A stretch of DNA of 64,000 nt, taken from assembly GCA_030390025.1 (NCBI GenBank), contig CM059431.1, forward strand, positions 107,262,001-107,326,000, read 5' to 3'. Every line of letters starts with the position of its first letter. Within the stretch, counting starts at the first letter, position 1. Under the pieces are notes generated by a model. It saw only the letters and a program-made list of their open reading frames with translations. It had not been told where the DNA came from and did not search any database. This stretch comes from Squalus acanthias (taxonomy: Eukaryota). This document shows, in pieces, positions 1 through 64,000 of this stretch. The position numbers and the translations under genes were made by a program.

Positions 1-110
1 AGCTGGGGTGGAACACAAGGAGAAAGACGTTGCTGACTGGAGGCTGAAGACACATCATCTCTCAGCTGAAGATCCTGGAGAGCCAGATCTCGTGGGTCCT
101 GCTTTTAGAA

Positions 111-525
111 TAACAACAACAACTTGTATTTATATAGCGCCTTTAACGTAGTAAAACGTCCCAAGGCGCACAGGAATATTTTAAGACAAACAATTTGACA
201 CCGAGCCACAAAAGGAGAAATTAGGGCAGGTGACCAAAAGCTTAGTCACAGAGGTAGGTTTTAAGGAGCATCTTAAAGGAGGAAAGAGAGGTAGAGAGGC
301 GGAAAGATTTAGGCAGGGAATTCCAGAGCTTAGAGCCCAGGCAAAAGAAGGCACGGACACCAATGGTTGAGCGATTATAATCAGGGATCCTCAAGAGGGC
401 AGAATTAGAGGAGCGCAGATATCTCGGGGGGGGGGGGTTGTGGGGCTGAAGGAGATTACAGAGATAGGGAGGGGGGGCGAGGCCATGGAGGGATTTGAAA
501 GCAAGGTTGAGAATTTTGAAATCGA
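111..525 (-). mobile_element. L2-clade LINE 3' fragment
   Basis: ORF 242..544(-) has the typical L2 ORF2 C-terminus (FKSLHGLAPPPYL...LRSS...KLWNSLP...FKMLLKTYL). The minus-strand tail ends GGCGCTATATAAATACAAG(TTG)n. Confidence 0.8.
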
Positions 526-748
526 AGAAGATGAGATCTTGCACAGAAAAAAAGCACAGGTCCTGGACAAGTGTCAGACAGTGCGTTGGAGATGGTGGAC
601 CAGGTGGAGGAATCCACTACCTCTATGTCCAGCCCCCTCAGGCGTAGCTTTTGCAGCGCTACAGTCAATTTTGGAACGTGTGGCAGCTCCAGAGACATTT
701 GTAGTTGAATCTCCCACAATGGTGGGCCTATTCCTCCAAAAGCACTAA

Positions 749-933
749 GGCCTAGGAATGTGTCTTGGGAGGTGGCGCAAAGCGGGCGGAATCGGATCGG
801 CCGCCCGTTCTACGCAGCGACTGATATTCTGTTCTATTGACTGCAATGGAACTGAATCTCAGGCGCTGCATATAATGGGTGGTCGATCCGATACTGCCTC
901 TTTGCCCCACCGCCTGACACGAATTTCTAGGCC
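749..933. mobile_element. 185-bp fully palindromic MITE, Harbinger-type
   Basis: Ends GGCCTAGGAATGTGTC / GACACGAATTTCTAGGCC, flanked by TAA on both sides (746-748, 934-936). The interior is an imperfect inverted repeat centred near 840. Confidence 0.85.
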
Positions 934-1164
934 TAATTCTACAACTTTTTCATCTCTACTTAACAAAGAGTCCTGTCATATCCTTTTCGAACCTCCAGTG
1001 TAACATATTGAATCAGTTTGCTCAGACTATGGACTGTACTATTGACCCCTGCCAGCTGTTGTCCACCTCTCAATAAAACTATCAACCCTCCCCTTTAAGA
1101 TTTATGGGGGGGGCTGGGGGGGGCGCTATTTTCACCTCAGTGCCAATCTGTTTCTCAGCATAAA

Positions 1165-1899
1165 TAGAGTCATTGTCATAGAGTTATACAGCACAGAAAG
1201 AGGCCCTTCGGCCCATCGTGTCCGCGCCGGCCATCAAGCCCTGTCTATTCTAATCCCATTTTCCAGCACTTGGTCCATAGCCTTGTATGCTATGGCATTT
1301 CAAGTGCTCATCTAAATGCTTCTTGAATGTTGTGAGGGTTCCTGCCTCTACCACCCTTTCAGGCAGTGAGTTCCAGATTCCAACCACCCTCTGGGTGAAA
1401 ATGTTTTCCCTCAAATCCCCTCTAAACCTCCTGCCCCTTACCTTGAAACTATGCCCCCTGGTTATTGACCCCTCTACTAAGGGGAAACGTTCCTTTCTAT
1501 CTACCCTATCTATGCCCCTCATACTTTTGTACACTTCTATCAGGTCCCCCCTCAGCCTTCTCTGCTCTAAAGAAAACAACCCCAGCCTGTCCAGTCTCTC
1601 TTCATAGCTGAAATGCTCCAGCCCAGGTAACATCCTGGTGAATCTCCTCTGCACCATCTCCAATGCAATCACATCCTTCTTATAGTGTGGCGACCAGAAC
1701 TGCACACAGTATTCCAGCTGTGGCCTAACTAGCGTTTTGTACAGCTCCATCATAACCTCCCTGCTCTTATATTCTATGCCTCGGCTAATGAAGGCAAGTA
1801 TCCCATATGTCTTTTTAACCACCTTATCTACCTGTCCTGCTGCCTTCAGGGATCTATGTACATGCATACCAAGGTCCCTCTGATCCTCTGTCCTTCCTA
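1165..1899 (-). mobile_element. CR1 LINE 3' fragment
   Basis: ORF 1250..1867(-) is a CR1 ORF2 C-terminus (LYKTLVRPQLEYCVQFWSP...WNSLP) followed by a CR1 3' UTR and short repeat tail. Nearly identical to the copy at 33449-34160. Confidence 0.95.
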
Positions 1900-2590
1900 A
1901 ATGGGGAAGCGAGTCAATTTTAAAAAAAACTATCGCTCAGTTGCCGCCCAACGATCTCGTGATGTGATTTTTGAGGAGGTCTGAGTGTAGGTGGCCAGCG
2001 CTCCTGCGCGGAACAGGCCCAAATCTGATGCGTATTTGTAAATTAGGGTCCTAACATTAATTTAGGGCTCGGACGCCATTTTGGTCTCCACCCTCGTTGC
2101 TGTCACCAGTTCCTCAACTGGCCCACAAGCCACGTGCCGTACAAGGTTGGGAGGTGGCCATTTCCAGCGACATTTGAAGGTAACCTCAACTGCTGTTGGG
2201 TAAAATGCTGGAAAGCTTTAGGAGATATCTTGCTTCTACTACATTGTGGCTTTTGGCTACTTAGACAACGTCAAAGTGCTAGTAGTGGCTGTAGAATGTT
2301 CTCAACTCTTAAGGGGCTTCTGCTATGACATTTTGTTTTCCTCAAAGGAGGAGGAGGAGGGGCTAAGGACGACAGGACGCTGTAGCTACAGGGAGAGAAA
2401 ACAGAAGGAGGCGTGCTCACAGGAATCCTTACCCTCCGAATAGAGTTTCTAAACAATGAGAAGCGATGCGTAAAAGAGCTACGCTTCTCTAGGGAGGCAG
2501 TGACAGAGTTGCATCACTTCCTGCAACAAGACCTACAACCAAAGGCCACAGCTGGCACAGAACTGCCTGTTGCTGTCACGGTCACTGCAT
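1900..2590 (+). mobile_element. Degenerate Harbinger fragment with transposase N-terminal remnant
   Basis: ORF 2413..2607 (EKRCVKELRFSREAVTELHHFLQQDLQP...LPVAVTVT) aligns by eye to the N-terminus of the transposase at 38827..39969 (EEQCLRRLCFSKEVVTELCHLLQPDLQP...LSVAVKIT). Left boundary approximate. Confidence 0.75.
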
Positions 2591-2607
2591 GCTCTGGGTT
2601 TAGTTAA

Positions 2608-2995
2608 GTGTCAGCTTAGCTTTTCTGGTAGTACTGCCCCTGCTGAATTAGGCGGTTGTGAGTTCGAGTTGTACCAGGAAGTTGAGCATATAATCTAGGT
2701 TTGACACTTCAGTGCAGTGCTGAGAGCGTACTACATTATTGGATGGCTCAAAGTGAAGCCCTGTTCAGGTGGATGTTAAAAATCCAATTACACTGCTGTT
2801 GAAGAGGAGTAGAGAGTTTTTGTGGTGTCCTCGCCAACATTTGAACACGAGCAAAAAACAATTAACTGGGCATCACTATTTGTGGACACTGCTGTGTGCA
2901 AAATGGCTGCCCACATAGCAACCGTGACTGCACTTCAAAGTAGGTAAAGTACTTTGGGATGTCCTGAGAGATATGATATGGCGCTATAAAACTGC
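2608..2995 (+). mobile_element. Degenerate Deu-domain SINE (SacSINE1-like)
   Basis: tRNA-like head (GGTTGTGAGTTCGAG), CAGGTGGATGTTAAAAATCC and GTGCAAAATGGCTGCC blocks, and an L2-like tail (TTTGGGATGTCCTGAG...GGCGCTATAAAA). Similar to the reverse complement of 3283-3660. Confidence 0.65.
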
Positions 2996-3282
2996 CTTTA
3001 CGTTCCAAACAATTAATAACCCTTAGCCATTCCCGAATCTACTAAGTAACTACGAGCTGTCATAAAAAGAGTCACAATGTTCCATATATCCCTCCCTTAT
3101 CTTGACACTTGTTTTGAGACTTCCTGATTACCAAGGTATTGACTGACCCAGAAAATATAGAATAATATATGTATAATGATGGTGTAATTCCAATAAATGG
3201 TCCTAAAATGTCACAAACCATAAGCGTTTGCTGTGTTTTTTTTTCAGTTTTGTAACACATCCTACAGTTGTACTAAGTCTGA

Positions 3283-3660
3283 AAAGAAAAGAAAGGCTTG
3301 TATTTCTATAGCGCCTTTCACAACCTCAGGACTTCCCAAAGCGCTTTACAGCCAATGAAGTACTTTTTGAAGTGTAGTCACTGTTGTAATGTGGGAAACA
3401 CGGCAGCCAATTTGTGCACAGCAAGCTCCCACAAACAGCAATGTGATAATGACCAGATAATCTGTTTTAGTGATGTTGATTGGGGGATAAATATTGGCCA
3501 GGACACCGGTGATAACTCCCCCTGCTCTTCTTCAAAATAGTGCCGTGGGATCTTTTACATCCACCCGAGAGAGCAGACGGGGCCTCGGTTTAACGTCTCA
3601 CCCGAAAGATGGCACCTCCGACAGTGCAGCACTCCCTCAGCACTGCACTGGGAGTGTCAA
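3283..3660 (-). mobile_element. Deu-domain SINE (SacSINE1-like), 5'-truncated
   Basis: Minus strand contains GTAAAAGATCCCACGGCACTATTT...AAACAGATTATCTGGTCATTATCACATTGCTGTTTGTGGGAGCTTGCTGTGCACAAATTGGCTGCC and an L2-type tail. Family assigned by recognition only. Confidence 0.75.
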
Positions 3661-5659
3661 CACATTTGCTCAGTGGACTGTTTTTTTTTTGTACATTATT
3701 GGTTTATAAATTTGAATGAACCTTTTCAGAGGTTGCATTGCCAAATTTTATTTACATCTAACTCCACCAATACTTCTTTGCACTAAAATAAGAAATGTAG
3801 CGCATACATGCTTATGTAATTATCTTTTTTGCCTGTAACAAGTATTTCTCAAATGTTATAAAAACAACTAAGTTGTGATAATCACAACTGCAGTTTGTCA
3901 GACTATTACGAGTTCACATTTTGTAGCAGTTTCCAAGTTCATTCTCAATATTGCACTAAATTGAAACCCAAACATTATCTAAATTTGGTCAGTTTGAGTT
4001 TATTCAGATGTGCCGAATTTCATGGGTTTGGATTTACTTATCTATGAAAAGAATAGACGCAATGCTATTTCCAACAACTCACTATTGCAGAACCTATGTC
4101 AAGGGGGATATAATGTCCATTTGCGTATGAATGGTCAGTGAGCTGTGAAATATTTCCCTCTGTGGCGTCTGTCATCCATACGAGCAGCCAAAAGAAACAA
4201 AAGTAAGTGTTTTTTGTTTTAACAGTTCGCTTCACTTTTAAATACCTGTCAGGCTAGGGTGGGTGAGCAATTCCTCATCGAAGTATGATATGATATGTTG
4301 AGGTAGCAGTTTTGAATTTATGCACTGTGGTGATCCGGGGAGGCTTTATAGCTATGTGGCCAATCTCTATGTGTCCTATCTGCAGGTTAGAAAAGTGATG
4401 CCTCCACATTCCCTGTTGCCTCAGTAGAGCTTGTAAATCAACCTGAATTAGTAGTGTCAGACCTCTGCTTTTAGATGTTCGTCTACTCAAATTTTAGGCT
4501 GTCAGAAACCAATAGGCACAACTTGATGGCTCATCCCTACAGTGTTGTATATATTATAATATAGAGCAGTGGGGAAGTGGTGACTACATTTTCACAATTG
4601 CTAGCAGCCTCTAATTAAACTTGGTCCTTTTCCACTCAGTACTGGCAATGCATGAATTCCTTGACTATTACCTTCTCAGCGATAAGAGATTGTGCAGGAA
4701 CCTGTGGACACTGGAGGCAAACAGGGGAACTGAACTGTGAAGAGACCAAGGTTTGGCGGGGGTGGGGGTGGGGGGGGGGGGTGGGGTGTATGGAATAAAA
4801 GAAGCAACTTTCAAAGGAGAAGATTTTTACGTCATTATAAGAGAAAATGAAAACTGGGTTTTGGAATGTGAGAAATCATCTAATTAAAAAACTTACGTAT
4901 TTTACTCAGTGGGCCAAAATGCGTACTTGTGACTTGTTTCTGTCCCTGTGTTAGACGCTAATATAGGGATCAAGTGGTAAAGCAGTAAATTATTTTAACT
5001 TCATTTTGAAAGCATAGTATCCACTGCTAATATGTAAAAATAAGTTTGAAAAAAGTTGAGCATGACACCTCTTTTACTGAAAAATAGAAGAAATACCCAC
5101 TTCTCTTTTTAATTAATGAACCATGGGGGGAAAAAAATCACAGCAAAGCATCGCATTAGGAACGCTGTAACTTAGGAATCGACAGGAATTGGAAAAGACC
5201 ATTTCAGTCTACCTTACCAGTGTTAAAACAGACGGGATGAATTTCCATGGGGCTTCTCCCGATTGTCTACCGTAACTTTGGCTCAAACATTTATTTTCTG
5301 AGATTTTTGTGGCTCTCTTCCTCTCCCCACCCCCTCCGCCAAATAACAAGCTTTAACAACCCTCAAACAGTTAGCAACCACTTAACTGCTAAAAAGTTAA
5401 CTCATCCAGCTGGTAGCGTGCATTTTTTGTGGAAAAATCGCTGAACAAAAAACAGTGAAAAGCTCGATTGTCCCAGTGAGAACCTGCTCATGTTGGGAAC
5501 TGTTTCTCCATTCTCACAGTTCCTCTGTACTTTTCACTTCTTGTACTGTTTTAGGTGGTATTTCGAAATCTTCCCTCCCACTACATTCACTGACTCAAGA
5601 ATTGAACTGGGTTATAACACTCACTTTTTGATATGATTGTTCATCTAAGGAATGCTGTA

Positions 5660-6290
5660 CAACTTTAAGTGCAAGCAGATAAGACCAGAGCAAGGAACTC
5701 CTGAGCTTGTAGTTAGAAGCATAGGATACAAAACCAAGGAGGTAACTCTTAAATTGTACAAGAACTTGGTTAGGTTGCAATTGGAGCATTGTGTAGATCT
5801 CTGTTCACTCCATTATAGGAATGATATAAAAGCAATGAAAAAGGTGGAATGTAGATTCATAAAGATGGTCCCAGGGATGACGAGTTACAGTTCTGAAGGG
5901 AGACTTAAGAAGTAAGGATTCTTTCATTAGAGCTGATATGTTTGAGGGTGAACTGATAGAAGTCTTCAAGATTAATGAAGGGCCATGATACGATTGGTTG
6001 GGGGACGGTAATGCAAGGACACAACTGTAAGATAATCACCAAAAAAGAAATACTGGGGCATTAAAAAAAAATCAATCTTTACACAATGGTAGTTAGAATG
6101 TGTAATTCTCTGCCATAAACAATTTTGGTCACAGAGTCCATACATACTTTTAAAAGTGAACTGGGCAGTTGCTTGAAAAAGAGGAATATTGAAGGATATG
6201 GGGAGTGAACAATTCGATAGCTCAAGGGGAGAAAAATAATGGCACAGAGTTGATGGGCCAATTGGCCACTTTCTGTGCTCTAACATTCTG
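5660..6290 (+). mobile_element. Old degenerate CR1 3' fragment
   Basis: ORF 5652..5915 (LKLYKNLVRLQLEHCV) and a decayed CR1 3' UTR (GATGGGCCAATTGGCC...TTCTGTGCT). Confidence 0.8.
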
Positions 6291-6876
6291 TGGATTAGAT
6301 GACCAACTTACCGCCTGGATGGCCTTCGTTATAGAAACTGCCGGAGATGTGTATTTCCGTTGAAATCACTGGAATGAAACTTGGGCGGTTTCTATACCGG
6401 GCAGCTGATTCACATTGCCAGCTTTACGCTCGGATAGCAAGTTGACAATCTACCCTTATGATTCTGTTAACAACCTTTGACAGGGCTTCGCTTGCTAACA
6501 AGCTCAACTCTTCACCCGCAAAAGTTGGACTTTTTTTTTCACTAGCCTTTGTTGTTCCTTTTTGGGAGGGCTTGGAATCCTCACAGCAATACCAAAGGAA
6601 AGAGGTCGAGTTTCCGCTTGTCTCCTCCAGTTTCTCAAAGCTGTCAAACGCTGACAATTCATCTGTCAAAAAATTTTCGACAGATGAAGCGTCATACGCT
6701 GACCTCATCTGTCACCGGATTTCCCTTAATTGGCCGGTAAGCCCGCAGGGGCGGGGCTTAACCAGGCCAATCAAGGGAAAATAGCATGGGTTGGTCCGAC
6801 GTCGCTAGGGGAGGGAATGAAACCCGGAAACCAGAAGTACCGCCTCCAGCACGTCTCCATTGAGAAAATCCAGCCC
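6290..6876. mobile_element. Probable non-autonomous Harbinger-type element
   Basis: Right end AAAATCCAGCCC is identical to the TIR of the MITE at 32817-33448. The left end is degraded. Confidence 0.45.
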
Positions 6877-6877
6877 G

Positions 6878-6985
6878 TTAACTCTGCTTCTCTCTCCACA
6901 GGCGCTGCCTGACCTGCTGAGCAGATCCAGCATTTCCTGGTTATCTTTCAAAATTTCCAGCATCTACAGTATTTTGCCTTTTAAA
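6878..6985 (+). repeat. Short interspersed repeat, probably a Penelope-like terminal fragment
   Basis: AACTCTGCTTCTCTCTCCACAGGCGCTGCCTGACCTGCTGAG...TTTCCAGCATC recurs at ~50135-50265 and ~55852-55995. The Penelope origin is my recognition and is unverified. Confidence 0.5.
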
Positions 6986-7085
6986 CAGTTCAGTATAGAT
7001 TGTTTTTTAAGTCATTTTCAGTGATTTTTAAATCAGGTTACTCACAAGCAGAGGACTGGACACCCTGATTAAAAATGCTTATTCA

Positions 7086-7272
7086 AAATATATTCAAGAA
7101 TGAGTTAGATATATTTCTTAAAGCTAAAGGTATCAAGGGATATGGGGAGAAGGCAGGGACAGGGTACTGAGTTTGGATGATCAGCCATGATCTCATCGAA
7201 TGGCGGAGCAGGCTCGAGGGGCCGAATGGCCTACTCCTGCTCCTATCTTCTATGTTTCTATGTTTCTATGTT
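7086..7272 (+). mobile_element. Young CR1 3' end
   Basis: Near-identical to 55541-55723; (TTCTATGT)n tail. Confidence 0.9.
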
Positions 7273-7649
7273 TTTGGTGATAAACCCATTTCCAGCTGTG
7301 TTAATAAAACGGCACCAGGTTACCGCTCTGAAATACATCAAGGAATATATTTTAATGGAAAGAAAAAAAAAGAAACAGTTACGTTCCATTACGCTGCGCG
7401 ATTGAGCTGGTTCGTGGAAGATTTTATGTTTGTGATTATGCAAATTAATTTTAGCGGAAACTTGAAGCCTATTCTAACCAGCGTCATTTCAAGCGCATTT
7501 TGGGCGCAATTTCCCAATTGAGCCCAAAGCGAAAACTCTACCCCAGGATGAATGGTCCTTTGATGCTTTCTACCAGCATTATACCACATTTTATTCGCAT
7601 TGACCTTGACCCTAAGATTAAAGGAGGCAGGATTTCTGTGTCCATAATA

Positions 7650-10152
7650 TTTTTTTTTATTCGTTTATTGGATGTGGGCATCGCTAGCAAGGCCAGCATT
7701 TATTGCTCATCCCTAATTGCCCTTGAGAAGGTTGTGGTGAGCCGCCTTCTTGAACCGCTGCAGTCCATGTGGTGAAGGTACTCCCACAGTGCTGTTAGGG
7801 AGGGAGTTCTAGGATTTTGACCCAGTGACGATGAAGGATTGGCGATAAACTTCTAAGTCAGGATGCTGTGTGACTTGGAGGGGAACTTGAAGGTGTTGGT
7901 GTTCCCATGCGCCTGCTGCCCTTGTCCTTCTAGGTGGAAGAGATCATGGATTTGGGAAGTGCTGCTGAAGAAGCCTTGGCGAGTTGCTGCAGTGCATCTT
8001 GTAGATGGTAGACACTGCAGCCACGGTACGCCGGTGGTGGAGAGAGTGAATGTTTAAGGTGGTGGATGGGGTGCCAATCAAGCGGGCTGCTTTGTCTTGG
8101 ATGGTGTCAAGCTTCTTGAGTGTTGTTGGAGCTGCACTCATCCAGGCAAGTGGAGAGTATTCCATCACACTCCTGACTTGTGCCTTCTAGATGGTGGAAA
8201 GGCTTTAGGGAGGCAGGAGGTGAGACTCTCGCCGCAGAATACCTAGCCTCTGACCTGCTCCTGTTGCCACAGTATTTATGTGGCTGGTCCAGTTAAGTTT
8301 CTGGTCAATGGTGGCCCCCCAGGATGTTGATGGTGGGGGATTCAGCGATGGTAATGCCGTTGAATGTCAAGGGGAGGTGGTTAGACTCTCGCTTGTTGGA
8401 GATAGTCATTGCCTGGCACTTCTGTGGCACGAATGTTACCTGCCACTTATCAGCCCAAGCCTCAACGTTGTCCATGTCTTGTTGCATGAGGGCATGGACG
8501 GCTTCATTATCTGAGGAGTTGTGAATGGCGCTGAACACTGTGCAGTCATCAGCAAACCGTCCCCTTTTCTGACCTTATGTTGGACTGAAGGTCATTGATG
8601 AAGATGGTTGGGCCTAGGACACTGCCCTGAGGAACTTCTGCAGCGATGTCCTGGGGCTGTGATGTTTGACCTTCAACCACCACAACCATCTTCCTTTGTG
8701 CTAGGTATGACTCCAGCCAGTAGGGCGGTTTCCCCCCAATTCCCATTGACTTCAGTTTTACTAGGGCTCCTTGACGCCACACTCGATCAAATGCTGCATT
8801 GATGTCAAGGGCAGTCACTCTTACCTCACCTCTGAAATTCAGCTCCTTTGTCCATGTAAGGACCAAGGCTGTAATGAGGTCGGGAGCCGAGTGGTCTTGG
8901 TGGAACCCAAACTGGGTATCAGTGTGCAGGTTATTGGTGAGTAAGTGCCACTTGATAGCACTGTCGATGACACCTTCCATCACTTTGCTGAAGATTGCGA
9001 GTAGACTGATGGGGCGGTAATTGGCTGGGTTGGATTTGTCCTGCTTTTTGTGGACAGGACATATCTGGGCAGTTTTCCACATTGTTGGATGGATGCCAGT
9101 GTTGTAGCTATACTGGAACAGCTTGGCTAGAGGCGCGGCTAGTTCTGGAGCACAAGTCTTCAGTACGACAGCCGGGATGTTGTCGGGGCCCATAGCCTTT
9201 GTTTTATCCAGTGCGCTCAGCCGTTTCTTGATATCACGTGGAGTGAATCGACTTGGCTGAAGACTGGCTTCTGTGATGGTGGGGACCTCAGGAGTAGGCC
9301 GATATGGATCATCCACTCCGCACTTCTGGCTGAAGATGTTTGCAAATGCATCAGCCTTGTCTTTTGCACTCACGTGCTGGGCTCCACCATCATTGAGGAT
9401 GGGGATATTCATGGAGCCTCCGCCTCCTGTTAGTTGTTTAATGGTCCACCACCATTCATGACTGGATGTGGCAGGACTGCAGAGCTTTGATCTGATCCTT
9501 TGATAGTGGGATCGCTTAGCCCTGTCTATAGCATGCTGCTTCCGCTTTTTAGCATGCATGTAGTCCTGTGTTGCAGCTTCCCTAGGTTGGCACCTCACCT
9601 TTAGGTACGCCTGGTGCTGCTCTTGGCATGCTCTTCTACACTCCTTATTGAACCAGGGTTGGTCCTCTGGCTTGATGGTAATGGTAGAGTGAGGGATATG
9701 CCGGGCCGTGAGGTTACTAATTGTGGTGGAATACAATTCTGCTGCTGCTGATGGCCCACAGTGCCTCATGGATGCCCAGTTTTGAGCTGCTAGATCTGTT
9801 CTAAATCTATCCCATTTAGCACGGTGGTAGTGCCACACAACACGATGGAGGGTGTCCTCAATGTGAAGACGGGACTTCATCTCCACAATGACTGTGCGGT
9901 GGTCACTGCTACCAATACTGTCATGGGCAGATGCATCTGCGACAGGTAGATTGGTGAGCACGAGGTCAAGTAGGTTTTTCCCTCGTGTTGGTTCTCTCAC
10001 CACCTGCTGCAGGCCCAGTCTGGTCGCTATGTCCTTCAGGACTCGGCCAGCTCGGTCAGTAGTGGTGCTACCGAGCCACTCTTGGTGATGGACATTGAAG
10101 TCCCCCACCCAGAGTACATTCTGTGCCCTTGCTACTCTCAGTGCTTCTTCCA
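7650..10152 (-). mobile_element. 5'-truncated L2/CR1-group (Crack/Daphne-like) LINE with disrupted ORF2
   Basis: ORF 8549..10201(-) has APE motifs (VGDFN, LLDLVLTN, SSDH) and RT motifs (GPDNIP, NYRPISLL, LDINAAFDRV, VPQGSVLGP). It continues in frameshifted ORFs 8305..8538 and 7944..8168. A-rich tail; approximate TSD TCCATA(A)TAT. Confidence 0.85.
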
Positions 10153-11431
10153 TATATGCCTTATTTATCTCTGAAATCCACAAAACAAAATGCAAGGGCA
10201 ATCTTTAGTTAGGAAAGCTATTCTAATAAACTGCCAGTTAAAGTACTTATCATTGTGAATGATAGAAAATGTAATTAATTTATTTTATTCAGTGCAATTA
10301 ATAAAATAAATAACATTAATTTCCCCTTGTACACAGTGATATCCAGTACTAGTTATGGATTGTAAGTCATTAAGAAACCACCTCAACATGTCAAAGCATA
10401 ATTGTTTCCATTAAGTGTTGTTTAAATTTAGACAATTGTACAACAGTACTTATATAAACATGTTTTATCATGCTGGCAAGATCCATCCTACTCCGGCTAA
10501 CAGAGGCATATGTTCCCATACCGCACAGCAAAGTCAACCCTTTTTCTTATGCCCTTCTCAAAGCCCTATAATCAATTCTTATTACAGCACTCTGGAATAC
10601 TTCTCTACAGTATTGCCATTAAAGCATCCTCTGCTGCTATCTGTGTCACAATTGCAGGAGTTTTAATTACGCCTTTCTTAACAACGCTCTCTTTCTGAGC
10701 CTTTGGGAGGTTGATCTCCACAAAATAAAGTCTGCCTTCGAATCAATCTCGTATCTATTTCTTTTAGGACAATCACTGTCACTTAAAATGTCATACAAAG
10801 TCATTTCAGTGTCGACTGCAAATCTGAATCCAGCGTTGGCTGATTAAGTCTTAAACATTGCAGCAATATCAGGCCCATCACTGACAATCAGTCTGATAGT
10901 TTTAATTCAAAGCATCCCTCCCCAGCCAAGAATTAATCATGTCGTTCTCATGTCCTTTCCCAGTCCTCCAGAAATTTGATTTCAAATTAAATCCAATTAC
11001 TTTGTCTATATTGTATGCAGCATCAGTGCCTCAGTCTTGGTTCACAGGTTTCACTTAGTCAGAGGTAAAAACCGTTCAATGCAGAAATGTGTCTTCTCAA
11101 TAGTTCTATTAAAACTGGGAAATAGCAGTTGACCCTGCAGGACCAACTTTAACACCTGTGGACACCGTCAGAGCTGCTGTTCTGACCAGTTGAGCTAAAC
11201 ATTCTTTCGAAGTGCAACACAACAGGAATGCATCACTGACGCTTGGCCATTGTTTGGGTGAAAATAGGTCAGACTCAGCTCTTAGACCTCAAGTACAAAA
11301 AGTGGATCAGCTGTGTAATCTTCCATAGCTGTTTCATTGCCATTTTCTCAGCAATAATGATTTCAGATCTCTTTCTGGGGTCACTGTTGTTGATTTTAAA
11401 GGTTACTGTCAATACCTGCTATGGTTCCATC

Positions 11432-12700
11432 AGAGAATCATAAAAATTTACGGCACAGCAGGAGGCCATTTGGCCCATCGTGTCTGTGCCGGTCGAAAAA
11501 GAGCGATCCAGCCTAATCCCACTTTACAGCTCTTGGGGGGGAAAAAATTGGGTTGCTTTGCACCTAAGAGGGCGCTAACAGGGTGCAAAGCAACTAGCAC
11601 CTGAGTGCGGCGCTGCCCACGCCTCCCGCAAAATTCAGCGGGAGGTTAGTGGCGGCGCTAACCGGTAGCGCCCCACGGCGCTGCGCCACCGGCGATGATG
11701 TCATTGCGTGCGCAGCACCCCGCTCATGCCCCAAGCGCGATTTTCAGGAGCGCCTCCTGACTTACCGCCGGACGCTATGTCCGATGGGGTCGGTGGGGGG
11801 GGCCTACCTGCGGCCGGGGAGGCGCTATTTAAAGGCGAGGTGCCGGGCGGCCATTTTTGTTGCTGGTCACCTGCCAGCACCTGCCTGCGCTCCCGTCCCC
11901 GGCCTCCTGAACGGGCCCCCCCCCCCCGCCTGTGGAGTGCCGGCTGCGCTCCAAGAGCCCGGCACTCCTCTTGAGTGCCGGGCTCTTTTGCCGGCACTCC
12001 CGACCCCCGGGGGCCCAGCTGGGCCCTGGGTCGCGCTGCGCAAGGCCCCTCCCCTTTAAGAAGGGGAGGAAGACCTGCAACACCGTGACGCGAAGTGCCG
12101 CAGCGCCACGTAGCACCACGATATTGACTCATAGTGCCCCAAGCGGGATGCGGGGTGCTTCCAGCAGCGCCCCGCTTCCCTCTTGGGGCACAACTACTCA
12201 ATTTCCGGCGCGGGGGCGCTAATTCTTCCGGGGCACTAAAAGTAGCGCCCCGGCGAAGTTAGCGCCTCAAATGGGGCGCTACTCAATTTTTAGCCTAAGG
12301 TCCGAAGCCTTGTCGGTTGCAGCACTTCAAGCGCATACCCAAGTACTTTTTAAATGTGATGAGGTTTTCCGCCTCTACCACCCTTTCAGTCAGTGAGATC
12401 CAGACCCCCACCACCCTCTGGGTGAAAAATTCCTTCTACCAATTACTTTAAATCTATGCCCCCTGGTTATAGACTTATCTGCTAAGGGAGAGAGTTTCTT
12501 CCTATTCACTCTATCTAGGCCCCTCATAATTTTCCACACCTCAGTCAAGTCTCCCCTCAGCCTCCTCTGCTCCAAAGAAAACAACCCCATCTTTCCTCAA
12601 AGCTAAAATTCTCCAGTCCTGGCAACATCCTCATAAATCTCCTCTGCATCCTCTCCAGTGCAATCACAAATTTCCTATAATGTGGTGACCAGAACTGTAC
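11432..12700 (-). mobile_element. CR1 3' fragment interrupted by a Harbinger MITE
   Basis: CR1 3' UTR at 11432-11534 resumes at ~12299 (GGTCCGAAGCC...GCACTTCAAG) and continues into ORF2 C-terminal coding sequence (ORF 12390..12590). Confidence 0.85.
11535..12295 (-). mobile_element. GC-rich non-autonomous Harbinger, derivative of the 35984-40477 family
   Basis: Termini GGGGGGGAAAAAATTG / CAATTTTTAGCC. The reverse complement of the left ~80 nt matches the right subterminal sequence of the autonomous element (CGCCGCAC.CAGG.GCTAGTTGCTTTGC.CCC.TTAGCGCCCTCTTA). Also homologous to 63007-63569. Confidence 0.85.
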
Positions 12701-12767
12701 ATTGTTAATGAAGTTAATGAAGTATGAGCTTTCAGCCTTTGTACTGATTTGTGATCCGATTTTACTG

Positions 12768-12866
12768 TTACATAAGAACATAAGAAATAGGAGCAGGAGT
12801 CGGCCATTCGGGCCCTCGAGCCTGCCCCGCCATTCAATAAGATCATGGCTGATCTTCGACCTCAAC
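12768..12866 (-). mobile_element. CR1 3' tail only
   Basis: (CATAAGAA)2-ATAGGAGCAGGAG...GGCCATTCGG...GATCATGGCTGATC. Confidence 0.8.
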
Positions 12867-13494
12867 AGACCAGAACCATTATTGTCCTTCACCAACTTCT
12901 CCCCAGCAGATGGTAATGTTCAAGATTAGGTTGATGGTGTTGGAATGAAGGAAATGATGAGCTGCCACCCTACGAGTTGTCCAAGATGTCCTAAATGTCT
13001 GAGGCTGCCTCACTAAGTGAAGCTTTGAATTGAGTGATGCTTCCAGTGGTCAGACAGAATCACAAAATGAAGGTCCAGCAATATGACCGCAACACTTTTT
13101 TTCCCCCCCACCCTCTGATACCTCTTTGTTTCTTCCGAAAGCATTTTTAGCGCATTTTCACCTCTGGATGTATTTCCAGCAGGTCGCGTCTTTCATCACT
13201 CACGGCAGGTCGTTGAAGTTTTCGCCAAAGCCTTGCATCTGGAGTAGTCCTACTGGTTCCTTAAAGTGGGTCAAATTGGAACTATATTCAATTTGTTAGG
13301 TTGGCATTGCAGGAGGGTAGATCAGATGCCAGTCTTACTGTCTGACAACAGATGGAACCCATATATTGCATGCACCTCATTAAACACTTTACCAAGACCA
13401 CCTGTCTTGCCTTCTCTTCGGTAATGCGAACCAGGCAGACCCAAGATTATCTAAGAATAAATCTCTTTCAGAAGTGGTAGTTGTGGATATTGAC

Positions 13495-15830
13495 AGTGAA
13501 GAATTGCAAGATATACTGGGTAACTATAGACCAGTTAGTCTAACGTCAGTTGTGGGCAAATTTCAGGATCCATAATTCAACATCGAATTAGTGAGCGTTT
13601 AGAAATGCATGGATTATCAGGGACAGCCAGCAAGGATTTGTTAAAGGCAAGTCATGTTTGACAAATTTAATAGAATTTTCTGAAGAAGTAACTCATTGGA
13701 TAAAGGGAATGCAGTAGATGTGGTGCATATGGGTTTTCAGAAGCCTTTCAATAAAGAGGCTTGTTAGCAAAATTCAGGTGTTCTGGTAGAAGAGAAAATT
13801 GGTTGATGGTGTAAGATTTGGATCACAGGTCACACACAGACACCCAAAGGGCCTAAGGAGTTTTATGGTATTTTATTGAAAAGCTACAGTTCAAAGCATA
13901 ATCAGATAATACATGTCGTTAAGATAAATATAATAGACATACAACCCGTGACAGTAGAGAGCGAACTACGACGCCGAAGCGGAATGCCATGACCGGACGG
14001 ATGGACAGATGGTTAGATACCCAATGAGACAGCATGGAGGTCTCAGGTCAGCGGATCTCTGCAGCCTGCAACAGCAGTCACTTCTGTTAGTTTGTCCCTC
14101 GAGCTGTTGGAGGTGTTAGGCCGCCAGCCAGCATTGATTCACCTCAGAGGCTAAACTTGACCAAGGTGTTAGGCATAAGCCAGCATTAATTTCCACCTCG
14201 AGGAAGCCTTCGTCCCTAGCTGTCTGACTATTTCCTTCTCGGTTCCCTATTTTATACTTTATTTCGATGGGCTGGTGATTACCTGGTGTCAATCATTTGT
14301 TCCCCATCTATAATCCAATTGTGAAGCGGGAGGGCATCCCTCACCATCCCTTCCTGCATAGCTGACAAGGCCTTCCTCTTGTCTTTCTGAGGAACGTCTT
14401 GTTATGTTTCTTTAAGGACATTTTATGACTTTCTGGCTGCATATTGTCTAACTATCATTCTACCATCCTGTGTTGTCTTGCATTTTATGACTCCCTTATC
14501 AATTCCATGCCCTGGCCTCGGCCATTTGTCTTTTTGTGCTTGTTATTTGACATTCCTGCCATCTGTTCCCGGCTGCATTTCTTCAGTTTGTTGTCAGTCT
14601 CTGTTCTAAGAATTAAAACCCCATTTTTGAATCTAACAGCTATTTCTTACAATGGTGAGGAAACAAAGAGTTAGGTAAATGGGTGTTGCTCGGATTGGAG
14701 AAGGGTTGAAAGTGGTGTACCCCAGGGGCCTGTGCTGGCTCCATTTTTGTTCTTTGAATATATTGATAATTTGGACTTGCATACAGGGAACACAATCTCA
14801 CAACTTGCTGATGATACAAAAGTAGGACAGTGGGCAAACAATGAAAAGTACTGTGAAAAGCAGAGACAGGTTAATGGAAAGGGAAATGGCAGAGGTAATT
14901 GAACGTGCATAAGTGTGAGGTAATAATGCTTTTGGGAGAAAAAAAAACCACAATGAATGGGAGTATACACTCAATGGAAAGACACTGATGGGTGTGGATG
15001 AATTCACAAACCTATTGGATCAAATATTTAATTCCTTGAAAGTGTGTGAGTTCAGGTAGATAAAGCCATAAAAGAAGCCAATAAAATGTTGGGTTTTATA
15101 AATAAGGGGCCACAGAGTAAAGAATTAATGATGTATTCATACAAAACATTGGTTGGGCAATAGAGTAAGGTGCACAGATTTGGGCAATGGAGGAACTAGG
15201 TTTGGCCGGCTGGGGAGGATCGAACTCAAGATTTGGCCGACTTGGCAGGAAGGGGACCGAGTTGGGAACTGAGGTTTGGCGACCTACCTAGTCCGAAGAC
15301 TGAGCCAGAAACCCCACCGAATCTGGGGGCCGCAGATGGGTGAGAGGTTCCTGGGAGTAAATGCCCATTATAGAAAGGACATTAAAGGCATAGAAAGTGT
15401 CAAGCATAGATTTACCTGGATTATGCCAAGTATAAAACTACAGCTATGAAGAGAGACTTAAGATACTGGAACTATATCCACTGGAGCAGAGATGGTTAAG
15501 AGAGGAGGTTTTAAAAATTATGACCGATCTCGATAGAATGGAAAGGGAAAGATTATTTCCTCTAGGATCAGTAATGAGGGGTCATAAATTTAAGATTGTC
15601 TATAAGAGATGTTGGGAGAATTTTCTTTATACAGAGGGCTGTTAAAATATTGGATGCTTTGCCATAGACAGTGGTCAAGGCACAAATCATTGCATCTATT
15701 AGAGGAAATTGGGTCAATATTTGAAGCAGAGGAAGTCACAGGGCTTTGGGGAGAGAACAGGGCAGTGCTATCAGTTTTGCATTACACAAAGAGCTGACAA
15801 AGATGCGATGGGCCAAATTCTGTGCTGTAA
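13495..15830 (+). mobile_element. Old degenerate CR1 (RT to 3' end), interrupted by a solo LTR and a ~180-bp insert
   Basis: Decayed codons for NYRPVSLTSVVGK, HGFVKGKSCLTNL, VPQG, ADDTK and a CR1 3' UTR. No long ORF. Confidence 0.8.
13810..14651 (-). mobile_element. Solo LTR, 842 bp
   Basis: TGTAAGA...TCTTACA termini and 4-bp TSD ATGG (13806-13809, 14652-14655) interrupting a CR1. TATAAAA (~14250) and AATAAA (~13872) lie on the minus strand in the expected order. Confidence 0.85.
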
Positions 15831-16459
15831 ACTTTAATGTAATGATTCTAAGAACTCATAGAAAATGTTTAGAACCCTGTCACCGATTTTGGAATCCAAT
15901 GGTAGAAACTGTAGTCCAGTAAGGTGAAAGCTCTTATAACTTGGGTGCTGCCCAAAGTGGGATCTGGCCTCAGATATGAGTAGCTATATCTATTTGCAAA
16001 ATAATAGATGTGTACACACAGAGAGCAAACTCACATTACACTTCACAAACAATGGTGACCTGTGTGATAAGCTATCTCTTCTTGTTGGCATTTACAGCCT
16101 CTGACAGTACTGATGTAATAGCTGTGGTTGTATTATTCTCAACGGATTTGGTATTGAATGAGTCTTTCAATGGAACTGTGATACAAAAAGTAGCAGAGTT
16201 GATTTTTATTTCCAGAATGATTTAAAAACCTTGAGGACACAAGATTTAGACTCAAGAAGCTTTGAATGTCTTTGGACTTAAGAGTAAGATCTTTTTGCCA
16301 GCATTTTAACCATCGACTCCATTATCATTAACCATGAAAGACCACTGATAGAATTCGAACACTTCCCATTAAGTGCACTGTTTTTTCTGATCAGTCGCTT
16401 CAACTGCAAGCATGAGGATTGGCTATAAAATAGAACAACTCGGCCTTGTTCGGCTTAGC

Positions 16460-16570
16460 AAAAGAAAGAAAGACTTGCATTAATATAGCTCCTTTCACGA
16501 CCTTGGGACGTTGCAAACATCTTTACAGCCAATGTAGTGATTTTGAAGTGTAGTCACTGTTGTAATGTAG
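16460..16570 (-). mobile_element. Deu-domain SINE 3' tail fragment
   Basis: Homologous to 3283-3395. Confidence 0.6.
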
Positions 16571-16943
16571 GACATGTAGCGTGGTAGCTATGTATCTTTT
16601 TGAAGACTGAATCACATGTATTGATCTTGTATCAACTGAAGTGCCAGGAAGACCTCACTTCAGTACTTCCAAGGACAGTCAGATCAAATTACCTAGATGA
16701 AATATATAATTAATTGGATAGCTGCAGAAGCCACAGAAAGGTTCAAACCATTGAGTTTTGCCCAAGTGTCATGTTTTACGGGAATGGCATAGGGCTCATA
16801 GAAGATGTGGAGAAAACTGTGGAGGAGAATGGAGAACTTCCAACTATATGAAAACACCAAATATAGTATCTCTTAATAAGAGGTTGTAGCTGAGAGTGTC
16901 AGAATAGATATCAAGACACACATGGAGTTAGCATCTCTGAAAT

Positions 16944-17200
16944 CTGGCCAGGACACCAGGGAGAACTCCCCTGCTCTTCTTCAGAATAGTGCCATGGGAT
17001 CTTTTCTCTGGGAGGGCAGACAAGGCCTCTGTTTAACATCTCATCAAAAGACAGCACCTCCAACAGTACAGAAATCCCTCACTACTTCATTGGAGTGTAC
17101 AGCCTAGATTATGTGCTCCAAGTCTCTGGAGTGGGGTTTGAACCCACCACCTTCAGATTCAAAGGCAAGAGTGCTGCCCCTGCACCACAGCTGACACCGA
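16944..17200 (-). mobile_element. Deu-domain SINE 5' half with tRNA-like head
   Basis: Homologous to 3495-3660; minus-strand B-box-like GGTTCAAACCCC. Confidence 0.65.
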
Positions 17201-17738
17201 ATGATGTCTTATCTGTCATGTGGATTGTTAAGATAGAAATAATTAACATGAACTGAGCTGTTACCTGGCCAGGTGTTCAGTCCATTTCATTTACATTGAT
17301 ATCAGCCCTTTGAATAGCAATTAAATATGACTAGTTGTCCCAATGAGGGATGGGGTAGGGGGCTGTGTACTAGATGCGCAGCTCTGCTCTGTTTTTTTTT
17401 CTAAAGAGGTCAGTACCTAAGTAGTTTCCTTGAAAACTGTAAAGCCTAATTTGATTAATGTCTCTATCACTGCAAGAAAATTTTAAAATAGGTCAGTTTT
17501 GATTAATTGTGAGTGATATCTATCAGTCCTTTGTCATAGTTTTTTTTGATTAATTACAAAAGATACATTCTAATATTTCTTTGTCTCAGACTTCAAAGCA
17601 AAAAGTGGGTATTATGTTGTCTTTTATCTCGGCTCTGGGGCGTATTTCCACTTCGCTACACAATTGAGTGAGCTGGAGATAGTGGGCTGTTTGGAACCCC
17701 GAATTTCCAATTACACATGTAAGGTTTTCCCTCACAAT

Positions 17739-18488
17739 GGTACAGAATTTGCTGGAGTGGGGCATCTCACGGCGTGCCCCATGAGTTTGATTTTTTTCCT
17801 CACCCGTCAGTTCGAAAATATTTTGCGCCGCAAATTGCTGGAAGTGCGAGCTGATAACGGGGCATTTGGGACCTTGGTCAATGACAGGACCAACAGTCGG
17901 TCCACCTTAACCAATGCGATTTAAAGATAGAGAACGAAACAGAGCGAACCATGGGGAAGGAAATAGGGTGAATTAGAGTCAAATTAGATACAGAAAGAGA
18001 AATAAAGAGAGGGAGAGAAAGGTTGGATTAAGAGAGAGAAAGAATAAAAAGAGACAGAAAGGAAAATTAATTTAAAAAATTTAACGTAAAATTCAAAATT
18101 TTAAAACTTGTAGAAACAATTTGCTGTGTGCAGGAGTGAGACTCGAGAGTTTCAATTGTTCTCTTTCTGGGCCAACGCAGGTTGAATGGCACTGCAGGAA
18201 CATAAATCTCATCATTAAATGGGTCCTTACATCGTGAAATACCAGCCCTAACTTTCTGTGGCGCATTCATTTGTATTTCAGGTGCAAATACAGCAATTTC
18301 TTGTAACTCACGGGGAGGTTGACGGTGAGATCCGTTTTTTGTGCATATAATGGCGTAGTTAGTGCGATGTCCAGCAATTTGTGACAATTCACAACTCATG
18401 GGGTATCTCTTCCTCATCACAAGTTGTACACACTAATAACGGCGTGTGCCATTAAACTCGCCATTACTTTTCCAGCAAATTCTGGCTC
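17739..18488. mobile_element. Harbinger-type MITE, ~750 bp
   Basis: TIRs GGTACAGAATTTGCTGGA / TCCAGCAAATTCTGGCTC, TSD AAT on both sides. Homologous (inverted) to 42324-43098. Confidence 0.8.
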
Positions 18489-18491
18489 AAT

Positions 18492-19256
18492 GGCCCAGAA
18501 ATTCGCCTCTCCGGCTTGCCGCGGGGGTAAGGATCGCGCGCGCACTTACCTACTGCGTCTGCCGTTCTGCTTCTGGCCCACGGGGACTTCAGCTCCTGGG
18601 CCTGCTCCAAGTGCCGGCGCGCAGTGCTTGCGTGTCCCAGGGGCGTAGTTAGTGCGATGCGTCCCCTGGGATCACGTGGGCCATGGAGAGCCAATGACAG
18701 CAGACCATCTTTCATTCATAGATTTGACAGGCAGACCTGTCAAATCTATGAATTGAAATTGGCCCCAAAAGAACAGCTAAACTTCAAATAAATTTTTTAA
18801 AAATCCATCACATTTTTAAAATAACTATAAGTTAAATAAATTAACTACTTTAAACAAAAATTTAAATTTTTGAAAAAATTAAAATACTTTTTAACAGTGC
18901 TAAAAATAAACTTACCTTTCTTTAAAGTATCTAAAAAAGATAAACCTGTTGAAAAATTTTTAAATTGTAATTAATTAACCACTTACCTTGTTGAAAACGG
19001 GTCCTGCACCTCCTTTTTAAAAGCACAGCTTCTTCAATACTTACCCCCCCGGAGTAACCTGAAGAAAAACCTAAGTTCGCTGCGTGCGCGCAGCCTCTAC
19101 CGCGCACGCGGTTCACCTCTGAACCGCTCCCTTCACCAGACCGGAAGTTCCGGTTTCCCGCGCATGCGCAGTGCATGCAGAAAACCGGCACTTCAGGAGG
19201 CCTTGTGGGTGAGTACACAGCGCGTACTCACCCGGCAAGTGCCGAATTTTTGGCCC
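18492..19256. mobile_element. Harbinger-type MITE, ~765 bp
   Basis: TIRs GGCCCAGAAATTCG / CGAATTTTTGGCCC, flanks AAT and ATT. GC-rich ends and AT-rich core; related to 41383-42140 and to the end fragment at 35143-35193. Confidence 0.8.
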
Positions 19257-19572
19257 ATTATGTTTTCTAAGTTAACAAAACATGAAATTTTCAAGTTTAT
19301 TATTTTGGATGGTTTTAAAGTGCTGGTAAGAAATCAGATTTGTATCTAAGGGCATAAATTGCAGCAGCAACTTGCAATTTCAATTTCTGCCCGTTTCCAT
19401 AATTTAATGAAAATCTATTTCTCTTACCTATTTCTTCTTGGATTCAGAGATTGTAAGCTGAGCTATACAATCTGTAGTAATGTTATTTTCCCATCAATCG
19501 GAAAGCTCACTGTCAGTATTTCCAGTAACGTTTTGATAGCAAACAGGTTTATTGTTCACCTGGGCCTACTTT

Positions 19573-19770
19573 GAGCTGTGGAGGCGGAGTCATTGAATCT
19601 ATTTAAGGTGGAGATAGACAGATTTTTGAACGATTGGGAGTCAAGGGTTAAGGGGAACGGGCAGGAAAGTGGACTTGAGGCCAAGATCAGATCAGCCATG
19701 ATCTTATTAAATGGCGGAGCAGGCTCGAGGGGCCAAATGGCCTACTCCTGCCCCCAATTCTTATGTTCCT
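19573..19770 (+). mobile_element. CR1 3' end
   Basis: GATCAGCCATGATC...GGCTCGAGGGGCCAAATGGCCTACTCCTGC. Confidence 0.85.
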
Positions 19771-19954
19771 CCCAGATTGCTTTACAAACAGCTTTTTTTA
19801 TTTTGGTTGATTGGAAGCATGGGTTTGCGTGTGGAAGTAGTCATTTGTGATGAGCATGAGGGAAAGTGCCTGGAGTTCACCCGAATCACAACGAGGGGGC
19901 ATCTTCAGAGGGATTTCTTAAAAGATAGTTATCTCACTCCATAATCTGTTAATG

Positions 19955-20697
19955 GGTTAAATGACAGCAGATCAGTTGGAGGTGTTCAAAAAATAATTTA
20001 ACGTGATACAGGACCAGTTTATATCCCTGATGTCATGAACAGGTACAGAAAATTATCAAAAAGGCTAATGGAATGCTGGCCTTTATATCTAGAGGTCTAG
20101 AATTCAAGGGGATAGAAGTTACGCTGCAGCTATACAAAGCCCTTGTTATACCACACCTGCATTACTGTGAGCAGTTCTGGGCACCACACCTTAGGAAGGA
20201 TATATTGGCCTTAGAGGGAGTGCAGCGTAGGTTTACCAGAATGATACCCGGACTCCAGGGGTTAAATTACGAGGAGAGATTGCACAAACTAGGGTTGTAT
20301 TCTCTGGAATTTAGAAGGTTAAGGGGCGATTTGATTGAAGTTATCAAGATATTAAGGGGAACTGATAGGGTAGATGGAGAGAAACTATTTCCGCTGGTTG
20401 GGGAGTCTAGGACGAGAGGGCATAGTCTAAAAATTAGAGCCAGACCTTACAGGAGTGAAATTAGAAAACACTTCTACACACAAAGGGTGGTAGAAGTTTG
20501 GAATTCTCTACCGCAAATGGCAATTGATGCTAGATCAAATGTTAATGTTAAAGCTGAGTGTGATAGAATTTTGTTAACCAAAGGTATTAAGGGATATGGG
20601 GCAAAGACCGATATATGGAGTTAGGTCGCAGATCAGCCATTGAATGGTGAAACAGGCTCGAGGGGCTGAGTGGCCGACTCCTCTTCCTATGTTCCTA
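19955..20697 (+). mobile_element. CR1 3' fragment
   Basis: ORF 20073..20624 is a CR1 ORF2 C-terminus. It is preceded by a short piece resembling the EN-RT linker, suggesting an internal deletion. Confidence 0.9.
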
Positions 20698-21359
20698 ATA
20701 TGTGGTATTATGGATACACTGGAAGGACACCTACCAGTTGGGTTCTCCCAGTGCACGCTTCTCTGCTGCACAACTGGAAACAGTACATTCCCACAATAAT
20801 GTTCCACTTGGATACTGAATTGTAAATTCATTTGAAACGGAAAGTTTCCATCAATGAAAGACATATGGACCAATTTGGAGTCCTTACAGTCACCTGCAGA
20901 TGGAAAGTAGAAATTTGGGGAAAACATTCAAGTGAAGCATGCAAAAAAAACCATTGTTTTCTTATGAACCCGAACTAAAACTAAAGCTAAAGGATTGTAG
21001 ATGGGAAAAAAATGTAGAAGGATAGAAAGAATCGTGGGTGCGACGTACTTTTATAGTTCTCTTGGCATTATGAGAGCGATAAGATATGATATGAAACCAT
21101 GATCGGTGTTGCTTAGCTTCAGAAGCAATATCCAAGTGTTAAACATACAGTCGTTTGCCAGACTGCCTTGTAGAAATATTTATATTGGTAATGAAGATTG
21201 CACTGCTTAATAAAACAATACAAAACAAACAGAGAAGTATTCATGCATAATGTTTCTTAGCAGTTTCCAAGACAACAGATGCCAGCAATAGCAAAGGAAA
21301 GATGACATTGAAAGTATTATGATCTTATCATTTATGATTGCCATTTCGAGCTCTCAACA

Positions 21360-21605
21360 GAAACACCACGGCACTATTTGAAACAAAGCATTATCCTGCT
21401 CAACATTCATCCATCAACCAACACCATCAAGGAATAGATTAACTGGTCATTCTGTTAGTGAGACCTTGCTAATATGCCAAACAGCTGTCAAATTTTCCGA
21501 CATAACAACAGTCATTGTGCTTCTAAGTAGTTCATTGTATGTGAAATAGGATGGTTCTGATAGACTAGATAGGGTACTATAAGCATGCAAGTCTGTATTT
21601 CTTTC
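21360..21605 (+). mobile_element. Highly decayed Deu-domain SINE
   Basis: CCACGGCACTATTTGAA...CAACCAACACC...AGATTAACTGGTCATT...TGCAAGTC plus a T/C-rich tail. Confidence 0.5.
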
Positions 21606-24399
21606 CTTTTCTTTCCTTCCTTACTTCCTCCTTCCCTCCCTCCCATGTAATGCTAATCCCAGAACCAAGGAGTTTGTATCAAGGGAAGTGTTCTATGTGG
21701 AGCCTGTGTAGAAAAGCAGACCACCAATTGCACCAGAGATGTTTTTGAACTGAATGACCTAAAAGCTTAATTTATTGAAATCCAATGTTACCGATCAATA
21801 GCAGACTGAATAGCAGCGACTCCAGATTTAACTGGGTACAAAATGCTCTTTTTAATCTAATGCCGCAAAATCATTACCAAATGTAGCAGTTATTCATTCA
21901 ATGAAATCCATTAAATGAAATTGATCGATAGCAGACCCTCCCTCCATTGAGTAGTAGACTTAATGAAGTGTGAAATGATCTGTTTAATCCAGTTAACTGC
22001 TTGCCACTGCAAAAGCTTTTGGTGAGCAAAACTGAAAAGCAGCAAAACTGTCATTTTGGGAACCCCATAAATAGCGTTGCATCAGAAATGACAACTGTGA
22101 AAGAGCATGCTGTGTTGAAGAACACTGCATTATGCTGACTAAGAACTCCCACTGAGCTAAATCCTTAAAATTAACAGTCAGCTTTTCTAATTACTCTGAA
22201 GCAGGTAGGGTGACTTTGTTTCATCCCTGTTCTAAAACCTTCAGCAGTTGTTCAGCTTTACATTTTCCATACGGAGGCACACGGCTCCTTCCTGTTTCTC
22301 ACAGTTGCCTGATTCCAGCTGTATTTATTCAAGTCGCCATCTGTTGAACATTGGGGATGCAGCTGCCAAAGTTGGCATCCTCAAGGCACAGCGATATGTT
22401 GCCAAGTGACCGATTTTTCTAGCCTTCAGTGGTGAGGCTGGATGTCTGGGTCATTGGTTTACCAAGGTTAAGAAGCTTAAAATGATTCCCGTTTATGAGG
22501 CCATTGCAAATGCGCTGTCAAAAGAATTAAGATTTGTCGACTGTCCAACAACCGAGATCCTTTTCTGCGTCTTATAATGTGGTTTTGTATATGTCACTGT
22601 GAATCAGTACCCTATCCACATTCTGCAAACAGCAAATCAGTGCAACAAAGAAGAAATGATCAAAGCACAACATTCAATTTTTGGTTCTGAAATACAGCGA
22701 ACATTAAAGTTTCTCAGGTCAGGCACAATAAGGCAACTTTCTGATCCTGAAAGATCAATGGTCCAGGGTTCAATCAGAGGAATCAGTCCCGGTTCTCAAA
22801 TGATTTGTTTTTTTCCAAAAAAATCTGTCCAGCTTATTGATGTGCTTTCCTTGGTACTTAGTATTTAGTGTCACACGAGCAAATGGATTTCCTGTTGCAG
22901 GAGCAATGAAGAATCCAGCATCTCAATAGTCTGATTCCCAAAGTTGCACATTTAGTATGAAGCAAAAGTAAGTAGCAGAGTCTGCAAAGTCCCGAGTTGC
23001 TATTTCCACAGCAGATATATTTATTTAATGACATTTTTTTTTTGGTGCTGATTTGCTTTACTTCATAGCATTGTAAATGTAAATATAGATTTATGTTTTT
23101 TTTTCCTTCATTTTTATTAATTGTCACTGAAAACTCATCAGAAAAAAAGTCACATTTTTGTAAGGAGCTATCAATATTCTGTTATGAATCTGGAGGAAAT
23201 TGAATTATACCCTTGTGTCAGTTGCTCTCCATTCCCATTAACAAAGCCACTGACAATTAAATACATAAAAAAATGTACCAATAACAGTAAGGCAATACAT
23301 TGGACATGCAATCCTAAATTACAGACCCTAATAACCCAAAACCTTACCAGGAACCTTCATCCCCCATCCTTGAGAAAATTGTGCAATGCCCAATTTCACC
23401 CAGGAGGAGATTAATCCTGAAGAAAGCTAATTTCCCGCTTACCCAAGATGGTTAACTAAGGAATGCAGCACAGAGGAGGAATTATAATGCGCTGAGAGAA
23501 TTGCTGCTAATCTTTCCTATGTGGCACAGCTAAGGGTTGAGCGATGCAAATGGATTTGTTGTGACAGAGTCTACGGGACACAGCAGTAGCCTAGCCCAGT
23601 AAACAACTTTCACTCTGAGCTCAATTGGTGACCAGTGTGTTGTCAGAACTTGTACCAATCATTCCAGAGCTTGTAGGTACGCCATGTGAGGAGATATCAG
23701 CTCTATGACGTGTTTGATGCCAACACACTACACTAACTATTGGAACTGATTTACCTTTGATTAGATTGAAGAGATTTAAAATATAGATTTACTAAACGCA
23801 TGACCCACAACAATAGATTGATAGGGTGAGATGAAGAGGGGTGGGAGGAGGCATGGACCAGTTGGGCAGAATGGCCTGTTTCTGTGCTGTAAATTCTATT
23901 TAATTCTATGATTAGTACTCCTATTGCCTCTTGGAATGACATAGAATTTTACAGCACAGAAACAGACCATTCGGCCGTACAGATCTATGCCGGTGTTTAT
24001 GCTCCTCACAAGCCAGCTCCCACCTTATTACATCTAACGCTATCAGCATATTTTTCTATTCCTTTCCCTCTCATCTACTTATTTAGCATCCCATTCATAA
24101 GAACATAAGAAATAGGAGCAGGAGTAGGCCATTCGGCCCCTCGAGCCTGCTCCGCCATTCAAGGAGATCTTGGCTGATCTGATCTTGGCCTCAACTCCAC
24201 TTTCCTGCCCGCTCCCCAGAACCCTTGATACCCCTGTTTTTCAAAAATCTGTCTATCTCCGCCTTGAATATATTCACTGACCCAGCCTCCACAGCTCTCT
24301 GGGGTAGAGAATTCCAAAGACTCATGACCCTCTGAGAGAAGAAATTCCTCCTCATCTCTGTTTTAAATGGGCGACCCCTTATCCTGAAACTATGCCCCC

Positions 24400-24627
24400 T
24401 GACGTAATAAAGACTCACTACGCACTTGGTTGAACATAAAGCAAGGCTTTAATCGACTTGTAACAAAACATGGGGGTCTAGTTAGCAGTCACTAGCTTCC
24501 TGTTTCCAGATTGTCTCTGCCCAAGGTGGGCCCACGCCCGAGTATTCATACTCTACGGACGGCGCCCCTGCTGGCCGCCCAGTAGTACTTCCTGAGTTAC
24601 TTCTTGTAGAAGTTGCGATTTATGACA
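24400..24627 (-). repeat. 3' LTR of the Gypsy element
   Basis: Direct repeat of 28651-28878; I count 9 substitutions in 228 bp by eye. Confidence 0.95.
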
Positions 24628-24673
24628 TTCTTCCTCCCTAAAAGGTTTGGAAGTCCAGTCTTCCTTTAACGGA

Positions 24674-27545
24674 CTAGGCGGACCAGAAATAGCCGTAGTC
24701 GTTTAGCTCTCTGCTTGTGACCGGAAGGCACGTCTCCCCGGACCGTGTCCTGGGTCGCTTGACCCGTACCGGTAAGTCGGTGGAGTCCGCGTCGTCTTGA
24801 TCGTCCTGTGGAGGACTGGGAATATCATGACTCTGGGTGCTGGTCCCCACAGGCGCAGAGCTGGCCTCATCCCGGGTCGTGGCTGGAGATTGTCCAGCGT
24901 CCTGGCTTTGGGTGGCCATCCTACGGGGAGCGTCCGGCTCCCTGAGTTGATCCAGTAGCGCTGCCAGCAGATCCCTCGATGTCCCAAGTGGGGCGTCATT
25001 TTTATGGGGGTGCGGAGTGTTGATATCATCGTCGTGGGATCCTTCATCATTCGGGCCCTTGTGACCGGTTGGGCAGGGAGCCAGATCTCCGAGCGAGACG
25101 GTGGCCTCCCGGCCATCAGGGTACCGTACGTGCGCATACGTGGGATTTACCTCCGTTAACTCCACCTCGTCAAAGAGAGGGTCATTTTTGGCAGACCGGA
25201 CGAACCTCCGGAGTAGCACAGGGCCTGGAGCCACCAACCATGACGGTAGAGATGTCCCATGTGTAGAGCGAAGCCGGAATTTGAAGAATCGCTCATGAGG
25301 CGTGACATTAGTAGATGTGGAGAGAAGAGACTTGATAGAGTGTAACACATCGGGGAGCACCGTTTCCCACTGCTGGTCCGGTAGGTTGCGTGACCTTAGT
25401 GCCAGACGGACAGCGTTCCAGATGATGGCATTGTATCGCTCAACCTGTCCGTTGCCGATCGGGTGATATGGTGTCGTCTTACTCGAGGCAATTCCCCGTT
25501 GGGAGAGTTAACCTTTAAGTTCACTCGACATAAAGGAGGGAACCCGATCCGTGTGGATAAAATTGGCCGTCCCGCAAAGGGAAAAGACCTGTTCGAGGCA
25601 TTTAATTACCGTAGAGGTAAGCACATTAGGACAGGGGAAGGCGAAGGGAAAGCGTGAATACTCGTCTACCATCGTAAGTAGGTAGGTGTTCCTTGTCGAC
25701 GAAGGCAATGGCCCTTTAAAGTCTATGCTGAGCCTCTGCATAGGCTGCATTGCATGTATGAGTAAGCCATCTGATGGGCGGAAGAATTGTGGTTTCAATT
25801 CTGCACAAATCCTACAGGAGGAGCATGTTTTCTTTACGTCCTCCGTTGAGAATGGTAGATTTTTGGAGCGCATGAAGTGCAACATACGGGTCACGCCAGG
25901 ATGGCATAAGTCCATATGCAAATCCGCCAGAGTCGACGTTGACATTGAGGAGCAAAATGCCCGTGTGAAGGTATCTGGGGCCACATTCTGTTTGCCAGGT
26001 CGGTAACGGATAGTATATCCAAAGGCAGCCAGCTCCATCCTCCAGAGTTGAAAATATTATTTTTGATTTTCGTGCGCCTCCGGTTATCCAACATGAAGGC
26101 CATGGAGCTCAGGTCAGTTATAAGTGTAAAATGACGCCGAGCAAGAAAATGACCCCATTGGCGGACAGCCTCGATGATGGCCGTAGCCTCCTTCTCGATG
26201 GAGGGGTAATGGAGCTCGCTACCCTGCAAGGTTCTGGATAGGAATGCTACGGGTCGGCCACCTTGATTCATCGCATTCGACCACAAAAGGAAGGTTTTCG
26301 TCAATGGAGCGAAGCGTGGCTTTCTCCAGCTGTCGTTTGAGGAGGTTGAAGGCAGAAATAGCCGTAGCTTCCAATGGAAAAGACTTCGCATGGAGCAGGG
26401 GCTGTATTTTATCGGAGAAGTGTGGTACCCATTTTGCGTAATAAGCAAACATGCCAAGTGCCCGACGAAGAGAGCCGAGGTTCGTAGGGGGAGAGAGCTC
26501 CTGAAGTGGACGAAGTCGCTCTGGGTCCGGTTTAACAACACCGTTGCCCACCCAGTAGCCAAGAATGTTCACCGATGGCACCGACTTGGATTCGTTTAAC
26601 GTTAAGTGACGACGACGGAGTACGTCAAAAAATCTCTGAAGATTGGCGTCATGCTCATTTTGATCATGGCCGGCAATAGTGATATTGTCTAAATACGGAA
26701 AGGTATCCGTCAAGTTCTCTTGCCGGACTAGGCCATCCATGGCCCGTTGGAAGACGGCCACCCCATTGGTGACCCCCGAATGGAAGGCGGCGAAACTGAA
26801 AAAGCCGACCATTGGCCTCAAAGGCCGTATACTTCTTGTCGGAGTCTTGCAGCGGCACCTGATGGTACGCGCTTTTCAAATCAAAGGTTGAAAATACCTT
26901 GTATTTGGCAAGGTTGTTGACCATGTTATCTATGCGTGGTAGCGGGTAGGCATCCAGATTAATAGTCTGCGAATAATCGATACACAGACGTTTTTTATGT
27001 TGTTTTAAGGGATTTTTCACAATGACGACTTGAGCCCGCCAGGGAGATGAACACGGCTCGATAATACTGTCGACTAAAAGGCGAGAGATTTCCGCCTCGA
27101 TAAACGCTCGATCGTCTTGGCTAAAGCACCGCGATTTGGTGGCTATGGGTTTACAGCGGGGGGGAAGATTGGCAAACAGGGAGGGTTTACCGAGTAAGGC
27201 CGCCGATAGCACACAAAACGGCACCTTAGAAATGGTAAGCTTCGGCCTTGACCCTCCAAACTCAAAAGTGATCTTCTTGTGCTGCTTCTGGAAGTCCTGT
27301 CCCAGAAGCACATCGCTGCATAAGTTGTCGAGTACTCCGAGCCGGGTGGAGAGATACGTGCGGCCATTGAGGATGAGGTTGACAAGACAGAAGCCAGAAG
27401 AATTGGTGGTCAGAGTCGTCAGAGCCATTGCAATCTCCCTGTCCGAGGGATAAATGCGCAGTTTTAACCTGCTGACAGCCCGCTTACTAATAAAGCTGTC
27501 AGAGCTGCAGGAGTCGATTAGCGCGCTTAGAGTGTGCCCATTTAC
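24674..27545 (-). pseudogene. pol: Gypsy pol (protease, RT, RNase H, integrase), several frameshifts
   Basis: ALIDSCSSDSF protease (~27500-27530); RT LCIDYS, YPLPRID, FDLKSAYHQV, YLDN; RNase H FVVECD, IEKEATAII; integrase HHCC (H..LCHPG...C..C), SIDFKGP, IHTD. Spread over ORFs 26664..27428, 26219..26821, 25891..26562, 25508..26038 and 24674..25360. Confidence 0.9.
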
Positions 27546-28550
27546 TCAAACCTTCGTGGCTGCATGGGACAAACTTTGGGGAAAAACAGCCGTGATGGGA
27601 GGAGGGGCAATTTTCCCTTCGGCAGCTGTAGCCTTAACAGTGGTTCTTGGGGGAGGAGCAGCTCCATAGATAGCAGCTGTGAAGCTAACAGGAGCTCTCG
27701 ACTGGTATACTTTAGAGGAGCGGCCTTTCTTGTTAGCAGAGGCCCGTGACTGGCATACCTTGGAAAAGTGTCCTTTCTTGCTGCACTGATTGCAGGTCAC
27801 ATTACGAGCCGGGCAAAATTTTCTGTAATGGCACGCCCCTCCACAAAAGAAACACTTTCTTCCTGATTGCCAGGATGCTGCTAGGGCGGGGTCATCATCA
27901 GCGAAGGCCTCTAGGGTAGGGTCGTCATCCGTTAGAGTAGAGTCAACATCAGTGGGGGCATCCGCCCGAGACCTACCGAAAGACTCATTAAAGGTGATAG
28001 CCGCCGCCCGTGCATGTGGTGGGAGATAAGTGTCTGCATTCTTCTTGGCCAAGTCCAAGGAACACGCCTGGTCATAAGCAGCCCGTAAATCGAGGGTTTT
28101 ATTTTCCAACAGGCGCTGACGTATAAAAGAGGACGCAATCCCATTGATAAAGGAATGGCGGATTAGTTCCTCTTGATACTGTTCAGCTGTAACCGCTTTA
28201 AGGTTACAATCCTTGCTGAGCCTGCAAAGTTTCTGGAGGAATTCATCGAGTGATTCCCCAGGCTGCTGCCGAGTTGTGGCCAGCAGGTGTCGAGCAAAGA
28301 TGTCATTCGGGGACTTGACATATAGCTGCTGTAAAATTTGGACAGCAGTGTCGTAGTCTATACAGTCCTCAATATAATCATACACATGAGGGGACACGTA
28401 GTTAATAAGCATTCGTAACTTATTAGGGGCATCCGCCCCACATTCTTCAAGAAAGTTGCTAAAGGTACGAAACCAATGCTTCCATACCTTCGCTGCCGCA
28501 GGTGCATTCGGGTCCAGGTCGAGACGAGCGGGTCTAAGGAGTTTCTCCAT
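27546..28550 (-). CDS. gag: Gypsy gag with two Cys/His zinc-knuckle motifs
   Basis: 334-aa ORF starting 100 nt after the 5' LTR; QQPGESLDEF motif; CFFCGGACH...C and CNQCSKKGHFSKVC. Confidence 0.85.
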   Translation of the reverse strand: MEKLLRPARLDLDPNAPAAAKVWKHWFRTFSNFLEECGADAPNKLRMLINYVSPHVYDYIEDCIDYDTAVQILQQLYVKSPNDIFARHLLATTRQQPGESLDEFLQKLCRLSKDCNLKAVTAEQYQEELIRHSFINGIASSFIRQRLLENKTLDLRAAYDQACSLDLAKKNADTYLPPHARAAAITFNESFGRSRADAPTDVDSTLTDDDPTLEAFADDDPALAASWQSGRKCFFCGGACHYRKFCPARNVTCNQCSKKGHFSKVCQSRASANKKGRSSKVYQSRAPVSFTAAIYGAAPPPRTTVKATAAEGKIAPPPITAVFPQSLSHAATKV

Positions 28551-28650
28551 GATGGATCAGTTTCTTGCCCTAGTTCCCTTCTGTGGTTCGAGTTGCAGCT
28601 GGTTGTTCCGAATCACCCAAAGTGTGGAGATGATGTCAAGTCGATTAAAT

Positions 28651-28878
28651 TGACGTAATAAAGACTCACTACGCACTTGGTTGAACATAAAGCGAGGCTT
28701 TAATCGACTTGCAACAAAACATGGTGGTCTAGTTAGCAGTCACTAGCTTCCTGTTTCCAGATTGTCTCTGCCCAAGGTGGGCCCACGCCCGAGTATTTAT
28801 ACTCCCCGGACAGTGCCCCAGCTGGCCGCCCAGTAGTACTTCCTGAGTTACTTCTTGTAGAAGTTGCGATTTATGACA
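28651..28878 (-). repeat. 5' LTR of the Gypsy element
   Basis: TG...CA termini. Minus-strand TATAAATA at 28794-28801 and ATTAAA at 28699-28704. Confidence 0.95.
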
Positions 28879-29624
28879 CCCCCTAGTTCTAGATTCCCCC
28901 ACGAGGGGAAACATCCTCCCTGCATCTACCCTGTCAAGCCCCCTCAGAATCTTATATGTTTCAATAAGATCACCTCTGATTCTTCTAAACTTCAATGAAT
29001 ATAGGCCCAACCTGCTCAACCTTTCCTCATAAAACAACCCCTTCAACTCAGGAATCAACCTAGTGAACCTTCTCTGAACTGCCTCCAATGCAAGTATATC
29101 CTTCCTTAAATAAGGAGACCAAAATTGGGGTCTCACCAGCGCCCTGTACAGTTGTAGCAAGACTTCCCTACTTTTATACTCCATCCCCCTTTGCAATAAA
29201 GGCCAATATTCCATTTGCCTCCCTAATTACTTGCTGTACCTTCATGCTAACTTTTTGTGTTTCATGTACGAGTACATTCAACTGCTTGGAGGCCTCTTCT
29301 ACCTGCTGCAGACCTGCTTCAGCCTGGAAGAAAGCATCATCACCTTCCCTGTTCCTGCCCAAGTTAAAATGCAATAGGGGGCCTATTGATGCAAAAGCAC
29401 CTCAATTTCCGTAAATTAACGAGGCCCCGCCTGTAGAACCTGCCTGCCAATCGGAAATGGCGGCAGAGGATTGAGTTTCCACTGGATAAGAAACTGCCCA
29501 CCAGCCTGGCAAGATTAAAATTGACCCCTTAATCTTCGGCTGACCACCAGTCTCGGGAAATGGCAATTTTCCTGGGTTGAATGTTTCAGGTTTTCAGCTG
29601 TCACAGTGTGATGCTGAAACAAAT

Positions 29625-29910
29625 GCTAATAAAACTAGAGGCCATCAATATAAGATAGTCACCAAGAAATCAAATAGGGAATTCAGAAGAAATTTCTTTA
29701 CCCAGAGAATGTTGAGAATGTGGAACTCGCTACCACAGGGAGTGGTTGAGGCGAATAGTATAGATGCATTTAAGGGGAAGCTAGAGGGAGAACAGAATAG
29801 AGTTAGATGAGAAAGGGTGGGAGGAGGCTCGAGTGGAGCATAAACATCAGCATAGACTGGTTGGGCTTAATGGCCTGTTTCTGTGCTGTATATTCTATGC
29901 AATTCCATGT
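29625..29910 (+). mobile_element. CR1 3' fragment
   Basis: ORF 29577..29810 (KTRGHQYKI...NFFTQR..WNSLP) and a 3' UTR. Confidence 0.85.
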
Positions 29911-30123
29911 AATAAGGCAATAATTAAAAGGTGCACGAGGAGGAGATGGAGCAATTAGATAGGATAACCAAGATAAAGAAGTAATACTGAAAATAAAGGA
30001 AATTCTTTCACTTACCTGGAGGGCATGTTCGTCCAGCAGCTGCCAACCTGCTTCAGCCTGGTGAGAGAGCTTCGGTCGTTTCCCCCTTAGGCCCCAGTTA
30101 AAATGCCATGGGGAAAACATTAG

Positions 30124-31815
30124 AGCCAGGAGATGCGCTGAAATGCCGTTGACAGCTGTAACGACAGCTGATGCCGGTTCTAGTGCCGCATGCCATATCG
30201 GTGATGCCGGTAGCGCTGCCGGTAAACCCTAGCACCAGGGAGATCGCCATCATGGAGCTTGTGACATCAGTGAGTGTGCAATGTTCACTGGACACCTGAT
30301 CTCCAACATTGGATTCAGCCACTTAACTTAATGGCAGCGCAGAACGACAACAGGGAGAGCTGGCATCTAACAGCAGGAAGCAGGCTGCAGCAGCGTTATT
30401 TAAAGGCACCATTCCCAATCAGCTGTACCTGACAGCGTTTTGCAGTTTCAGTGTCTGTTTGCTACTTCCTGCAACTGAAACAGCTTTCTTTAGTTATTTC
30501 AAGCTTTTTTGGTGACAGGGAGTATTCATTCAAGTGCAGAAGTCACTCATTATTTGTTAAAGGCTTCTGCTCACAACACTTCCTGACAGTCATGGGGGCT
30601 GCGGGATGGCGGCATTAAACAGGAGGACGAGGAGGCAGAGGAGGACAAGGAGGAAGAGGATGAGGCAGAGTAGGATGAGGAGGAAGAGGACAAGGAGGAG
30701 GAGGATGAGAAGGAGGAGGACGAGGAGGAGATGGATGTGGAGGAAGAGGATGAGGAGGAGGAGGACGAGGGGGAAGAGGATGAGGTGGAGCAGGAGGAAC
30801 AGGAGGGAGGGCGGAGGCAGCGAGACAATAAGTCTTCTGGACGGGCTGTCTGTGACCGGCTCATCAGACTCCGATTCACATGAATGAAACCCCAGATTCC
30901 CGTAGCTCATCACATCCCCATCATACCATCCCTGTCTCACGCCATATCACAGTGTCCTCCAGGGTGCAAACATGAAATTAGAGAGACCACAAAATATTCC
31001 AAACACCATTAATAAATTTATCTATTAACATATCACATGAATTCTAATAACTAATAACACTTGTGCCTGCCATAGTTGAATAGCTGTCACTGTGGGCAAG
31101 GTGGGTGTGAGTGTTGCTCGGTAGAGATTGTTGGTGGGTGAGTGCTGGAGGTGTGGTACATTGAGCAGTGTGTGAAGCTTGTGGTGCAGATGGTGGTATG
31201 TAGCATTTGTTGACGCCTTCACTTACCCTGACCACCCGTATGAGCTCGTTAAACTTCCTCCTGCACGGGGTGTGGGACCTGGGGAGCACAGTGCTGCCCA
31301 TGATGTGATGTGCCACCTCCCTCCACATAGTCCGGCGGACTTGTGGCGAGGGCCTCCTGCCAGTCAGTACAGGACCGCCCGCCTTCTCACCACCGCTAAA
31401 ACCAATGCCTCCAAAGCTTCCTCGGAAAACCCCTGGGCTCTCTCCCTGGGGGCGACGATCTGCCATCAACATTTGTAAATAAGTGCTCCTTCTCGTTGTC
31501 CTTCTTCTTATGGTTGTTGAGGCAGCTGCACAGCCAACAATGCTGAGAATGAGGTGCTGCAGCATCAATGGACCTTCCCCTTAAGCAGTGAAAAAAGCCT
31601 GTGACAATCATTACTTGCATTTAGACTACACCCGATATTGGTCCAACTTTTCAGTGTAACGCCAATGAGGGTTTTTTAGATTAGATTTATGGCTGCAATC
31701 ATTTTAATGAGGAGTGAGGATGAATTTTGCATGCAGTCTAGACAATTTTCAACATTCTTTCACCATTTTTAGTCTAAACACTGCCCATTCCTTTGCTATA
31801 ACGAATTTCTAGCCC
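30124..31815. mobile_element. Internally deleted Harbinger derivative (transposase ends on +, Myb remnant on -)
   Basis: On +, ATGGGGGCTGCG (MGAA) runs directly into a GAG-rich acidic tract and GRAVCDRLIRLRFT*. ORF 31044..31568(-) has a Myb/SANT motif (RRPSPQVRRTMWREVA...CRRKFNELIRV). Right end GAATTTCTAGCCC; left end approximate. Confidence 0.75.
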
Positions 31816-32084
31816 GATCATGGGTCCTATTGACGCCATAGGACCCCAATTATTATTCATGTATGAGGTTCCCGCCTGAGATTGGCGGGAATGGTGCGGG
31901 AAATTGATCCACTCTATTTTAATTGTTTGCCTGTTGTGTTCCCGCCCAGAAGGGAAGACTTAAAATTCTCCCCTATATGTTTGATTGTTAGGTGTAGTTG
32001 TGCAGGCAAACACCACTTTGAATCATCTGAATGTCTCTTGTTTCAATATATCTTTAGAGAATTTTGAACAATATATCTGAGGCT

Positions 32085-32270
32085 GTACTTCATTGCCTGT
32101 AAAGCTCTTTGGGATGTCCTGAGGTAGTGAAGGGTGCTATATAAATACATCCATTCTTTCTTTCTTTCTCTCTCTCTTTTTCTCTCTCTTTTTCTCTCTC
32201 CCTTTTTCTCGCTCTCTTTTTCTTTCTTTGTTTTCTCTTTCCATCTCTCCTTCTTTCTCTCTTCCTTTGT
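32085..32270 (+). repeat. SINE/L2-type 3' tail followed by TC-rich low-complexity tract
   Basis: TACTTCATTGCCTGTAAAGCTCTTTGGGATGTCCTGAGG...GCTATATAAATAC, then (TTTC/TC)n. Confidence 0.7.
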
Positions 32271-32800
32271 TGTTCTCATCAAAGATGGCCTGTCAGAAAG
32301 TCCATGGAGCAAAACCACATGTAAGACTAAACAGACAATGCGGTTTCTGAGTTCTGTTTTCTAATGATGGATGGCGCAGAAGAAATGCCTTTGTTGTTTT
32401 CAAAATTCCAAGGAGGATAGTTCAGTCTGTAATTACTGTAAATCCACTGTTTATATTTAATGGTGTTCATTTATCTGTTTTATGCTCAATAAATCTGATT
32501 GTAGTTTATAGTCTTAGCCACAGTTTGATAGAGTGTTTATTCTGCTGCATGCTAAAGCCATGGAAACGATATGAGGGCACTCAATATATTCAGTAAGCCA
32601 AGATGCAGTGACAAGGGTACTCTGCTTGACTCCTGTGCTGACTGTAGGTCAAGGTACAGTCCAGGTCATAGGAAGTCGGGTCTCTCTGACAGGAATGGTC
32701 TGGCATGCTGAAGCAGTGCAAATATTTAGTGGAAAAAACTCTCCAAACATAAAATAACAGATGAATATCCATTTGTCATCAGTTGCCCTGATCTGCATTT

Positions 32801-34323
32801 AGTCATAGAGTCATATGGGCTGGATTTTGATTGACCCGTGGAGGCGGGTTTGGAGGCGTGTGGGGGGTTAAAATTGCGAAAACTGGCGGGCGGGCACAAG
32901 TCCGCCTCCATCCCGCCTCCACGCAATTTTCATTAAATTGTGTCTGCTGGTCCCGACTCTGTCCCGCCTCTAAGAGACGGGATAGGCTGTTAAGGCCCTT
33001 AACAAGCACTAAATTGGCTCTGTAATGCCATTTGAAAGGCCTTTGTGATTTTAACCCTTGTTCTACGTGAAGCACGCCTGGTCTGAAACACGATTGTGAA
33101 ACCTGGCGGGAGCACATTTGGCTGGATCGCTCTCTCTCTCTCTCAGTGGTGGTGTAAAAATATCTGGGAGCAGACTTAGGGCTGCTGCTGCTCATTTTGC
33201 ATCCAGGTCCTCTCACAGCAAAGGCCAGGCAGTCTCTGAAGACCTTCAATGCAGCAGCAATGATGACATCATCAGAGGCGACTTTCAGACTGAAAACACT
33301 AATTGGTTCATGGGTTCCCACATGCTGGAACTCAGTTGCCCAATTAGGTGAAAATTGCATCAATCTCCCACATCCAATTGCAGTCGGGTGGATAACACGA
33401 AAAGTGGATAATTCGACCCCAACCCGCCCCAGTATCAAAATCCAGCCCATAGAGTTATACAGCACAGAAAGAGGCCCTTCGGCCCATCGTGTCCACACCA
33501 GCCATCAAGCCCTGTCTATTCTAATCCCATTTTCCAGCACTTGGTCCGTAGCCTTGTATGCTATGGCATTTCAAGTGCTCATCTAAATGCTTCTTGAATG
33601 TTGTGAGGGTTCCTGCCTCTACCACCCTTTCAGGCAGTGAGTTCCAGATTCTCTGGGTGAAAAAGTTTTTAGTCAAATCCCCTCTAAACCTCCTGCCCCT
33701 TATCTTGAAACTATGCCCCCTGGTTATTGACCCCTCTACTAAGGGGAAAAGTTCCTTTCTATCTACCCTATCTATGCCCCTCATAATTTTGTACACCTCA
33801 ATCAGGTCCCCCCTCAGCCTTCTCTGCTCTAAGGAAAACAACTCCAGCCTGTCCAGTCTATCTTCATAGCTGAAGCGCTCCAGCCCAGGTAACATCTGGT
33901 GAATCTCCTCTGCACCCTCTCCAATGCAATCACATCCTTCCTATAGTGTGGCGACCAGAACTGCACACAGTATTCCAGCTGTGGCCTAACTAGCGTTTTG
34001 TACAGCTCCATCATAACCTCCCTGCTCTTATATTCTATGCCTCAGCTAATGAAGGCAAGTATCCCATATGTCTTTTTAACCACCTTATCTACCTGTCCTG
34101 CTGCCTTCAGGGATCTATGTACATGCACACCAAGGTCCCTCTGATCCTCTGTCCTTCCTAGGGTCCTACCATTCATTGTGTATTCCCTTGCCTTGTTAGT
34201 CCTCCCAAAATGCATCACCTCACACTTTTCAGGGTTAAATTCCATTTGCCACTGTTCTGCCCATCTAACCAACCCGTCTATATCGTTCTGTAGCCTAAGG
34301 CTTCCCTCCTCGCTATTTACCAC
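32801..34323 (-). mobile_element. CR1 3' fragment with a MITE inserted in its tail
   Basis: ORFs 33521..33895, 33829..34014 and 34042..34323 encode the CR1 ORF2 C-terminus. The (CATAGAGT)n tail is split at 32816/33449. Confidence 0.9.
32817..33448. mobile_element. Harbinger-type MITE, ~630 bp
   Basis: Perfect 15-bp TIR GGGCTGGATTTTGAT / ATCAAAATCCAGCCC; ATA-like flanks. Confidence 0.85.
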
Positions 34324-34367
34324 TTTGATTAAATGAAAAGTGAGGCAAGTACATCTTTATTAATTTA

Positions 34368-34845
34368 AGAGCATAAGAATTAGGAGCAGGAGTAAGTCAT
34401 ACGGCCCCTCAAGCCTGCTCCACCATTCAATAAGATCATGGCTGATCTTCGACCTCAACTCCACTTTCCCGCCCGATCCCCATAGCCCCTGATTCCCCAA
34501 CAGTCCAAAAATCCATCGATATCAGCTTTAAATATAATCAACGTCTCAGCACCCACAGCCCTCTGGGGCAGAGAATTCTAAAGATCCACAACCCTTTCAG
34601 TGAAGAAATTTCTCCTCATCTCAGTCCTAAATGGCCGACCCCTTATCCTGAGACTGTGACCCCTAGTTCTAGACTCCCCAGCCAAAGAAAAAAAGCCTCT
34701 CAGCATCTACCCTGTCAAGCCCTCTCAGAATCTTGTATGTTTCAATGAGATCACCTCTCATTCTTCTAAACTCCAGAGAGTATAGGCCCATTCTACTCAA
34801 TCTCTCCTCACAGGACAACCCTCTCATCCAGGAATCAATTTAGTG
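34368..34845 (-). mobile_element. CR1 3' fragment
   Basis: CR1 3' UTR and ORF2 C-terminal sequence similar to 24097-24399 and 28884-29070. Confidence 0.85.
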
Positions 34846-35574
34846 AAAAAGTGATTCCTTCTACCATAATTGCCACAGAGAATAGTTGAGGCAGAGCCCA
34901 TTGCTCCTTTTAAGGCAAAGTAGATGAACATTTGAAGCAGAGAATGATACAGGGTGATTGGTAGCAAGCAAAGCAATTTAGTCTTGGCTGGTTCTGGCAA
35001 AGAGCTGGTATAGACATGATGGGCCAGAGGGCTTCCTTCTGTTCTGTAAACTTCCATTGTTCGAAGTATACCCTTTAATTTAGTAAAGAGACCCAAGGCA
35101 TTCACAGGAGCGATTTTCAAACAAAATTTGACCGAGCCACATATGCGATCCTTACCCCCGCGGCAAGCCAGAGAGGCGAATTTCTGGGCCATTGCCCTGA
35201 TATTAACTCGGAGGTGGGGTGGGGGCAGGGGGGCGGGTGGGGGTAAGCAATTTAGCAGTCAGGAAACCTGGAAGTTATTTTATCTTTGTAATTTCCCTGG
35301 ATTTTAGCTTGGCTATACACTGGAGGACAAAAAATAAGTCCAACTTTTATTAAAGCATTTTCACAGAGGTTTCCCTTTCATTAATTTTTATCACACTAAA
35401 TTTTCATTAATCATCTATAACTCCAGCAAAATTGAACTATCTAAATGCCTGCTTTTCTATTACCAATTTTAGCCATTCATATCTGCAGCTTCTCCTTCAA
35501 TGTTTTTATTTTCCCTTCCTGAGGTTAAGTATTGACTTGATAATCATATTGTGAGACAGGATGAGTTTTGAAAA

Positions 35575-35983
35575 GAATATGCTGGGATTGTTCACCTTGG
35601 AGCAGAGAAGGTTAAGGGGCAATTTAATGGAGGTGTTCAAAATTATGAAGGGTTTTGATAGAGTAAACAATGAGAAACTGTTTCCACTGGCAGGAGGGTC
35701 AGTAACCAGAGGGCACAGATTTAAGGTAATTGGCATAAGAACCAGAGGGAAATAAGGAGATTTTTTTTGCACATATGTTATAATCTGGAATGCGCTAACT
35801 GAAAGGGTGGTGAAAGCCACCAGCAGTAACTTTCAAAAGGGAATTGGATATATAGTTAAAAAGGAAAGATTTGCAGGGCTATGAGGAAAGAGCAGAGGAG
35901 TGGGACTAATTGGATCGCTCTTTTAAAGAGCGAGCACAGGCACAATGGGTGGCATGGCCTCCTTCTGTGCTGTAAGATTCCAT
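35575..35983 (+). mobile_element. CR1 3' fragment whose tail received the Harbinger insertion
   Basis: ORF 35561..35755 (LFTLEQRRLRG...TRGHRFK). The tail GATTCCAT resumes as CATGATTCTA after 40477. Confidence 0.85.
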
Positions 35984-36720
35984 GGGGGAGAAATTCAGTC
36001 TCGCCCCTTTTGGGGCGTGATTATCGGCCGGGCGCAAAGTTTAGCGCCTGGCGCTAATTATCGCCTCCGCTGCAAACTTGGCTTTTATCGCCCCTGGAGG
36101 TGATTGGAGCGCTAAATCAGGCGCTGCACACCTGTCTTAAGGCGCAAAGGCCGAGGAGCGAGGCGCTACCTCAGAGCGCGGGTGCAGTGCAGGTGATGTC
36201 AGTTAGCGATGGAACACAGACTCACTGACGCCGGACAGTTTTTAAAGGGGAGGGTCGATCTTGCTCTCCAGCCACACCCTGCTCATTGGAGCCTTGAATC
36301 TCGGCCTGGAGAGACCTGTGACTACATTTTCCAGCCAAGGACTATGGAGAGGGTGAGAGAACGAGCTCAGCGCTTCAGCGAGCGGGCCTTGGAGGCTCTG
36401 GTTGGCGCGGTGGAGCGCAGAAGATCTATACTCTACCCTGAGAGTGGCAGGAGGCCTTTGCCGCATGACTACAGAAGAGTGTGGAGGGAGGTGGTTCAGC
36501 ACATCTCCTGCAGGAGCATGGTGACCAGGACCCATACTCAATGTCGCAAAAAGTTCAACGACCTCACTCGGGTCATCATGGTGAGTGGCTTTTTTTCAAT
36601 ACCTCGCCATCCCTCCATCTCAACCTCACTCTATGGCCAGAGGGTCTTAAAACCCCAATGCCCAACACTTATCCAACACCTATGGCCCTCTCATGAAACA
36701 CACACGCACATTCCACACTT

Positions 36721-36882
36721 TGCATACATTAAGGGCTATTCAATTATGGGAGGCACATCAGGCAAGACCATGGCTGCATAAATTAAGGGCTATTCAATTA
36801 TGGGAGGCACATCAGGCAAGACCATGGCTGCATACATTAAGGGCTATTCAATTATGGGAGGCACATCAGGCAAGACCATGGC
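36721..36882 (+). repeat. 54-bp tandem repeat, 3 copies, in intron 1 of the Myb gene
   Basis: Unit TGCATACATTAAGGGCTATTCAATTATGGGAGGCACATCAGGCAAGACCATGGC, with one substitution in copy 2. Confidence 0.95.
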
Positions 36883-37192
36883 AGTATATTTACTCAGACG
36901 CCATCCTTTTTCTTGCAGGCCACGCTATCTCATAATAGGAGACAGCAGCAACGGACGGGTGGAGGGCGGCCTCAGCTGCAACCCCTCAGCGATCTTGAGG
37001 CGCGCGTCCACAGGATTGTGGTAAGACAGGTGATCGGTCCCGTTGCCCCTGGAGAGGCCGACCCCGTTTGGGACAGCAATGGTAAGGTCATCAGCTTTCC
37101 CTCCTCTCTCATTCCACTTGTCCCTCACAACACCAGCCTTTGACACTTTCAATCCAGCTTACTAAATCGCTGCACTCCTTTCTCCCTTACAC

Positions 37193-37505
37193 GGCAACAC
37201 GGTGGCATAGTGGTTAGCACTGTTACCTCACAGCGCCAGGGACCCGGGTTCGAATCCGGCCTCGGGTGACTGTCTGTCTGGTGTTTACACATTCTCCCCG
37301 TGTCTGCGTGGGTTTCCTCCGGGTGCTCCGGTTTCCTCCCACAGTCCAAAGATGTGCAGGTTAGGTTGATTTGGTGATGATAAATTGACCCTTAGTGGTA
37401 GGGGGGATTAAATACGTGGGGTTACGGGGATAGGGTGGGATATGTGTCGGTGCAGGCTCGATGGGCCGAAATGGCCTCTATCTGCACTGTGGGGATTCTG
37501 TGATT
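37193..37505 (+). mobile_element. HE1-like V-SINE in intron 2 of the Myb gene
   Basis: A box TGGCATAGTGG, B box GGTTCGAATCC, V-domain-like TGCGTGGGTTTCCTCCGGGTGCTCCGGTTTCCTCCCACAGTCCAAAGA, and a CR1-like tail (CTCGATGGGCCGAAATGGCCT). Confidence 0.85.
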
Positions 37506-38826
37506 ACTGTCCCCCTGTCCTCACGCTAAAGCCACTCTTGTACCTCCCTGCTTTCAGATGGTGATTCACCAGCTGAGGAGACGGGCCCTGAAGCTGCCAG
37601 TGGGAGCGAAGCCACAGGCGAGGAGGAAGAGGAAACCAGAGCCTCAGCGCCACCCTCTCCCGAGGAAGCCCATGCCCACACTGGGAACACGTCTTCCCTG
37701 GATGGGAGCAGGGGGAAGGGTCTGATTAGGGTGAAGCTCCAGGACCCAGTGGGCTGCAGCAACGCGATGTGGCTAGGGAAGCTCGGGGGCCTTCTCCCCG
37801 GAGGGAGAGTAGGCCAGCGAGTCCTGCTGCACTGGACGCAGAGGAGGAGCGGCTCATCGCTGAAATGAACACCCAGGCGGTGGACATGCACACTCAGCTC
37901 ATGGGTGCAGTGGGAAGGGTGCCCGAATGCATTGATGCACTGGCAAGGAGTGTGGAGCACTTTGCTGTAGCACAGGCGAATGCCACACAAATGCTTAGTG
38001 CTGCAATTCAGTCATGGCTGCCATGATCCCATCTCAGACTGCTCTCATGCAGATTCAGATTGAGGCTACGCAAGCACTGACTGCTGCCATTGTCGCTGGT
38101 TCGGACACATTTCCCTGGGGCTCTCACCGCGCCGCAGCAGGCCAGCAATCTGTGCTCCAGCAGATTGCTCCGGATGCTGATGTGCTGCCCCGTGGGAGTG
38201 TCGGTCGAGCAGGGAGGTGCTGTCCTCTCTCAAGATGACAGCATTCCTGCTGCCACCACTGTCACATCCCCATTGCACTTGCCACCGCCTGTAGCCCAGA
38301 CTGCTGCCGCCCATGCAGAGTTGGTGCAGTCTGCAGCCGGGCCCTCCAGGCCCAGAGCTGGTCGAGGCCATCCTTCAAGGGCATCTGCAGTCTCAGGTTC
38401 TGACAATCAGCAGCCTTCCACCAGCCTTACTGGGGCCCCATTACGGAGGAGCAGTAGGGTGGGAAGGGGGGAAGTGCGCAAGGGAAGGAGATCGCCCTCA
38501 AAGGGCAAAAAGTAGGAGGTGTGACGAAATGTTGGTCAAATTTTTATTAAAGGCCGAGGTTCGTGTTCAAACTTTTGTTTAATGTTTTGGACATTATTTC
38601 CAGGTTGTGAGAACCAGTTATGTTAATGAATGATTTTTTGTGTTTGTTTCTATTAGTTTGTCATGAAGAAATGACACACACAAAGTTTGTAAAATAAAAA
38701 AGTTTTTGTATTCAAAATGTACAGATTTGGCCTAGGAATCAATGCTGCCTTGTCCGGCTTAGGGGTTGCAGGGTTGGTTTCATTCATGTTGTTCTCCATG
38801 CCAGAAGCCATTTCCTCAGTAGGGGC

Positions 38827-39969
38827 CTAGAAGCGGCTTGTTATCAGCCATTGACGGACGGCCCTTGCAGTTTCAACATTGTGGGCCTCCCTCCCGCCTT
38901 GGTGCTGCTGCTGATCATCCTTCTCCTCTTCCTCCTCCTCCTCCGGTGGTGCTCCAAGGCCTGGTGGCATTGGCTGGGTCCTGAGGATTGCCAGGTTATG
39001 CAGCATGCAACACACAACTATGAAGAGGGAGACTCGCTCAGGCAAGTACTGCAGGGCTCCTCCTGAGTGGTCCAGACAGCGGAACCGTTGCTTGAGCACG
39101 CCGATCGTCTGCTCAACGATGTTCCTGGTGGTGAGATGGCTCTCGTTGTACCGCAGCACAGCAGGGGTGTTGGGGTTACGGAGCGGTGTCATCAGCCAGG
39201 TGCACAGTGGATAACCCTTGTCCCCGAGGAGCCAACCACTTGGCTGATGCGGTGCCTGGAAAAGTTCTGTCACAGCAGTCTGGCGCAGGATGAAAGCATC
39301 GTGGCCAGGATAGCGGGCATTGACTGCGAGTATCAGCTGTCTGTGGTCACAGACCAACTGGACGTTTAAGGAGTGGAACCCCTTGCGGTTTTGGAAAACC
39401 TCTGCATTCTCATGCGGTGCCTGCAATGCCACATGCTTCCAGTCAATGGCGCCCTGCACCATGAGGAAGCCCGCTATCCTCGCAAAGCCCAATGCGCATT
39501 CATGCTGTTTGGCCCAGGTCATTGGGAAAGAGATGTACTGGCGTCTCCTTTTATAGAGGGCATTTGTGACCTGACGGACACAGCAATGGACCGCGAACTG
39601 GGAGATATTGGCGATGTCCCCAGTAGCTGCTTGAAAGGAGCCGGTGGCATAAAAATTCAGAGCCACTGTGATCTTCACTGCCACTGACAGAGACGTCTTG
39701 GTCCTCAGTTGAGGCTGCAGATCTGGCTGCAGCAGGTGACAGAGCTCTGTGACCACCTCCTTGCTGAAGCACAGCCTGCGCAAACACTGCTCCTCAGACA
39801 AATTAATGTAGGAGAATTGTTGCCGAAATACCCTGGGAGGGTAAGGTATCCTGTACAGAGGCCTGTTGGCCCTCCTCCATCTGGCCATGATTGCCACTCT
39901 GTCTCTGCATCTCTGTTGCCTCCGATTCTGCAGGCGCAGGACGACGCCCCGAATCAGTGCAGCCCCCAT
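38827..39969 (-). CDS. Harbinger DDE transposase (HARBI1-like family), 380 aa
   Basis: GAID, NRKGFHSLNVQLVCD, HDAFIL, LLGDKGY, NIVEQTIGVLKQRFRCL and CCMLHN motifs, plus an acidic C-terminal tract. Uninterrupted ORF inside TIRs. Confidence 0.92.
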   Translation of the reverse strand: MGAALIRGVVLRLQNRRQQRCRDRVAIMARWRRANRPLYRIPYPPRVFRQQFSYINLSEEQCLRRLCFSKEVVTELCHLLQPDLQPQLRTKTSLSVAVKITVALNFYATGSFQAATGDIANISQFAVHCCVRQVTNALYKRRRQYISFPMTWAKQHECALGFARIAGFLMVQGAIDWKHVALQAPHENAEVFQNRKGFHSLNVQLVCDHRQLILAVNARYPGHDAFILRQTAVTELFQAPHQPSGWLLGDKGYPLCTWLMTPLRNPNTPAVLRYNESHLTTRNIVEQTIGVLKQRFRCLDHSGGALQYLPERVSLFIVVCCMLHNLAILRTQPMPPGLGAPPEEEEEEEKDDQQQHQGGREAHNVETARAVRQWLITSRF

Positions 39970-40554
39970 TGATCTTGGTAATCGAAGTAATGAAGGTCAA
40001 ATCCAAAAGTACCTGCAAGGTGATGCTCAGTAGCCAAAACTACTTCACACAGCGTTGACTCTATGCAGAAGTCTCTCTTCTCTCTCTCAGAATCTCTCTC
40101 TCTGTCAGAATGAGTGGTGCAAAAATGTCTACCACAGAAAAAGCCAGGAAGAGGCCGCCTTTAAATAGCACCCCCACAGCCCCTCACCGACTGGGAAATG
40201 TTCCAGTCTCCCTGTTGCTGCTTGCGCCAGGCGGAAAGGAGGGGGGTGCCACTAAATATCCGGTCCGGGGCGCCACAAGGGCGTTGCACGCTCGACTGAC
40301 ATCAAGATCTGTGGGCGCAGGAGATCGGGGCGGTAGTGTTTAGCGCTGCCGCAAAATGTCTGGTCAATTTCGCGAGCGGCGCAGACATCGCCGCACCCAG
40401 GCGCTAGTTGCTTTGCGCCCCATTAGCGCCCTCTTAAGGCGCTAACGGGAGGCGCAAACCAAACACCTTTTTCCCCTCATGATTCTAATATGGGGGGAAG
40501 GCTTCCACTAGGTGTAGCAAAATTGTAAATGTTTATAAAGAACATTAGTGTTCC

Positions 40555-40932
40555 CACAACCAACATCAATAAAACAGATTATCTGGTCAGTATTTCATTG
40601 CCATTGGTGGGAGCTTGCTGTGTGCAAATTTGTTGCCGCGTTTCCTACATTACAACAATGACTACACTTCAAAAAGTACTTCATTGGCTGTAAAGCGTTT
40701 TGGGATGTCCTGAAGTTGTGTGATAATGACCAGATAATCTGTTTTAGTGATGTTGGTTGAGGGATAAATATTGGTCAGAACACTGGGGAGAACGCCTTGC
40801 CCTTCGAAATAGTGCCGTGGGATCTTTTACGTCCACTTGAGAGGGCAGACGGGGCCTCATTTTAACATCTCATCCAAAAGACGGCACCTCTGACAGCGCA
40901 GCACTCCTACAGTACTGCATTGAGAGTGTCAG
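40555..40932. mobile_element. Two fused, oppositely oriented Deu-domain SINE pieces
   Basis: 40555-40720 is the 3' half on +; 40718-40932 is the 5' half on -. Both are homologous to 3283-3660. Confidence 0.7.
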
Positions 40933-41382
40933 CATAACAGAATAGTAAAATAGCTTACCAATAGCTATCAAAAAATGTATTACTGTGATATATATATTAT
41001 GATTAAAATACATGTTGACTGCAGTATGAACTACAGTAATAAACCATTATAGGAAGGCTAAAGGTGACCTTGTCACATATAGATTTCTGGGTAATTTTGA
41101 GCACGAATAAGGATATAATTAGGAATCCGGATAAAATCTTAAATCACAAAAGCACAGCTCAATTGGTTTCTGGATTTTGTCCAAATGCTGATTAAATTGC
41201 AGCCTAACACTCATTCTCTACCATTTACAACATCCAATAGTATGTATAATTATCTTAACAATGTAAAATCAACATTGATGTTGGTTCACAGCAGAGCTGA
41301 AAGGAAACTGATCATAGATTGAAAGGACATTGTAAGGCCACCTGCAGAATAAAAGTGTCACGTGATTCACAAGGGAATTAAT

Positions 41383-42140
41383 GGCCCGGATTTTCCGGAG
41401 ACTATGATGACGCGCACACGGCCGGAAGGGCCCCCGCAAGCTCCGGGTTTCCACTTGCGATGCGCACGTGCGAAAACCCGGAACTTGCGATCTGTCAGGT
41501 TTCAGCCTGACAGATTGTCCGCACACACAGGAAATGGGCATTCGCTGGCGCAGGGTAACTACTGCCCAGCCAATGCCCACGAAACTCTTACATCTGGTAA
41601 AAGCAGGCATAAGGCCTTCTTTATACCAGCGTGAGGGTTTAAATTAATAATAAAATAATTTTTTTTTAAATCATTTAAACTTTAAAAAAAACCTTTTAAA
41701 ATTAGTTTAGGTTATTTTTGGCCCCTTTAAAAATGTTTACATTTATTTTTTCAAAAAATTTAATTTTGGTTTTCAATGTTTAATTAAATTGCATTTTGAT
41801 TAATTTTAAACATGTGATGGTTTATTTTTATTTAGGTTGTGTGAAAATGTAATGTTTATGTGATTCCTATTATGCTCACGGGGGATCCTGTACGTAAATG
41901 GAATCCCCATAAGCATAATGGGAATCTCCCCTTTGTGATTGATTGGGCCGGCCCACGTGACCCTAGGGATGCTAACGAACCACGTGCGCCCCTGGGATAC
42001 GTGGACCTTTCCGCAGGCCTACGCCTGCAGGCCCAGGAGTGCAAGTCTTCATAGGTCCGGGGCCATCAGGCAAGTGTGGATTTTACTCGCGGTTCGGAGG
42101 CATTTGCCAGTGGGAAGCCTCTGACCGCACAATTTCAGGA
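41383..42140. mobile_element. Harbinger-type MITE
   Basis: Left end GGCCCGGATTTTCC after TAAT. Same GC/AT/GC layout as 18492-19256, with shared CACGTGA.CC.AGGGA.GC blocks in inverted orientation. Confidence 0.65.
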
Positions 42141-42323
42141 TTGTGTTTGCCTGAAGCAAACATGTATCGATGAAAGTGTGTGGAGTAGCGTGACATGCAG
42201 AATTGTTTTCTTTTTTTAGATATGGAAAAATATTGCTTTGTGACTCAACATTTGATTTCATTTTCGTGTTAGGAAATGCAGAGCTCTTCTGAAAAGCAGA
42301 GTATGAAGGCTTGTGAAGACATT

Positions 42324-43098
42324 GGGCCAGATTTTGCTGTCAAAATAACCCTGAGGCTAATGGCGCTCGCCGTTATTTATGCGTAAATGCTACAGCAACT
42401 TCAGGCGAGGGGCAGATGAGCGATTAAATGCGAATATCCAAAGGTTGCTGTCTGAGTTGTGCCGCTCGCGAAAACGGCATCTTGTCGTCTTCTTCGCCAT
42501 TGATAGGGACTGAATGTCGTGAAGTTGGTGTATTTGCGCGGTCGATGCAAACTAAACCTGCCGCAGATTTTCAGGGCTAGTGATTACAAGCGTTAGTATA
42601 TTTTCATTCACATGATAAATGTTAATGACTGCCAATCAACCTCTCTGGCGCTAAAAAATTAACTATTATAAGTGTGAAATCTCATTCCTTCAGGTTGTGA
42701 ATTGTTTCAAGAGATTTAAAAAGTGTCAAATTTTAATTTTCAAATTTTTTTCCTACTTTTCCTTTCTGTCTCTTTTTTTTCTCATTTTCTTAATCCAATA
42801 TTTCTTTCCCTCTCTTTCTGTACCTGATTTGACATTGCATTCGCCCCCATTAATTCACCCTCCTTCTCAGTCCTTCCTGTGTTGATTTCCCAATCCTTAA
42901 ATCTCATTGGTTAAGGAGATACCCTGCTGGTTGCCCTGTTCACTCAGGTCCCAGATGCTCTGTTTCCCTCCCTGTGCCGTTATCAGCTCATACTTTCTGC
43001 AACTTAGTAGGCAAAGCTTTTTTAAGCTGAAAGGTGCAGTGACAAGTCTATCTAACAGGAGACACTGTTAGATGACCTGCCACAGCAAAATCTGTCCC
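42324..43098. mobile_element. Harbinger-type MITE, 775 bp
   Basis: TIR GGGCCAGATTTTGCTGT / ACAGCAAAATCTGTCCC; TSD ATT on both sides. Confidence 0.85.
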
Positions 43099-43290
43099 AT
43101 TGTAGGGTGGTTATGAGGGTCTTAAATTAACGCAATGCAAATATAACCAACCAAATGCAAATTCCTTTGTTATTTTTAACAAAGGCTTTATTATTTTTTT
43201 TAAATGGGTTAATGTTTACTTCTAAAATAGCAGACTAGGGTATTACACACAAATGTGTTAAGTGTTCCTTATGCTAATATTGAACCTGTA

Positions 43291-44138
43291 GGCCGCGATT
43301 TTATCGATCGATGCGGCTTGGGAGTGGGTCAGCTGGTTTCCGGGTTCCAGTCCCGCCCCCAACCTCATCCGGCCCACGGACGTGATTTTAAGTCAATTGG
43401 CCTTGATAAGCCTGCCCTGTGGGCTTGCTGGTCATTTGATGATTCGCCATCTGCCGGTTTTCTTAAAGGGACTATGCACAATTTTTCTTTGACAGCTCAT
43501 TTCTCAGTGTTTGACGGCATTGAGTTGCTGCAAACACTGACAATCACTGTTCACAGGTGAGTTCTTGCACCCAGGCTCTCCAGTAACTCCCTCCTTAGGC
43601 TAGAACAGATGGCAGCTGCAGGTGAGGCTACAGAAGCGATCTGTCACTGGTGAGAGAGGTTCTCCCAATGAGGTCGGACTACACATACAATTCAAAACTT
43701 GTTACCTACAGAAAAGTCTAAATGCATTAAAAGTGAATTTCCCAACATTTTCTTACCTCTGAAACTCACCAATGCACCATTGGATCCTTCACCCCACTTC
43801 TGCAGCTGTCATCAATGCAGAAACATTACAGCAGACTCACTACACGCCACACTTACCTGGCGTGGTGTCCGGACATCGGGAAGCCCGAAGTAGAAGTGTC
43901 AAAATTGCAAAAGAGCCTGTTAACTGCCTGTTAACAACCTGTTAACAGCCAGGTAAGTGGTTTTAATCCTCTTCCCGCCGCTAGGTGTCGGGTCTATGCG
44001 CAAATTGGGGACCCGACACTTGGGAAGATTGATTGGAGGCGGGTTGACAGCGGGTTTCCTGCCCGCTGTCAATCTTTGCGATTTTGCCGGATGTCCCGCC
44101 TCCAAACCCGCCCCCTGAGCGCCGGCAAAATTCCGGCC
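43291..44138. mobile_element. Non-autonomous Harbinger derivative
   Basis: Ends GGCCGCGATTTT / AAAATTCCGGCC. The right end is the reverse complement of the left end of 45106-46834 (TTTTGCCGGCGCTCAG...GAGGCGGG). Confidence 0.7.
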
Positions 44139-44144
44139 GAGATC

Positions 44145-44283
44145 ATTAGATTTTGCCAGATAAGGTATAAAAGGATATGGAGCCAAGACAGGTGGATGGA
44201 GTTAAGATACAGATCAGCCATGATCTGATTGTGTGGCGGAACAGGCTCGAGGGGCTGAATGGCCTCCTCCTGTTCCTATGTTC
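44145..44283 (+). mobile_element. CR1 3' end
   Basis: AAAGGATATGGAG...GATCAGCCATGATC...GGCTCGAGGGGCTGAATGGCCT. Confidence 0.8.
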
Positions 44284-45105
44284 AGTGTAGCTTGAAGGCC
44301 AAAGAGTGGTTCAGAGAAAGAGATCTGGAAGAATATATAGAGGAATGAACCAAGCCGGCGAATGGGAGTGGAGCTTTTTGAATGAATTCAAGGGCAAAAT
44401 TCAGAAGAAGAGCAGGAAGGCTTGGAACTCCTGCTCACAAGCTATTGGACAACTGGCTCACAGGAGCAAGCACACTTCATAGATGTTGCAGCTTAGGGCA
44501 GTATCCTGAAAATAATTTTTTTTTTAATGTTATGGTTTTCACAGATATATTATTTTTAGAAGACATGTATTCAGAGCAATCCACAGCTAGAACCGAATCC
44601 CATTGGGGAAGACCGATCTTCTTGACGAGGTTATTGAACAGTCACTCTTTTTAGAATGTTACGTTTTTCAATTTGTCGAGCTCTCACGAGTATTTATGTT
44701 GTGCACAGTAATTAGTGATAGGCCGGGTGACAGAATAAATCAGTTATGTTTGGAATCCTAAATACCCTGTGCTCCTTGATTTTGTATTTGCGGCATATCA
44801 TTTGGATTGTTGGAGCAGCTGTTACTTTCATGGCTGTGGGGTAACATTTTTACAAATAGATTTTTACAATATGCTAGTGGAAAGATAAATATTATTTTGA
44901 AAGGTATTCCCTAACGTGCGTGATGAATGAAATTAAGAAATAGCACGGCCAAAACTGAAGGCTTAAAGTATTACACACTGTTTTAAAATTGAGAGACCAA
45001 AGTGATGGGGTCAGGTCTGTTGAGCAGGGGAAAAACCAAGGTTGAAAAGTGGAAAAGAAAAAGTAAGATAAATCAGGAAGCAGCGATTAGGTGACACAGA
45101 GCCTA

Positions 45106-46834
45106 GGGCTGCGATTTTGCCGGCGCTCAGCATGCGGACTCAGAGGCGGGTCCGCTGTCAAAAGCAAAATGATTGACAGCGGGTTGGGAACCCGCTCCGA
45201 ACCCGCCTCCATGTAAGTTTCCAAAGTGTCGGGTCTGCGATTTCAAAAACAGACCCGACACCAAGTGGCGGGGGAGGCATTTAAGATAGTTGTTAAACGC
45301 TTGTTAACTACTATTTTGCCAGCCTATTTCTATTTTCCCACTTTTTTAACAGGCTTTAGGTCATTCGGAGATCACGTCAGGTAAGTGGGTCAGGTTCTCT
45401 ATGTTTCCCCATTGCTGTGATTAGGTGACAGCTGCAAAAGTGGCATGAAAGCTATCATTTCACTTTCCAATGTCAGAAGCTTGAGCCTTCAGGACTTGGA
45501 AGACACTTTTGAGCTTTTTGCGGTTTGGAAGTGTTTGGAGTAAACTCTCTATCCACTGTCACCTCCTTGGAGTTAGCTCTCTCACCATTGACAGATCGCT
45601 TCTGTCATCTCAACTTCAGCTGCCATCTATTCCAGAACATTGGTGCCCTTGAAAAAATCTCACCTTGGTCCTCTGAATCCCTCCACGATCAGCCCCAACA
45701 CCAACATCACCAGGCACACCATCATCACCAACAACAATACCAACCTTCTCCGCAATCACCTGATGCTGCACAGGACACAGGGTCTCAGCACCTGACAACA
45801 TTGCTGCCCGGGAGGCCAGTGATGGCATCACCATGGCCAGATTTATTTCACTTGACGCTGTACACCCTGGCTGCCACATGACACCACCCCACACCAGCAC
45901 CATAAAGCATCCCTACAACATCCAAGTCATTCCTTTCACAGTCATCACAATTGGCCGGGTTGGGGGGTGGAAGTTATGTCTCAACATTCACTGGAACTCA
46001 CTCAGACACTTCCAAAGGTGAGCACAGATCTGTCCAATAAGGTAAAGTGTTTAAAATATAGATTTCAATGTTTGACAACACATTAACAGAAACTTCACAT
46101 GAACAGTAGCTAAACCACCCAGGTGCCTACCCTTGTGTGTTGTTAGTTTGTATGCTTGCAGTAGGTTGAGGGTGAGTGTGAGGGGTGGCTAGTGAGATGG
46201 GGCAGTGATAATGTAAATAGAGAGGGATGGGTGGAGGTGCAAAGTAAGTTGGTGTGAGTAAAGGTGTGCAGGAGTAGGGTAGGGAAGGCAGAGTGATGTG
46301 GATGTGATGAGGTTGAGTGTGGCTTGGCAGTAACATTTCACGATCTGCTCAGAACATTGAAAGGCTAGTGCCACTGCAGCCTGGTCCTCCTGACCACATC
46401 CCTGCTTCTGCCCTCCTGTGCAATGTGCAACCAGGCTACGTTGATCTCCTGAGGATTTCCCTACTGCCCACGGGAAGGGAAGAGAACCTCCCTGCATGCT
46501 GCAACTACCTCCATAAGCATATGGGTGCAGCCGTGCATCTTTGTGCAGTGCTTGTCAGTGTTTGCAGCACCTCAATGCTGTAGAACACTGACAGCAGAAC
46601 TGTCAAGATCAATGTGGCCATGGTCCCGTTAAGAAAATCGGCCGACGACGCATCATCAAATGACGTCATCAAACCCGCTTCCTATTAATTGGCCGGGAAC
46701 CTTGCAGGGCGGGATTAACAAGCCCAATCCATGAAAAATCACTTGGAGAGAGCGGGCTGGAGCAGGCAGCGGGCTGGGACCGCGACACTGACCCAAGCCG
46801 CCCCGGACCCACCTCGGTCGGCGAAATCGTGTCC
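45106..46834. mobile_element. Internally deleted Harbinger derivative
   Basis: Ends GGGCTGCGATTT / AAATCGTGTCC. Minus-strand Myb remnant at ~46330-46500 (AWLHIAQE..SRDVVRRTRLQW). Plus-strand AAREASDGITMARF resembles a transposase C-terminus. Confidence 0.65.
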
Positions 46835-47226
46835 TATGTTTCAAAAGCCCGCAAATTATAGAAGAAACTAGTGAAGATAGCAAGTATTTCCACTGTTTGA
46901 AGTCCTAAGAAAGAATAAATTAGAGTAGCATGGTGTATAATGTCTTGCTTTCAAGGCAGAAAGGATGCAATGTGGAAGATCATGTGGGTTAGTTTATTGA
47001 CAGTTGGGGCCAACAAGAGAGGCGAGTTCAGAGGAGGATTGACCATAGTAATGCTGATAAGGTAGAGAAACAAGAGAGATTTGTGGCTAGAGATGATGGG
47101 GTATTACCGATCAGGTGACAAGTATTTTTGCTTTCTGTTCAAGAGCAATCGAAGTGTTAGGAGAGCCTCCCCAGTTATGGAAGTAGCATTCAATCTTGGA
47201 TGGACTCAGGCCTTAAAGAGAACTCA

Positions 47227-48430
47227 GGGGGAGAAATTTGTTTTAGTCAGCAAAGGGCGTTAGTCAGCAAAGAAAATGCCCGCAATGCTAACGTGGCAAA
47301 ATTGGTCTAGGGGGATGGAGATTGTTGGCGCAGGGCTTACCTTCCATGCAACGCCATCCTGCTGGCATTGCTGGAGGCATCCGGGATGAAGTTTCTGTCC
47401 AGGTCCGGCATTGCAACTTCCCACAGCCTCAGGAATCGAGGAATTGTGGGTAATGAAGAGATCTGAGAATTAAAGGGGCCCTGCACACTGAAGCGATACA
47501 AATTAAAATGAAGTGAAACAATGCAGTTTTCAGCCCTTACATTATAAAGAAGTCCCAAATGTGAATATTCAACTTGTTAAAGCTGAATTACCTTCCTAAC
47601 CTCAAAAAATGGGAAAACTGCCTCAGCACTAACGCAAATGGCTCAGCAAGCCAAGGAAGGGGGCGTCTCACACGCAGCACTCCAGCTTTGTGCTGGGGGT
47701 CAACACTGCAAGACAGGTTTTTGAAGATGCATTCACTGACCTTGACCACTGGTCTGAGGTCCTGAAACTTCTTTGGGCACTGGAGCCAGATGGTGGGGGC
47801 GACACTGCTGCCAGTGACGGCCTCGGTGATGTAGTCCCACATCCTTCTTTCTGGAGGGCCTGCTGGTCCCTGTGGGTAGAGGACCTCTCTTGCAGTGTTG
47901 ACCCCCTGCACAAAGCTGGAGAGCTGCGTGCGAGACCCATGGTGCCCCTTCCCTGGCTTGCTGAGCCATTTCAGTTCCAATTTTTGCGGTGCGGAAGGGA
48001 ATTCAGCTTTAAGAGCTGACGACTCCCTCTTGGGAACTTTATTTCAAATGTTAATTTATTTTTAAAAGGCAGTAGAGCTGTAAGGGCTGAAAGCTGCATT
48101 TTTCACCTCATTTTTATTTTTTATCATTTCAGGCGACATTGCCCTTTTAAGCAAACAACAATGCATTGCCCTTTTAATATCCCACAATGCCTAGCAAAAT
48201 TTTAGCCTTGCTGGAAGATGCAACGCTGCTTTTGGACTCCACATTCGCGACTGATGCCGGGACTAGTGCCACCGGTGTGGGCGTTACATGGTCAGTTTAG
48301 CACTGGGCTAAGGACCTTTAGTCCCCAGCGTGAATTTTTCACTCCTACCGGCGACACCATTTTCGACGGCCATTAACCTGCTGCCGCAGTGGCACTGGCA
48401 GCTTTTGTGTCACGGTCGAATTTCTAGGCC
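47227..48430. mobile_element. Harbinger derivative with Myb remnant on minus strand
   Basis: Ends GGGGGAGAAATTTG / GAATTTCTAGGCC. ORF 47588..47980(-): REVLYPQG...RRMWDYITEAVT...WLQCPKKFQDL. Confidence 0.7.
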
Positions 48431-49259
48431 AAGGTCTCCACCGGAGAGAAAAAATAAGCAAGAATGTTTTAAGCATGCCCGACATTTTTAGAGCACTTTG
48501 TATGTGTTTTTTTTATTTACCGTGATTGGGAAGGAGAGCACTTTGCCTTACAGCTATTCTCATCTAAAATTAATATTGGCTTATTTACAACATCGCTAAC
48601 ACAAAAAAATAGGCTGTTGCAGTTTAGCAAGGAGGAGTTTGGGCCTTATGTTTATATTTATACATGCACCATATATTTTTCTAACATTTGGATTGAGATT
48701 ATTGATCTGAGATCCCTTTTCCTGTATTTTTCATGATCTGTCCATACTCTCCTTCCTATATTCGCCACACACGTCGATAAATGAAAATTGTGCTGTGTCA
48801 CAATTTTATGTGAAGCAGTCATGTTGAAACTGAATGGAATTGACTCCAAAATTCCCTTGCCTTGGAAGTTTCACAATTTTCCTTTCCTTAACCAATTGAA
48901 ACATATTGCCTTATAAAACATAGGAATACTCGTAGTTCCATTATTTACATCAACAGCTAATTGTCATCACTGAATTATCGCTACCCTAATAAGCCACAGG
49001 AAACAGCCTCAGCAAAACAAGAACTGAAATGGTTCCCTGAAACACTTTACTTAATAAATTCCGACACATTGAGCCTGAGTCACCATGCATTGAAAATGCA
49101 CACAGTATTGTTTCTTCTTTCTGTCCCTCCAGTTTGTTCCTTTCATATCCTCAAGGTATTCACTCATGCTTGCATGCTATTACACAGGCATAAAACATTC
49201 ACCCACTAAGCCTTTAAAGGAACAATCATTACTCTATTTTAATTCAGGATCATCTGGAA

Positions 49260-49750
49260 CAACTTCCTTGTTCCTAGCAATGATTTACTCAACTAATCAT
49301 CCAACCCTATTCATTCTTTTGCTGATGACTCCACTCTAACTGAATCTTCCTTCTGGTCGCACACCCACAGTGCACACACCTCCAATCATCTCACTGTGCA
49401 ATGCTTGTACCTCTACACTTTGATCTCTCTGATAGGAAACAATCAGGCAGGGTGTAAAACAGGTAGCTGATCCGATACTCTCAGTTTCCCGTCAAGTGGG
49501 TTAGGTTAAGATGACTCCACATGTACCTTTGCACTCTTCACGAAAACATTTTATTCTTATCCCTTGGGAGTGACTTCTTCCCATTGATGGTTTCACCCTG
49601 AATCCTTCTTTGTCCATTGAAGTACTTGGCCTTACTGTTTTCTCTGGCCCCAAATGGAATTCCTACAACACCTCCTCCATTGTTAAAGCTGCTTCCATGA
49701 AGCTTCGCATCATCTTTCGTGTCAAACAGCTCTGCTACCCTCAAAAACAT
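49260..49750 (+). mobile_element. Very old non-LTR RT fragment
   Basis: Reads SNPIHSFADDSTL at ~49300-49340, with decayed downstream RT-like codons. Confidence 0.5.
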
Positions 49751-50589
49751 TTAGGACTAGAAATTCATCTGTTGAGCGCCACTCCGTAGCGCCACGAAAT
49801 GCCAATAAAATGGTTGCCGCCGCTCTTTCGCCAGTTGGTGGCGAGTCCCGCGGCAGTCGCCATATTCCTCTCCCCTTTGCGCTGCCGGTAACTGGTAGCG
49901 CCCTGAAAGAAAAAATGGTGGCGTGGTGACGTCAATCGGTGTGCAACGCTGACTTAATGTCACCAATGCGAACTTTGACCCTAGCGCTGGGTCCTAAGCA
50001 CGCCAGGTAAAACCAGTCCAAAAGCTTAAATCCAAACTTACCTTAGTTTTTTTGATTTTATTGAAGTGGTGGTTTGCTGCAATAGGTGTGAAAAGATTTT
50101 TAAGTGTGTAGGGAGTGCTGCTGGACACAGAACATGCTGCAAATACTCAGCCAGTCACGCAACATCTGTGGAGAGAAAAACAGAGTTCACGTCTCAGGTC
50201 GAAATGCTGCCTGACCAGCTGCGTATTTCCAGCATCTTACGCTGTCATTTCACATTTGCAGCATCCGCTTACAGAGGGACGAGGAAGGCACAGAAGAGGA
50301 GGAAGCAGAAGAGGAGGAAGCAGAAGAAGAAGCACCAGCTGTGTCGCCCCCATGACCTGGCTCCAGTGCCCAAAGAAGCTTCATGATCTCAGACCAGTGG
50401 TCAAGGTCAGTGAATGCATCTTCAAAAGCCGTCTCCTACCAACTGCATCACTCGCCCCACTTCTCAATGCACGACTCCCCGGCCTCCCCCACCCACCCAC
50501 CCCGCAATCTATCACCTACCAAAAATCTGTACCAATCACGAGGAACACTTCCCATTCCTAGCTTCACCTCACCCCCTTGGAGGAGACAG

Positions 50590-51092
50590 AGCTGGCATGA
50601 CAACGCAAAATCATCGAGCAGAAACTGATAGCCAAGTTCCGCACTCATGAGGACGGCCTCAACCGGGATCTTGGGTTTATGTCACGATACATGACGTGAT
50701 CCAGACTCGAGTCGTCGTTGGCTTGTTCACAGATGTGATTCCCAGTAAAAAAGTAAAATTTTTAAAGTTTATCGTTTCCCATACCGACTGCGGCTTTTGA
50801 CACATTGGACCCCCTGTGGCTCCACCTCATTGTCTCAGTTGTATCTTGCTATGTCTTTGATGTGGTACCTTCCTGGCTGACCTGATTGCCTTTTGTCACA
50901 ACTCGGCAGATAAACAGTCAGGATGATTTAAATGTAGTCGTCTGCCATTGTAAGTTACACATGCATTGTTCTCTATCTATATATACTTTGTCGACTCTGT
51001 ATTTCTTTACTTCACCTGAGGAAGGGGTGTAAGCTCCGAAAGCTTGTGATTTCAAATAAAACTGTTGGACTATAATCTGGTGTTGTGCGACT
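50590..51092 (+). mobile_element. Penelope-like element 3' fragment
   Basis: Reads QRKIIEQKLIAKFRTHEDGLNRDLGFMSRY (GIY-YIG endonuclease C-terminal GLN motif), followed by a 3' region with a hammerhead motif and AATAAA. Confidence 0.8.
51012..51049 (+). ncRNA. Minimal hammerhead ribozyme motif (Penelope-associated type)
   Basis: TCAC-CTGAGGA-AGGGGTGTAAGCTCC-GAAA-GCTT-GTGA: stem I TCAC/GTGA, core CUGANGA and GAAA, imperfect stem II, palindromic AAGCTT in place of stem III. Confidence 0.65.
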
Positions 51093-51903
51093 TCTCATTC
51101 TTGGAGGAGGCATGGTTGAACCCTTGGCCAGCGGCGGGGCTGAAAGAATATAAGATGCTGGTATCTTTATATATTATCCTCATTCTCGCATGCACCTCTT
51201 GCTTTCCCACCCTCCCCTCACCACAACTCCACACTTGTGCCTTTCTCATTTCACACACTCAAGAAATGCAGCCTGCCCAGCCAGGGGTTGACCAAGCAGA
51301 GGGAGAGGGAAGAAGAAGAAGGAGAAGGAGCAGAAGAAGACACTCCCAGCCACCAGTCCCTCCAGCAAGACCATTTGCAGTGACCCCACTGAAAGTCAGC
51401 AGCCTTCCACCAGCCATGCTGCAGCCACTGAGGTAACACTGCATGACATCAGTAGGATAGGCAAAGGCACACACAAGACAGTCAATAAGGGAATGCATAA
51501 GGGTGATGAGTTGATTTCTTGATGACATATTGGATGGATAGGTGAATAAAGTTGGATTGGAAAATTTGCTTTGTGGTGGCTTTTATTTCAGCATTGTGGC
51601 CAAGAGGATGCTGTGATGGTCAGTAACAGAGGGACGGTAAGGTAAGGTGTGGGACAAATGCTGAAAGGGGAATTGGGATTGTGGTCACTGGTACCGCAGG
51701 CGGATGATTCCATCCCGGATATCCCAGTCAGAAAGGGGCTGTCTGGGTTGCATCCTTCCTTCTGCTTCCTCTTCTGCTTCTTTCTCCTCTTCATCTTCCT
51801 CCTCTGTGTCTTCCTCCTCTGTTCCTTCCTCCTCTGTTTCTTCCTCCTCTGTGTCTTCCTCCTCTGTTTCTTCCTCCTCTGTTCCTTCCTCTTCTGCATC
51901 TTC

Positions 51904-54900
51904 TGAATTTAAATAAAGGAAACTACAATGGTATGAGGCGTGAATTGGGTAGGATTGATTGGGGAATGTCACTCAAAGGGTTGACAGTGGATAGGCAATG
52001 GCAAACATTCAAAGACTGCATGGATAAACTACAGAATTTGTTCATCCCAGTGTGGCATAAGAATAAAACAAAAAGGGTGACTCAACCATGGCTAACAAGG
52101 GAAATTAGGGATAGCATAAGATCCAAGGAGAGGACATATAAATTGGCCAGAAAAAGCAGTACCCTGAGGATTGGGAGCAGTTTAGGATTCAACAAAGGAG
52201 GACAAAGGGATCAATTAAGAAGGGGAAAATAGAATATGAAAGTAAGCTTGCAGGGAACATAAAAACTGACTGTAAGAGCTTTTATAGATATGTGAAGCGA
52301 AAAAGATTAGTGAAATCAAGTGTAGGTCCCTTGCAGTCAGAAGCGGGGGAAGTTATAATGGGGAACAAAGAAATGGCAGACCAATTAAATGCATATTTTG
52401 GTTCTGTCTTCACAAAGGAGGACACAAATAACCTCCCAGAGATGTTGGAGAACATAGGGTCTGATGAAAGGGAGGCACTGAAAGAAATCAATATTTGCAG
52501 GGAAATGGTGTTAGGGAAATTGATGGGATTGAAGGCCGATAAATCCCCAGGGCCTGATAATCTACATCCTAGGGTACTTAAGGAAGTGGCCCTAGAAATA
52601 ATAGATGCATTGCTGATCATCTTCCAACATTCGATGGAATCTAGAACTGTACCCATGGATTGGAGGGTAGCTAATGTTACCCCACTATTCAAAAAGGGTG
52701 GTAGAGAGAAAGCGGGGAATTACAGACCGGTAAGCCTGACATCGGTAGTGGGGAAAATGCTGGAGTCCATTATAAAGGATGTAATAGCTGAGCACTTGAA
52801 AAACAGTGACAGGATCGGACAAAGTCAACATGGATTTTCAAAAGGTAAATCGTGCTTGACTAATCTACTGGAATTTTTTGAGGATGTAACTGGGAAAATA
52901 GATAAGAGAGGACCAGTTGTAAGGGGTGACACGCCTGAGGCTCTGTGCTTAGCCTGGGTGCTAGTGCGAGGTTAGGCCTTGTTGCCTGTTCTGGTCTCCA
53001 GCCAGCCTGGTAGCACTAGACACCTGTGAGTGGTTCGACCCACTCGCCCTTACGGTTCTGACACTGGACTTAGATGCGAGAGCAATAATGCAGAGAAAAC
53101 TCAGGTAGACCCGGTTGAATAGTGCGAAATGGAAAATCTTTATTGCATATTATTCAAGATTACGAAATACATGTCATAAGCACAGATTAATGACAGTACA
53201 ATCTTACACGCAGTTATGTAACTAATTTTAGGGAAACGAGGAGCGCACGACACATCGTAAAAGGGGGCACACATTACAATTATCCTTAAAACTTAAACCC
53301 TCCCCTATCAATACCTGTCCTAAACTAGATTTGTAGGATCGAGACTCATGCTCACCACTCGTGATAACTCGTAGAATTCCGAAACTCTGCTCGGATGTTT
53401 TTACCGCAGCACCTGACCACCCACGTGTTGATCAGGGGTCTCTGTACCCCACTTGTTTACTCGTTTCTGCTCCGGCTAGCAGGCTGGACCGTCTGCTGTC
53501 ATGAAGATCTGTGTTGACCTCGGACTCCAGATACAGTTCGAAGAAGAGTCTTACTGTGCCCGACACCAGTTGTCGGTAGAACTCGAAGAACAGTCTTCCG
53601 ATGCCAGTTGGGAAGCAGTTACTGATTTATCGAGCGCGGTCGGGGCTTACTGACCGTGGCGATACGTATGGTCGTCTTCTTCTCTTCTCATCTCATCTCA
53701 TCTCATCTCATCTCATCTCATCTCGGGCCTTCGGTTCCAACACCGTTTACCGACTTCTCGGGATGGTGTGCCCGTTTCAAGGCTTCACAGCCCAGTTCTG
53801 CACAGAGTCGAGCAGCAAAAGGCAGAGACAGCAGTCAAGAGTCAGGATCCACGAGTCAAGAGCAAACGGCAAGAGACAGATGGACGGTTGTACCTTACAG
53901 TTATAGTGCTGTAATTCCTCTTTTCCCGCCCAATCTTAATGTCTTTTCTTTTGTCAGGGTTTTGGCGCTCAAACTTCTTGTATAGGGTGATCTCCGTTTA
54001 ATGGGTTTCGGTGATACTTGTAACTGCCTGAGTACCCGTTAATACTTCTCCCATTGTGGAACCGGTCAGTATTCTCCTTGGAGGGGTTTTGGGGCTTCCA
54101 AATGTTTCTGTAACTACCCGCAAACGGCTCTCTCATCGTAAAGTCGTGGGGATTTTGCATATTAATGTCTTTGGATGGGTTCTTGATCGTTCGGTACAAT
54201 AGCCCTTATTCGCACCTGGGAGACCGATTCCAGTATTTATGTGTAAAATGCAAACCCATTATTTCTTGTGCATCATCTCAAATGTGCTGAGTCTTGTCCG
54301 ATCTCGCACAAATGTTAATTGGAACGCCATCTTGTCTGCTTATTGAAAAGTCTAGAACGTTCTGCCACGAGGCGTGGCGGCCATTTTACAGGCTGCTTGT
54401 GTCCACTTTGAAAACCTGACAGCATTCTGCTGAAATAAAGCTGTTTGTACGAAACTATGTGTCTCCTCCTTATTATATAAAATCGCGATAATATTGCGAA
54501 TTCTACACAGTAGATGTGGTGTATTTGGACTTTCAAAAGGCTTTCGATAAGGTCCCGCATAAGAGATTAGCGTGTAAATTTAAGGCACATGGGATTGGGG
54601 GCAAGGTATTGACTTGGATAGAGAACTGGTTGGCGGACAGAAAGCAGAGAGTAGGAATTAATGGGTCTTTTTCCGAGTGGCAGGCAGTGACTAGTGGGGT
54701 ACCGCAGGGTTTGGTCCTTGGACCCCAGCTATTCACAATATACATTAATGATCTAGATAAGGGAACTAAATGTAATATCTCCAAGTTTGCAGATGACACA
54801 AAGCTGGGTGGGCGTGTGTGCTGCGAGGAGGATACTGAGAAACTCTAGGATGATTTGGACAGGTTGGGTGAGTGGGCAGAAGCGTGGCAGATGCAATATA

Positions 54901-55723
54901 ACATGGATAAATGCGAGGTTATCCACTTTGGTGTCAAAAACAGAAAGGCAGCCTATTATCTGACTGGCAATAGATTGGGAGAAGGGGAAGTGCAATGAGA
55001 CCTGGGTGTCCTTGTGCACCAGTCGCTGAAGGTAAGCAAGCAGGTGCAGCAGGCGGTGAAGAAGGCAAATGGTATGTTGACCTTCATAGCGAAAGGGTTG
55101 GAGTATAGGAAAAGGGATGTCCTTCTGCAGTTGTACAGGGCCTTGGTGAGACCACACCTGGAGTACTGTGTGCAGTTTTGGTCGCCTTATCTGAGGAAGG
55201 ATGTTCTTGCCATGGAAGGAGTTCAGTGAAGATTCACAAGGCTGATACCTGGGATGGCAGGAATGACATATGAGGAGAGATTGGGTCGATTGGGCTTATA
55301 CTCGATGGAGTATAGAAGAATGAGAGGGGATCTCATCGAAACATATAAAATTCTGACAGGTCTGGACAAACTAGATGCAGGAAGAATGTTCCCGATGGTG
55401 GGAGAGTCCAGAACCAGGGGTCATAATCTAAGGATATGGGGTAAGCCATTTAGGACAGAAATGAGGAAGAATTTCTTCACCCAGAGAGTGGTGAACCTGT
55501 GGAATTCTCTACCACAGAAGGTAGTTGAGGCCAAGTCATTAAATATATTCAAGAATGAGTTAGATATATTTCTTAAAGCTAAAGGTATCAAGGGATATGG
55601 GGAGAAGGCAGGTACAGGGTACTGAGTTTGGATGATCAGCCATGATCTCATCGAATGGCGGAGCAGGCTCGAGGGGCCGAATGGCCTACTCCTGCTCCTA
55701 TCTTCTATGTTTCTATGTTTCTA
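51904..55723 (+). mobile_element. 5'-truncated CR1 (disrupted ORF2) interrupted by a solo LTR
   Basis: ORFs 51933..52232, 52292..52975, 54516..54848 (FADD), 55014..55229 and 55254..55625 are colinear with the 955-aa ORF2. (TTCTATGT)n tail; inserted in the acidic-codon repeat. Confidence 0.95.
52918..54507. mobile_element. 1590-bp TG...CA insertion, probable solo LTR
   Basis: TGTAAG...TCTACA with exact TSD CAGT (52914-52917, 54508-54511). Removing it restores the CR1 GGACCAGTAGATGTGGTG (GPVDVV). No recognisable protein; contains (TCTCA)n at ~53680-53723. Confidence 0.8.
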
Positions 55724-56891
55724 TATCTTCCTCCTCTTTTTGTTCCTCCTCTGTTCCTTCTTCCTCTGTTTCTTCCTCCTCTGTTTCTTCCTCCTCCTGT
55801 GTCTTCCTCCTCTGTGTCTTCCTCTTCTGCATCTTCCTCTTCCCTCTGCCAGCAGATGCTGTAAATCTGAAATAAAAGCATAATATGCTAGAAATACTCA
55901 ACTGCTCAGGCAGCATCTCGACCTGAGACGTGAACTCTGTTTCTCTCTCGACGGATGTTGCCTGACCTGCTGAGTATTTGCAGCGTTTTCTGTCTTCTCA
56001 TCCCATCCGAAGCCTTGCCAGCGTCCAGCAGCACACCCTGCGCGCTTTAAAAACTTTGAACATGTATTGCAGCAAGCCACTACTTCAATAACATTTTAAA
56101 AATCCAGTCTAAAAACTTAAATACAAACTTACCTGAAAGATGTGTGTGTCCCTTTAAGAGGTGCCGACAGCGCCTCTGTCAGTCTACTGAAGGCTGGGTT
56201 TCCATGGCGCGCTTAGGACCCAGCGCTGAACTCAGCACTAAGGTCCAAGTTTGCCAAGGTGACGTTAGGTTGGTGTTGCATTTAAATTTTCACTGCCATC
56301 GCTTTTACTGGCAGCGCTGCCTGCCCTCGGAAAATGGCAGATACCGCGCCACCCGCCACCAGCTGGCTGCCGTGTTTTCACAAAATTTTGACACTAACGG
56401 GTGGCAGAAACCAGCCAAATTTTTAGCCCCTTTTGTTTTTGGTCTTCAAACTTAGCAGGGATCTGTTCAGCTGATGTCAATGCTAAGACCTATTAGTCCG
56501 TAGGTCCATAGGGAGTAAAGAGAATTGGAGCAATATCGATGCCATGCAATGCTGTCTGATCTAGGACGCTTCAAAGAGTGTGGGGGGCCCTCACACAATA
56601 TAAGATAACTTGGTTCAGACTTTTACCATGAAGACCTGTTTCAAAATCTGTCTCCTTGTGTATGGTGCAGATTTGCCTGTCTCCATTTGTATTGGTTTTT
56701 TGCACAAGCTAGTAGGTGCTGTGTACTGTTGGTCTCCACCAAAAATAATCTATATCGATATGAGGGTGCGTCCAACATTTCAAATATCTCCTGCAAAGTA
56801 AGAGCTTTTTTTTTTAAACAATGCCTGTTTACTTACCTGATTATACGGCAGAGCGTACTGTGCTGAAAGTATCCCCCCTCCTTTAATCGTA

Positions 56892-57322
56892 CGGTAGCAT
56901 AGTGGTTATGTTACTGGACTAGTAATCCTGAGGCCTGGACTAATGGTCCACAGACGATGAGTTCAACTCTTCAACCACAGCAGCTGGGGAATTTAAAATT
57001 CAAAATAATTAAATTAATCTGGATGCAAAGCTAGTTTCAGTCATGGTAACCATGTAACTAACCGTATTGTTGTAAAAACCCATCTGGTTCACTGCTGTCC
57101 TTTTGGGAAGGTAATCTACTGCCCTTACCCGCTCTGGCCTATATGTGACTCTCAACACACAGCAATGTGGTTGACTCCTAACTGCCCACTGAAATGGCCT
57201 AGCAAAGCCACTCAGTTGTATTCAAGAAGGTGGCTCACCACCACCTTCTCGAGGGCAATTAGGAATGGACAATAAATGCTGGCCTTGCCGGTGACGTCCA
57301 CATCCCGTGAATGAATAAAAAC
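56892..57322 (+). mobile_element. tRNA-derived SINE sharing its 3' tail with the LINE at 7650-10152
   Basis: A box TAGCATAGTGG, B-box-like GAGTTCAA. The last ~100 nt (CAAGAAGG.GGCTCACCAC...GAATAAAAA) match the LINE 3' end. Confidence 0.8.
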
Positions 57323-58249
57323 AATCGCTTTTGCCTAAAGGATTGGTGTGAGCAATGCGAAGTAACATTGATTTTGACGTGTCTCAGTCACTTGTAACGT
57401 AGTTAATGGGATCTGCAGAGACAAGCCTCACTATGAACTGGCACTAATCCAGCTTGCTTTTTCTAGCCTTGGAATGAAATGCTTAATGCAATTGACTGAA
57501 GAGCTGTCACAAGTGAGAAAATAATTTCTACTAATGCCTGCTAATTGACATGATTAGTTAGAAGCCTTTGGTTACTAATGCAGTTGGCAAGTTTAATAGA
57601 CTGTTGTGGTGGCAGAAAGGAGCGCGGGCGAATGAGAACCTTGTTCGAAAAATAGTTTATTAAAAGTAAATCGAAGTCCAAGGCCTAATTAAAGAAATGT
57701 TTCAGCATAGTTGGCAAAGGTCCTTTGGTGCACTAAGAGCCTTTGTTGCAGAGTGTGAGGGTGCCAGTTTGTCGCTGTCATTCAGCAGAGTTAGGGAAGA
57801 GTGGCATTAATTCGAAGCACACTGCTTTGGCAGCAATGGACGGGAAATCAGAGGGAACATTATTTTAGTTTTCCTTTCCGCACCCTGCCTACTTAAAGCC
57901 GGCCTTGGCAGAGACTCTTCTAGATTAGGTAAGGGTGTGGACGACTTGCTTGGACTGGAGATGTAACAGTGGGGGTCATTTTAACACTCGAAAATGGGTG
58001 GGTTGGGGTCGGTCTCAACACCAACCCACAATCCACCTCCAAGCTGCCCACTTCCGGGTTTAACAGAGGTGGGACGGGGAGTGGGTTTCGGGGAGAAAGG
58101 TAAGTGCCCTTACAGCACTGCTTGTGGGCCAGGAAGCACATGAGTGCTTGCTCCCAGCCCACCAAGCTACCTTCTTCACTGCTATCAGACGCCTCCCACC
58201 CCATACAAAGACCCCTGGTATCGGACTCCCCCCTATCAAAATACCCCTC

Positions 58250-58820
58250 GGGAACGGTAGCATAGTGGTTATGTTACTGGAATAATGAATCTGGAGACGT
58301 GAGTTCAAATCCCACCATGGCACCTGGGGAATTTAAATTCAGTTAATTAAATAAATCTGGAATTGAACAAAGTTAGTAATAGTGACCATGAAACTATCGG
58401 ATTGTCGTAAAAACCCATCTGGTTCACTAATGTTCTTTGGGGAAGGAAATCTGCCATCCTTACCCGTCTGGCCTACATGTGACTCCAGACCCACAGCAAT
58501 GTGGTTGACTCTTAACTGCCTCGACCACCTAGAAGGACAAGGACAAGGACAAGGGCAGCAAGCGCATGGGAACACCACCACCTCCAAGTCACACAACATC
58601 CTGACTTGGAAATGTATCGGCCGTTCCTTCATCGTTGCTCGGTCAAAATCCTGGAACACCCTCCTTAACAGCACTGTGGGAGCACCTTCACCACACGGAC
58701 TGCAGCAGGTTCAAGAAGGCGGCTCACCACCACCACCTTCTCAAGGGCAGTTAGGGATGGGCAATAAATGCTGGCCTTGTCAGTGACGCCCACCTCCCGT
58801 GAACGAATAATTTAAAAAAA
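58250..58820 (+). mobile_element. Same SINE family with a ~300-nt LINE-derived tail
   Basis: 58250-58520 matches 56892-57186; 58521-58820 matches the reverse complement of ~7650-7940. Confidence 0.8.
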
Positions 58821-59661
58821 GATGGGGGAGCCGACCGTTCCTCACCTGCTCCTGTGGCTATGGCCTCCTCCGGAGTGCTCCCTGCCCAACAAGCAGTCAA
58901 GGCTGTCAATCAGGCTGTCTTCCAGGTGGGGGACCTGTTGAAAAAGAAAGACGCAAAACTCCACACGAGTGCGGGGAAACCGTCTTCCGGGCTTCCCAAA
59001 CAAAACTCCTCCCCCATCGCGTACGCAACCCACCCCCAGTCAATATCGGGGCAAATGGGTGAGGAGCAAAGAAAGAGAAATAAATGTCATTTCAGGGTCT
59101 TTTTAATATACAGTAGGTCCATTTCTGCACTCTCGTCCGGGAGCAGTGCTCACAGTGACAGAATCAGGAATTAAAATCTAGATCAGCAGAGGAATTAAGA
59201 AGGATTTGTTCAGTATAAAGACTGACAGGTCCCGCTGGCCTCTCCTCAGGTGGTCGTAAGAGACCTTGCTGAGACCACAGGAACAGAATGAACATGATAA
59301 CCGCTATCTAAAAAGGAGCCTGATCAGGTTACAGCTGCAGTCTCCGCATATTAGTCAAGAGAGCTTCAAAGATGTGATGAGACAATGGTCTGCAGCCAGT
59401 TCCACTTGAACGGTTTGGAGAAGACAGTTGCCCAGGAAGAGGTGAAGGGGCTTTAAGCAATCAATCTAAAGCTGAAGATTTTGTCACGAGAAGAACAGAG
59501 GTCTAAGATTGTGTGTTGCCTGGAGAAGGGGCGTAACCCAGGATCAGGGATCCTGAAGAAGTGATGTCAGGAACATCAGGGAACACCAGTGTGAAGAAGG
59601 ATTCTCCTTCTGCTATGAGGACTGATCACCCTCTGCGGTCGATTCGCATTCCCTGCTTAAT

Positions 59662-62600
59662 ACATAGATACATAGAAGATAGGAGCAGGAGTAGGCCATC
59701 CGGCCCTTCGAGCCTGCTCCGCCATTTAATGAGATCATGGCTGATCCTCCAATTCAGTATCCCGTCCCCGCCTTCTCTCCGTAACCCTTAACCCCTTTTG
59801 CCTGTAGAAATATATCTAATTCCCTCTTAAATATATTTAATGAGCTGGCGTACACTGCCCTCTGTGGCAATGAGTTCCACAGGTTCACCACCCTCTGAGT
59901 GAAGAAATTCCCCCTCATTTCTGTCCTAAATGGTTTAGCCCTTATCCTTAAATTATGTCCTCTAGTTCTGTTCTCACCCGCCAAGGGAAACATTCCTTCT
60001 GCATCTAGTCTGTCTAGACCTGTCAGAATTTTATACACTTCTATGAGGTCCCCTCTCAATCTTCTAAACTCCAGTGTGTACATCCCTAAACTACATAGTC
60101 TCTCCTCATAGGTCAATCCCGCCATTCCTGGTATCAGCCTGGTGAATCGCCGCTGCACCCCCTCCATGGCAAGAACATCTTTCCTCAGATGAGGCGACCA
60201 AAACTGTACACAGTACTCGAGGTGTGGTCTCACCAGTGCCCTGTACAGCTGCAGCAAGGTATCCCTGTTCCTGTATTCCAACCCTTTTGCTATGAAGGCC
60301 AGCATACCGTTTGCCTTCTTGACCGCCTGTTGCACCTGCATGCTCGCCTTCAGTGACTGGTGTACAAGAACACCCAGGTCTCTCTGTACTTCCCCCTCTC
60401 CCAATTTATTGCCATTTAAATAATAATTTGCCCTCCTGTTCCTGCACCCAAGGTGGATAACTTCGCACTTGTCCACATTATAGTGCATCTGCCATTTATC
60501 CGCCCAATCACCCAGTCTGTCCAAATCGCTCTGGAGCTTCCTGGTCTCCTCCTCTGAGCCCACCCCCCCTCCTAGTTTAATGTCGTCTGCAAATTTGGAA
60601 ATGCTGCATCCGACTCCCTGATCCAGGTCATTAATGTAAATTGTGAACAGCTGGGGACCCAGGACAGATCCCTGTGGTACCCCACTTGTTACTGCCTGCC
60701 ATTCAGAAAATGAGCCGTTTATTCCAACTCTCTGTTTTCTATCTGACAGCCAGTTCTCTATCCACGTCAATACTTTCCCCTTTATCCCATGAGCTTCAAT
60801 TTTCCATGCTAATCTTTTATGTGGGACCTTATCGAAGGCCTTTTGGAAGTCCAGGTACACCACATCTACTGGCTCTCCCCCATCTATTTTACCAGTTACT
60901 CCCTCAAAAAATTCCAATAGATTAGTCAAGCACGATTTACCCTTTGTAAATCCATGTTGACTCTGTCCTATCCTGTCCCCATTTGCTAAGTGCTCCGCTA
61001 TTTCATCCTTAATGATGGACTCCAGCATTTTGCCCACAACTGATGTAAGGCTTACAGGTCTGTAATTACCTGCTTTTTCCCTACCCCCCTTTTTGAATAG
61101 TGGGGTAACGTTAGCTACCCTCCAATCCATGGGCACTGTTCCCGAGTCTAATGAATTCTGAAAAATCATACTTAGTGCATCCGCTATCTCTAGGGCCACC
61201 TCCTTCAGTACCCTAGGATGCATGTTATCAGGCCCTGGGGATTTGTCCGCCTTCAATCCCTTTAGCTTCCTTAACACCATATCCTTAGAGATATTGATTT
61301 GCGTCAGTTCCTTCTTTGCCAATGTCCCTATTTTTCCCGATATCCCAGGGAGGTTTTTTGTGTCTTCCTTCGTAAAGACTGACCCAAAGTATGCATTTAG
61401 TTGGTCTGCCATTTCCTTATTTCCCGTTATATATTCCCCCGTATCTGACTGCAATGGACCAACTTTGGTTTTCACCAGTCTTTTCCTCTTGATATACTTA
61501 TAAAAGCTTTTGGAGTTAGTTTTTATATTTTCCGCCAGCTTGCTTTCGTAAGCTATTTTGCCCCTCTTGATTAAGCCCTTTGTCCTCCTTTGCTCTATCT
61601 TAAACTGTTCCCAATCTTCCGCTCTGGCGCTTTTTTTGGCTATTTTATATGCCCTATCTTTGGATTTTATGCTGTCTCTAATTTCCCCTGTTATCCACGG
61701 TTGAGTCACCTTTTTAGATTTCCTTTTATGCCAGATTGGTATAAACAATTTTTGCAATTTTGTCATTCTATCTTTAAATGCTTGCCATTGTTTATCTACC
61801 TCCAGTCCTCCCAGGAACGTTGTCCAATCAGACCTACTCAGTTCCCGTCTAATGGCATCATAATTCGCCTTGTTTAAATTCAGGACCTTAGTCTCTGAGT
61901 CAATTTCTTCGCTCTCCATTTCGAGTGAGAAATCGATCATGTTATGATCGCTCTGACCCAAGGGTCCCCGTACAACAAGATTACTAATTAGTCCCTTCTC
62001 ATTGCACAGTACCCAGTCCAATATAGCCTGTTCCCGAGTTGGTTCCTCGACATATTGATCCAGATAACCATCCCTTAAACACTCAAGGAATTCCTCCTCC
62101 TCATTATTTTTACTGATTAGGCTATTCCAATCTATATGTAAGTTAAAGTCACCTATGATGACAGCTGTGCTCTTATTGCACGCTTCTCTAATTTCCCTCG
62201 TGATGCCCTCCCCAACCTCTATTTTACTATTTGGAGGCCTATATACCACTCCTATTAATGTTTTTCGCCCCTCGCTATTTCTTAGCTCCACCCATATAGA
62301 TTCTGTATTAACTGAGTTAATATCCTTCCTTTCAATTGCATTTATCCCCTCTTTTACCAGCAATGCTACCCCTCCTCCCTTTCTTTTTTGTCGATCCTTC
62401 CTAAATACTGAATACCCCTGTATGTTAAGCTCCCAGCCCTGCTCACCCTGCAACCATGTTTCCGTAATCCCAATTAGATCATAATTATTAACCTCTATTT
62501 CCACAGCTAATTCATCTACCTTGTTCCTGATGCTTCTCGCATTAAGGTATAAAACCCTCAGGCTTTTTTTATGCTCACATTTTTTATGAATTAGTTTGGC

Positions 62601-62715
62601 CCTTTGTTTTTTGTTCCTCACCCTTTTACCATTTATTTCTGTCTGCCTTTCACTTTCCTCTATTTCACTACATAGGTTTCTAGCCCCCTGCCATACTAGT
62701 TTAAATGCTCCCGAA
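59662..62715 (-). mobile_element. Young CR1 LINE, truncated at the end of ORF1
   Basis: (CTATGTAT)n tail; TSD-like CTGCTT(A/T)AT at 59653-59661 and 62716-62724. The 5' end keeps the likely last ORF1 codons (VREHLN*). Confidence 0.95.
59754..62621 (-). CDS. CR1 ORF2: apurinic-type endonuclease plus reverse transcriptase, 955 codons without stop
   Basis: EN motifs LNARS, GITETW, GDFN, ILD, SDHN; RT motifs NYRPVSL, QHGF, LDFQKAFD, VPQGSVLGP, FADD. The called start is GTG, so the true start is uncertain. Confidence 0.95.
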   Translation of the reverse strand: MRNKKQRAKLIHKKCEHKKSLRVLYLNARSIRNKVDELAVEIEVNNYDLIGITETWLQGEQGWELNIQGYSVFRKDRQKRKGGGVALLVKEGINAIERKDINSVNTESIWVELRNSEGRKTLIGVVYRPPNSKIEVGEGITREIREACNKSTAVIIGDFNLHIDWNSLISKNNEEEEFLECLRDGYLDQYVEEPTREQAILDWVLCNEKGLISNLVVRGPLGQSDHNMIDFSLEMESEEIDSETKVLNLNKANYDAIRRELSRSDWTTFLGGLEVDKQWQAFKDRMTKLQKLFIPIWHKRKSKKVTQPWITGEIRDSIKSKDRAYKIAKKSARAEDWEQFKIEQRRTKGLIKRGKIAYESKLAENIKTNSKSFYKYIKRKRLVKTKVGPLQSDTGEYITGNKEMADQLNAYFGSVFTKEDTKNLPGISGKIGTLAKKELTQINISKDMVLRKLKGLKADKSPGPDNMHPRVLKEVALEIADALSMIFQNSLDSGTVPMDWRVANVTPLFKKGGREKAGNYRPVSLTSVVGKMLESIIKDEIAEHLANGDRIGQSQHGFTKGKSCLTNLLEFFEGVTGKIDGGEPVDVVYLDFQKAFDKVPHKRLAWKIEAHGIKGKVLTWIENWLSDRKQRVGINGSFSEWQAVTSGVPQGSVLGPQLFTIYINDLDQGVGCSISKFADDIKLGGGVGSEEETRKLQSDLDRLGDWADKWQMHYNVDKCEVIHLGCRNRRANYYLNGNKLGEGEVQRDLGVLVHQSLKASMQVQQAVKKANGMLAFIAKGLEYRNRDTLLQLYRALVRPHLEYCVQFWSPHLRKDVLAMEGVQRRFTRLIPGMAGLTYEERLCSLGMYTLEFRRLRGDLIEVYKILTGLDRLDAEGMFPLAGENRTRGHNLRIRAKPFRTEMRGNFFTQRVVNLWNSLPQRAVYASSLNIFKRELDIFLQAKGVKGYGEKAGTGY

Positions 62716-63006
62716 CTGCTTTATCAAAAATAAAGGTCGTATTTGTTTATATCTGGGTTGGATTATAATAAACTTGAGTAAAAAGGGAATAATCTGTGTT
62801 AGTGCTTCTCATTTCTCAGGTGCTGAACATTATAAACCTCTGGGGAGAAAACATCTAAAAGATAATTTTCTCATTTTTGGTACACAGCTCTATATTTTCT
62901 GTCCACTGATGTTAGTGGGTTGGAGAATCATGGAGTGAGCAGCTGTGAGCAATGAGAGCACGGAATCGGACTTAATATGCTTTAGATTGTGGAGCATATA
63001 AACATA

Positions 63007-63569
63007 GGGGGAAATTTGGGTCACGCCCCCTTTGGGGTGTTAACTTCGCCGGGGTGTTACTTTTAGCGCCCCGACAAAGTTAACGCCCCCGCGCCCGAAA
63101 TTGAATGGTAGTGCCACAAGCAGGAGGCGGGACGCTGCTGGAAGCACTCCTCCTCCCTCTTGGGGCGCTCCCATTGAATATTGTGGCGTTACGTGCAGCA
63201 GCGCCACACGCGCCGGCACGTAGCGCTGCGGTACTACAGACCTTCCTCCCCTCATTAAAGGGGACGGGCCTAGCGCGGTGCACACCGGGGCCCTGCTGGA
63301 CCATCGGGGAGCTGGGTGCCGGCAAAAGAGCCCGGCACTCGAGAGGAGCGCCGGGCTGACCGATCGCGGCCGGCACCCCGCAGGAGGAGGCGAGAGGGGG
63401 CAGGTGCTGGCAGGCGGCCCAAAAAAATGGTGTCGTCGCCGGAGGCGCAGCGCCGCAGGGTGCTACCGGCTACCGCCGCTGCTAACCTGCCGCTGAATTT
63501 CACGGGAGGCGTTAGCGGCGTCGCGCCCGGGCGCTAACAGGAGGCGCAAAGCAACCGAATTTTTACCCC
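63007..63569 (+). mobile_element. Non-autonomous Harbinger (563 bp), same family as 11535-12295 and 35984-40477
   Basis: Ends GGGGGAAATTT / AATTTTTACCCC with TSD ATA. Subterminal CGCCCC.TTTGGGG and GGCGCTAAC.GGAGGCGCAAA are shared with the autonomous element. Confidence 0.88.
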
Positions 63570-64000
63570 ATAGAATTGGGACAGCAAGCCTGTTTTTTCC
63601 ACGGATCACATAGAATCTATCCTGTTATTATCCGTAAAGGTTAATCTATCGACCCCCCCACATCTGTCTTATTCAACTGTGACTTGCTCCCCCACACATT
63701 CCATCCTATGGAATGCTATTCTGAACCTTGTCCACTAACCCCAATGATGCAGTGGTCCATTGTAGCATTCCTACCAGCAACAAAGCCAGGATTAACCAAG
63801 GACTGATCCTGAGACCTTCCAATTGCTTAACCAACTAAGCTAAATTTGAAGTTATATGAGCATGCATTAACGCACCCATTTTAACAATCTATCTATCATT
63901 CTGCAATCCTCAGATCTATGCAGCTTTGTCTCTTATGAATATTTGCATGGTTTGATTACAGAGAGACATGTAGTTATTATGGCTGACAACTCTGGTTCGA

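Follow-up and report, generated by a model that had tools for sequence, protein, structure and literature searches.

A conserved hairpin between the LTR and the primer-binding site suggests self-primed reverse transcription in an animal Ty3/gypsy lineage

How does an LTR retrotransposon start reverse transcription when the position of its primer-binding site (PBS) lacks the TGG of a tRNA-type site? The question is raised by an element of 4,479 bp located on the minus strand at positions 24400-28878 of the window, by which we mean the whole 64-kb stretch of DNA that was analysed. The element belongs to the Ty3/gypsy group (Metaviridae), as defined by its LTRs, target-site duplication (TSD), polypurine tract and domain order. 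Its LTR pair is bounded by TG..CA, and the 5' LTR, read on the minus strand from 28878 to 28651, has the terminal letters ...TTATTACGTCA. The copy is dead, since its coding region is split into at least six frames. Element positions are counted from base 1 of the 5' LTR, so that the window coordinate equals 28879 minus the element position. The features needed below are the following:

28879..28883, no strand: target-site duplication GGGGG, 5' side, 5 bp
28651..28878, minus strand: 5' LTR, 228 bp, TGTCAT...ACGTCA, 96% identical to 24400-24627 and flanked by the TSD
28792..28799, minus strand: TATAAATA box in U3, reading TATGAATA in the 3' LTR; not conserved in relatives
28699..28711, minus strand: CAAGTCGATTAAA of the 5' LTR, the proposed self-primer, at element positions 168-180, last 6 nt ATTAAA; covaries with the PBS
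28651..28698, minus strand: loop of the proposed priming hairpin (rest of R/U5), beginning GCC, with a predicted small hairpin stacked on the primer/PBS duplex
28650..28650, minus strand: spacer A, one base that separates the terminal CA of the LTR from the PBS; the layout ...CA-A-TTTA... is also found in relatives
28637..28649, minus strand: putative primer-binding site TTTAATCGACTTG, element positions 230-242; same place in 22/31 relatives
28636..28636, minus strand: hypervariable base directly 3' of the PBS, element position 243
24674..28550, minus strand: gag-pol coding region with two CCHC knuckles, protease, reverse transcriptase (RT), RNase H and integrase; at least six broken frames in the window copy
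24628..24639, minus strand: polypurine tract AGGGAGGAAGAA, adjoining the 3' LTR
24400..24627, minus strand: 3' LTR, 228 bp, nine differences from the 5' LTR
24448..24460, minus strand: second copy of CAAGTCGATTAAA, in the 3' LTR, an identical 13-mer
24395..24399, no strand: target-site duplication GGGGG, 3' side, 5 bp

A single base separates the 5' LTR from the PBS TTTAATCGACTTG, to which CAAGTCGATTAAA, present in both LTRs, is an exact complement, with 49 nt between the two arms. An earlier note, made from the sequence of this DNA, had pointed to this complement and to the absence of a TGG site, and each of the features that it named lies where it had been placed. When the 13-mer was searched in the 64-kb window with at most one mismatch, three occurrences were found, which are exactly the two LTR segments and the PBS; the mean in 100 shuffles was 0.07, and none of the 100 reached three. 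The pairing between the PBS position and the element's own LTR is thus real and far above chance. The segment ends on ATTAAA, its final six bases, and the letters of the LTR bear out the claim of the same note that this is the sole sense-strand poly(A)-type hexamer (AATAAA or ATTAAA) within it.

Two ways of priming predict different things from here on: self-priming predicts a conserved, compensatory pairing of the PBS with the element's own LTR, whereas priming by a host tRNA does not. LTR elements are as a rule primed by a host RNA, and any such RNA that contains ...CAAGUCGAUUAAA, whether a tRNA, part of one (half or fragment) or some other small RNA, could be proposed as the primer here. 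The 64-kb window contains no detectable tRNA gene, and a comparison with Rfam identified no family on the element, the only two matches (E 0.42 and 0.94) being at chance level.

The behaviour of the pairing within one genome was followed in the sister copies. The window's own genome (3.7 Gb) was searched with an LTR-plus-leader query, which gave 1,431 first-look candidates, and the 40 of these that were scored are 93-100% identical to the query. In 29 other copies of the older type (95-97% identical) the PBS is nearly invariant, and nine of the 29 have T in place of C at LTR position 173, resulting in a G.U pair. All 14 full-length copies possess their own 5-bp TSD, and their LTR pairs differ at 5 to 28 of 228 positions. 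The less damaged sister copies carry a single gag-pol frame of approximately 1,315 codons. On one sister frame (P0001, 1,226 residues) the Pfam domains Asp_protease_2 (250-337), RVT_1 (428-587), RT_RNaseH (675-774), Integrase_H2C2 (802-851) and rve (866-961) were identified, and the window copy displays the same domains in broken frames.

Two homologues from cartilaginous fishes, used as queries for a divergent family in the same genome, retrieved instead a younger subfamily of the same family, having 94% amino-acid identity to the query frame and comprising many copies with an unbroken 1,315-codon frame. In 12 of 12 copies of this subfamily the LTR segment reads CAAGTTGATTAAA and the PBS TTTAATCAACTTG, a change on both sides by which the pair is kept; the 3' LTR reads the same CAAGTTGATTAAA in all 11 copies that have a 3' LTR in range. 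Sites were also counted genome-wide by exact pattern, with the loop sequence as guide to orientation and only copies with otherwise exact arms included, which gave the following distribution of LTR position 173 against PBS position 237:

C/G, Watson-Crick pair: 24 sites genome-wide
T/A, Watson-Crick pair: 654 sites genome-wide
T/G, G.U wobble: 10 sites genome-wide
C/A, mismatch: 1 site genome-wide

The genome of the window therefore contains at least 654 hairpin-intact copies of the lineage. The double change, which represents one evolutionary event and in which both changes are CpG transitions, is what the self-priming model predicts, since the plus strand would copy the primer and the PBS would thereby be rewritten.

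Contig depths cut partly the other way. None of the runs on record as RNA contains the element. Four sequencing runs (X1, X5, X9 and X10), all consisting of contigs, were compared and used for variant letters only; a loose poly(A) end inside the LTR was not seen in them. The PBS variant A237 (28642 C>T) is dominant in the contigs of all four runs, and the LTR variant T173 (28706 G>A) is dominant in X1 (103.5 of 120.4 depth) and X10 (8.02 of 8.02). Run X9, however, displays the PBS variant at 46,842 of 56,837 depth and the matching LTR variant at 482 of 190,827, and in run X5 the LTR variant accounts for 0 of 32.1. At face value, the depths of X9 and X5 would imply a C.A mismatch in most copies of those organisms. 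We give this reading low weight because short contigs break at these variable sites and because the LTR depth includes solo LTRs; as they stand, these figures disagree with the pairing.

A second and deeper comparison was provided by distant relatives. Homologues of the protein of approximately 1,200 residues are numerous, and the named hosts include shrimp, mussel, cnidarians, a tunicate, a copepod, a nematode and two cartilaginous fishes. Metagenome contigs were scanned with an alignment of 21 homologues, resulting in 80 loci, of which the 34 whose match starts within query residues 1-50 were taken and the 46 whose match begins past query residue 50 were left out; as three of the 34 (L075, L082 and L095) come without upstream sequence, 31 loci with 38-56% protein identity to the query were testable. 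A stem at the same place, composed of other sequences, is present in 22 of these 31 loci (38-53% identity). The best inverted repeat in the 22 has arms of 9-17 nt (13-16 nt with single mismatches allowed) and loops of 38-66 nt, and its 3' arm starts 262-306 nt ahead of the protein match, directly after ...CA-A; in shuffled upstream regions the longest arms were only 7-11 nt. The stem was not found in the remaining nine testable loci (L071, L078, L080, L098, L106, L123, L126, L136 and L139), of which L071 is truncated by the contig end, and L098 and L106, which have a decayed PBS-like sequence at the right place, look like decayed copies.

The sequences of the 5' arm vary widely between lineages (TTTAGCTAGTTAAA, TGAGTCGTTTAAA, TAAGCTGTTAAAA, CTTTTGTTTGTTAAA, TTTGGTGATTAAA and ATTGTGTGTAGTAA), and each is matched by its own partner arm. 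In a set of 20 distinct hairpins the paired share of the 260 cells is 95.4%, compared with 73.1 +/- 1.6% in shuffles (0 of 500 had a share as high), and a register-anchored count gave 253 of 260 paired cells, compared with at most 82.7% after redistribution of the partner arms among the elements; the hairpins were chosen for having a stem, which inflates these percentages and leaves the fixed position and the double changes uninflated. Cells changed on both sides number 51, compared with 12.0 in shuffles (again reached in 0 of 500), and registers slid by one to three columns are only 22-47% paired. RNAalifold, run unguided, recovered the same 13-pair stem, nine of the 13 pairs having double changes. 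Certain letters are constrained: the 5' arm always ends on ...(A/T)TAAA or ...TAA, followed by GCC, ACC, GGC or GCT, the PBS starts with TTTA or TTTTA, and pair 10 is G-C in 19 of the 20 hairpins. In relatives a purine-rich tract (for example GGGGGGAGAA) precedes the 3' LTR at the same place as AGGGAGGAAGAA in the window element. On the strength of these comparisons the pairing is kept by selection. The covariation of the pairing, which the earlier note had put forward as the feature to look for, is therefore seen both within one genome and across distant relatives, and at these two evolutionary depths it lends good support to the candidate self-priming that the note had proposed.

The same data bear on the host-RNA primer introduced above. 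None of the 24 PBSs begins with TGG, and the inner 10 positions vary between lineages yet always match the LTR of the same element, a variation that a conserved host RNA cannot track, making such a primer very improbable. A different explanation would leave priming to some other primer and give the hairpin another job, such as packaging or dimerisation, hiding of the 5' poly(A) hexamer, or translational control ahead of the gag ATG. The hexamer ATTAAA or AATAAA lies inside the 5' arm of many members, and the gag ATG is found approximately 2-8 nt past the 3' arm in most relatives (the leader between PBS and gag ATG is 86 nt in the window family); hairpins of this type could moreover serve several roles together. 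Yet an LTR element needs a primer site beside U5, which is where the 3' arm lies, exactly 1 nt after the LTR in the window family and right after ...CA-A in relatives, a TGG-type site is absent, and the arm does not always contain a usable hexamer (GTTAAA, TTTAAA and TAGTAA being examples). We consider this explanation unlikely. Most likely, as judged from the sequences compared, the lineage starts copying with its own RNA and not with a host tRNA.

We hold it to be somewhat on the probable side that reverse transcription is self-primed, in the manner of Tf1, in this element and throughout its lineage. In the genomic RNA, a stretch of 13-15 nt of the LTR would fold back over approximately 40-65 nt of R/U5 and pair one base past the 5' LTR. 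This primer stretch would be CAAGUCGAUUAAA in the window element and in relatives would end ...UAAA, followed by GCC or ACC. In the minimum-energy folds of 10 of 10 elements (z -2.3 to -4.8) the primer/PBS duplex closes the structure, and a small hairpin is found directly after the last A of the primer. By analogy with Tf1, the RNase H of the element would cut after this last paired A, at the junction with the small stacked hairpin, and from the freed 3'-OH minus-strand strong-stop DNA would be extended over the spacer A and through U5/R. The RNA primer would subsequently be copied into plus-strand strong-stop DNA, so that the PBS of the progeny is rewritten from the primer, which would explain why both arms change together. 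The earlier note had also considered the 3' end of the RNA as a possible primer; this seems unlikely, as polyadenylated RNA does not end ...UUAAA.

Where the primer begins is a separate matter. Most probably it starts at, or 1-2 bases from, the 5' end of the transcript, in which case R/U5 would comprise only approximately 61 nt. The reasoning of the earlier note that the geometry differs from that of Tf1 rested on the TATAAATA box alone, which the note had placed about 85 nt upstream of the segment; the distance, start to start, is 88 nt. TATAWA was found within 130 nt upstream of the segment in only four of 23 hairpins, at -62, -62, -90 and -113, and the distance from a TATA box was therefore rejected as a guide to the RNA start. 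A departure from the geometry of Tf1 is not supported.

A pointer to the primer start is given by the variable positions of the family. In an alignment of 30 copies only two of 319 columns, positions 243 and 154, contain all four bases. Position 243, directly 3' of the PBS, has A19 G4 C4 T2 in this alignment and A77 G21 C2 in the first 100 of 623 matches of the younger subfamily; the two G243-bearing copies among the 12 younger copies are not each other's nearest relatives. Such a pattern would be expected when plus-strand strong-stop DNA ends at base 1 of the primer and the RT adds an untemplated base, so that changes pile up at 243. For the RT of Tf1, the addition of untemplated nucleotides to cDNA 3' ends and the copying of the PBS from the primer are described (PMC11042837). 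The hypervariable position 243 speaks indirectly for a primer with position 168 as its first base, which would most simply be the RNA start. Position 154 has T17 G11 A1 C1 in the 30-copy alignment and T96 G3 in the first 100 of 1,758 matches of younger LTRs, and is unequal between the LTRs of one element in four of the 14 pairs of the older type and in two or more of the younger pairs. A link between positions 154 and 243 was also considered: 10 of 29 sister copies have a base other than A at 243, and the two bases are equal in five of them, which is not convincing.

Self-priming could also proceed from an internal segment, the RNA starting further upstream, either approximately 30 nt past the TATA box or near element position 155, and the primer being freed by two cuts, carrying a 5' tail, or being supplied in trans by the second packaged RNA or the 3' copy of R. 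Several observations speak for such an arrangement, which we rate as a rather doubtful possibility. The TATAAATA box is kept in the younger subfamily and, at 88 nt instead of approximately 30 nt from the segment, counts against an RNA start there; the four-base column 154 lies 14 nt upstream of the segment and may correspond to a further end of RNA or DNA; and L096 and L113 share with the window element a GT-rich motif, CCATGTTTTGT, on the upstream side of the segment. Most relatives have a pyrimidine as base 1 of the segment, and an initiator motif is not evident. A pyrimidine at the RNA start without an initiator is untypical of Pol II starts, and this too counts against an RNA start at the segment. 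Against the internal arrangement, the TATA box is missing or at other distances in relatives, as given above, and the distance from the GT-rich motif to the segment is 13 nt in the window element and 23 nt in L113, leaving no fixed length for a tail. A 5'-tailed primer would furthermore lead to T at position 243, templated by position 167; T is rare there, being present in two of 29 older-type copies and in none of 100 younger ones. On this account a primer that begins at, or next to, the 5' end of the transcript remains the preferred reading.

The lineage to which these elements belong can be narrowed down. No Chromodomain was detected at E <= 0.1 when the unbroken sister frame was compared with all Pfam families, and the domain, which we take to be PF00385, the Chromo family, is likewise missing from every precomputed Pfam list of the 120 homologues listed. 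Because of this, the element does not look like a chromovirus of the Tf1/sushi type as far as its domains tell, which answers in part the question of lineage that the earlier note had left open. The single frame is also compatible with Mag and SURL. The Mag lineage's C-clade, which includes SURL of sea urchins, is described as non-chromoviral and widespread in marine invertebrates and vertebrates, and Jule of fish as a member of the Mag family (PMC3601003, PMC6238403, PMC8220671); Mag C elements are reported to have short LTRs, with a mean of 174 nt in a training set, and ends of the form TGTNATRT...AYANAACA (PMC3601003). The lineage studied here resembles them by its LTRs of 115-280 nt and by its wide host spread in marine invertebrates and fishes. 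Its LTRs start with TGTCAT, TGTTGT, TGTCGT or TGATGT and end mostly with ATAACA, ACAACA or TCAACA, with ACGTCA in the window family and CCTCA in L068-L072. Membership of the Mag C-clade/SURL type is suggested by these letters as a lead only. In the full texts that were searched we found no statement of self-priming in Mag, SURL, Jule or another animal Gypsy lineage outside the chromoviruses, and an earlier description may exist.

As a tentative and broader proposal, a large non-chromoviral Ty3/gypsy lineage, probably of the Mag C-clade/SURL type, may replicate across animal phyla without a host tRNA by means of a conserved primer hairpin, the 3' end of whose primer (...UUAAA, followed by GCC) may double as poly(A) hexamer. 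If this is true, self-priming would be no peculiarity of the Tf1/sushi chromoviruses and would either date back to the ancestor of Ty3/gypsy or have arisen more than once, and an abundant animal lineage would be blind to host defences aimed at tRNA primer sites. Self-priming is treated as a hallmark of one chromovirus sublineage, Tf1/sushi (PMC10085805), and the idea that hairpin priming may be an older state of LTR elements is voiced in PMC3601003; the same logic, backed by strong covariation, in a compact lineage without detectable chromodomain, which is abundant in this genome and has named homologues in several animal phyla, bears on whether hairpin priming is older and tRNA priming came later. 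Silencing by 3'-tRNA fragments is reported to act through the PBS (PMC7472051), and elements without a tRNA PBS would escape it. Annotation pipelines that seek a tRNA PBS will score such elements as lacking one, and the layout ...UAAA, GCC-hairpin ... CA-A-TTTA... could serve as a simple diagnostic in its place. The many unbroken frames of the younger subfamily would make the RNA start and the primer directly mappable in tissue of the animal. The interest of the finding would grow if both the Mag/SURL placement and the absence of a prior description hold.

Among known systems, predictions from sequence have been made for plants, where the Tcn1 clade of chromoviruses and the TAR lineage of Ty1/copia are given as self-primers (PMC6317226). 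These share with the present lineage the lineage-wide lack of a tRNA PBS and the presence of LTR-complementary sites, and differ from it as plant lineages of other clades; a covariation analysis of the present animal lineage is not given there. The vertebrate Tf1/sushi group (sushi-ichi and relatives; Butler et al. 2001) represents animal Ty3/gypsy elements for which self-priming is reported (as cited in PMC6317226, PMC4600332 and PMC10085805). In contrast to this group of chromoviruses, no chromodomain was detected in the query or in the 120 listed homologues, and the relatives analysed here are more compact (approximately 3.8-4.5 kb, with LTRs of 115-280 bp).

The primer of Tf1 has a length of 11 nt, compared with 13-15 nt in this lineage. 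For Tf1 it was shown to be the 5' end of the RNA, whereas here its position is read from sequence. A chromodomain, which was not detected in the elements described here, is carried by the fungal chromoviruses Tf1, Tf2 (Schizosaccharomyces pombe) and Tj1 (S. japonicus). Of the three duplexes that form the 'pretzel' of Tf1, only the central one, with one stacked hairpin, is predicted here (10/10 minimum-energy folds); extra duplexes of the Tf1 type with PBS-adjacent sequence are not found in the minimum-energy folds of these 10 elements. Self-priming by means of such a duplex is described as established in the case of Tf1 and as accepted in the Tf1/sushi group, whose hosts range from fungi to vertebrates (PMC10085805, PMC4600332, PMC6317226), and the hairpin predicted beside the primer duplex resembles in its role the stem-loop of Tf1 (PMC10085805). 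As in Tf1, Tf2 and Tj1, the PBS lies beside the 5' LTR and is complementary to the element's own LTR RNA, the LTR ends with CA, and the duplex is accompanied by an adjacent stem-loop, which is a predicted one in the present lineage; as in Tf1, there is a single gag-pol frame, and the PBS would be copied from the primer (PMC10085805, PMC4600332, PMC11042837).

The element family is, as judged from its copies, recently active. A younger subfamily of recent sister copies, in which both arms of the hairpin have changed, is abundant throughout the window's own genome, where it is represented by at least 654 copies with the exact hairpin and by 1,758 matches to its LTR pattern. Many of these copies carry an unbroken frame of 1,315 codons and show pairwise differences of 0.2-1.4%.

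The younger subfamily shares an identical 13-nt primer/PBS pair, CAAGTTGATTAAA / TTTAATCAACTTG, with a metagenome family (loci L070, L072 and L090, compared with L051) that is only 47-51% identical in protein. The PBS of this family is located as follows:

About 5737-5749: PBS of the metagenome family (L070, L072, L090).

The shared pair reflects either a constraint on the sequence of the arms or coincidence. Among the contigs examined from two related organisms (sequencing runs X9 and X5), the PBS variant at 28642 is dominant, but the matching LTR variant at 28706 is nearly absent. Either the shortness of the contigs produces this discrepancy artificially, or the two arms are truly mismatched there.

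The window element is inserted within another repeat. The element's flanks, at window positions 28879-29300 and 24189-24399, belong to repeat families (D2, D4 and D5) that recur at 33746-34826 and 34366-34664. One open reading frame crosses the boundary:

Window 28729-29214: ORF extending from the flanking repeat into the LTR.

It is probably the tail of a protein of the older repeat. A GA-rich tandem array of about 240 nt, with GAGGAGGA-type units of 9-15 nt, is present at 30591-30830.

Two further features were found upstream of the primer segment:

Window 28725 (5' LTR) and 24474 (3' LTR), minus strand: second hypervariable base, at element position 154, detected by column variation among copies.
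Window 28712-28724; also L113:275-297 and L096: GT-rich motif CCATGTTTTGT, directly upstream of the primer segment.

The hypervariable base, set in the context GACC[N]CCATG, precedes the primer segment by 14 nt. It is T in 17, G in 11, A in one and C in one of 30 copies; in 100 younger LTRs, the first of the 1,758 matches, it is T in 96 and G in three. It is frequently unequal between both LTRs of a single element, the window element having A versus C. A CpG effect is ruled out as the source of the T<->G variation.

The GT-rich motif may act as an upstream polyadenylation element or belong to a promoter. CCATGTTTTGT is common to the window element's family and to the metagenome family at 45-51% identity (L113, L096), and similar stretches of the form (T)GTTTTGTG are present in further relatives.
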